From: a virus
Taxonomy: Duplodnaviria; Caudoviricetes
Direction: 5' to 3' (one strand)
Virus record (IMG/VR): IMGVR_UViG_3300033417_000032
Location: 1-37,456 of that record
Length of the DNA: 37,456 nt
Shown here: positions 1-37,456 of the stretch, piece after piece
Position numbering within the stretch: position 1 is the stretch's first letter
Layout: each line of letters opens with the position of its first letter
Position numbers and translations under genes: made by a program
Notes under the pieces: model-generated
Seen by the model: only the letters and a program-made list of their open reading frames with translations
Databases searched by the model: none
Told to the model about the DNA's origin: nothing

Positions 1-523
1 CCCTGACGGGCAGATCATTGACGGGCACCTGAGAGTTAAGGCGGCAAAATTCCTGAAGCTGAAAGAGGTTCCGGTGGCCGTAAACGGGCATTGGACACCA
101 CAGCAGATCAAGGCATTCAGGATATCGGTCAACAAGACGGCCGAGTGGGCAGAATGGGATAACGAACTCCTGAAGCTGGAGTTAGAGGAACTGGAGCAGG
201 ATCACTTTGACCTGCTGTCGACCGGTTTCAATGCCACCGAGATTAACAAGATCATGGACTCCCTGAGTTTTGACGGGGGTGACGGCGCGGGGGGTGAAAA
301 CCCAGATGCCGCCTTTGATGGGGAAGATACAAGCCACGTCAAAATGATCCAGTTGTTTTATGACGAAGAGACAGAGGCCAATTTCCGGGGGATGGTGCAG
401 TGGCTGGACGCAAGATTCAGCACTGGGAACATCTCAGATACAGTATTCAGTGCGCTTCAAAAATGCGTAGCGATTCTGGAGTCACAAGATGCAGGAAAGG
501 CCGGAGTCAAAGCCGAAGGTTAA
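1..523 (+). CDS. ParB N-terminal (ParBc/Srx-like) domain protein, 3' part; the 5' part is at 37319-37456
   Basis: The frame is open from nt 2: PDGQIIDGHLRVKAAKFLKLKEVPV...AFRISVNKTAEWAEWDNELL. This has the ParB box GHxR and the 'N+..E.A.WD.ELL' signature of phage ParB-like proteins, then an acidic linker and a short beta-alpha-alpha C-terminus. Confidence 0.88.
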   Translation, partial: PDGQIIDGHLRVKAAKFLKLKEVPVAVNGHWTPQQIKAFRISVNKTAEWAEWDNELLKLELEELEQDHFDLLSTGFNATEINKIMDSLSFDGGDGAGGENPDAAFDGEDTSHVKMIQLFYDEETEANFRGMVQWLDARFSTGNISDTVFSALQKCVAILESQDAGKAGVKAEG

Positions 524-1319
524 AACCATTTACGTTAAACCCGTGATGTCGAAGGAAAAGGCCCTTTCGATGATCGGAACTTTTTACCCTGAACACACAA
601 TACAGCAGTTGGTAACGGAAGATGCTGACGTCTTTAACGAGGAGGATGGTCAGCCTTTGATAGTCTTCCGAAAGCAAATAGTCGGCAAAGAACTGGCTAA
701 AAAAGCGTGGGAATCCCTCCGGGTGGCGGCAACCCTGAGCGAGAACCGTGGTAATGCAGCTGATGGGAGTAGCGGTTACGTCAGAAACAAGACGCGCCGC
801 TATAAACCCGTCCACAGTGGAATTATTGGGTATTACGACCGTTATATTCGGATCCCATATTGCCGGCAGACCGCATTCAATGAGAAGCAGCTTGATAAAT
901 TTAAAGCGGCATATCCATACATCAAGATGATAAACGACCTTTTTAAGACGACTGTGACAGAGAGGTATAAAAACCAGCTCGAAATAATACAGAATACGCA
1001 CCCTGACTTTTATATCCATGACACCGTTTTCACAACGGTTACTGTAAACAAAAACTACAGGACGGCACTTCATGTCGATAAGGGAGACTTCAAAAACGGA
1101 TTTGGAAATCTGGGCGTGCTCTCTGCTGGAAGGTACAAAGGAGCCTTCACTTGTATGCCGAGGTTTGCTATTGGCGTTGATGTTCGCAGTCGTGATATTG
1201 CCTGTTTTGATGTTCATGAAGTCCACGGTAACACTGAATTTGTCGGGTCGAGATTCGAGCGCATCTCTGTTGTCTGCTATTACAGAGAAAATATGTACAA
1301 GTGTGGAAGTGCATCCTAA
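489..1319 (+). CDS. TET/JBP-family 2-oxoglutarate/Fe(II) dioxygenase (5-methylpyrimidine hydroxylase)
   Basis: FTTVTVNKNYRTALHVDKGD (HxD), FDVHEVHGNT (distal His) and ERISVVCYYRENM (2OG-binding Arg) match the TET/JBP double-stranded beta-helix. The gene sits between ParB and a glycosyltransferase. Confidence 0.88.
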   Translation: MQERPESKPKVKTIYVKPVMSKEKALSMIGTFYPEHTIQQLVTEDADVFNEEDGQPLIVFRKQIVGKELAKKAWESLRVAATLSENRGNAADGSSGYVRNKTRRYKPVHSGIIGYYDRYIRIPYCRQTAFNEKQLDKFKAAYPYIKMINDLFKTTVTERYKNQLEIIQNTHPDFYIHDTVFTTVTVNKNYRTALHVDKGDFKNGFGNLGVLSAGRYKGAFTCMPRFAIGVDVRSRDIACFDVHEVHGNTEFVGSRFERISVVCYYRENMYKCGSAS

Positions 1320-1366
1320 GAACTGGCACGAGCTAAAAACCGCAAGCGAGGGGAGAGTCTTTACTG

Positions 1367-1606
1367 ATGACGGTGTGGGTAGATGTTAAAAATTGGCTTC
1401 CAGAGCCATATGAGGACGTATTAGTCAGGGTAAAAAGCAAAACTGGGGACGGTTATGATGTCAGGGTTGTTGTCGGTTACTACACTGATGAATTTGAAGG
1501 CGCTGATGAACAGTGGCACCTGCTTGTTCCTGACGGCGAGGAACTCAGCTCAATGTATTTAAAAAACGTCACTCATTGGACATTACTCCCGAGCGGAAAA
1601 ATATGA
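1367..1606 (+). CDS. DUF551-like small phage protein
   Basis: W(V)DVKNWLPE...VTHWTLLP pattern; ATGA overlap with the next gene. Confidence 0.7.
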   Translation: MTVWVDVKNWLPEPYEDVLVRVKSKTGDGYDVRVVVGYYTDEFEGADEQWHLLVPDGEELSSMYLKNVTHWTLLPSGKI

Positions 1607-2349
1607 TCTATCCCATTTTCATTCCAAGCAAAGGCCGACCGAATGGAAAGACATTCAAAATCCTCAAAGCTGAAAACATTCATTCTCGAATCGTGCTTGA
1701 ACCGAATGATATTGAGGCTTACAAAGCAAATCATGGAGGAGAAGCAAGCTATTGCTCGCTGCATGAGCGTGACAATGGCATTGCGTTTGCGCGGAACTTC
1801 ATCCTCAAGACCGCTCAGTCCGAAGGAATTGAATGGTTCTGGTCACTCGATGATGACATTGACGGTTTTACTGAAACGGGACTCGACGGTAAGCCCAAGA
1901 AGATTGCGGCTCGCGAGGCTCTTGAAAAGGCGCAGGATATTATCACAGCAGTTAAGGCGGCTCAGGGGGCAATCAGTTACAGCCAATTCACTCTAAACAA
2001 AAAGAAGCCATACAGAATGAACCGCAGGTGCCTGATTGCCACCCTGAACCATGTTCCCTCTCTTGAAGGCGTCTGGTATGACCCGAAATGCACGCTCAAA
2101 GAGGACATTGATTTCAGCCTACAGATCATGACATCAGGCAGAAAGACCGTCCTGTGCGAGCAGTTGGGCTTCCGGGTTCCGGTTTATGGAACCACAAAGG
2201 GCGGCTGTCATTCACTTTACCAGCTCCCGAATATCGAAAAGCAGATGTCACAGTACCTGATGGAAAAATGGGGTCGCGGGCTGGTAACGGCTTACCTCAA
2301 AGATTCCAACCGCTATGACGTCAAGATAAACTGGAAGAAATTCGACTGA
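1603..2349 (+). CDS. TET-associated (TAGT/GREB1-like) GT-A fold glycosyltransferase
   Basis: YPIFIPSKGR N-terminus, WFWSLDDDI (DxD) and KEDIDFSLQ motifs. ATG 1603 overlaps the upstream stop (ATGA). Confidence 0.82.
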   Translation: MIYPIFIPSKGRPNGKTFKILKAENIHSRIVLEPNDIEAYKANHGGEASYCSLHERDNGIAFARNFILKTAQSEGIEWFWSLDDDIDGFTETGLDGKPKKIAAREALEKAQDIITAVKAAQGAISYSQFTLNKKKPYRMNRRCLIATLNHVPSLEGVWYDPKCTLKEDIDFSLQIMTSGRKTVLCEQLGFRVPVYGTTKGGCHSLYQLPNIEKQMSQYLMEKWGRGLVTAYLKDSNRYDVKINWKKFD

Positions 2350-2365
2350 TGTTCCACGTGAAACA
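2350..2365. promoter_or_regulatory. parS site 1 (TGTTCCACGTGAAACA)
   Basis: Exact match to the bacterial chromosomal parS consensus TGTTNCACGTGAAACA, directly after the glycosyltransferase stop codon. Confidence 0.85.
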
Positions 2366-2379
2366 TTATGGAGATTTGA

Positions 2380-2754
2380 ATGGCTCATACGGAAGTGAAG
2401 ATAGACCTCCCTTGGCCTCCTTCCGTTAATAAGATTTGGTCTGTCTCATCAACCGGGCAGTGGTATTCCACCCCTCAGGCCAAGGAATTCAAGCAGGTGG
2501 CGATCTATTACGCACGATCAAAGGGGTTCAAGTTTGCCTTCCCCAAAGACGTACACCTTGATTTCCACATGCTTGCCTACCCCCCTGACAACCGGAAGCG
2601 CGACCTAGACAACCTTGCCAAAGTCGTCTGTGATGCGCTTCAGGACGCAAGGGTGTACGTTAATGACTCACAGATAAAGCGTATCCACATGGAAATGCTG
2701 GAAGTCAGGAAAGGTGGGATGATAACCGTGACGGTTAAACGAATTGAACCCTGA
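2380..2754 (+). CDS. rusA: RusA-family Holliday junction resolvase
   Basis: LPWPPSVN, PPDNRKRDLDNLAKVVCDALQ and NDSQI motifs. Confidence 0.92.
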   Translation: MAHTEVKIDLPWPPSVNKIWSVSSTGQWYSTPQAKEFKQVAIYYARSKGFKFAFPKDVHLDFHMLAYPPDNRKRDLDNLAKVVCDALQDARVYVNDSQIKRIHMEMLEVRKGGMITVTVKRIEP

Positions 2755-2756
2755 TA

Positions 2757-2772
2757 TGTTTCACGTGAAACA
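2757..2772. promoter_or_regulatory. parS site 2 (perfect palindrome TGTTTCACGTGAAACA)
   Basis: Perfect 16-bp parS palindrome (18 bp with the flanking A/T), intergenic. Confidence 0.88.
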
Positions 2773-2791
2773 TTCTCAGGAACGGACTTGA

Positions 2792-2807
2792 TGTTTCACG
2801 TGAAACA
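2792..2807. promoter_or_regulatory. parS site 3 (perfect palindrome TGTTTCACGTGAAACA)
   Basis: Second perfect copy, starting 35 bp after site 2 and upstream of the endolysin RBS. Confidence 0.88.
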
Positions 2808-2827
2808 TTCAAAAGGAGGGGTTCCAG

Positions 2828-3412
2828 ATGGCAGATTTTGATAAAGCAATCCTGACCATCCTAAGGCATGAAGGAAAACTGTCAAATGACGCCAATGACC
2901 CCGGCGGAATCACCAATTTCGGGATCAGTTTGCGTTTTTTAATGCAAACTGGCGATTTAGACCTCGATGGCTGGCGTGACGGCGACATAAACCATGATAA
3001 GGAGGTGAATGCAAAGGACGTGCGGTCAATGACCCAAAAACAGGCTATCGCGCTGTATCACGATTATTTCTGGAATAAAAACGCATACGCAAAGATAGGC
3101 GACCAATTCTGTGCCACTAAGATATTCGACCTGTCAGTCAATATGGGGTCGTATGCCGCGAACAGGGTCGCCCAGCACGCCGTCCGCTCGGCAATAGGGT
3201 TGGTTATCTCAGACGACGGCATTATCGGGAACAAATCACTGACCGCTCTGAATATGTGCCACCCATCTGTACTGATGGCGGCATTGAAGTCAGAGGCAGC
3301 GGGATATTACCGATCAATCCGGTACCGGGGGTCACAGGATTTTCTGAAAGGATGGTTAAACAGGGCTTACGATGATTGTGCAGAACAAGGGGAAACGGAT
3401 GAATCTTTCTGA
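2828..3412 (+). CDS. Endolysin, glycoside hydrolase family 108 with C-terminal peptidoglycan-binding region
   Basis: HEGKLSNDANDPGGITNFGIS, DGIIGNKSL and FLKGWLNR motifs; strong RBS AAGGAGG. Confidence 0.9.
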   Translation: MADFDKAILTILRHEGKLSNDANDPGGITNFGISLRFLMQTGDLDLDGWRDGDINHDKEVNAKDVRSMTQKQAIALYHDYFWNKNAYAKIGDQFCATKIFDLSVNMGSYAANRVAQHAVRSAIGLVISDDGIIGNKSLTALNMCHPSVLMAALKSEAAGYYRSIRYRGSQDFLKGWLNRAYDDCAEQGETDESF

Positions 3413-3908
3413 GTTAGGCAAGCTGGTTGTTTCATATGGTGCCCCGCTGCTTGGGGCTGTTGTGGCTGGCCCATCCGGCGCCGGACTCGGTAAAGTGATT
3501 GCGAATGAATTTGGAGGGAGCATTGCGGACGACATATCCCTCACAGATTTGGTTAATAAATTGAACAAGAATCCCGACACGAGGGCAAAGTTAGAGCAAA
3601 TTGAATCAGACCATAAGCTCGAACTCCAGAAAATCATTATTCAGGAATCAACGAAAAACACGGTGGACGCCAGAAGGTTCACAGAGGCAACAAAAACCAT
3701 CTTTCCTCAGATACTGAGCGCGATAATCGTTTTCGGGTTCTTCGTCTGTATATATTGGATTGCCGCCTTCAAACAGGATGCTGACGACCACGAAGCTCTA
3801 TACCTTCTCTTTGGTGTCGTTGGCACATCTTTTGCCCATGTAGTAAACTTTTGGCTTGGATCATCATTTAACCAATCACCTAAATACTCACCAAAGGAAA
3901 TATCATGA
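3399..3908 (+). CDS. Putative holin / lysis membrane protein
   Basis: Follows the endolysin; APLLGAVVAGP N-terminus, two C-terminal TM segments and the VVNFWLGSS motif seen in 3TM-holin-like proteins. Confidence 0.65.
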   Translation: MNLSELGKLVVSYGAPLLGAVVAGPSGAGLGKVIANEFGGSIADDISLTDLVNKLNKNPDTRAKLEQIESDHKLELQKIIIQESTKNTVDARRFTEATKTIFPQILSAIIVFGFFVCIYWIAAFKQDADDHEALYLLFGVVGTSFAHVVNFWLGSSFNQSPKYSPKEIS

Positions 3909-4186
3909 CTGAAGAAACACAGATTCCCGCATATGACTTTGAGAATGACAACAGCATTTCTGACAAGCGGAAAGAAGCCTGCCGTCTGACTTACTTAGAG
4001 ATGGAACTCAAACATATTGATAAAATATTTACCAGCGCGTACAAATACGACAAGACGACTGGCGAACCAGCATTCAAAAAACCAAAAAGCGTTCATGAAC
4101 TGATTTTCTTCCTGCTTCAGTCAAGCAAAGCGCTCACAGAAGAAATCAACGATCTGAAGGTAAGAATCGAAGCACTTGGCGGTTAA
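3905..4186 (+). CDS. Hypothetical protein with C-terminal coiled coil
   Basis: ATGA-coupled ORF of 93 aa. Confidence 0.6.
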   Translation: MTEETQIPAYDFENDNSISDKRKEACRLTYLEMELKHIDKIFTSAYKYDKTTGEPAFKKPKSVHELIFFLLQSSKALTEEINDLKVRIEALGG

Positions 4187-4206
4187 TCACAGGGAGGGAT
4201 GCAAAT

Positions 4207-4686
4207 ATGGTTTCGGAAAAGAAAGCATCTCTCAACGGAGAGTCAGCAGCGAAGGTAAAGAAGCCAAGAAAGAAAGAATCAAGGCCAAGGGGTTTGCCTT
4301 TCGATGATAAGGAATTGAGGCAGGTCGAAAAACTCGCTGGACTTGGATTCTCAACAGATCAGATCGCTGATTTTCTGGAAATAAGCCGTTCAGGTTTTTA
4401 TCTCAGAAAGACAGAAGGTTCTGAACTTGAGAAATCATTTCTTAAAGGGAAGGCAAATGGCGCGGTGTATGCCATGTCAAAACTTTTTGAATTGATCGGA
4501 GAGAAGAACGTATCAGCGATCATATTCTACTTAAAGACACAGTGCCAATGGAAAGCACCGAATTTTATTGAACACACAGGAAAGGACGGAGAACCTATTG
4601 CCATTGAGTCAGAGAAGAAAGTTGACGCAAGGGAATTACTCAGGAATGTCCTTGATAAAATAGTCTCACCAACTAAGGAATTGTAA
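4207..4686 (+). CDS. terS: Terminase small subunit
   Basis: HTH (QIADFLEISRSGFY), AIIFYLKTQCQW and the EHTGKDGEPI tail typical of TerS. Confidence 0.78.
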   Translation: MVSEKKASLNGESAAKVKKPRKKESRPRGLPFDDKELRQVEKLAGLGFSTDQIADFLEISRSGFYLRKTEGSELEKSFLKGKANGAVYAMSKLFELIGEKNVSAIIFYLKTQCQWKAPNFIEHTGKDGEPIAIESEKKVDARELLRNVLDKIVSPTKEL

Positions 4687-4688
4687 AC

Positions 4689-5030
4689 ATGACCAGATAC
4701 CTCGGAAATCTAACTTTAAATTTTGTAACGATTGCACAAAGCGGAACGACTTCCGGGGCTATTGACCTGCAAGGACTTGTGCTTTGTCAGATTATTTTAC
4801 CAGCAGCTTTTACTGGAACTGGCATCACATTCTCCAGCAGTTGGGATGATGTGACCTATCAGGTTCTTTATAACTCATCAAATGCAGCATTGAGTTTAAC
4901 TGTCACGCAAGGAAGAAATTACAACCTTGCGCCACAGGATTTTGCAGGATGTCGTTATCTTAAAGTTATCAGCGGATCATCAGAAGCCGCAGCAAGATCA
5001 GTCGGACTCATTACGAGGGAGGCACTCTAA
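4689..5030 (+). CDS. Hypothetical beta-rich (likely virion) protein
   Basis: Ser/Thr/Gly-rich, beta-strand-like composition; coupled to its neighbours. Confidence 0.6.
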   Translation: MTRYLGNLTLNFVTIAQSGTTSGAIDLQGLVLCQIILPAAFTGTGITFSSSWDDVTYQVLYNSSNAALSLTVTQGRNYNLAPQDFAGCRYLKVISGSSEAAARSVGLITREAL

Positions 5031-5602
5031 TGGGGTTAATCTTCTCTCTATTGGATCAGAACCTAGACCCTGGTTCTAATCCAAGTTTTAACACGGTCAT
5101 AAATACCGGTAACATTGGCACAATGAATACTGGAGTTACCGGTACTGAATACGGTGACGGTTATAACCACACAACAAAACTGACAATCAGCACAACACTT
5201 CCTGCTATTGCTGGTGGCGCAGCACTTGGAGTTGGAAAACTGATTTATACATTCCCTGCCGGCGCGATTGTTGTTGGTTCTTGTTATATGACGCTTGGAA
5301 TCACACAGACACAAGGAAATATTAATGCAGATACTCCTGCCGTAGGTATCGGAACAACAATTGCCAGTGGTGTTATATCAGTTTTAAGCGGAACAGCCGC
5401 ATTTGAAAATGTTATTCAAGGGAAAGTAGCTGCAAATTGTACTGGCACTGCAACAGTTAAAACCGATATTACGCAGCTGACTATTGACGCAGCAGACGAC
5501 CATACAGTGTATATAAATGCAGCCGCTACATGGGCAGCAAGTGGAGATGCAGCGGCAATTTTAACAGGAACAGTTGTATTAGACTGGCAGTTTCTCAATT
5601 AA
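5030..5602 (+). CDS. Hypothetical Thr/Gly/Ala-rich (likely virion) protein
   Basis: TAATG coupling; composition typical of decoration or fibre proteins. Confidence 0.6.
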   Translation: MGLIFSLLDQNLDPGSNPSFNTVINTGNIGTMNTGVTGTEYGDGYNHTTKLTISTTLPAIAGGAALGVGKLIYTFPAGAIVVGSCYMTLGITQTQGNINADTPAVGIGTTIASGVISVLSGTAAFENVIQGKVAANCTGTATVKTDITQLTIDAADDHTVYINAAATWAASGDAAAILTGTVVLDWQFLN

Positions 5603-5613
5603 GGAATTAAAAC

Positions 5614-6390
5614 ATGTCAAGCGGACTATCAAACAATATTTTAGGAGCATGGTATATAGACAGTGTGCGAGTAACACCGTCAGCTACAGAATTGAATTTG
5701 ATGGATGGGTTAACACTTGCTCCTATTAACAAAGTATCAGTGCGGATAATTACCAGCACGTCTACATACACACCAACAGCAGGGATGGTTTATTGCATTG
5801 TTGAGGGCGTTGGTGGTGGTGGTGGTGGCGGTGGCGCAGCCACTACTGCTGCTGCACAAGGCGCGGCAGGGTGCGGCGGTGGTGCAGGCGGTTATTTCAG
5901 AAAGCTATTTACCGCCGCTGAGATTGGTGCAGATGCCGCCGTTACAATTGGCGCAGCGGGCGCGGCAGGTGCTGCCGGTAACAATGCAGGCGGAAATGGT
6001 GGCGACACTATATTCAACCCTGCAGGAACAGGTGCAACGTTAACAGCTTCTGCTGGTTTGGGAGGTGCAGGCCAAGGCGCACAGACATCAATCAATACGA
6101 ATGATGGCGCGGGGGTTGGAGGCACTGCGACTAACGGCGATCTGAATATTCAAGGCAGTTATGGATTCAGGGGATGGACACAGGCAGCAACCGGAAATCA
6201 ATCTTCCGGTGGTGAAGGAGCAGATAGTAAATGGGGTGTTGGAGGACGCGCATCAACAAATATGGGAGGCGGTGCGGCCCAACAGAATGGTGCTGGCGGT
6301 GCAGGTGGCGCGACATATAACGGCACTCAAACTGCAGGAGGTGTAGGAACGATTGGCTTGGTCGTGGTTACAGAGTTTATTTCTTCATAG
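5614..6390 (+). CDS. Glycine-rich fibre/appendage-like protein
   Basis: TYTPTAGMVYCIVEGVGGGGGGGG...GGGAGGY...VTIGAAG...GLVVVTEF is the common glycine-rich fibre C-terminal module. Confidence 0.75.
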   Translation: MSSGLSNNILGAWYIDSVRVTPSATELNLMDGLTLAPINKVSVRIITSTSTYTPTAGMVYCIVEGVGGGGGGGGAATTAAAQGAAGCGGGAGGYFRKLFTAAEIGADAAVTIGAAGAAGAAGNNAGGNGGDTIFNPAGTGATLTASAGLGGAGQGAQTSINTNDGAGVGGTATNGDLNIQGSYGFRGWTQAATGNQSSGGEGADSKWGVGGRASTNMGGGAAQQNGAGGAGGATYNGTQTAGGVGTIGLVVVTEFISS

Positions 6391-6402
6391 CGCGTGAGAT
6401 AA

Positions 6403-7959
6403 ATGAACCTTCCGTCAACGATTGAAGAATATAAACAGGTCGCGGAACACATAGCAAACTCACCACCGGATGAGTGCTATTTACTGACTCGCGAGTTGAT
6501 CAGGCGCGACCTGTTTTTTCTGATGCGCTATGGAATAGGAAGAAAAGACATGGAGCATCCGTGGTTAATTGCAAGATGCAAGGAGGTTCAGAATGATCCA
6601 GACGACCATTTGGATTTATGGGCGCGTGAGCATTATAAATCAAGTATCATTACGTTTGGACTGACCATTCAGGATATCCTTGCAAGCCACGGTGATGATC
6701 CACTTGAGAAGTGGGAAGGAATAGAGCCGACATTTGCGATATTTAGCCACACAAGGCCAATATCCAAAGGATTCCTTAGTCAAATAAAAAGAGAGTTTGA
6801 GAGTAACCAGTTCTTAAAAAAATTCTTCCCTGATGTTGTGTGGGAAAATCCCGGTAAAGATTCTCCCCGCTGGTCTGAGGACGGCGGTTTGATTATGAAG
6901 CGCACGCGATCTAATCCAAAGGAAAGCACTGTAGAGGCTTGGGGTCTTGTTGAAGGACAGCCTACCAGTAAGCATTTTGACGTACAGATATACGACGACA
7001 TTATCACGTTAGAGTCTGTGCGTTCACCAGACATGCTTCGCAAAACGCTCGAATCATGGGAAATGTCTATTAACCTTGGTGCCGGCAAAGTAAGAAGGCG
7101 TCATATTGGAACCCGTTACCATTTTAATGACACCTACCGTGAGATCATGAAAAGGAAGGCAGCAATACCCCGCATTTATCCGGGAACAAAGGACGGTACT
7201 TTTGAAGGTGAGCCAGTCCTTAAAACAAAGCAGTGGATGATTGAGCGTTATAAATTGCTCGGTCAGTACACGTTCTCTACTCAGATTCTCCAGAACCCGA
7301 TTGCTGACTCAAAGCAGACACTGAAAAAAGATTGGATAAAATTCTACGAAGGCGATGTAAGCCATAATTGCAATAAATACCTGATTGTTGACCCAGCCTG
7401 TGAGAAAAAGAAATCAAGCGATTACACAGCAGCAATGGTCATTGGCGTTGGTTCTGACCAAAAATATAGACTGCTTGATGTCGTGCGGGATAAATTGAAT
7501 CTGTCAGAGCGCGGTAAGATGGTATTCAATTTGCACAGGAAATGGCAACCTCTCGGTGTTGGATATGAAAAATACGGAATGCAAGCTGATATTGAATACC
7601 TTAAAGAACTGATGAAACGTGAGAATTATTATTTTGAAATAACAGAACTCGGTGGAAACATACCGAAGATAGACAGAATCAGACGATTGATTCCTTCATT
7701 TGAACACGGAAGATGGTTATTCCCTGAATCGGTTTATCGGACAAATTATCAGGGAAAAACAGAAGACCTTATTGATATTTACATAAATGAGGAATTTCTG
7801 GCTTTCCCGGTTTCAGTGCACGATGACATGCTTGACTGTCAGGCAAGGATAGTCGACCCCGAATTGAATGTAATTTTTCCAAGGGCCAAACACAATGATG
7901 AAAACGACAGATATAAGCAACGAAAAGGGGTTAGCCATATCAGTCCGTGGGCAGTCTGA
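6403..7959 (+). CDS. terL: Terminase large subunit
   Basis: Deviant Walker A (WAREHYKSS), Walker B (QIYDDI), motif IGTRYHFND, and nuclease motifs IVDPA, SDYTA and HDDMLD. Confidence 0.93.
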   Translation: MNLPSTIEEYKQVAEHIANSPPDECYLLTRELIRRDLFFLMRYGIGRKDMEHPWLIARCKEVQNDPDDHLDLWAREHYKSSIITFGLTIQDILASHGDDPLEKWEGIEPTFAIFSHTRPISKGFLSQIKREFESNQFLKKFFPDVVWENPGKDSPRWSEDGGLIMKRTRSNPKESTVEAWGLVEGQPTSKHFDVQIYDDIITLESVRSPDMLRKTLESWEMSINLGAGKVRRRHIGTRYHFNDTYREIMKRKAAIPRIYPGTKDGTFEGEPVLKTKQWMIERYKLLGQYTFSTQILQNPIADSKQTLKKDWIKFYEGDVSHNCNKYLIVDPACEKKKSSDYTAAMVIGVGSDQKYRLLDVVRDKLNLSERGKMVFNLHRKWQPLGVGYEKYGMQADIEYLKELMKRENYYFEITELGGNIPKIDRIRRLIPSFEHGRWLFPESVYRTNYQGKTEDLIDIYINEEFLAFPVSVHDDMLDCQARIVDPELNVIFPRAKHNDENDRYKQRKGVSHISPWAV

Positions 7960-10048
7960 TTCTGATGATAACTCTGACCTCATAAGGCAGATTAGCGAGA
8001 ATCTGAAAAGAGCGCGCGGACATTGGTCTAATTGGAGAAAACAGGCGACAGAGGACTATGACTTCTTTGCCGGCAACCAATGGACAGAGGAAGAAGTAGC
8101 GAAGCTCAAAGAAAAGGGGCGTCCTCCTGTCGTATTCAACCGCATTATACGCACAATCAATTCTGTTGCCGGCGTTGAATTACAGAATAGGCAGGAGGTT
8201 AAGTATTATCCGCGCAAAATATCAATTGATAACGATCAGGACGCGCAGCCTCAGGGTCAAATGCAAGGCCAACCGCAACCACAGCAGCAACCGACAACAA
8301 ATGATTCTGGCTTTTCTGACATGCTCAACAGCGCAGCTAGTTGGGTTCGTGAGCAGAATAACTCAGAGGATGAAGAATCAGAGGCTTTTCTTGACTGCCT
8401 GATATGCGGAGTTGGTTTCACTGAACTGCGCATGGATTATGAAACAGACCCGCAAGGAATGATCATAAAAGACAGAATCGACCCTTTAAATATGGTTGTT
8501 GATCCAGATTCAACAAAGCGTAACTTTGAGGACGCAAAATGGATCGCTTGCGTCAAAGAGTTTGACATTAAAGAAGCCAGAAAGATGTTTCCCGATCTTG
8601 TATCAGACGATCAGGATTTGGCAACAGATGACGGCGATTTCCTTGTGCATGACCAGACTGAGGAATGGAAATATATTATCAATTATTCAGACAAACTGAA
8701 TAAAATAAATAAGGTAAAAATTTACCAATATCAGTATTACGTTGTGGAAAAGTCTTATGTCGTTTTTACGCCTGACGGTAATATCGTAAACATAAGCAGC
8801 AAAAAGTATAAAGTCGCGCAGCCATTCATTGAAATGATGGCATTAAAAGTTGTTCCGACAAAGATCAGGGTTTACAAGCAATTGTTCTTCTCCGGAAATA
8901 AAATCGCAGAAAAGTCTGACCTCGGATGTGAACACTTCACATTCAGAGCAATGACAGGAACAAGAGACAGAAATAATAATACCTATTTTGGCCTTGTCAC
9001 GATAATGAAAGACCCGCAGCGTTGGTCAAATAAATGGCTGTCTCAGATTCAGTTTATCCTTAACAGTAATTCAAAAGGCGGGATCATTGTTGAAGAAGAT
9101 GCAGTCGATGATATACGAGAGTTTGAAGATAACTGGACATCACCTGATGCGGTAACAAAGCTCAGGCCTGGCGGCCTTGGCAAGATCCAGCAGAAGCAGC
9201 CTTTGAATTACCCTGACGGGATTGACAGGCTTCTTAATTACGCAATTAACGCAATTAATGAAATCCCCGGAGTTAACCTTGAAATGATCGGTATGGCTAA
9301 TCGTGACCAGCCTATTGGCCTTGAAATGACAAGGAAGGACGCAGGTATCACTGTTCTTGCCACGTTCTTTGATTCATTGCGCCGTTACAGAAAGATTGAC
9401 GGGAAATTACTTGCATATTATATCCGTGAATATATCGCTGACGGTCGATTAATCAGGATCATTGGAGAGAACGGAAAAGAATATGTGCCTCTTATAAAGG
9501 ACAAGCTCGCGTTCCAGTACGATGTTTATGTCGATGATTCTCCAACAAGCCCGAACAGCAAAGACAAGCTGTTTGCCATTCTCATGCAGCTCATACCTCT
9601 GGCAATGCAAGCTCAGATACCGATTCCGCCAGAGATTCTGGATTACGCTCCATTGCCAAATGATTTCGTACAGAAATGGAAGAATCTTATTAAATTGCAA
9701 TCACAACCTGATCCAGAACAGCAGCAGATACAACAGAGCATGCAGCAGATTCAGCAGTTGCTTGCTCAACTCGATATTGCTCAGAAAGAGGCTAATATCC
9801 AGCTTACACAGTCTCAGGTTGCCAGAAATATATCCGGCGCTGAAAAGGATGCAGCCACAGCAAAGAATGAAACAGCATTGGCAATGGAAAAGACAGAAGG
9901 AATGGTCGCAGATAGGACTTTAAAAGCGCATGAGTCAACGCAGACGCAATACCGTGAAGACTTATCACTGGCACTTAACCAGATGATGAAACTGTTACAG
10001 TTACGTAAGAATATGAACAATTCACCCACTGGAAATCAAGGATATTGA
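7895..10048 (+). CDS. Portal protein (P22-like)
   Basis: DFFAGNQW, GRPPVVFNRI and MKDPQRWSNK motifs; about 700 aa with a Q-rich C-terminal barrel helix; follows TerL. Start codon uncertain. Confidence 0.9.
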   Translation: MMKTTDISNEKGLAISVRGQSDSDDNSDLIRQISENLKRARGHWSNWRKQATEDYDFFAGNQWTEEEVAKLKEKGRPPVVFNRIIRTINSVAGVELQNRQEVKYYPRKISIDNDQDAQPQGQMQGQPQPQQQPTTNDSGFSDMLNSAASWVREQNNSEDEESEAFLDCLICGVGFTELRMDYETDPQGMIIKDRIDPLNMVVDPDSTKRNFEDAKWIACVKEFDIKEARKMFPDLVSDDQDLATDDGDFLVHDQTEEWKYIINYSDKLNKINKVKIYQYQYYVVEKSYVVFTPDGNIVNISSKKYKVAQPFIEMMALKVVPTKIRVYKQLFFSGNKIAEKSDLGCEHFTFRAMTGTRDRNNNTYFGLVTIMKDPQRWSNKWLSQIQFILNSNSKGGIIVEEDAVDDIREFEDNWTSPDAVTKLRPGGLGKIQQKQPLNYPDGIDRLLNYAINAINEIPGVNLEMIGMANRDQPIGLEMTRKDAGITVLATFFDSLRRYRKIDGKLLAYYIREYIADGRLIRIIGENGKEYVPLIKDKLAFQYDVYVDDSPTSPNSKDKLFAILMQLIPLAMQAQIPIPPEILDYAPLPNDFVQKWKNLIKLQSQPDPEQQQIQQSMQQIQQLLAQLDIAQKEANIQLTQSQVARNISGAEKDAATAKNETALAMEKTEGMVADRTLKAHESTQTQYREDLSLALNQMMKLLQLRKNMNNSPTGNQGY

Positions 10049-10049
10049 T

Positions 10050-11057
10050 ATGACAAATGAAAATGAATCAATACAGAATTTATTCACGGAGTACTCTGAT
10101 AAAGAAACAGAGGATTTTTTCTCAAGCGGCGGGGAAACAGAACTACATGATGAAAGCAATGAATCAGGTGATACTCATGAAGAAAACCCGCAAGAAAATA
10201 AAATCGAAAATAATTCAGAAACTAATCAAGATGAATCCAGTGACGCTAATCGAGAGGAAGATAAAGGAAATGATGGAGAATCAGAAGATGCGCAGAAGGC
10301 AGAAACTGATAGCGAGCGTCTTAGAGCAATGGCAGCCGAAGAAAGAATCAAAAGAAAAGAAGTCCAGAAGCAAATAGAGCAGCTTACAAAGGAAAACGAA
10401 CAGTTAAGAAACACATTCACTCAGATTGTTTCAAGCAGTCAGAAAGACGCAAAAGAACAGGCACCTTCTTTTGAGGATGATCCTATCGGTGCGCTTAAGC
10501 ATGAGAACGAACAGCTTAAAAAGCAGTTTAGTGAATTAAGCAATTTCCGAGACCAGACTATTCAGGAAAGAGATCTATCAAGAAAAGAACAGATGTTCAT
10601 GCAGAGTTATCGTGGACACGTTCAGGAATTTACTCAGTCAAATCCTGATTTCCATGACGCCTATCAATTCCTCCTGCAGAACAGGAAGGCTGAATATGAA
10701 ATGGCTGGATATTCAGAAAATGACGTCAACCAGTTGCTGCATGAAGATGAGGCTGCAATTGTTGCCAATGCAATGAAGAATGAAAGAAACCCGGCAGAAA
10801 CAATATATCAGCTTGCTAAATTGCGTGGGTATGCCGTTAAAGCGAACCAAAAGAATCATGAATCTGACAAACAAACGAAGATCAAAGAGAACGAGAAAAA
10901 GATCCATAATCTTGAACGGGGCATGGCAGCCAGCCGGTCGATCAATGCAGCGGGTGGTTCTAATGCTCGGAATAATTTGACGCTGGAGGACGTTGCTGAT
11001 ATGTCAGAAGACGAGATCGGAAGCGTTGACTGGGAACAGCTTATGCGCTCTGGTTAA
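10050..11057 (+). CDS. Capsid scaffolding protein
   Basis: Acidic N-terminus and coiled coils; lies between portal and capsid. Confidence 0.78.
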   Translation: MTNENESIQNLFTEYSDKETEDFFSSGGETELHDESNESGDTHEENPQENKIENNSETNQDESSDANREEDKGNDGESEDAQKAETDSERLRAMAAEERIKRKEVQKQIEQLTKENEQLRNTFTQIVSSSQKDAKEQAPSFEDDPIGALKHENEQLKKQFSELSNFRDQTIQERDLSRKEQMFMQSYRGHVQEFTQSNPDFHDAYQFLLQNRKAEYEMAGYSENDVNQLLHEDEAAIVANAMKNERNPAETIYQLAKLRGYAVKANQKNHESDKQTKIKENEKKIHNLERGMAASRSINAAGGSNARNNLTLEDVADMSEDEIGSVDWEQLMRSG

Positions 11058-11082
11058 AATATAACCATCAGGAGATTAGCAA

Positions 11083-11127
11083 ATGAAAAAGAAAGGAAAA
11101 GTTGGAAAAGGTAAAAAAAAGTGCTAA
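11083..11127 (+). CDS. 14-aa lysine-rich micropeptide MKKKGKVGKGKKKC
   Basis: AGGAG RBS about 8 nt upstream of ATG 11083; TAA at 11125-11127; below the ORF-track length cutoff. Confidence 0.55.
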   Translation: MKKKGKVGKGKKKC

Positions 11128-11138
11128 ATTGACGTTAT

Positions 11139-11179
11139 TCGGGGTCGGTTTCCCTTCCTTGTCTGTAAACTGACCCCGA
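11139..11179 (+). other. Stable hairpin at the start of the capsid leader
   Basis: TCGGGGTCGGTTT (11139-51) pairs with AAACTGACCCCGA (11167-79), with one G-U pair; no U-tract follows. Confidence 0.7.
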
Positions 11180-11180
11180 T

Positions 11181-11323
11181 GCGCCCTGAATCGACGCTTA
11201 AAGATTCCCCGCTCCGGGTATGGCGTACAAGATACCCAATGCCACGCATGAGGCAATATTCATGCCCCGTTGATCCCAACGTTAGTGGGACGAAATCGCC
11301 GAGATACTGGCTGTAACAGTATC
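11181..11323 (+). ncRNA. Structured cis-element: five tandem H-type pseudoknots upstream of the capsid gene
   Basis: Five units of S1(3-5 bp)-2 nt-S2(4-6 bp)-S1'-short loop-S2', with different sequences but preserved pairing (details in findings). Confidence 0.7.
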
Positions 11324-11364
11324 AAACGTATTTTGTTGATATTAACCAATTGGAGATCATACGC

Positions 11365-12411
11365 ATGGCAACTACCGCTTATGGCGTTAATCATCCCTTA
11401 GCCGTCAAAGCATGGCGGAAAAAGCTATTTGTTGAAGCCCTGAAGCAGTGCTATTTCAACAAATTCATGGGAAAAGATGACCGCTCACCAGTACAGATTA
11501 TGGACGAGGTACAGAAAGGCCCAGGTGACAGAATCACCGTTGGTCTCAGAATGCAGTTATCCGGCGCCGGTGTTCTCGGTGACGGTACGCTGGAAGGCAA
11601 TGAAGAAGCCCTCACAACCTACAGCGACAACGTATTAATCAATCAGCTGCGACATGCCGTTCGTTCAGACGGTAAAATGTCAGAGCAGCGCGTTCCGTTC
11701 TCAATCCGTGAGCAAGCCAGAATGGGCTTACAGGACTGGTGGGCTGACCGTATTGATACCGCATTGTTTAACCAGTTAGCAGGTAATACAGCTCAGGCTG
11801 ATACTCGCTATACCGGCGGCAATGCAACCACGGCACCGTCAAGCAATAACATTTACTACGCAAACGGTCATGGTACAGAAGCTTCTGTTGCCTCTGCATC
11901 AGCCTCAAATATTTTCAAACTGTCCTTCCTTGATGTCGCAGTGGAAAAGGCCAAAACCCTTTCACCGCTGATCCGACCTGTCATGGTCAATGGGCAGCAG
12001 AAGTATATTGCTTTTCTGCACCCGTATCAGGTAACAGCCATGCGGCAAAACACCAGCACAGGTCAGTGGCTTGATATCGAAAAGGCGGCTATGGCTGGTA
12101 TGAACTCCTCAAAATCACCTATTTACACTGGTGCATTGGGCGAATATAACGGGGTCGTAATGCACGCTTCAACCCGTGTGCCTACAATTACTGCCGGTGT
12201 TTATAGGGCTATTGTTCTCGGGGCGCAGGCTGGAGCAATTGCTTTTGGTCAGAACAGTGGGCCCTCAAAAATGACATGGGTTGAGGAACTGTTTGATTAC
12301 GGAAACCAGCTCGGCGTTAGCGCGGGTATGATCTTCGGGGCGAAGAAAATGGTGTTTAATAGCCAGGACTTCGGGACTATCGTGATTGCAACCTACGCTG
12401 CTGCATCTTAA
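11365..12411 (+). CDS. Major capsid protein (N4-gp56 / DUF4043-like)
   Basis: KGPGDRITVGL, LEGNEEAL, INQLRHAV, GALGEYNGV and EELFDYGN motifs; GGAG RBS before ATG 11365. Confidence 0.92.
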   Translation: MATTAYGVNHPLAVKAWRKKLFVEALKQCYFNKFMGKDDRSPVQIMDEVQKGPGDRITVGLRMQLSGAGVLGDGTLEGNEEALTTYSDNVLINQLRHAVRSDGKMSEQRVPFSIREQARMGLQDWWADRIDTALFNQLAGNTAQADTRYTGGNATTAPSSNNIYYANGHGTEASVASASASNIFKLSFLDVAVEKAKTLSPLIRPVMVNGQQKYIAFLHPYQVTAMRQNTSTGQWLDIEKAAMAGMNSSKSPIYTGALGEYNGVVMHASTRVPTITAGVYRAIVLGAQAGAIAFGQNSGPSKMTWVEELFDYGNQLGVSAGMIFGAKKMVFNSQDFGTIVIATYAAAS

Positions 12412-12426
12412 TAAAGGGGGTCTATC

Positions 12427-12861
12427 ATGCCTATTACCGAAACTTCGTCTGCCTATTTATCCGGGCCACGTGATGTCCATGTGGGTCGTTTTGATCAGGC
12501 TATGATTCACACTGTAGCTGCGACTGCCTCTGCATCCGCGAATGCGCTTGTGGTTCTCGGCCAGAAGGTACAGAACGGTCTGTATATCATGGGAATTGAG
12601 GGGTATCACACATCAGGAGCTGATACTGCTCCTGTTGATATTGGACTTGATGCGGACTTATCAGTTTTTGCGACACAGAAAACACAGGGTGTAAACTTTG
12701 TGCCTTCAAACGCAAAAGCTGGTGTTTTCCCGTATTTGGTATCAATTACAGATACAGCAAATCCTCAGTACTCTGTTGTTAAATACGGAGTGAGCGCTGG
12801 TACGAATACAACCGGGATTATATTCAAGTACAACATTATGATTAACCGGAACCCGTACTGA
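12427..12861 (+). CDS. Putative capsid decoration/cement protein
   Basis: Directly after the capsid gene and before the terminator; beta-rich composition. Confidence 0.6.
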   Translation: MPITETSSAYLSGPRDVHVGRFDQAMIHTVAATASASANALVVLGQKVQNGLYIMGIEGYHTSGADTAPVDIGLDADLSVFATQKTQGVNFVPSNAKAGVFPYLVSITDTANPQYSVVKYGVSAGTNTTGIIFKYNIMINRNPY

Positions 12862-12889
12862 TTTGTATAGTTAGTAGCCAGAGAATCAG

Positions 12890-12927
12890 AAAAAAGCCCG
12901 ACTTGATGATTCAGGTTGGGTTTTTTT
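12890..12927 (+). terminator. Intrinsic terminator after the capsid operon (possibly bidirectional)
   Basis: A-run, stem GCCCGACTTGA/TCAGGTTGGGT with G-U pairs, then a T-run. Confidence 0.8.
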
Positions 12928-12934
12928 CTAAACG

Positions 12935-14425
12935 ATGGATGTTAAACGGATAATGGAAACAAAAATGATAATTTCAGGAACTGAGCTTTATCACAAATGC
13001 CTTGAAGTTTTACAGAAGCCTCGCCCTACCCGCCTTGAGTTAGACAAAGTATTTCACGACTTAAACCTTATGCTTCAAACTTCATTTACTGAAGATGATG
13101 AAAATATCGCCACCCTTTGGTTCTCAATAGGTACCTGCCTGAATAAAATGGGCCGTACTGTAATGGCTTTATCATGCTTTGAAGAAGCACTTAAAACGAA
13201 ACCAGATTTTATCGAGGCAATAAATAATATCGGGTACGTTTACAAGAAATTGAATCATCATCAAAGAGCGTTGGAGAATTTTAAAAAGGTTATCGATTTA
13301 ATAGAATCAAAACCAAACTCCGACATTTATGATTCAAAAACCAAATCAGAATTTTATACTAATTATGGTTCTATGTTTGTATGCAACGGAACCCCTGAAA
13401 AAGCGATTGAGATATTCAATAAAGGCGATGTATTGAATCCTGAAAACCTCCAGAATAAATACAATAAAGGTTTAGCACAGCTTGAAACCGGAGATTATGA
13501 AAACGGTTTTATTGGTTATGACCTTGGAGACAGGAAAGAAAAAACAAGCGCAAGAAATTACACAATTGATAACCTTCCATACTGGGACGGAACTCCCGGA
13601 AAAAATGTCGTTGTAATTGGCGAGCAGGGAATTGGTGATGAATTGATGTTTGGAACAATTATTCCAGACCTTATGAAAGACTGCAATGTCGTTATTGATG
13701 CGCACCCAAGGCTAGCAGATATGTTTCGCAGAAGTTTCCCAACGATTGATGTCTATGGCACGAGGAAGTCTCCAAATTATGGATGGGGTAGTCGTTATAA
13801 ATTTGATGCAAAAGTCCTTATTGGCTCCCTTGCTCAATTTTACAGGAAGAATGAGGGAGACTTCCCAAAGGTTCCATATCTTGCAGTTAATGAACAATAT
13901 AACGAGAGATACGGAAAAAGACTTTCATTGCTTGGTGAAAAGCCAAAAATAGGAATCAGTTGGCGCGGAGGTACAAAGCAGACCGGTCAAAATAACAGGT
14001 ACATTCCACTTGAAGAATGGCTTCCTATACTTGGAATGGATTGTGATTTTATTAGCCTACAATATGATCATGATATAAAAAAAGATGTCGATGAGTTTTG
14101 CGAAAAAAACAAGGTAATGATACACCACTGGCCAGAAATGCTAGAAGATTATGAGCAAACAGCAGCACTTGTGAATAACCTTGATTTAATAATATCTGTA
14201 CCGCAAAGCGTAATTCACTTGTCGGGGGTTATTGGAAATACAATCACATGGCAGATATGCCCAGTTAAGTCTCTCTGGCAGGGCGGAGTATATGGACATG
14301 ATATGCCATGGTACGCAAATGTAAGCAATATCTGGCAAGGAAAAAATGATATTGGCTGGAAACAAACAATGGAAACAATAAAGGATAAGTTATGCATCTT
14401 ATTACAGATGAATACAGAAAATTAA
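12935..14425 (+). CDS. TPR-repeat protein with C-terminal GT-B (GT9-like) glycosyltransferase domain
   Basis: N-terminal TPRs (EALKTKPDFIEAINNIGYVY); EQGIGDELMF, KIGISWRGG, FISLQY and TAALVNNLDLIISV motifs of TPR-GT proteins. Confidence 0.85.
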   Translation: MDVKRIMETKMIISGTELYHKCLEVLQKPRPTRLELDKVFHDLNLMLQTSFTEDDENIATLWFSIGTCLNKMGRTVMALSCFEEALKTKPDFIEAINNIGYVYKKLNHHQRALENFKKVIDLIESKPNSDIYDSKTKSEFYTNYGSMFVCNGTPEKAIEIFNKGDVLNPENLQNKYNKGLAQLETGDYENGFIGYDLGDRKEKTSARNYTIDNLPYWDGTPGKNVVVIGEQGIGDELMFGTIIPDLMKDCNVVIDAHPRLADMFRRSFPTIDVYGTRKSPNYGWGSRYKFDAKVLIGSLAQFYRKNEGDFPKVPYLAVNEQYNERYGKRLSLLGEKPKIGISWRGGTKQTGQNNRYIPLEEWLPILGMDCDFISLQYDHDIKKDVDEFCEKNKVMIHHWPEMLEDYEQTAALVNNLDLIISVPQSVIHLSGVIGNTITWQICPVKSLWQGGVYGHDMPWYANVSNIWQGKNDIGWKQTMETIKDKLCILLQMNTEN

Positions 14426-14976
14426 ACGAGAACCTCCATAACCATAACCAATACTATGGTTCACACGGCCATTGGTTCGCTGATGAAGTGCTAAGGCTAT
14501 GCAGAAAATTTGATACAACTGACGTTCTTGACTATGGGTGCGGAAAATCAACGCTATCTGATTCTTTACCATTTATTATTAAAAGATACGACCCTGCAAT
14601 ACGTGCTTTTCATGAAGATCCTGACCCTTCTGATATAGTTGTCTGTACAGATGTCCTTGAGCATATTGAGCCTGAATTGCTTGAAAATGTCCTGAAACAT
14701 ATTCAGGCAAAAACAAGAAAATTAGCTTATTTTTCTGTTTGCACTATTCCAGCCGGAAAGAAACTAGAAGATGGCAGAAATGCACATATTTGTTTGAAAT
14801 CAGGCATTGAATGGTTTAACAAACTTTCCGAGTATTTCAATATTATAAATTATGCAAGAGCTGGTGATAATTTCTTTATTCTTTGTTTACATAAAGGAAT
14901 GATCATTAAACGAGAAAGAAACGAACAAGGTGAAAAGGAAAGTCAGTTGCAGGAGGGTTCTTATAATGAGCAATGA
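14392..14976 (+). CDS. Class I SAM-dependent methyltransferase (sugar/small-molecule type)
   Basis: VLDYGCGKS (motif I), YDPA and DIVVCTDVLEHI; no DNA-MTase catalytic motifs. Confidence 0.85.
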   Translation: MHLITDEYRKLNENLHNHNQYYGSHGHWFADEVLRLCRKFDTTDVLDYGCGKSTLSDSLPFIIKRYDPAIRAFHEDPDPSDIVVCTDVLEHIEPELLENVLKHIQAKTRKLAYFSVCTIPAGKKLEDGRNAHICLKSGIEWFNKLSEYFNIINYARAGDNFFILCLHKGMIIKRERNEQGEKESQLQEGSYNEQ

Positions 14977-15658
14977 ACCATTAAGAGTTTTTATTGGATA
15001 TGATTATAGACAGCCTGTCAGTTTTCATGTGCTTGTACAGTCTATTATGAGGCACGCAACAAAGCCTGTTTCGATCACACCAATCATGCTTAACCAGCTT
15101 CCGTTTACCAGAGTCGGTTTAACGCCATTCACATTCTCCCGTTTCCTTACCCCTTGGCTTTGTGATTTCAATGGTTGGGCTTTATTCCTTGATATCGATA
15201 TTGCCCTGAATGACGACATTGCCAAGTTATTTGCCATGAAAGACGACAAATACACGGTAATGGTTTCAAAGAACAAAATCGAGTTTGAATGGGCAAGCGT
15301 CATGCTTTTCAATTGCGAGAAAAACACCATCTTAACCCCTGAATACTGCTCATCGGCTCAGGGAATGCACGGCATTAAATGGTGTGCTCCAGATGAAATT
15401 GGCGACCTCCCGAACGACTGGAATCATCTTGTAGGCTACGACAAGCCCCGTCAGGACGCGAAGTTGATCCATTACACACAAGGTGTGCCCTGTTTCCCGG
15501 AAACGGCAGACTCTGAATATTCAGGCTATTGGATGGACATACACAAGAGCATCAACTCGGCTTTTCCTTGGGTCGAGTTAATGGGCAATTCAAAGCATTC
15601 TCTCAAAGATTTAGAAGGCCGCATTGTTCCGAGATACAAACTGGAGCCGCCACAATGA
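14966..15658 (+). CDS. GT-A glycosyltransferase (GT8-like)
   Basis: RVFIGYD, TPFTFSRFLTPWL, LFLDID (DxD), WASVMLFN, WNHLVGY and LIHYTQG; GGAGG RBS before ATG 14966. Confidence 0.85.
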   Translation: MSNEPLRVFIGYDYRQPVSFHVLVQSIMRHATKPVSITPIMLNQLPFTRVGLTPFTFSRFLTPWLCDFNGWALFLDIDIALNDDIAKLFAMKDDKYTVMVSKNKIEFEWASVMLFNCEKNTILTPEYCSSAQGMHGIKWCAPDEIGDLPNDWNHLVGYDKPRQDAKLIHYTQGVPCFPETADSEYSGYWMDIHKSINSAFPWVELMGNSKHSLKDLEGRIVPRYKLEPPQ

Positions 15659-16146
15659 TTATTCAGGGCAAAGTTTGGGGTCATACGACCCCTTTATTCG
15701 ACATGAACAATGTGGAACTGCACATTGCAGAGGTGAAGAAGGGCGGATATTGCTCAAAACATGCTCATGCCCACAAATACAATCGCTTTATTGTCCTCAA
15801 AGGAAAACTGAGAGTTATCATCTGGAAAGAGTACAATAACAGGACACTGGAAGATATCAGCATTCTCGGCGCTTCACAGGAATGCACTGTCGGGCCAGGT
15901 GATTTCCACAAATTTGAGGCTTTAGAGGATACCACTGTACTTGAAGTATACTGGGTGGAACTCAAGAAAGATGACATTATTCGGAAAGACCACGGGGGAT
16001 TAGTCGATGAGACGAAGGCAATTACTACAAGCGCAGAGTCAGGCGACTACGGTTACGGCTCCGCAAATTGTGGACTCAGAAAAGCCGTCATGCACGACAA
16101 TATCACCCCCTATGCCCACACTCCCTATTTTGGTTCAGACAGTTAA
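15655..16146 (+). CDS. Cupin-domain protein (sugar isomerase-like)
   Basis: KVWG, CSKHAHAHK and VGPGDFHKFEALED cupin motifs; ATGA-coupled to the glycosyltransferase. Confidence 0.8.
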   Translation: MIIQGKVWGHTTPLFDMNNVELHIAEVKKGGYCSKHAHAHKYNRFIVLKGKLRVIIWKEYNNRTLEDISILGASQECTVGPGDFHKFEALEDTTVLEVYWVELKKDDIIRKDHGGLVDETKAITTSAESGDYGYGSANCGLRKAVMHDNITPYAHTPYFGSDS

Positions 16147-16279
16147 AGAGAGTAAAGATTCGAATTTAGTCGAGTTTAAAAAGGAAGATGGATTTAAGAA
16201 GAAAGGGATAAAGTGTCTTTTTTGTAATGAAACAATTTCTCCAAGGGAATATAAATCTCATAGGAAGAAGTGCAAATGA
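16007..16279 (+). CDS. Hypothetical protein with C-terminal C2HC zinc-finger-like motif
   Basis: CLFC...HRKKC; its stop is ATGA-coupled to the next gene; overlaps the cupin tail by 140 nt. Confidence 0.5.
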   Translation: MRRRQLLQAQSQATTVTAPQIVDSEKPSCTTISPPMPTLPILVQTVKESKDSNLVEFKKEDGFKKKGIKCLFCNETISPREYKSHRKKCK

Positions 16280-16902
16280 CAACATTCGCCACGCTCAGGT
16301 CAAATGTCGCAACCTATATAAATAGGACGGATCAAAATACCAATATCAATCTTGCGATTAACAGAGCTATCAGTTATTACGCAAGAAAGAACGGCTTTTG
16401 GTTTAATGAAACAACAGGCACATTCGTAACTGTTGCCTCACAAGCGAGTTATGGAACTGGTGATGGCGTACCTTCTCTGATTGAAAAAATACTTGATGCG
16501 ACAATTACAGTAACAGCCAATACAGTCGAAGTGTTAACGAAAAGAACTTTAGATTATATCCTTTCTCATAATATCGGTCAGGTTACTGGCACATCAACAG
16601 ACTACACATATTTTCAAAACAAAATTTATTTATCTTTGATTCCAGATGCCGTTTACACGATTACTCTGTATTACAGAAAAGGTTACGCAGACCTTTCTGC
16701 AGATGCTGATACAAACGATTTCACAAACAATGCAGAAGATCTGATTGAATCCCGAGCAGCATGGTTCATTTATTCAAACATTCTGTATAACGAACAGAGA
16801 GCAAGCGCAATGAAGGAGAAAGAGCTTGATGCTCTGTCTGCTTTATTGAAAAACACTCATAACCTCACAGGTTCAGGGAAGGTGGTACCTACGGAATATT
16901 AA
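16276..16902 (+). CDS. Head-tail adaptor-like protein
   Basis: TFATLRSNVATYINR N-terminal helix, typical size and position for podovirus adaptors. Confidence 0.65.
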   Translation: MTTFATLRSNVATYINRTDQNTNINLAINRAISYYARKNGFWFNETTGTFVTVASQASYGTGDGVPSLIEKILDATITVTANTVEVLTKRTLDYILSHNIGQVTGTSTDYTYFQNKIYLSLIPDAVYTITLYYRKGYADLSADADTNDFTNNAEDLIESRAAWFIYSNILYNEQRASAMKEKELDALSALLKNTHNLTGSGKVVPTEY

Positions 16903-16903
16903 A

Positions 16904-17140
16904 ATGACCAACCAGCCAAAGATTGATTTATTATGGAAAATGTCAAGGGTCTTTGAACTGTGCAATAAGATGTTCAAGGAAGAATTCAAGTATTTTTATA
17001 CGGCTCGAAAAGAGGAATTCAGAGACTGGATCAACCAGAAGACCGGATGCCATGAAGATCACATGATTGATAAAGACAAAGCATGTGACGAATGGATGGA
17101 AAAACTGGAATTAATTTATAAACACAAATTCAGGAAGTGA
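16904..17140 (+). CDS. Hypothetical protein
   Basis: Tightly packed 78-aa ORF. Confidence 0.55.
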   Translation: MTNQPKIDLLWKMSRVFELCNKMFKEEFKYFYTARKEEFRDWINQKTGCHEDHMIDKDKACDEWMEKLELIYKHKFRK

Positions 17141-17144
17141 AAAA

Positions 17145-18704
17145 ATGCTTATAGAATTTCCAGAGTTTACTCCAGACCTGCCGGACATAAACAATCCGGG
17201 TATGATCCTTGCAAAGAACGTCATTCCGGCCGGAACGAGCTATAAGTCAGCTCCTAACCTTGAGACATATTCAACTTCTGCCCTAGAGGGAACGGTAAAA
17301 GGCGCGTTTTCTGCACGTGATCCAGAGACTGACACAGCATTTAACTTTGCTGGTACTTCTTCTAAACTTTATCTTCTTGGTGCAACAAGCGGAGGGGTAT
17401 GGGATGACGTATCAAAATCAGGTGGATACTCAGTCACAACCGATGAACAGTGGCAATTCGCTCAGTTTGGTGATGAAGTCATTGCTGTCGCTATTACAGT
17501 TGATACACAGAAATACGAGATGGGAGTAGACACATTATTTTCTGATTTAAAAACAGACGGCACTTCTGCACAAAATGCCCCAAAAGCTCGGACAGTCGCA
17601 GTTGTAAAAGATGATTTCCTTGTCGTTGGAAATACAAACGATGGCGTTGACGGTTATAAGCCGTACCGGGTAAGGTGGGCTGGAATAGGTACAAGTGATT
17701 CATGGGAAGTTAGTGCTGTCACTCAGGCAGATTATCAGGATTTAAACGCAAGCAATGGATGGATTCAAACAATTCTTGGCGGCCAATACGGTGTCATTTT
17801 TCAGGAACGTGCTATTGTACGCATGGACTATGTGGGTTCTCCTGTCATATTTCAATTTACAACAGTGGAAACAAATCAAGGAACTGAATTTCCTAAATCC
17901 GCAATACGTGTTGGCGACCTTTGTTTTTTTATCGGTCTTGATGGTTTCAGGGTATTTGACGGTAATCAATCTGTACAGATAGGTTCAAACAAAGTTGATA
18001 ATTTTTTCTTTGATGATTTGAACAAGGATTATGACTATCTTATAACCAGCGCTGTTGATCATCAAAGACAGGTTGTAATGTGGGCATATCCTTCCAGTGA
18101 ACTCGGGCTTGGCGCTGTAAATTCCAGAATCCTTTTTTATAATTACTCTCAAAATTCAAAAAGAAGATGGTCATACGCTGATTTGACTACAGAGGCTATA
18201 TTCACAGCAATCACTGAAGGTTACACTCTTGACGAGCTTGATCAATGGCAGATCGACCATAAAGACCCCGCATCAGGAACAGCAAGTGCTGTTAATTTAG
18301 ACCTGTTGAAATTCAGTCTTGATTCAAGAGTTTGGGTAGGACAGACAATTGAATTTGCTGCATTCAATTCATCACATCAACTAGCATTTGCTTCTGATTC
18401 TGACTTCCTTACAGCCGTTCTGGTTACGCCAGAGGTGCAGATTACTGAAGGACAAAGAACTGACCTAATGATGTTTAAGCCAATGATTCAGGGAAATTCG
18501 GCAGTAGTTACCGCTGAAATTGGAACAAGAAACCTTCAGAGCGAATCTGTCACTTGGGGTTCTTCAATTGCATTAGACTCAAACGGGCATATCAATTCTC
18601 GGTCTAATGCTAGATATCACCGTTTAAGGATCAGTGTCAGCGGGGGATTCACGCATGGTGTCGGTGTTGAATTGCTGGAATATCAGGCTGCGGGGTACAG
18701 ATAA
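17145..18704 (+). CDS. Tail tube/nozzle (packaged-DNA stabilisation, P22 gp10-like) protein
   Basis: About 520 aa, beta-propeller-like repeats (GFRVFDGNQSVQIG); position after the adaptor. Confidence 0.72.
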   Translation: MLIEFPEFTPDLPDINNPGMILAKNVIPAGTSYKSAPNLETYSTSALEGTVKGAFSARDPETDTAFNFAGTSSKLYLLGATSGGVWDDVSKSGGYSVTTDEQWQFAQFGDEVIAVAITVDTQKYEMGVDTLFSDLKTDGTSAQNAPKARTVAVVKDDFLVVGNTNDGVDGYKPYRVRWAGIGTSDSWEVSAVTQADYQDLNASNGWIQTILGGQYGVIFQERAIVRMDYVGSPVIFQFTTVETNQGTEFPKSAIRVGDLCFFIGLDGFRVFDGNQSVQIGSNKVDNFFFDDLNKDYDYLITSAVDHQRQVVMWAYPSSELGLGAVNSRILFYNYSQNSKRRWSYADLTTEAIFTAITEGYTLDELDQWQIDHKDPASGTASAVNLDLLKFSLDSRVWVGQTIEFAAFNSSHQLAFASDSDFLTAVLVTPEVQITEGQRTDLMMFKPMIQGNSAVVTAEIGTRNLQSESVTWGSSIALDSNGHINSRSNARYHRLRISVSGGFTHGVGVELLEYQAAGYR

Positions 18705-19063
18705 TGACAGCAAATAATGCAGCAATGTTTCCACAGATTCCAGAATATACCCCTGACCATCCAACGCTGTTGAGAAAGGTTATTTCTGTTGTGAATAACG
18801 CCCTGCACGGGAAAACAAACAACGTATATGACGCCACACTTACAGACGGAGCCACATCAACCGTCATCAATTTGCCAACGAATGAACTTGGACAGAACAC
18901 GATTGTCGTATTTTTTGCGACTTCTGCAACAGCGGCGGTCGAGTTGGCAAGCGGGAGCATGTGGGTATCTGCAAGAACAGTCACAGGAACCACGCCAAGT
19001 TTTACGATTACCCACAGCAACGTAGGCACTGGAAAAACTTTCAGATTCGCATTGATTGGATAA
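18704..19063 (+). CDS. Hypothetical virion protein
   Basis: TAATG coupling in the tail module. Confidence 0.6.
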   Translation: MTANNAAMFPQIPEYTPDHPTLLRKVISVVNNALHGKTNNVYDATLTDGATSTVINLPTNELGQNTIVVFFATSATAAVELASGSMWVSARTVTGTTPSFTITHSNVGTGKTFRFALIG

Positions 19064-19066
19064 TTT

Positions 19067-19537
19067 ATGACTGAAAAGACTGAATTTAATGAAAAATTGA
19101 GGCTATGCGGAATCAAGGCTGAAAACCTTGAAAAAGTATGGGATCACGTTGTTGAAGATATCCGGGAAACATTGGTTTACTCATACGACAAGTTTACAGT
19201 GCAGGATATATTCAATAGCCTGAAAAACATGGATATGCAGCTTTGGGTGATAGTGGATCAAAATAATACGATTCATGCGACAATAGTCACACAGATTGTT
19301 GATTATCCTTCCAAAAGGGTTATGTTATTTGTGATCATTTCAGGGAAAAATTTCGTAAAATGGAGCCACTTTTTGGGTCTTTTCACCAGATTTGCCAGAT
19401 CACACAATTGCCGCTCTATTGAAGCTTATGGCAGACCGGGATGGGAAAACAAAACAAAGAAATTGGGATTCAAAAAAATTCACACCCTTTACAGTTTAGA
19501 GTTAACTGAGGGCACCACTCATGAACGGAATATATGA
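19067..19537 (+). CDS. GNAT-fold-like phage protein
   Basis: FARSHNCRSIEAYGRPGW...LGF motif; position before the ejection genes. Confidence 0.6.
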   Translation: MTEKTEFNEKLRLCGIKAENLEKVWDHVVEDIRETLVYSYDKFTVQDIFNSLKNMDMQLWVIVDQNNTIHATIVTQIVDYPSKRVMLFVIISGKNFVKWSHFLGLFTRFARSHNCRSIEAYGRPGWENKTKKLGFKKIHTLYSLELTEGTTHERNI

Positions 19538-19901
19538 TCTCTTGATGAAAGCAATTGGCTCCTCTGGAATGGGTGGAGCAGAAGCGGGGGGTGCGGCTGG
19601 CGCTGCTCCGATGGGCGCAATGGAGAGGCTCAAGGCGCTCTTCGGCGGCGGCGCTCCAACACCCCCCGCACAGCCAGCATCTCAGGCACCGGGTAGCGCC
19701 GTCAAATCTGACGCTTTGAAAGATTATTTCGACAAAATGGAACAAAAGAATCGGACGCAGAGCGGGTTAGATTTTTACCAGAATCTAATGGGTACTAACC
19801 CTAACCAGCAGACACCGAAAGTGCCTGTATCCCCTGTTTATGTCGGCACACAGATGCCGAGATTCAATATGTGGCAACCGGGGATGCTCAATAACTTTTA
19901 A
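19521..19901 (+). CDS. Hypothetical Gly/Ala/Pro-rich (internal virion?) protein
   Basis: Low-complexity ORF in the ejection module. Confidence 0.5.
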   Translation: MNGIYDLLMKAIGSSGMGGAEAGGAAGAAPMGAMERLKALFGGGAPTPPAQPASQAPGSAVKSDALKDYFDKMEQKNRTQSGLDFYQNLMGTNPNQQTPKVPVSPVYVGTQMPRFNMWQPGMLNNF

Positions 19902-19914
19902 GGAGCGGGACAAG

Positions 19915-20652
19915 ATGAAAAAAATTTACACACGTTCAGTATTCAAATTTGATGAATCAACTGGGCAATATGCTCTGGATCATAACGAATCAGAATTTCA
20001 TCTTGTCGCTGATGATTACCCTGTTGCGCTCATGAAAGGTGGCGATCAGACCACGCAGGTCACCAAAACGGCCCCTTGGGAAGGCCAACAGCCTTATATC
20101 ACAAAAGGCTTTCAAGGGGCGCAGGACGCATTTTTAGGGGATTTGGGTAACGCCCCTGAAGGCGCTGCTAATGACATGCTGAATGCTACCCTGCGCGGCG
20201 ACTATTTGACCGGCGGCGAGGGGTTTAATAAGGCTCTGGACGCTGCAAAAAATAAGATCATACCTGAGGTACAGTCCGGATTTGCAAGCCGTGGACGGTC
20301 TGGATCAGGATTGGCAGGAACAGCAGAAGCCGGGGCAATCGGTGATTCATTCTCCAAATTGTACGAGCAGGAGCGCCAGAATCAGCTCAAGGCAGGGCAA
20401 TTGGCTCAGACCTCAATGAACCCTCGCCAGCGGGCGCTCATGGCTTACATGCAGACCATTGGCGGTAATTATGGCGGCACTACGACAACCTCTGAGCCGA
20501 ATAAGGGTTTAAGTGGATGGGCGAGATACTTGGCTGGGGCTGGCGGAGGTGCTTTATCTGGTGCATCTATTGGATCTGCCGTACCCGGGATAGGTACTGG
20601 AATTGGCGCCGGTGTTGGCGGTCTTTTGGGATTATTGGGTGCCTATCAATAA
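19915..20652 (+). CDS. DNA ejection/pilot protein (P22 gp7-like)
   Basis: AAGGAG RBS; leader ending PVALMKGG, then TTQVTKTAPW and a C-terminal glycine zipper. Confidence 0.65.
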   Translation: MKKIYTRSVFKFDESTGQYALDHNESEFHLVADDYPVALMKGGDQTTQVTKTAPWEGQQPYITKGFQGAQDAFLGDLGNAPEGAANDMLNATLRGDYLTGGEGFNKALDAAKNKIIPEVQSGFASRGRSGSGLAGTAEAGAIGDSFSKLYEQERQNQLKAGQLAQTSMNPRQRALMAYMQTIGGNYGGTTTTSEPNKGLSGWARYLAGAGGGALSGASIGSAVPGIGTGIGAGVGGLLGLLGAYQ

Positions 20653-20664
20653 AGAGGGAATACC

Positions 20665-22011
20665 ATGCCATACGGTCTTTTGAACAATATGGTTAATGCC
20701 TTGAAGGGCGTCGACCTGAGCAAAATACTATCACCTGAGATTCTGAAATCTCTTGACCAGAATCCAGTGCAGCCCGTGGTGCCAGAGCAAATGGCACAAC
20801 AGCCAGCCGCCATGCCAGTAAATAACCCTTCCCCGATGCCTCCAGAAAATGCCATGCTACCAGAGCAGCAACAGCCAGCGGCGCAACCTGCACCTCAGCC
20901 TTCTGGCAATGGGTTCATGGATTTCATAGGAAGCCCGACTGGCAAGGGATTGCTCTATGGGGCTGGCCAAGGTCTGTTGGCGAAGATGATGGATCGCCGG
21001 AACCCTATTGTTCCAACCGCTCTTGCAGCGGCAGAGCAGTTTAAGAAGCAAGAGGCCATGAAAGACATGGCCAGCAAATTCCAGAATGCCAATCTCACCC
21101 CTGAGCAAAAATCATTTGTAATGGCAGCATTCCAGAGCGGTGATCCAAAAATGATCGAAACCGCTGCGGGCTTTCTAAAAGATGAAAAACCTGTAAGCGT
21201 AGGCGCACAAGGCACGCTGGTAGACCCGAAAACAGGGCGTGTGATCTACCACAACCCAAATGCCGATGTCCGTCAGGGTTTATCAGCAGATCGCCTCACA
21301 ATGCAGAAATGGACGTCACAGCCGGTAGACTGGCGGGCGAACTGGCTTGGTTATACGAATGCTCTTGGCATTGACCAGAACAAGGCAGTTGACGCCTTCC
21401 TTGCGGGTAAGACCTTGAAACAGTTAGGCCGTGAGCAGGGTTTAAGCGCTGAAGATCTCAGGCACCTGAACCCCGGGCAGCCGCCGACAAAATCTGTGCT
21501 GACGACTATTCAAACGTCCATTGGCGCTGGTAAAGCATCTGACGTGCTGAACAAATTTGTTTCAAATGCTGGCGCAAAGTATTCCTCAAACATCAAAGGA
21601 TGGAGTGGGCAGCTCATTTCTGATGCCGCATCAAATGATCCATCAAAAATTGAAGACGTTGCGCAATTTTTAGCGTCAAAACGGTTAAAAATCGAAGATG
21701 CCGCCGAATCATTTAAACGATTGGGGGGTTCTGTTAGTGAATCTGCCATTGCAAATATGACCTCAAAAGACCCGCTTGGCGGCTTAAAGATTCCGGGCTT
21801 TGTGTTGAAGCCAGAGCATATCCGCCGTTCAAATGAGATAATCAGGCAAATATCTGAACAAGCAGGAAAGGCATACCGTGAGGCGGTGTTTAACTCTGGA
21901 AGCCCGCTGACTGGCGGTCAGGAAAAAACAGGGTTTGTGGAAGGTAAGGAATATAAAGATGCTCAAGGCAATAAAGCGATATTCCGCAATGGACAATGGG
22001 AGCCTTCATAA
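20665..22011 (+). CDS. DNA ejection/transfer protein (gp20-like position)
   Basis: Q/A/P-rich helical protein; C-terminal YKDAQGNKAIFRNGQW motif. Confidence 0.6.
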   Translation: MPYGLLNNMVNALKGVDLSKILSPEILKSLDQNPVQPVVPEQMAQQPAAMPVNNPSPMPPENAMLPEQQQPAAQPAPQPSGNGFMDFIGSPTGKGLLYGAGQGLLAKMMDRRNPIVPTALAAAEQFKKQEAMKDMASKFQNANLTPEQKSFVMAAFQSGDPKMIETAAGFLKDEKPVSVGAQGTLVDPKTGRVIYHNPNADVRQGLSADRLTMQKWTSQPVDWRANWLGYTNALGIDQNKAVDAFLAGKTLKQLGREQGLSAEDLRHLNPGQPPTKSVLTTIQTSIGAGKASDVLNKFVSNAGAKYSSNIKGWSGQLISDAASNDPSKIEDVAQFLASKRLKIEDAAESFKRLGGSVSESAIANMTSKDPLGGLKIPGFVLKPEHIRRSNEIIRQISEQAGKAYREAVFNSGSPLTGGQEKTGFVEGKEYKDAQGNKAIFRNGQWEPS

Positions 22012-24173
22012 TGGCATTTGACCCCTCGACGGCGGTACCGATAAACCAGGCAGGCGGATTTGACCCGGCTTCGGCTGTGCCGGTCGAATTGCCTGAAATG
22101 CCAAAACAGCCAGAACTGTCAAAAAAAGAACAGGCAATCAAATTCATGCGTGAGCGGTCGCGCAATGAATCGCGGTTCACGCTTAATTTAATGAAAAACA
22201 TTCTGGCTGGCATGGAGCGTGGCGGCCAGAACATTGCTGGCGCACTGACAGGCGGCTATGCGCCGAAAGTCGATCCCAATGAAGTGCTCGGGATCAAGCC
22301 GGAGGATCAATCTGGATTTGGGAATCTGGTTCAGTCGACCGCTCAATATGCCCCGCTGATTGCGGCTGGCCCTCTCGGATTATTGGGTGACATTGCGGCT
22401 GGTTCGGCGTACTCAGCCACGCAGACGCCAGAATCTCCCGGTGTTGGAGCGTTGACAGGCGGAGGCTCTGGTCTGCTCAGTTGGGCTTTGGATAAGGCTT
22501 CTGTGAACCCTATCGCAAGGGCGGCCATTCGTTCGATAGTTGGCGCCGGAACGGGTTATGAGGTCGGCGGGAAAGAAGGGGCAATTGCGGGGGCAGGAAC
22601 TGGTTTTCTGGCACCGAGCATTGCACGTAGGCTTGGAATAAGCAGCAAAACACCCGGACAGAATATATTGGAAATGATTACCCCCGGAGAACGAAAGCAA
22701 ACAATTGAAAAAGCCAGAGAAGCTCTGACATTGGGCAGACCATTAACTCCGGGAGAAGCAACAGGCAGAAGCGATATATCGGCGGCTGAAACCCGTTTAG
22801 GTGCATATTCTCCACAGGTCAATGCTGAACGGATTGCTCTTGATAAAACCAGAAAATCTCAGGAAGCTGGTGCAATTAAGAAATTCAAAGATCAGGTATC
22901 AACTCCTACACAGAACCCTGAATCTGAAATCAGGACTGCATCACAGGAAGCTATTGGCTACCTTAAAGAAAAAAGACAGGGTGCCGCGGATCCATTTTAT
23001 AAACAATCTGAGAACCTTGAAATACCACAGAAAGATCTGGACACGCTTCTTGAGCATCCTGCCATTAAGAACGAACTGAATTCTGTTCTTGCTGATCCGA
23101 TTTATTTCCATGAACTCAGCGGAACAAGGCCGACAGGGGCGAAGATGGCAGCGGCCACAGAGTATCAGATTGAACAGATGCTAAACCGTGAAAAGTCTAA
23201 GCCATACAATAAAAACAATGTAGAGGAAATCCAGTACGCACTGGATAACTTCAGAAAGAAGCCGGAAGATTCACGTGTTCAGGCTGTGCTTAATGATGTT
23301 TATAAAAATGATCCTGTGCTTTATTCAGCAGCTCATGGTATTAATCCAAGAACCGTCAAGGTATTGGACATTGTAAAGAAAAGAATTGGCAGGAAAGCAG
23401 AAGAACTCAGCAAAAGTCAGGAAGGTCAGGACAGGTATAAAGGGAAACTGGTCGGTAATGCTGAGAAAATGATTACTGATGCAGTTGACAGCAATGTGCC
23501 TTCATATAATCAGGCTCGAAAAGAATTTGCTAAATTATCACCTGACGTAGAAACGGCAGAGAATTCTTCATTGAACGTATTGGCAAACCTTAAAGATACT
23601 CAATTGCCAAAAGCAAGTGGAATAATATTCAATCCAGCACAAACTAACAAAACTGTTTTCCAATACATTAAATCTCATATTATGAGGCAGAACCCAAATA
23701 CATGGGATGGGATAGTGAGGAGGCAGATAGATAAACTAACAAGAAAAGGAAAAACAAGCGGGGCGAATTTTTATAAAGAAGTAATGGATAACGAAAGCCA
23801 ATTTCAGCAGTTTGATATGGCATTAAATCATAATCCAAAGGCACAACAGACTTTGAGAACAATGAAAAAGACATGGGAAGATTTGATCAACTATAAAGAT
23901 TCATCAAAGGCTGGTGCTGTTAAAGCAAAGACATCAATGGACAGTCGCCGTGATGCAATGATGAGCTTTCTTGACGCTGTTTCTGAGCAATTGGGTCACA
24001 AAGAATATACTGAAGCCTTGCATTATCTGAACAGTGAAAGATGGATTGCTGATCTTGAAAATATAAAGACCACGAAAAATGTCAAATCAAAAGTCTATCA
24101 GGCAGCCTCTATGCTTTCGAAAATAGCTCCACCTGCGGTTTTATCGTCCTACTTAAACTCAGACAGTAAATAA
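22011..24173 (+). CDS. Large DNA ejection/transfer protein (gp16-like position)
   Basis: FDPSTAVP/FDPASAVP N-terminal repeats, glycine zippers and a long helical region; TAATG coupling. Confidence 0.65.
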   Translation: MAFDPSTAVPINQAGGFDPASAVPVELPEMPKQPELSKKEQAIKFMRERSRNESRFTLNLMKNILAGMERGGQNIAGALTGGYAPKVDPNEVLGIKPEDQSGFGNLVQSTAQYAPLIAAGPLGLLGDIAAGSAYSATQTPESPGVGALTGGGSGLLSWALDKASVNPIARAAIRSIVGAGTGYEVGGKEGAIAGAGTGFLAPSIARRLGISSKTPGQNILEMITPGERKQTIEKAREALTLGRPLTPGEATGRSDISAAETRLGAYSPQVNAERIALDKTRKSQEAGAIKKFKDQVSTPTQNPESEIRTASQEAIGYLKEKRQGAADPFYKQSENLEIPQKDLDTLLEHPAIKNELNSVLADPIYFHELSGTRPTGAKMAAATEYQIEQMLNREKSKPYNKNNVEEIQYALDNFRKKPEDSRVQAVLNDVYKNDPVLYSAAHGINPRTVKVLDIVKKRIGRKAEELSKSQEGQDRYKGKLVGNAEKMITDAVDSNVPSYNQARKEFAKLSPDVETAENSSLNVLANLKDTQLPKASGIIFNPAQTNKTVFQYIKSHIMRQNPNTWDGIVRRQIDKLTRKGKTSGANFYKEVMDNESQFQQFDMALNHNPKAQQTLRTMKKTWEDLINYKDSSKAGAVKAKTSMDSRRDAMMSFLDAVSEQLGHKEYTEALHYLNSERWIADLENIKTTKNVKSKVYQAASMLSKIAPPAVLSSYLNSDSK

Positions 24174-24183
24174 AGGATTAAAC

Positions 24184-25698
24184 ATGTCAACTTTAGACAG
24201 CAGAATACGCCAGTGGTCTACTACACCTGCAAGCAATGGAACGTCTCCCAATATTGTGCCTTACGGATGGCCAGAAGGTATGGCCCCGTCTGAAGTAAAC
24301 GATACAGCACGCCAGCAAATGACAGACCACAGATACCAATGGGAAGATGCAGAATGGTTCGCTTGGGGCGATACAGTATCTAAGGCTTCTGCAACGACAT
24401 TCAAGATCGCTACTGACGTCACATCAAGATATCTTGCTGACAGGCGCATCAAGATTTTTGATACCGCTACAGCCTATGCCACTATTCTTTCATCATCATA
24501 CAGCGCCCCTGACACCACAATCAGCCTTCAATTTGATAACAGTGAGGAATCCTTAGGGGCTTCTTTTACGGCTGTAGCATTGGCAATTTTGACCCCGCTG
24601 AATCCTTCAATACCTAGAAATTTTATGGGCAGCTCAAGCGCAGCAAATAATATTATTATCGGCGGTAATTTTGATACTAACCCTTGGCAAAGAGGCACAT
24701 CATTTACGAGTGTTGCAAATGGAACGAAATCAGCAGACAGATTTGTACATAATCAATCTGGTGGTGGTGTTGTAAGTTATTTAAAAACAGCAGACGCACC
24801 TACTACAGCACAAGCTGGATTTTCAAGCTCTAACTGTTTGCATGTGGATGTAACAACGGCAGATGGATCAATAGGTGCAGCAGAATACTATTTCGTTGAA
24901 TATGCTGTTGAAGGTTACGATATTGCAATGGCTGGATTTGGTGCGGCTTCACCTCTATATATAACATTGTCATTTTGGCATAAACACACAAAAACTGGCG
25001 TTTATACTGTTGCATTCCAGAATAGCGCAACAGATAGAAGTTACATTGTTGAATATACGCAGGACGTAGCAGATACATGGGAAAAGGCCAATTTAACAAT
25101 TCAGGCTGACACAACAGGAACTTGGCTTAAAACTAATGGTGCTGGTCTTTATATATTTTTTACTATGGCCATGGGCGCAAATTACCTGACAACTGCTAAT
25201 ACTTGGACGGCAGGTAATTTTATCTCGACTAGCAATCAAGTAAACAATATGGATAGCACTTCAAATAACTTCAAACTTGCATTGGTCAAACTCGAAATTG
25301 GCCAGATAGCTTCTGCATATCCTGTTGAACACTTTGACGATGTTTACAAAAAATGTTTGCGGTATTATCAAAAAACATTTCCGCTTGCTACAGCTCCAGC
25401 ACAGGCAACCGCTGTTTATGAAGGTTCATTGCATTTTAAAACACAGACAACTAACGGTGCATTAGGGGCAATGTGGCAATTACCAGTACCTTTAAGAATA
25501 TCAACAGCTACCCCTGTCTTTTATAGCCCTATATCTGCTAATGCAACATGGTATAACACTAGGACTGCCGGAGACTCTGGTACGGCTTCAGCTACATATA
25601 CCAGTGATAAAAATGTACATGTCGCAAATCCAGGTGTCGGCGCAGATACAACAGGTGATAACTTTTACGTTCATGCAAGTATTGACGCTGAAATTTAA
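24184..25698 (+). CDS. Tail fibre/spike (receptor-binding) protein
   Basis: WSTTPASN...WPEGMAPSEVND head-binding-like N-terminus; NIIIGGNFDTNPWQRGTSF...CLRYYQK carbohydrate-binding-like module common in fibres. Confidence 0.78.
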   Translation: MSTLDSRIRQWSTTPASNGTSPNIVPYGWPEGMAPSEVNDTARQQMTDHRYQWEDAEWFAWGDTVSKASATTFKIATDVTSRYLADRRIKIFDTATAYATILSSSYSAPDTTISLQFDNSEESLGASFTAVALAILTPLNPSIPRNFMGSSSAANNIIIGGNFDTNPWQRGTSFTSVANGTKSADRFVHNQSGGGVVSYLKTADAPTTAQAGFSSSNCLHVDVTTADGSIGAAEYYFVEYAVEGYDIAMAGFGAASPLYITLSFWHKHTKTGVYTVAFQNSATDRSYIVEYTQDVADTWEKANLTIQADTTGTWLKTNGAGLYIFFTMAMGANYLTTANTWTAGNFISTSNQVNNMDSTSNNFKLALVKLEIGQIASAYPVEHFDDVYKKCLRYYQKTFPLATAPAQATAVYEGSLHFKTQTTNGALGAMWQLPVPLRISTATPVFYSPISANATWYNTRTAGDSGTASATYTSDKNVHVANPGVGADTTGDNFYVHASIDAEI

Positions 25699-25708
25699 GG
25701 AATAAATC

Positions 25709-25960
25709 ATGTCAGAACTTAGTACGAAAAAGAGAAATAAACTTCCAAAGTCAGATTTTGGTATGCCCGGAGAAAGGAAATATCCTATGCCAGACAAATC
25801 ACATGCAGCAAATGCAAAAGGAAGGGCGCAGCAGCAGTACAATAAAGGGAATCTTTCTGCTACTTCTTTGAAAAAGATAGATTCCAAAGCAAATGGAACC
25901 CTTAAAGAAGGTGCTGTAAAAAAGAAACCATTTAAAAAACTTGGACTGTTGAATCGTTAG
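25709..25960 (+). CDS. Small basic conserved phage protein (DUF6582-like)
   Basis: LSTKKRNKLPKSDFGMPGERKYPMPDKSHAANAKGRA motif; AAGGA RBS. Confidence 0.7.
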   Translation: MSELSTKKRNKLPKSDFGMPGERKYPMPDKSHAANAKGRAQQQYNKGNLSATSLKKIDSKANGTLKEGAVKKKPFKKLGLLNR

Positions 25961-26172
25961 ATTAAAGATTTGCATAAATCTTTAAATACTTTATTGACAT
26001 TTCCTATTTTACAGAACTGGAAAGGGGAGAGATTACCGTATCGTGGATTTTTATTCATATACCACGCATAGGCTTTCTCCCTGCTTCCAAAAACGTATAC
26101 TGCTTTTTCAACAACGTCTGAAAAACCAATAACTTTATGTGTTGAGTACTGTCTTTTTAAAACGGCGTTCAC
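25957..26172 (-). CDS. Xre/MbcA/ParS antitoxin C-terminal (DUF2384-like) domain protein
   Basis: VFGSREKAYAWYMNKNPRYGNLSP...V..DL matches the toxin-binding domain pattern vFG..e.a..W...n...g...P. Confidence 0.65.
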   Translation of the reverse strand: MNAVLKRQYSTHKVIGFSDVVEKAVYVFGSREKAYAWYMNKNPRYGNLSPFQFCKIGNVNKVFKDLCKSLI

Positions 26173-26181
26173 GTATCACCT

Positions 26182-26703
26182 CTATTCATTTTCAGCAATA
26201 AATCTGAGTCTTGCATTGATAATGTCAGAATTCATTGGGTATAGATTATTTCTTTCCACAGAAACATTCAGGTAGTTCATATCTTCATAATGCGAGTCTT
26301 TAACAGCCATATCATGTAGATGACCGTGTACGTTCAAAAATGCCCGTGATCCAAGATTTGATGGGTGAACAGGGATATGCGTAAGAATGCAGTTTTTCCA
26401 GTATAAAGCCCCGAAAATCTTTTTGAAATACTGTAAATATTCAGAAACCGGGTAGCAATCGTGATTTCCCATTATGAGGCGTTTATTGCCGTTTAGACGC
26501 CCTGCAATGTCTATATTCTTTTTACCGAAGCAGAAGTCACCTAGGTGATAAACAGTGTCTTTTGGCGCTACGCAATAATTCCAGTTACTGATCAATGCTT
26601 CGTTCATTTCCTCCACTGAATCAAAAGGCCGATCTGCTTTTTGATAAACGAGGATATTTTTATGTCCGAAATGAGTGTCAGAAGTAAACCATATTTCATT
26701 CAT
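26182..26703 (-). CDS. Calcineurin-like metallophosphoesterase
   Basis: SDTHFGH, HLGDF, GNHD, LTHIP and HGHLH motifs. Confidence 0.92.
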   Translation of the reverse strand: MNEIWFTSDTHFGHKNILVYQKADRPFDSVEEMNEALISNWNYCVAPKDTVYHLGDFCFGKKNIDIAGRLNGNKRLIMGNHDCYPVSEYLQYFKKIFGALYWKNCILTHIPVHPSNLGSRAFLNVHGHLHDMAVKDSHYEDMNYLNVSVERNNLYPMNSDIINARLRFIAENE

Positions 26704-26898
26704 ATATTTTATCTTTTGTATATATTATTTGTTGAATTGTTTTATTTCGCTTAGGTAAAAACCCTGATTAAATTCTTTATGGAGTACTGGTAAACCCTTA
26801 GATTATAGTATTTCTTTTGAATTTGTAACGCATAAAGTCATCCGTTTGGTGATTAAATGGCATTGGAAACTTTATTATTCGTTAATGGAGTAACTACT

Positions 26899-27582
26899 AT
26901 GGCCAAGTTTAAAGAAGAATTAAACGGATGTAAAATTTTCATCAACTGTAATGATGATGAAGATGAATATTGCCATGATAAGAAAGACGACTGTTGGGAA
27001 AAGGATAGAGATAGAGGCAGGGATCGCGGCAGGAAAGATGATTGCAAGAAGCCGGAACCAGAATGCAAAGAATACCATCACCACCACAAGTGCGAATGCC
27101 CTAAACCTGAATATGCAGAGGTTTATTCGCAGGTAAACCAGACGCTGGCCGCATCACCTGGCCCTAACCAGAAAGGCGGCGTTGCAATGCTTGAAAAAAC
27201 AATCTTTTCCACTTCTGGAATCGATGTTTCTCAGGCCGCTGGAAATGGGAAAATCATTATCAACAAGGCTGGAAAGTATGATGTTTATACCGGCATTTGC
27301 GGTGCGCTTAACCCGATTCAAAGCCCATTGAAAGTATGGACGTTGTCATTGTTCTTGAACGGAGTCATTGTTCCAGCTTCGACATTTGCAAGTATGACTA
27401 TTTCGCCGGAACAGAAGTCTAATCAGGTTGTGGCAGATGTGTTCTTACACTTGGCAAAAGGAGATTACCTTCAGTTGTGCAACACAAGTGATTCAGTAAT
27501 TGAATTGACAGCTCCGACATTGGGAACCTTCGCACAGCCGAACAGTGCGTATCTCAAATTGATCCTGTTAGAAGCTGACTAA
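26899..27582 (+). CDS. Cys/His/charged N-terminus plus BclA-C/C1q-like beta-sandwich protein (moron-like)
   Basis: GGAG RBS; IIINKAGKYDV, LFLNGVIVPAS and LAKGDYLQLCN pattern of BclA-C/TNF-like domains; AT-rich upstream region and its own terminator. Confidence 0.65.
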   Translation: MAKFKEELNGCKIFINCNDDEDEYCHDKKDDCWEKDRDRGRDRGRKDDCKKPEPECKEYHHHHKCECPKPEYAEVYSQVNQTLAASPGPNQKGGVAMLEKTIFSTSGIDVSQAAGNGKIIINKAGKYDVYTGICGALNPIQSPLKVWTLSLFLNGVIVPASTFASMTISPEQKSNQVVADVFLHLAKGDYLQLCNTSDSVIELTAPTLGTFAQPNSAYLKLILLEAD

Positions 27583-27602
27583 AACCGTAGCCGTAGGGAA
27601 TT

Positions 27603-27634
27603 GGGGTATTCTGAGGAGGATGCCCCTTTTTTTT
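27603..27634 (+). terminator. Intrinsic terminator
   Basis: GGGGTATTCT-GAGG-AGGATGCCCC followed by T8. Confidence 0.85.
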
Positions 27635-27740
27635 GTCTTTACATTTTCGAGATAATGCGTAAAATTCTTTCCCCGCTGTGGTTTTGGGCGATTCTGGATG
27701 CAAAAAGCGCGATAGGTTTCACTATCACGCTTTATAATGG

Positions 27741-27908
27741 TCAATAAAAATCAGGGTTTTTTGCCGGTTTTGCAGCATCATCTGAAAATTGTATATTTTT
27801 TAACTCTTCCAAACATGGATAACAAAAATCCAGTCTAAGGTTTTTCACAGGAAAAATAGAATGCCCATGTTTGCAGATTGGTTTTATCGGTTCATTGATG
27901 TCACTCAT
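27741..27908 (-). CDS. Small hypothetical protein (CxH...CxxC)
   Basis: Hand translation: MSDINEPIKPICKHGHSIFPVKNLRLDFCYPCLEEL...; below the track cutoff. Confidence 0.45.
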   Translation of the reverse strand: MSDINEPIKPICKHGHSIFPVKNLRLDFCYPCLEELKNIQFSDDAAKPAKNPDFY

Positions 27909-27950
27909 CGCTCACCATCCACACTTCGTGTTCTTTTTGTTTGGCGTCAC

Positions 27951-28139
27951 TCATTTTCCATCCTTACATAAACAGCACGGCATCCACGGCGCATTTACTC
28001 TGTCACAGCGCGGGCAGATCCAGCCCTGCGGTGCAGTAACACTCGGCGCTAATATAGGCACAGTAGGCATGTTTCCAAGCGTACACCGACACATTCCGTC
28101 CGGCGTAACTCGCATCATACATTTTTGGCAATGAAGCAT
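27951..28139 (-). CDS. Small Cys-rich zinc-ribbon-like protein
   Basis: CQKC..CRC and GWICPRCDRVNAPW..CLC. Confidence 0.65.
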   Translation of the reverse strand: MLHCQKCMMRVTPDGMCRCTLGNMPTVPILAPSVTAPQGWICPRCDRVNAPWMPCCLCKDGK

Positions 28140-28204
28140 TTTCCACCTCAGCGCGATAGGTTATTTTATATAATCCATAACATTTAATTTAAAATTACAT
28201 ATTA

Positions 28205-28393
28205 CTATTCGCAGATTTCAATCACTCTATCGATATCCTGAGGGTTACCCCACATTTCAACCCATATTTCGCGCTGACAGGATTTGCAGCGTGCTCCAAT
28301 AACATCCTCACCATTTGCCCGGTATAAGACGTGCCTGATATTATGGTCAAGCTCATTTTTACATCTAATACATTTTTTTATTATGTGTGTCAT
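28205..28393 (-). CDS. Small zinc-ribbon-like protein
   Basis: CIRC...CKSC; ATGA-coupled. Confidence 0.6.
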   Translation of the reverse strand: MTHIIKKCIRCKNELDHNIRHVLYRANGEDVIGARCKSCQREIWVEMWGNPQDIDRVIEICE

Positions 28394-28890
28394 CGTACTG
28401 TAATCGTTCCATGCCCTTCGTTGTCAGTGGAGTTTCCATCCATCTCAACGTGCGTGGTCGCCACAGAGGGGGAGTCACCAGCACGCTCGCCACGCAACCA
28501 CATCTCAAGATAGCGCGTCACGCACAATCCCTGACCCGGATTGATAGTGATAGCATCAAAGGCATTGACCTCTTTGCCAGCAACGTTGAGTTTGATCTGA
28601 TACTGACCCCTAACCTGCACCTGAAACGTGTTGTAAAAACACATTTGATGCTGGCTGTTAACCGCCGTCCATTCCTTCATCTTGATCCGGGTTGTCGGCG
28701 CAATCGCTGTCGCCGTAATCCGACTCATCATCAGTGCAGTATTTTTTTTTTCGTCGTCAGACAGTGCCCAAGTTGTTGTTGTGGTTTTAGATATGCCCCC
28801 TTTGGTGCCGGGAGACACATTAACCACGGGTTTTGCAATGGCGATGCCGGCAACACATGACAACAAAAGTGCGAGTTTGTATCTTTTCAT
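28390..28890 (-). CDS. Secreted beta-sandwich protein A (paralog of 29362-29850)
   Basis: Sec signal peptide MKRYKLALLLSCVAGIAIA; two Cys in the mature part. Confidence 0.75.
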   Translation of the reverse strand: MKRYKLALLLSCVAGIAIAKPVVNVSPGTKGGISKTTTTTWALSDDEKKNTALMMSRITATAIAPTTRIKMKEWTAVNSQHQMCFYNTFQVQVRGQYQIKLNVAGKEVNAFDAITINPGQGLCVTRYLEMWLRGERAGDSPSVATTHVEMDGNSTDNEGHGTITVR

Positions 28891-28988
28891 TTTCTATTCC
28901 TTAGAATTATTAATATCAGAGCAACTGAAGATGCGATTATCAGGCCACAACCAATACCCTGAATAAAACCAATGCAATACTCAGTCAT
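28887..28988 (-). CDS. Small single-TM peptide
   Basis: MTEYCIGFIQGIGCGLIIASSVALILIILRNRK; ATGA-coupled to secreted protein A. Confidence 0.45.
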   Translation of the reverse strand: MTEYCIGFIQGIGCGLIIASSVALILIILRNRK

Positions 28989-29009
28989 GTTTTCATCTCA
29001 TTATAAAAG

Positions 29010-29135
29010 TGGCAATCGGCCGGAATTGCACCGGCTTTGGGTTCTATTACGCAAGCTGGTCAATCCATCTTGCTACCCATTACACCGTCTAATGACCGAG
29101 ACGGAAGGTGTCGCACTGTCCACGCCGCGATTGCC
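29010..29135 (-). ncRNA. tRNA-like RNA with enlarged central region
   Basis: 8-bp terminal stem GGCAATCG/CGATTGCC stacked on the T-arm GCCGG-TGCAATT-CCGGC; D-arm-like segment containing GG; two internal hairpins in place of a normal anticodon arm. Confidence 0.7.
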
Positions 29136-29140
29136 GTAAA

Positions 29141-29350
29141 CTATTTCTGATTCACTTTTTGACAAGCCATAGATTTTTTAGCAAAGAAACAGGCTTCTTC
29201 CAGTTTCGTTTTAACAATACTATATTCCCTTCCTGTACCACATATTGCAGAAAGCTCAGTTAAGAAAGCATCAAACATGCTTTTTATAAGATTGGCTTTT
29301 CCGATACCTTCTTCATTTAACATATGAACAGTAAATTCATTGTGTTCCAT
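29141..29350 (-). CDS. Acb2/Tad1-like helical-hairpin protein (putative nucleotide-signal sponge, anti-defence)
   Basis: GREYSIVKTKLEEACFFAKKSMA matches the R..s.a.TkLEeA..wa...ia hairpin of the Acb2/Tad1 superfamily; AAGGAG RBS. Confidence 0.68.
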   Translation of the reverse strand: MEHNEFTVHMLNEEGIGKANLIKSMFDAFLTELSAICGTGREYSIVKTKLEEACFFAKKSMACQKVNQK

Positions 29351-29361
29351 TGTGTTGCTCC

Positions 29362-29850
29362 TTATCTCACAAAAATATATGCGTCCGAATGGATCTCTTT
29401 TTTGCCAGCCAAGTATGTCGTTCCGCTTGTACTGGCGGAGTATCTATAATTTCCAGCACTCGGGAACGATACCTGCCTGTAAAGCTCTTTTGTTACGCAG
29501 GTGCGGTTCTTATTTGGTATTACGATATGTTCGCTTACCACGGTCTGCTGCCCGCCAATATCCAGCGTAAACACATAATCAGCCTCAGTCGTCAACAGGG
29601 TGCTGAAGCATACAGTGTGGCTACTGCGTGCCATTACAGGCTTATTGACGGACGCATTGACGTTATACGCCGCAGCACTGACATCGGCAGTAGCGGTCAT
29701 ACGCAGAGACTTGATCTCAGCATCGGTCAGGGCGGTGGACTCAATCCTGCTGTAGGACACGCCTGCCAGACCGGGGGAGGATTTAATCGTTGGCTCCGCA
29801 TGGGCCGACATACAGGTAATCAAACAGACAGGCCATATCAACCGCTTCAT
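29362..29850 (-). CDS. Secreted beta-sandwich protein B (paralog of 28390-28890)
   Basis: Signal peptide ending in AHA; colinear similarity to protein A. Confidence 0.75.
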   Translation of the reverse strand: MKRLIWPVCLITCMSAHAEPTIKSSPGLAGVSYSRIESTALTDAEIKSLRMTATADVSAAAYNVNASVNKPVMARSSHTVCFSTLLTTEADYVFTLDIGGQQTVVSEHIVIPNKNRTCVTKELYRQVSFPSAGNYRYSASTSGTTYLAGKKEIHSDAYIFVR

Positions 29851-30005
29851 AGGGGAGTCACCTCATACTTTGTGTAACTCACGCCACCAACTCCGCCAGG
29901 TGTAGTGTATACCTTCGAATTTCCAAATTGTGGTGTTGGAGCCTGTTGCATCTGGCAAGCCGTTAATAATAACGCTGCCATAAAAAGTAACATTTTCTTA
30001 ATCAT
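29847..30005 (-). CDS. 52-aa lipoprotein
   Basis: MIKKMLLFMAALLLTA-CQMQQAPTPQFGNSKVYTTPGGVGGVSYTKYEVTPL; lipobox LTAC; ATGA overlaps at both ends; missing from the ORF track. Confidence 0.72.
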   Translation of the reverse strand: MIKKMLLFMAALLLTACQMQQAPTPQFGNSKVYTTPGGVGGVSYTKYEVTPL

Positions 30006-30352
30006 TGTATTGATTCCGCTTGTGAATTATGAGCATTACTGAAACTTTTCTTAAAGTATTTATGAACGTCAGATGCTTCTAATAGTGACGATTTCAAGTC
30101 ATTTATTATTTTTATAATAGATTGGTTATCTTCTTCGTCAACATTTTCAGGATGAGAAGCAGAACACTCCAAGCAGTCCAGAAAATTCAGCAAAGACGAA
30201 AATATAGAACTAAACCCGACATTTAAAGCCCATATGATGTCTAATTGTCCATACTCTTCCATGTGTTTCTTCATTCTTTTATCAATAATCTCATTAATCT
30301 GGGAATTAATTTGACTGATGTCGAAATATAGTTCTTCCAATTTATTTGCCAT
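30002..30352 (-). CDS. Hypothetical protein
   Basis: Coupled ORF in the minus-strand operon. Confidence 0.6.
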   Translation of the reverse strand: MANKLEELYFDISQINSQINEIIDKRMKKHMEEYGQLDIIWALNVGFSSIFSSLLNFLDCLECSASHPENVDEEDNQSIIKIINDLKSSLLEASDVHKYFKKSFSNAHNSQAESIQ

Positions 30353-30582
30353 TACTCCCCCGTGTCGACTGGCGCATCTTTATTGCTAACTTCAAATGTC
30401 ACACCTGAATGCTCGCATGTTCTGTATTCTGGAGTAACCTTCGCTGTTAATGCTGCAATGTCGTCATCATAGTGCTTTATTTTTCTGTCAATCACATTAC
30501 AGAAAACTTCCCTGACGTCTAAAAGTGCCTGACGGTAAGCATCTTTTTGCAATATTAAAATGTTCAGGCTTTTGTTATCCAT
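30352..30582 (-). CDS. Hypothetical protein
   Basis: TAATG-coupled ORF. Confidence 0.55.
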   Translation of the reverse strand: MDNKSLNILILQKDAYRQALLDVREVFCNVIDRKIKHYDDDIAALTAKVTPEYRTCEHSGVTFEVSNKDAPVDTGE

Positions 30583-30587
30583 ATAAT

Positions 30588-30824
30588 TTACCTTTTTAAT
30601 TGTTTCATGATCTCTTTTAGCCTTTCGACCGCTTCTTGTGATGTAACAAATCCTTCACTTCGTATTATTGAATCAATGTTAGGCTCACCCATTCCATCTT
30701 GTTTTTCGAGAAAAGACATATTTACAGAATATTGAGCCTTATATTCAGGCCCGTGATTCATTATCCAAAATGTAACACTATGTGAAATGACCATTACTTC
30801 ATTACAAAACTCTATGACTTTCAT
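30588..30824 (-). CDS. Hypothetical protein
   Basis: Packed ORF with AAGGT RBS. Confidence 0.55.
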   Translation of the reverse strand: MKVIEFCNEVMVISHSVTFWIMNHGPEYKAQYSVNMSFLEKQDGMGEPNIDSIIRSEGFVTSQEAVERLKEIMKQLKR

Positions 30825-30911
30825 TATTACACCTTCTAAAGGAGGCCTATTTTCCTGATGGCGAGATCAATTTGCATAGCGCATACCAGAGCAGTATCGT
30901 CGGCCATAAAC

Positions 30912-31088
30912 CTAAATTAACGTTTCTTCAGAGAATCTTTTAATCAAAGAATTCATACCCATTTTGAAATCTTTGATTGCTGATTTAACAGCTTTTTTTC
31001 TTGCAGCATTCTCTGATCGGGATGATTTATTTAAAACCTTATCTTTTTTGGCTTTATTTGCTACTTTCTTTCCTGCTTTCTTGACCAT
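30912..31088 (-). CDS. 58-aa Lys/Ala-rich basic (histone-H1-like composition) protein
   Basis: MVKKAGKKVANKAKKDKVLNKSSRSENAARKKAVKSAIKDFK...; GAGG RBS; below the track cutoff. Confidence 0.6.
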   Translation of the reverse strand: MVKKAGKKVANKAKKDKVLNKSSRSENAARKKAVKSAIKDFKMGMNSLIKRFSEETLI

Positions 31089-31106
31089 CTTTGTTTCCTC
31101 TCTTTG

Positions 31107-31667
31107 TTAAAGTAACATTTTGAAAATACATATCACCAAAATCATAATTATCAGACCGCCGATAATCGCTAAAATTGGAGAATATGAATACATTGGCTGC
31201 TGATAGACTGGCTGTGCCATAACTCCGCCTTCTGTCATGACAGGCTGACCGACAACTGGAGCCATAGGCGCTGCAACCATTGGGGCACCCATAACGGTTC
31301 CGTGATTAGCCAGTGAACCGCCTATAAACCCGCCTAACATGCCATGCCAGAAACCCCCGCCACCGCCTCCGCCATAACCACCAGAGTGATGATTGTTATT
31401 TATCACGGTTGTTGTGTGTGTCTGTTGCGCGGACTGCTGCGAAGAATACCTTTGCTGTGGTGCTGCATTATAGGTGCTTCTGCTTGATGATGAAGGACTG
31501 TATCCGCTCCGCGCCGTTCCTAAGTATCCTGACCTGCTATACCCTGATGAACGGTATGAAGAAGAACGAAAACCAGACCCACCGCGCCCGCTTGAATATC
31601 CAGCATCTGACATGGAAGCGAAAAACATGCTTCCTATTAAAGCGCATGTGAGTAATTTGATTTTCAT
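31107..31667 (-). CDS. Exported Gly/Ser/Arg-rich protein with glycine zipper and C-terminal TM anchor
   Basis: Signal peptide, SSGRGGSGFRSSSYRSSG low-complexity region, GMLGGFIGG and a C-terminal hydrophobic helix. Confidence 0.72.
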   Translation of the reverse strand: MKIKLLTCALIGSMFFASMSDAGYSSGRGGSGFRSSSYRSSGYSRSGYLGTARSGYSPSSSSRSTYNAAPQQRYSSQQSAQQTHTTTVINNNHHSGGYGGGGGGGFWHGMLGGFIGGSLANHGTVMGAPMVAAPMAPVVGQPVMTEGGVMAQPVYQQPMYSYSPILAIIGGLIIMILVICIFKMLL

Positions 31668-31876
31668 TTAAATCCGTCCATTTCGTCCATTACCTCTTTT
31701 ACAACTGCTTCCAGAGTATCTCCGAAAGACCAATAATGTCCGTCATCCTCAGGGTCTGGAAAAAATTTAAGACCCCAAACATCTTTTGGATTATCTGAAG
31801 GATCATATTTCAGGATAAACTTTGCGCCTTTTTTCTCAGCGCGTTTTATAAGTCTTTCAAGCATTTTAGGTTCCAT
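31664..31876 (-). CDS. Hypothetical protein
   Basis: ATGA-coupled ORF. Confidence 0.6.
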   Translation of the reverse strand: MEPKMLERLIKRAEKKGAKFILKYDPSDNPKDVWGLKFFPDPEDDGHYWSFGDTLEAVVKEVMDEMDGFK

Positions 31877-32013
31877 ATCAGTTTAAGCGTTCCCATGAAA
31901 ACAGATGTGCCAATTGCGAGTCCAAATCCAATTCCAATGCACATGAAAGTGAACTGAAAAAACAGACACAAAAGATCGTGAATCATATTCATCCCTTAAT
32001 AATGATTTGTTTT

Positions 32014-32214
32014 TTAATTCATAATCTCCGCAAGAGTCATATTGACATTTTCCTCTTTTACGGCAGCTTGCAGCAGTTTTATTGCCTTTGTGCGTTCACA
32101 GCAGTCTTTATCCAAGTTTTCTGCCATGCTTCTGTACTTATTTGCCTGTTCTTTGTCAGTATTCTGTTTCTCTGTTAAGAGATTCAGAAGTCCTGTCATT
32201 TGATTATTCACCAT
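32014..32214 (-). CDS. Hypothetical coiled-coil protein
   Basis: AAGGGAG RBS upstream. Confidence 0.5.
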   Translation of the reverse strand: MVNNQMTGLLNLLTEKQNTDKEQANKYRSMAENLDKDCCERTKAIKLLQAAVKEENVNMTLAEIMN

Positions 32215-32391
32215 TATCGATAGCTCCCTTTACCAGCTTTAAAACTGTAAGACATTCATTGGTTTTTTTGATTGCTAAGTTAATGTCATTCCTCGCCAAT
32301 GCTTCGTCAATTAATGTTAATGCCTGAAGTGTACTGTTTAAAAACTCCATAAATTCTGTATCTTTCATTTGTAAATCCTTTTTGTGTGCGT

Positions 32392-32586
32392 TTATTTTTG
32401 CCGTGTTCCGTTCGGGCTTCTTCTTCTTTCTATTCTAGACACGTCGATTTCTCTGATAACATAGAATGCCCCGATTTTTCTGGCTTTTAATAACTTCTCA
32501 CGGATCATTCTCCTGATCTGTGATTCGGACATTCCCGTTTTCTTGGCCGCATCTTTTACGCTAATGAGCATTTTTATTGATTCCAT
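32392..32586 (-). CDS. Excisionase-like (HTH_17/MerR-type) DNA-binding protein
   Basis: LISVKDAAKKTGMSESQIRRMIREKLLKARKIG winged-HTH pattern. Confidence 0.82.
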   Translation of the reverse strand: MESIKMLISVKDAAKKTGMSESQIRRMIREKLLKARKIGAFYVIREIDVSRIERRRSPNGTRQK

Positions 32587-32642
32587 CAGGGATTATGATT
32601 ATAATTTTTATAAATCTCCCTTGAGATTGTTCGGACGAATCT

Positions 32643-32672
32643 CCGCCCCTCTGATCCGGGGCGGTTTTTTTT
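32643..32672 (+). terminator. Terminator-like hairpin, U-tract on the plus strand
   Basis: CCGCCCC-N8-GGGGCGG followed by T8. Confidence 0.65.
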
Positions 32673-33525
32673 ATTTAACCTCTCCTGTTTCAGCGTCAGC
32701 AATGTGGTTCAACTTCGGCTTTGCCTTATCTGCCAGAAGCGAATTGACATGCTCTGACGCGCTTACGTTTTCCTCTTTCTGCACTTTAAAAACATCATCC
32801 ACAGAGATCATCTTATCTTTGATTGCGGTTCCGACACCGATCAATGAACGAAGGTCATCAGGAGTAATGTCGTTCATTGTTGGGCGTTCGTAGTATTCAA
32901 GGATCATATCCTTGTCGATACCCATTTTTGCGAGTTTATCGAATACTTCACGAACTTTTGCATTTATCGAGGATGATTTTGTATCGCCAACAGAGGCGAC
33001 CATTGCTCGCTCATAGACACGATTAACAAGAGCCTTTGGGATAACCTTAAAGATAGCGTTACGCAAAGCCTTTGCGCTTGCAGCATTGGAGAGCATGGTC
33101 TGCATGTCTGCATTTGCAGTATATCCGCCTTTGCCGCCCTTCTGACCGAATATGATGCTTACTTTGTTTTGCATGGAAACCTTGACGTTTTTTTCAAGAT
33201 CCCAAGCAACCCCTTCAGCGGTAATGTGTTTCCCGTCATTTTCGACAATACGAGTTGCGGCGTGGATGTTTCCCCATGCGTTAGCCATAATTTCAGCAAG
33301 GCGGATTGATGGGCCTTTAATCTCAACCCTAACACCATCTTTATCTTTCCTTGGAAGTACGTAAAAGCAGCTCTGTGCAGTTTCTTCATCCATTGTTGCT
33401 AGCATAACAGCATACTCTATTGAGCGATTTGTATCCCTTGGGTATGACTTTGCGGTAGTGATCTGTACGTCAAGCTCGGCGCGGGCAATAATGCCATTAT
33501 CCTGAACCATCAATTCCTGACTCAT
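32671..33525 (-). CDS. Putative single-strand annealing recombinase
   Basis: AELDVQITTAKSYPRD, GPSIRLAE..A.AWGN and KALRNAIFKVIP motifs; C-terminal DAETGEV tail; directly downstream of the exonuclease. Confidence 0.62.
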   Translation of the reverse strand: MSQELMVQDNGIIARAELDVQITTAKSYPRDTNRSIEYAVMLATMDEETAQSCFYVLPRKDKDGVRVEIKGPSIRLAEIMANAWGNIHAATRIVENDGKHITAEGVAWDLEKNVKVSMQNKVSIIFGQKGGKGGYTANADMQTMLSNAASAKALRNAIFKVIPKALVNRVYERAMVASVGDTKSSSINAKVREVFDKLAKMGIDKDMILEYYERPTMNDITPDDLRSLIGVGTAIKDKMISVDDVFKVQKEENVSASEHVNSLLADKAKPKLNHIADAETGEVK

Positions 33526-33538
33526 GTTTCAACCTCTC

Positions 33539-34363
33539 TTATAAATTTTCAGCCCAAGCGGGAAGCCCGATAGTTTGAGTTTCATAGCCGGGCCATTGAT
33601 TTGTTTCAGCGCAGAATTTCATACTTGGAAGGACACGCCTTAATGTGTTATGCGCGGAATCGAGCGCAGTTTCGTCAAGTATATATACAGCAACCAGAAA
33701 AGGAAGGGATTTTTCCACACACACAAAAACGTGTTTTTTGATGTCCTCACCGGTCGCTGCATTGATGCCCTCACGGTTCATGGCGGACTGCAAATGGTAG
33801 CCATGCTGCGCCATTGCGTTCTGGAATGTACGAGGATCGGCACTGCTGATGGTTTTCAGATCCACCGTCATATTTCCGTGCCAGACGTCCGGCCTTGTCT
33901 TTAACTTCAGGCCGGTTCGTGCATCATCCCAAAAGATTGAATGCTCATACAGACCGTCCTCGATCAGGGCTGACGCCTCTGGATGCTCCTTGACTGCATT
34001 CCGCATCCCAACCAGTGTCCTGTATTCCTCCGCTGTTATGACAATCCGGTCACTGTTTTCAATTGTCTCGCACTGCGCTTTGTATGCGTCATATTTCTCG
34101 CGCCCGACATTCTTAAGAAGTACTGGGTCAGGCTTGACAACATATTGATCATCAAACAGGTGCCGCTCCAGAACGAACACATGGAATGCAGACCCGAATA
34201 TCATGGCTCTGGTCTGTTCATTGACCCGATGCTCTGGATCAAATCGGCTTTTGAAATACCTGAAAGGGGATTCCATGAACTCCACAATCCCAGACCGGCT
34301 GATTGACCCCTTATTGTCATGGTATTCATCATTTGACATATTTTCGTACACTATAGCAGCCAT
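33539..34363 (-). CDS. RecE/exonuclease VIII-like PD-(D/E)XK nuclease (DUF3799-like)
   Basis: MSNDEYH, FGSAFHVFVLE, KTRPD, VDLKT, YHLQSAM and FVCVEK; GAGGAG RBS before ATG 34363. Confidence 0.9.
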   Translation of the reverse strand: MAAIVYENMSNDEYHDNKGSISRSGIVEFMESPFRYFKSRFDPEHRVNEQTRAMIFGSAFHVFVLERHLFDDQYVVKPDPVLLKNVGREKYDAYKAQCETIENSDRIVITAEEYRTLVGMRNAVKEHPEASALIEDGLYEHSIFWDDARTGLKLKTRPDVWHGNMTVDLKTISSADPRTFQNAMAQHGYHLQSAMNREGINAATGEDIKKHVFVCVEKSLPFLVAVYILDETALDSAHNTLRRVLPSMKFCAETNQWPGYETQTIGLPAWAENL

Positions 34364-34449
34364 GGTCTTTTGCTCCTCTTGTTGCAAAAATGGCACCGCC
34401 TACCGGCACTTATTGCTCCGCACTTTGGGCACCTGAACTGCTCAGCCAT
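34351..34449 (-). CDS. Tiny zinc-ribbon peptide
   Basis: MAEQFRCPKCGAISAGRRCHFCNKRSKRPWLL; TAATG-coupled to an upstream 23-aa hydrophobic ORF (34449-34520). Confidence 0.45.
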   Translation of the reverse strand: MAEQFRCPKCGAISAGRRCHFCNKRSKRPWLL

Positions 34450-34707
34450 TAGATCGCCCCCATGACAAACAAAACCATACCGCCGATTACAACTCCTGCT
34501 GCTATTTCCAGAACCAACATGTTTCACGCTCCCAGTTTTTCCAAAGAATCGAATTTTGTTTTTTCAGCTTGTCTCATTGACCAGCGCCTACCCTGAATTG
34601 CATTCTCCAAAACACTCAGCTCAAGATAATCCAGTCTTTCGACTAAGGTTACTATCTGACCAATTACGCAAGTTGTGACGTTTTTCGCTTCCATTATACA
34701 ATCCCTC

Positions 34708-34845
34708 TCAATAATATGTTCTGTTAGTTAATTCGATATCCCTGCATCTCCGCGCATCGTCGTCTGCCTTCCATTCATCCCATTCTTCTTTGTCGTGAAG
34801 GCAATCATCGGTGTCATAATCGAAATCGTCGTTGTAGTCGTTCAT
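34708..34845 (-). CDS. Small very acidic protein
   Basis: AGGAG RBS before ATG 34845; MNDYNDDFDYDTDDCLHDKEEWDEWKADDDARR... Confidence 0.6.
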   Translation of the reverse strand: MNDYNDDFDYDTDDCLHDKEEWDEWKADDDARRCRDIELTNRTYY

Positions 34846-34856
34846 TTTTAATACTC

Positions 34857-35357
34857 CTATGCGCTGATGCGTTGGTAAGATTTCTGTTTGACAGACACGC
34901 TGCCATGCTTCTCGCGGATGTCGTCCATTGAATAGCTTCCCTTGGAGCGGCTTTTCCAACCGGCGGGGCGGAAATTCCACATCATCTTTTTTGGTGCCCA
35001 TTTGAAGCCAGCGCCCTTGAGGGTCTCACGGTGCGGTCTTGTGTCTCCTGACACCCAAATCCATGAGCCACAGATTTCAATGTCAAGGCCAAGCCCTATG
35101 ATCGCGTTAAGGGCGGCATTTAACTCATCCCCATATTCACCAGCTTCAAAGCCGTCCTCAGAGAGGATGCTGCCTTGGACATAATCCTGAATGGCGGCCC
35201 AAGCAAGATTGACCATTTTCATCATTTCGGTGCCAGCGGGGTTCTTATCGGGGTGGAATTTTGAGCATGCAACACGGTATGCGCGTTTGATCTGGTCAAA
35301 GCTCACATTCGAAGGAAGTCCGAATATCTTAAGAGCGTCAGAATGGCTTATTTTCAT
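34857..35357 (-). CDS. J-domain (DnaJ-like) protein
   Basis: ALKIFGL...IKRAYR...KFHPDKNP...MKMVNLAW with an intact HPD, plus a C-terminal IEICGSWIWVSG...GFKWAPKK domain. Confidence 0.9.
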   Translation of the reverse strand: MKISHSDALKIFGLPSNVSFDQIKRAYRVACSKFHPDKNPAGTEMMKMVNLAWAAIQDYVQGSILSEDGFEAGEYGDELNAALNAIIGLGLDIEICGSWIWVSGDTRPHRETLKGAGFKWAPKKMMWNFRPAGWKSRSKGSYSMDDIREKHGSVSVKQKSYQRISA

Positions 35358-35892
35358 GGCTTAAATCTCTTTCCTGTGTCGAAGCACAATGCCCGACCAC
35401 GAGCATATGATGCCTCATGTAATGCGCGGGCACAAGCGTTATTTTAAAAATAATTTTGCAACTGCAATTTGCATCTTTCACTTAGTTGACGGAAAGGGGG
35501 TTCGATGTCAGGACGAAGGCTTGGTGACACGAGACAGGGTAGGAGACACCCCCCTATCCCGCACGGAACGGCTGATAAAAAGGCTTTCTTTTACAGTTTG
35601 TTGGAGGCAAACTTCAGGTTAATTGACTCAGAAATACCCCGAAACCGTTTAAAGTTTGATCTGATTTCGGGGGTTGGATCAGGAGACGTACTTGAAGGAA
35701 GGGAACAGGGGGGTGCGACTAAACACCCCACCGGACTTGCTCTCGATGGCAAAAGTCTATCATTCTGTCCTCTCCCCGCAAGCACTTTTATTCATAGTTG
35801 TTGAATTTAAAGGGCGCACACCATGAATCTGTACATAAAAAGGTCATTTCTTACCCTAAACTCACCCAATCACTAAGACAAGGAAAAGGAAT

Positions 35893-36666
35893 ATGTCTCA
35901 ACATTTATTCGATGTGGATATCGCTGTTAAGTACGGCGTCAACATAGCAATCTTTCTGAAAAACATTGCTTACTGGATAAATTTTAATCGGGCAAGTGAT
36001 CATAATTTCCATGACGGGCGATACTGGACGTACAGAGAAGTCAAAGCCTACCAGCTTCTTTTTCCTTACTGGACAGAGAAACAAATAAGAACAATTATTG
36101 AATCTAGTATAAATTTTGGTCTTCTCCAAAAGGGGAATTACAACAAACAGGCCTATGACAGAACATTGTGGTATGCGCTCACCGATGAAGGGCTAAAGTT
36201 GTTCAATATTGAATCAGGAAAGCGTAAAATTGAAGATAAGTCATTGAATCCAACCATTTTACCAAATGGGCAAATGGATCCGCCCAAAAGGGAAAATGGA
36301 TTTGACCAAAAGGGCGGACCTATACCAAATAAACAACCAGATGTTAAAAACAAAAGCTCTTGTGAACCAAACAGCCCAAAACCCCAAAAGCCTCCAATGA
36401 CCCGATCCTCTATGAGGGCTGAGAATGAAAAGAAGCAAGACTGGGCTGAAAAGCCAAAAGCACCCCTCGCAGACGTCAGCACCCAATCAACCGCCTTCCG
36501 CAGTGACTACGTAAATCAACCTCCCGGTAAATTGCCCGCTTATCTTGAGTCTTTAATGAACAAGACAATGGAGAAAATCCAAAATGGCAAAGCTGGACGC
36601 AATGCACTACGCCAAGAAGCAGGAGCTATGGGCTTTAATTCGCGAACTGGGGCGTCTTTACGATGA
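35893..36666 (+). CDS. Putative replication initiator (winged-helix N-terminus)
   Basis: FDVDIAVKYGVN, HDGRYWTY, LFPYWTEKQIR and YNKQAYDRTLWYAL of phage replisome-organiser proteins; AAGGA RBS. Confidence 0.78.
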   Translation: MSQHLFDVDIAVKYGVNIAIFLKNIAYWINFNRASDHNFHDGRYWTYREVKAYQLLFPYWTEKQIRTIIESSINFGLLQKGNYNKQAYDRTLWYALTDEGLKLFNIESGKRKIEDKSLNPTILPNGQMDPPKRENGFDQKGGPIPNKQPDVKNKSSCEPNSPKPQKPPMTRSSMRAENEKKQDWAEKPKAPLADVSTQSTAFRSDYVNQPPGKLPAYLESLMNKTMEKIQNGKAGRNALRQEAGAMGFNSRTGASLR

Positions 36667-36805
36667 GAATGATGAATTCCTAAGGGTGTACGCAAAAGAG
36701 GTCTACGAGGCAAATTTGGAGGATTTAGACCGTGCCGTCCTTTGCTTCCGCGATCTGATCGAGGGCAGCCGTTGGCTATACCTCAAAAAAAAGTACGGAA
36801 CGTGA
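36584..36805 (+). CDS. Hypothetical protein
   Basis: GGAG RBS; overlaps the initiator tail. Confidence 0.55.
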   Translation: MAKLDAMHYAKKQELWALIRELGRLYDENDEFLRVYAKEVYEANLEDLDRAVLCFRDLIEGSRWLYLKKKYGT

Positions 36806-36921
36806 CTTGTGGTTATATTTTATACTAAGGGTAAACCCTATGACAATTAAGGAATTTCACTTATTCTGTACAGCCTTATCCCCTGAATCTGTGAATTAAA
36901 TTTACTCTGGAAAAGATAATT

Positions 36922-37218
36922 ATGTTTAAAAAATTCATGAGGCTATCAGCAGAAATAAACGAGCTTATTTATCCTATTCTTTTTGAAAGAGAAGTCAGAA
37001 GGGCTTACGAACAACATAAAAAACGAATGCTTCAGGAGAGAACCACTCAAGTTTTACTGCATGTCTGCCAATTCTGTGCCAGAAAAGATACACAGTATAT
37101 AAAAATTGACCATGATAGGAAGGCACAGGAACTCGATCCTTACTCAATAATCTGGCTTTGCGAAAATCACATGGAAATTTACAAACAAATCGAAATGGAA
37201 CAAAAAAAGGCGGGGTGA
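36922..37218 (+). CDS. Hypothetical protein with CxxC...CxxH (HNH-like zinc-binding) motif
   Basis: CQFC...IDHDR...IIWLCENH. Confidence 0.55.
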   Translation: MFKKFMRLSAEINELIYPILFEREVRRAYEQHKKRMLQERTTQVLLHVCQFCARKDTQYIKIDHDRKAQELDPYSIIWLCENHMEIYKQIEMEQKKAG

Positions 37219-37318
37219 TTCAATTGTCGTTGTCAAATTTAATACAATCTTCTATCATGCGCAAAAACTTAATTAGATCTTAGTTAAGACTTCAATGTAA
37301 TGGAATGGAAACAACCAG

Positions 37319-37456
37319 ATGGATTCTATTAAAGCAGTTACCTTCGAATATCGCGATCCTAATACACTCATCTCATACGCCAGAAATCCGAGAAAGAATG
37401 ATCACCTTGTCGAGAAGTTTGCCTCGCAGATCAAAGAATTTGGGATGCCGGTTCCG
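37319..37456 (+). CDS. ParB-domain protein, 5' part (continues at window start)
   Basis: MDSIKAVTFEYRDPNTLISYARNPRKNDHLVEKFASQIKEFGMPVP is a ParBc N-terminus (Y..NPR, I.EFG..P) and runs off the end. Confidence 0.85.
   Translation, partial: MDSIKAVTFEYRDPNTLISYARNPRKNDHLVEKFASQIKEFGMPVP

Follow-up and report, generated by a model that had tools for sequence, protein, structure and literature searches.

The window analysed here, a stretch of 37,456 nucleotides, is the whole circular genome (about 37.5 kb) of a soil phage with a P22-like portal, a replication initiator and a circular map. No cultured relative was found, the best terminase matches being only about 21-24% identical, and no informative match to a plasmid was obtained with the replication protein. 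Judging from its capsid relatives, the host is probably a non-sporulating proteobacterium. The locus of interest, which spans the ends of the contig, contains the following features:

37319..37456, plus strand: ParB-like activator gene, 5′ part (46 codons), running over an 11-nt gap into position 1
1..523, plus strand: ParB-like activator gene, 3′ part; ParB-N fold, acidic linker and short C-terminal domain, no HTH
489..1319, plus strand: TET/JBP (5mYOX) dioxygenase, 276 aa; HxD...H...R present, very short variable insert, C-terminally truncated
1317..1319, plus strand: early TAA stop of TET, also in L222 and the X1 contig
1320..1367, plus strand: untranslated in-frame TET tail, 15 codons, still homologous to the conserved tail; its terminal TGA overlaps the DUF551 start (TGATG)
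1367..1606, plus strand: DUF551 small protein (profile match), between TET and TAGT
1603..2349, plus strand: TAGT, a DNA glycosyltransferase of the GT-A fold; probably starts at ATG 1603, in an ATGA overlap, within an ORF that at its longest runs from 1576
2350..2365: parS site 1, TGTTCCACGTGAAACA, one mismatch from a palindrome, abutting the TAGT stop
2380..2754, plus strand: RusA Holliday-junction resolvase (PF05866)
2757..2772: parS site 2, a perfect palindrome
2792..2807: parS site 3, a perfect palindrome, ending 20 nt short of the endolysin start
2828..3412, plus strand: GH108 endolysin, opening the lysis/packaging block

The initial annotation described these genes as a ParB-TET/JBP-glycosyltransferase operon ending in three parS sites, and all of its parts are real. 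Profile matches identify the ParB-like (PHROG 620, E 8e-28), TET/JBP (PF12851, E 5e-19) and TAGT (PF20691, E 2e-20) products, and the parS motif yields six strand-matches, whereas 100 shuffles averaged 0.06 and never gave six; no further site with up to three mismatches occurs elsewhere in the genome. As described, the first parS begins at the base after the glycosyltransferase stop (TGA at 2347-2349), and the other two follow rusA. The operon as drawn needs revision, however: the three sites flank rusA at the lysis/packaging boundary, with sites 2 and 3 lying between rusA and the endolysin, the ParB gene is split by the contig ends, DUF551 intervenes between TET and TAGT, and TET is shortened.

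Read across the contig ends, the ParB-like gene starts at 37319 and encodes 223 aa; the 11-nt gap is present in contigs from three of three runs and in locus L222. A structure model from a 61-row alignment (mean pLDDT 87.5, as opposed to only 34.5 for a single-sequence fold) predicts a ParB-N fold extending to around residue 137, then a disordered linker and a short helical C-terminal part, and its Foldseek matches span about 110-160 columns of ParB/Noc/PadC chains. The linker, 23 residues with seven D/E and no K/R, sits in the model where the HTH domain would be. Profile search and model agree that the parS-binding HTH domain (PF17762) is absent from this protein and, by profile, from the genome; the ParA ATPase (PF13614) is likewise absent from the genome, and the ParA-binding motif (L/F/I)G(K/R)G(L/F/I) of PMC12704722 was not found in the ParB-like protein. 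By sequence and model, then, this is not a canonical ParABS system. Genome-wide profile searches, with controls positive in 9-14 of 14 genomes, also detected no integrase, no resolvase and no C5 cytosine methyltransferase (PF00145; control positive in 9/14), and no recognised parS-binding protein of the phage's own was found among the profile-annotated products, although one of the unannotated ORFs may encode a small binder.

The arrangement resembles that of the ParB-dependent phage thymine dioxygenases of 5mYOX clade C1, such as 5mYOX176/ParB176 and 5mYOX182 (O'Toole et al. PNAS 2026; PMC13229309). The earlier view that ParB and TET had not been connected in any described system is outdated. 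As in clade C1, a ParB-like gene lies directly upstream of TET/JBP, its product combines an N-terminal nucleotide-binding domain with a short C-terminal domain and no DNA-binding domain, and there is no neighbouring C5-MTase. Compared with the pair in L175, listed as the contig of the tested 5mYOX182, the TET is 44% and the ParB 29% identical; by eye, the ParB also has a C-terminal SHVKMxQLF-type motif, as in ParB171/172. That the ParB-like protein works together with TET, as initially supposed, agrees with ParB-dependent T oxidation in this family and with the presence of ParB in 77/82 and in 73/78 TET loci, while ParB-TET co-folding (median 0.25, mark 0.32) counts neither for nor against it. 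The published biochemistry does not support the proposed loading of a ParB clamp at parS, since the ParB partner in those systems lacks a DNA-binding domain and its NTP-site mutants still activate TET. Nor does it support self-targeting that spares host DNA: in E. coli, the homologs oxidised 25-35% of genomic T, and they acted on lambda and phiX174 DNA as well (PMC13229309). The differences from clade C1 are a TET cut by an early stop, with most of its C-terminal extension missing, a TAGT glycosyltransferase as the partner in the cassette, and three parS sites nearby; PMC13229309 reports parS for no phage.

The TET gene retains the Fe/2OG residues H195, D197, H246 and R258, which are invariant in 100 TET sequences. 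The C-terminal extension past the last conserved Cys, a feature of the family, can still be read in the DNA, but the TAA keeps most of it out of the protein and leaves four residues after that Cys, versus at least 13 in 153 other loci and at least 13 in 116 other proteins. Among the residues lost are an E kept in 99/99 homologs and a K kept in 92/99. By its sequence, the gene descends from 5mYOX clade C1 and the allele is truncated. O'Toole et al. 2026 found the C-terminal element and the variable insert of 5mYOX both to be essential (PMC13229309), and C-terminal truncation sharply lowered the activity of a tested homolog; because of that precedent, the allele is likely to be crippled, although the truncated homolog stopped at the conserved Cys, whereas four residues beyond it are retained here. 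With about 16 residues removed, activity in this lineage is probably low or nil. Recoding of the TAA was rejected: the phage uses this codon as an ordinary stop, closing 16 of 27 ORFs checked with it, and among those ORFs only the TET frame was shown to run into homologous sequence past its TAA. An assembly error is unlikely, as L222 agrees at every position over 3,415 nt and no alternative letters appear in the X1 contig, with the reservation that L222 and X1 may share one source population and X3 barely covers the position. The variable insert is reduced as well, to 19 residues by our boundaries versus at least 33 in 97 other homologs and 26-52 in PMC13229309, where the boundaries differ; the small clade to which this TET belongs has the shortest insert among the homologs measured.

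In the TAGT protein, the R...DDD...ED motif (R64, D83-85, D168, D170) is invariant in 53 sequences, and no relative of solved structure was found by sequence. The motif and its position beside 5mYOX are shared with the phage GT-A DNA glycosyltransferases and trypanosome JGT, according to Pyle et al. (10.1101/2023.12.21.572611). As described there, the tested enzymes act on 5hmC in methyltransferase-containing pathways, whereas the predicted acceptor of the TAGT here would be 5hmU.

The initial annotation had suggested comparing parS frequency near such operons with that in phages lacking them. We based these counts on the 14-bp core GTTYCACGTGRAAC in whole records (positive control 5/5), as a strict 16-mer with up to one or two mismatches misses variants altered at the outer bases. 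The core was present in 0/50 records of the TET set, 3/50 of the TAGT set and 6/50 capsid relatives, the last of which contained TET in 0/50. Records with ParB, TET and TAGT together had it in 3/32 cases versus 6/50 for TET-less capsid relatives (Fisher p = 1.0); these counts do not extend to the genomic surroundings of the five TET homologs that are closest (66-69% identity, three of them on 26-39-kb contigs), where the comparison matters most. Most records compared are fragments, and capsid relatives at least 90% complete had a core site in 0/3. Speaking for an association, three records with all three genes do have one core site each: in L699/L224, the closest readable cassette, the single core site is about 5.7 kb away, directly after the terminase gene; in L738 it follows TAGT at a distance of about 790 bp, two ORFs away; and in the record of L722 it is about 27 kb from the cassette. 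Conversely, ParB, TET or TAGT was found in none of 139 parS loci and none of 151 tandem-parS loci. A TET locus search by single protein returned only two distant loci, and an endolysin-anchored search returned mostly unrelated phages, with a core site in 1/80 loci and TET in none; its one true relative, L618, has 118 nt available upstream, in which parS is absent. TET loci are mostly AT-rich, many with 27-33% GC, and the hosts of such phages may have a different parS or none. On these sequence counts, parS and the cassette do not travel together in other phages. The expected enrichment was thus not observed, and an absence of parS association in homologous operons, which the initial annotation had held to speak against its proposal, is largely what we found. 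No paper joining phage parS with 5mYOX/TET was found in the literature covered, which mostly excludes subscription journals.

We therefore favour, with a probability of roughly 0.75, the reading that two likely independent entities are neighbours: a probably weakened, ParB-activated TET/JBP and TAGT thymine-modifying cassette, and host-type parS sites that likely load host ParB. In the cassette, TET would oxidise T to 5-hydroxymethyluracil, in keeping with the lack of a C5 methyltransferase gene. Its activator on double-stranded DNA would be the HTH-less ParB-like protein, with no need for parS, TAGT would add a sugar to the oxidised T in a base-J-like manner, and the sugar-capped base would probably protect against restriction; the early TAA probably weakens this output. 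At the parS sites, host ParB-CTP would bind and spread, and host ParA/SMC together with ParB would position or partition the circle of a phage that encodes no partition genes, integrase or resolvase of its own. There is a precedent in the Bacillus phage phi29, whose host-type parS is bound by host Spo0J according to PMC2731898: both phages have several chromosomal-type parS and no recognised parS-binding protein of their own. They differ in phage type and in host, and spore entrapment would not apply here because the host is probably non-sporulating. By analogy, the cassette would work like its homologs, in which alone ParB-dependent T oxidation has been demonstrated; the direct evidence here consists of sequence, domain layout, truncation and co-occurrence counts.

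The parS sites might instead serve a regulatory or packaging switch independent of the cassette, with host ParB spreading over rusA and the lysis/terminase start to dampen late expression or affect packaging. We consider this unlikely, even though the sites bracket rusA and the last ends 20 nt before the endolysin start. In capsid relatives L303 and L349, too, a core site is found upstream of the terminase match, at a distance of 0.85-2.1 kb, and L338 has one upstream of the portal match, about 1.9 kb away; of 80 ORFs hand-picked next to parS in IMG/VR loci, 16 are of terminase type, a figure with no control. Yet in other relatives the site is elsewhere, as in L334, where it is downstream of the capsid gene; the promoter/terminator scan was at chance level (one promoter-like site in 1200-3000 versus 2.0 expected); and the placement may simply mirror free space, intergenic gaps being scarce in phage genomes. 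The sites could also act as decoys, titrating host ParB during replication and disturbing host chromosome segregation or division. Three strong sites that multiply with a phage devoid of partition genes would suit such a role, but the documented case, phi29, concerns segregation into the prespore (PMC2731898); we view the decoy role as very unlikely.

Modification licensed by parS in cis, as first proposed, would have host ParB recruit phage ParB and TET/TAGT by way of N-domain contacts, or have the phage protein load itself, and to this we give hardly any credence. It draws on the position of the first parS immediately after the TAGT stop, on the GxxRxxA-type motif and N23/P24/R25/G58/R61, all invariant in 61 ParBs, on the 3/32 triple-gene records with a core site, including that close to TAGT, and on the remarks of O'Toole et al. 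(PMC13229309) that their assay may miss native cofactors and that a KorB-like clamp is conceivable. Against it stand the HTH-less phage ParB, the lack of enrichment over TET-less relatives, and the homologs that modify E. coli, lambda and phiX174 DNA and tolerate NTP-site mutations. Moreover, the TET allele has lost its tail, yet each of the three parS sites is intact, and parS is no mark of self: host-type parS was found in 3/5 bacterial genomes checked, and because host chromosomes bear the same sites it cannot separate phage from host DNA. It is similarly far-fetched, in our view, that within a small soil-phage clade with a much reduced TET variable insert the HTH-less protein borrows a parS-loaded host ParB clamp to carry TET and TAGT along the circle, as a centromere-licensed modification to which E. 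coli assays would be blind. If true, parS licensing would account for the retention of post-replicative modification on phage DNA; the evidence, however, points away from it.

With the two-neighbour reading, both the cassette and a phage with host-type parS are of kinds already described, and the early stop and the minimal variable insert are modestly useful new details. Within the literature searched, host-ParB use by phages has been worked out for phi29 only, and the occurrence of exact parS in about 5,700 IMG/VR stretches, versus 2 for the reversed control, indicates that it is widespread. As the tail stop and the minimal insert touch both elements that proved essential in the work of O'Toole et al., intact close homologs of this TET should be good test enzymes for ParB activation of 5mYOX.

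The 37,456-base window is a single virus contig that carries genes for a P22-like portal, capsid, terminase, GH108 endolysin, RusA and a replication initiator. The same 11-base gap between its end and its start is bridged by contigs of 3/3 public sequencing runs (2 samples, one possibly the source), and L222, a separately named assembly, is identical to the window over 3,415 bases and crosses this junction, indicating a circular genome map of about 37,467 bases; the CheckV entry for the record gives it as linear and 82% complete. A tyrosine integrase, a resolvase, a ParA-type ATPase, an HTH_ParB domain and a C5 methyltransferase were each looked for in the genome by family search and not found, the controls being positive in 9 to 14 of 14 genomes; no cultured relative of the phage was found either. 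Its capsid relatives, at 41-61% identity, reside mostly in proteobacterial genomes, which suggests a proteobacterial host.

The cassette and its surroundings run in the order ParB-like, TET/JBP, DUF551, TAGT, parS, rusA, parS, parS, endolysin:

37319 across the junction to 523: ParB-like protein (223 aa)
489-1319: TET/JBP (5mYOX-type dioxygenase)
1367-1606: DUF551
1603-2349: TAGT (glycosyltransferase)
2350, 2757 and 2792 (starts): three parS sites

These sites are taken to be parS from their match to the chromosomal consensus; there are 6 strand-matches in the window versus 0.06 in shuffles, and sites of the same type were also seen in 3/5 bacterial genomes checked. Their placement beside the cassette, as described in the initial annotation, was borne out: the first abuts the TAGT stop, and the other two lie between rusA and endolysin. 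One contig of the independent run X3 matches only the stretch with the second and third sites (2757-2811), has unrelated, GC-rich flanks, and is probably another organism's tandem parS.

The AlphaFold2 model of the ParB-like protein (61-row alignment, mean pLDDT 87.5) starts with a ParB N-terminal fold, from which a disordered linker (residues 138-160, with 7 acidic and 0 basic residues) leads to a short helical C-terminal part, and Foldseek matches it to ParB, Noc and PadC chains over ~110-160 columns. Neither a helix-turn-helix domain nor a ParA-binding motif was found in it, and its layout is that given for 5mYOX-associated ParBs (O'Toole et al. 2026, PMC13229309). The contig listed for 5mYOX182 in that study, L175, encodes a pair 44% (TET) and 29% (ParB) identical to that of the window. 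According to the same authors, ParB switches on thymine oxidation by its cognate 5mYOX in vitro as well as in vivo, with 25-35% of E. coli genome T converted by the best pairs, and lambda and phiX174 DNA also serve as substrates; mutation of the NTP-binding residues of ParB did not markedly impair activation, no stable ParB/5mYOX complex was detected, and a KorB-like clamp was raised as a possibility. They also credit Iyer et al. 2013 with the proposal that ParB steers modification to loci.

Two collections yielded 559 and 150 confirmed TET loci (25/64 parts of the viral one were scanned); the best 80 of each were used together with 2 earlier loci, and two metagenome loci that were the window phage itself were removed; for TAGT, 80 of 219 loci were fetched, 79 of them new. 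ParB was present with TET in 77/82 and 73/78 loci, and all three genes were present in 68 rows, or 46 clusters, of which 2 had the 14-base parS core inside the locus. When whole records were counted (50/80 per set, picked mainly by length; most are fragments, and the five nearest TET homologs are not among the DNA counted), the core was present in 0/50 TET, 3/50 TAGT and 6/50 capsid-relative records, with 0 matches to the reversed pattern in all three sets. TET was found in 0/50 of the capsid-relative records (positive control 5/5), and profile searches for ParB, TET and TAGT found none in 139 exact-parS or 151 tandem-parS loci (80 of each with full flanks). Among the readable capsid relatives, L303 is the closest (70% capsid identity, and the same gene order before terminase as the window); a core site lies ~2.1 kb upstream of the terminase match in it, where the record ends. 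As a caveat on these comparisons, many TET loci come from AT-rich phages, whose hosts may be different.

The TET ORF ends at TAA 1317-1319, an ordinary stop in this phage; the codon is identical in L222 and in X1, whereas homologs carry a sense codon at this position and read on. The 15 codons past it remain homologous and end in a TGA overlapping the DUF551 start, suggesting that this TGA is the former TET stop. Only 4 residues follow the last conserved cysteine, versus at least 13 in each of 153 further loci and 116 further proteins, and the lost tail holds a glutamate kept in 99/99 homologs and a lysine kept in 92/99. Since a 5mYOX cut at the last conserved cysteine had dramatically reduced activity (O'Toole et al. 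2026, PMC13229309), the cassette of this phage is probably weakened or inactive, although all three parS are intact. The genome is short of several six-base palindromes (for example GAGCTC 0 versus 5.1 expected, ATGCAT 1 versus 12.5), which fits past restriction pressure and is not decisive for cassette activity. The variable insert spans 19 residues in the window TET and six close homologs (P0002-P0006, P0047), versus at least 33 (median 46) in 97 others; as it is essential in tested 5mYOX enzymes (PMC13229309), intact members of this clade are natural minimal variants.

Both parS and the cassette are real features, each of a known kind, and we read them as separate, with a parS-independent cassette and a distinct use of parS by host ParB (probability about 0.75). 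The ParB-like protein would activate TET, as demonstrated in homologs, converting thymine to 5hmU, and TAGT would add a sugar, judging by PF20691 and a GT-A motif (Pyle et al.); this modification would proceed independently of parS. Separately, host ParB would bind the three parS and, with host ParA or SMC, position or partition the phage circle, in which the family searches detected neither integration nor partition genes.

The initial annotation instead proposed that a ParB clamp, loaded at parS, could carry TET and TAGT in cis along phage DNA while host DNA is spared. Three core-positive cassette records speak for such licensing, including the closest readable cassette (L224/L699) and L738, with a core site ~790 bases past TAGT, but the expected enrichment did not appear, the core being found in 3/32 three-gene records versus 6/50 TET-less capsid relatives (Fisher p = 1.0). 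Nor can parS confine modification to phage DNA by marking self, because the host chromosome bears the same sites, and we regard this explanation as very improbable and the least likely of those considered. A role as decoys titrating host ParB is scarcely more probable, and regulation at the lysis/packaging boundary, while unlikely, is somewhat easier to entertain than either.

Several other genes of the window deserve mention. After the capsid genes, 12935-16146 encodes a TPR-repeat protein (kept in capsid relatives), a methyltransferase (PF13489), a GT8-like glycosyltransferase and a cupin, possibly for virion-protein glycosylation. Two similar-sized minus-strand ORFs (28390-28890 and 29362-29850) begin with signal-peptide-like sequences, match nothing in Pfam or PHROG and perhaps encode paralogous secreted beta-rich proteins. 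A lone plus-strand gene in a minus-strand block (26857-27582) encodes a protein whose N-terminus is charged and rich in Cys/His and whose C-terminal part weakly matches BclA.

parS is common on phages: the exact 16-mer occurs in ~5,700 IMG/VR stretches (estimated from 2/64 parts) versus 2 for the reversed control, and a tandem pair in ~410; where the neighbouring genes could be assigned to a family, most belong to phages. In phi29, five parS bind host Spo0J, which is implicated in genome movement into the prespore (PMC2731898). Terminase-type ORFs made up 16/80 of those hand-picked beside parS in IMG/VR contigs (L003-L082), and many tandem pairs sit close to a contig end in contigs of 11-12 kb; both are uncontrolled observations. 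An otherwise different phage, L691, has one parS (6802-6817) immediately upstream of what is probably a portal gene; it also carries (2854-3339) a 50% identical copy of the DnaJ-domain protein encoded at 34857-35357 (minus strand) in the window, divergently from the replication gene.
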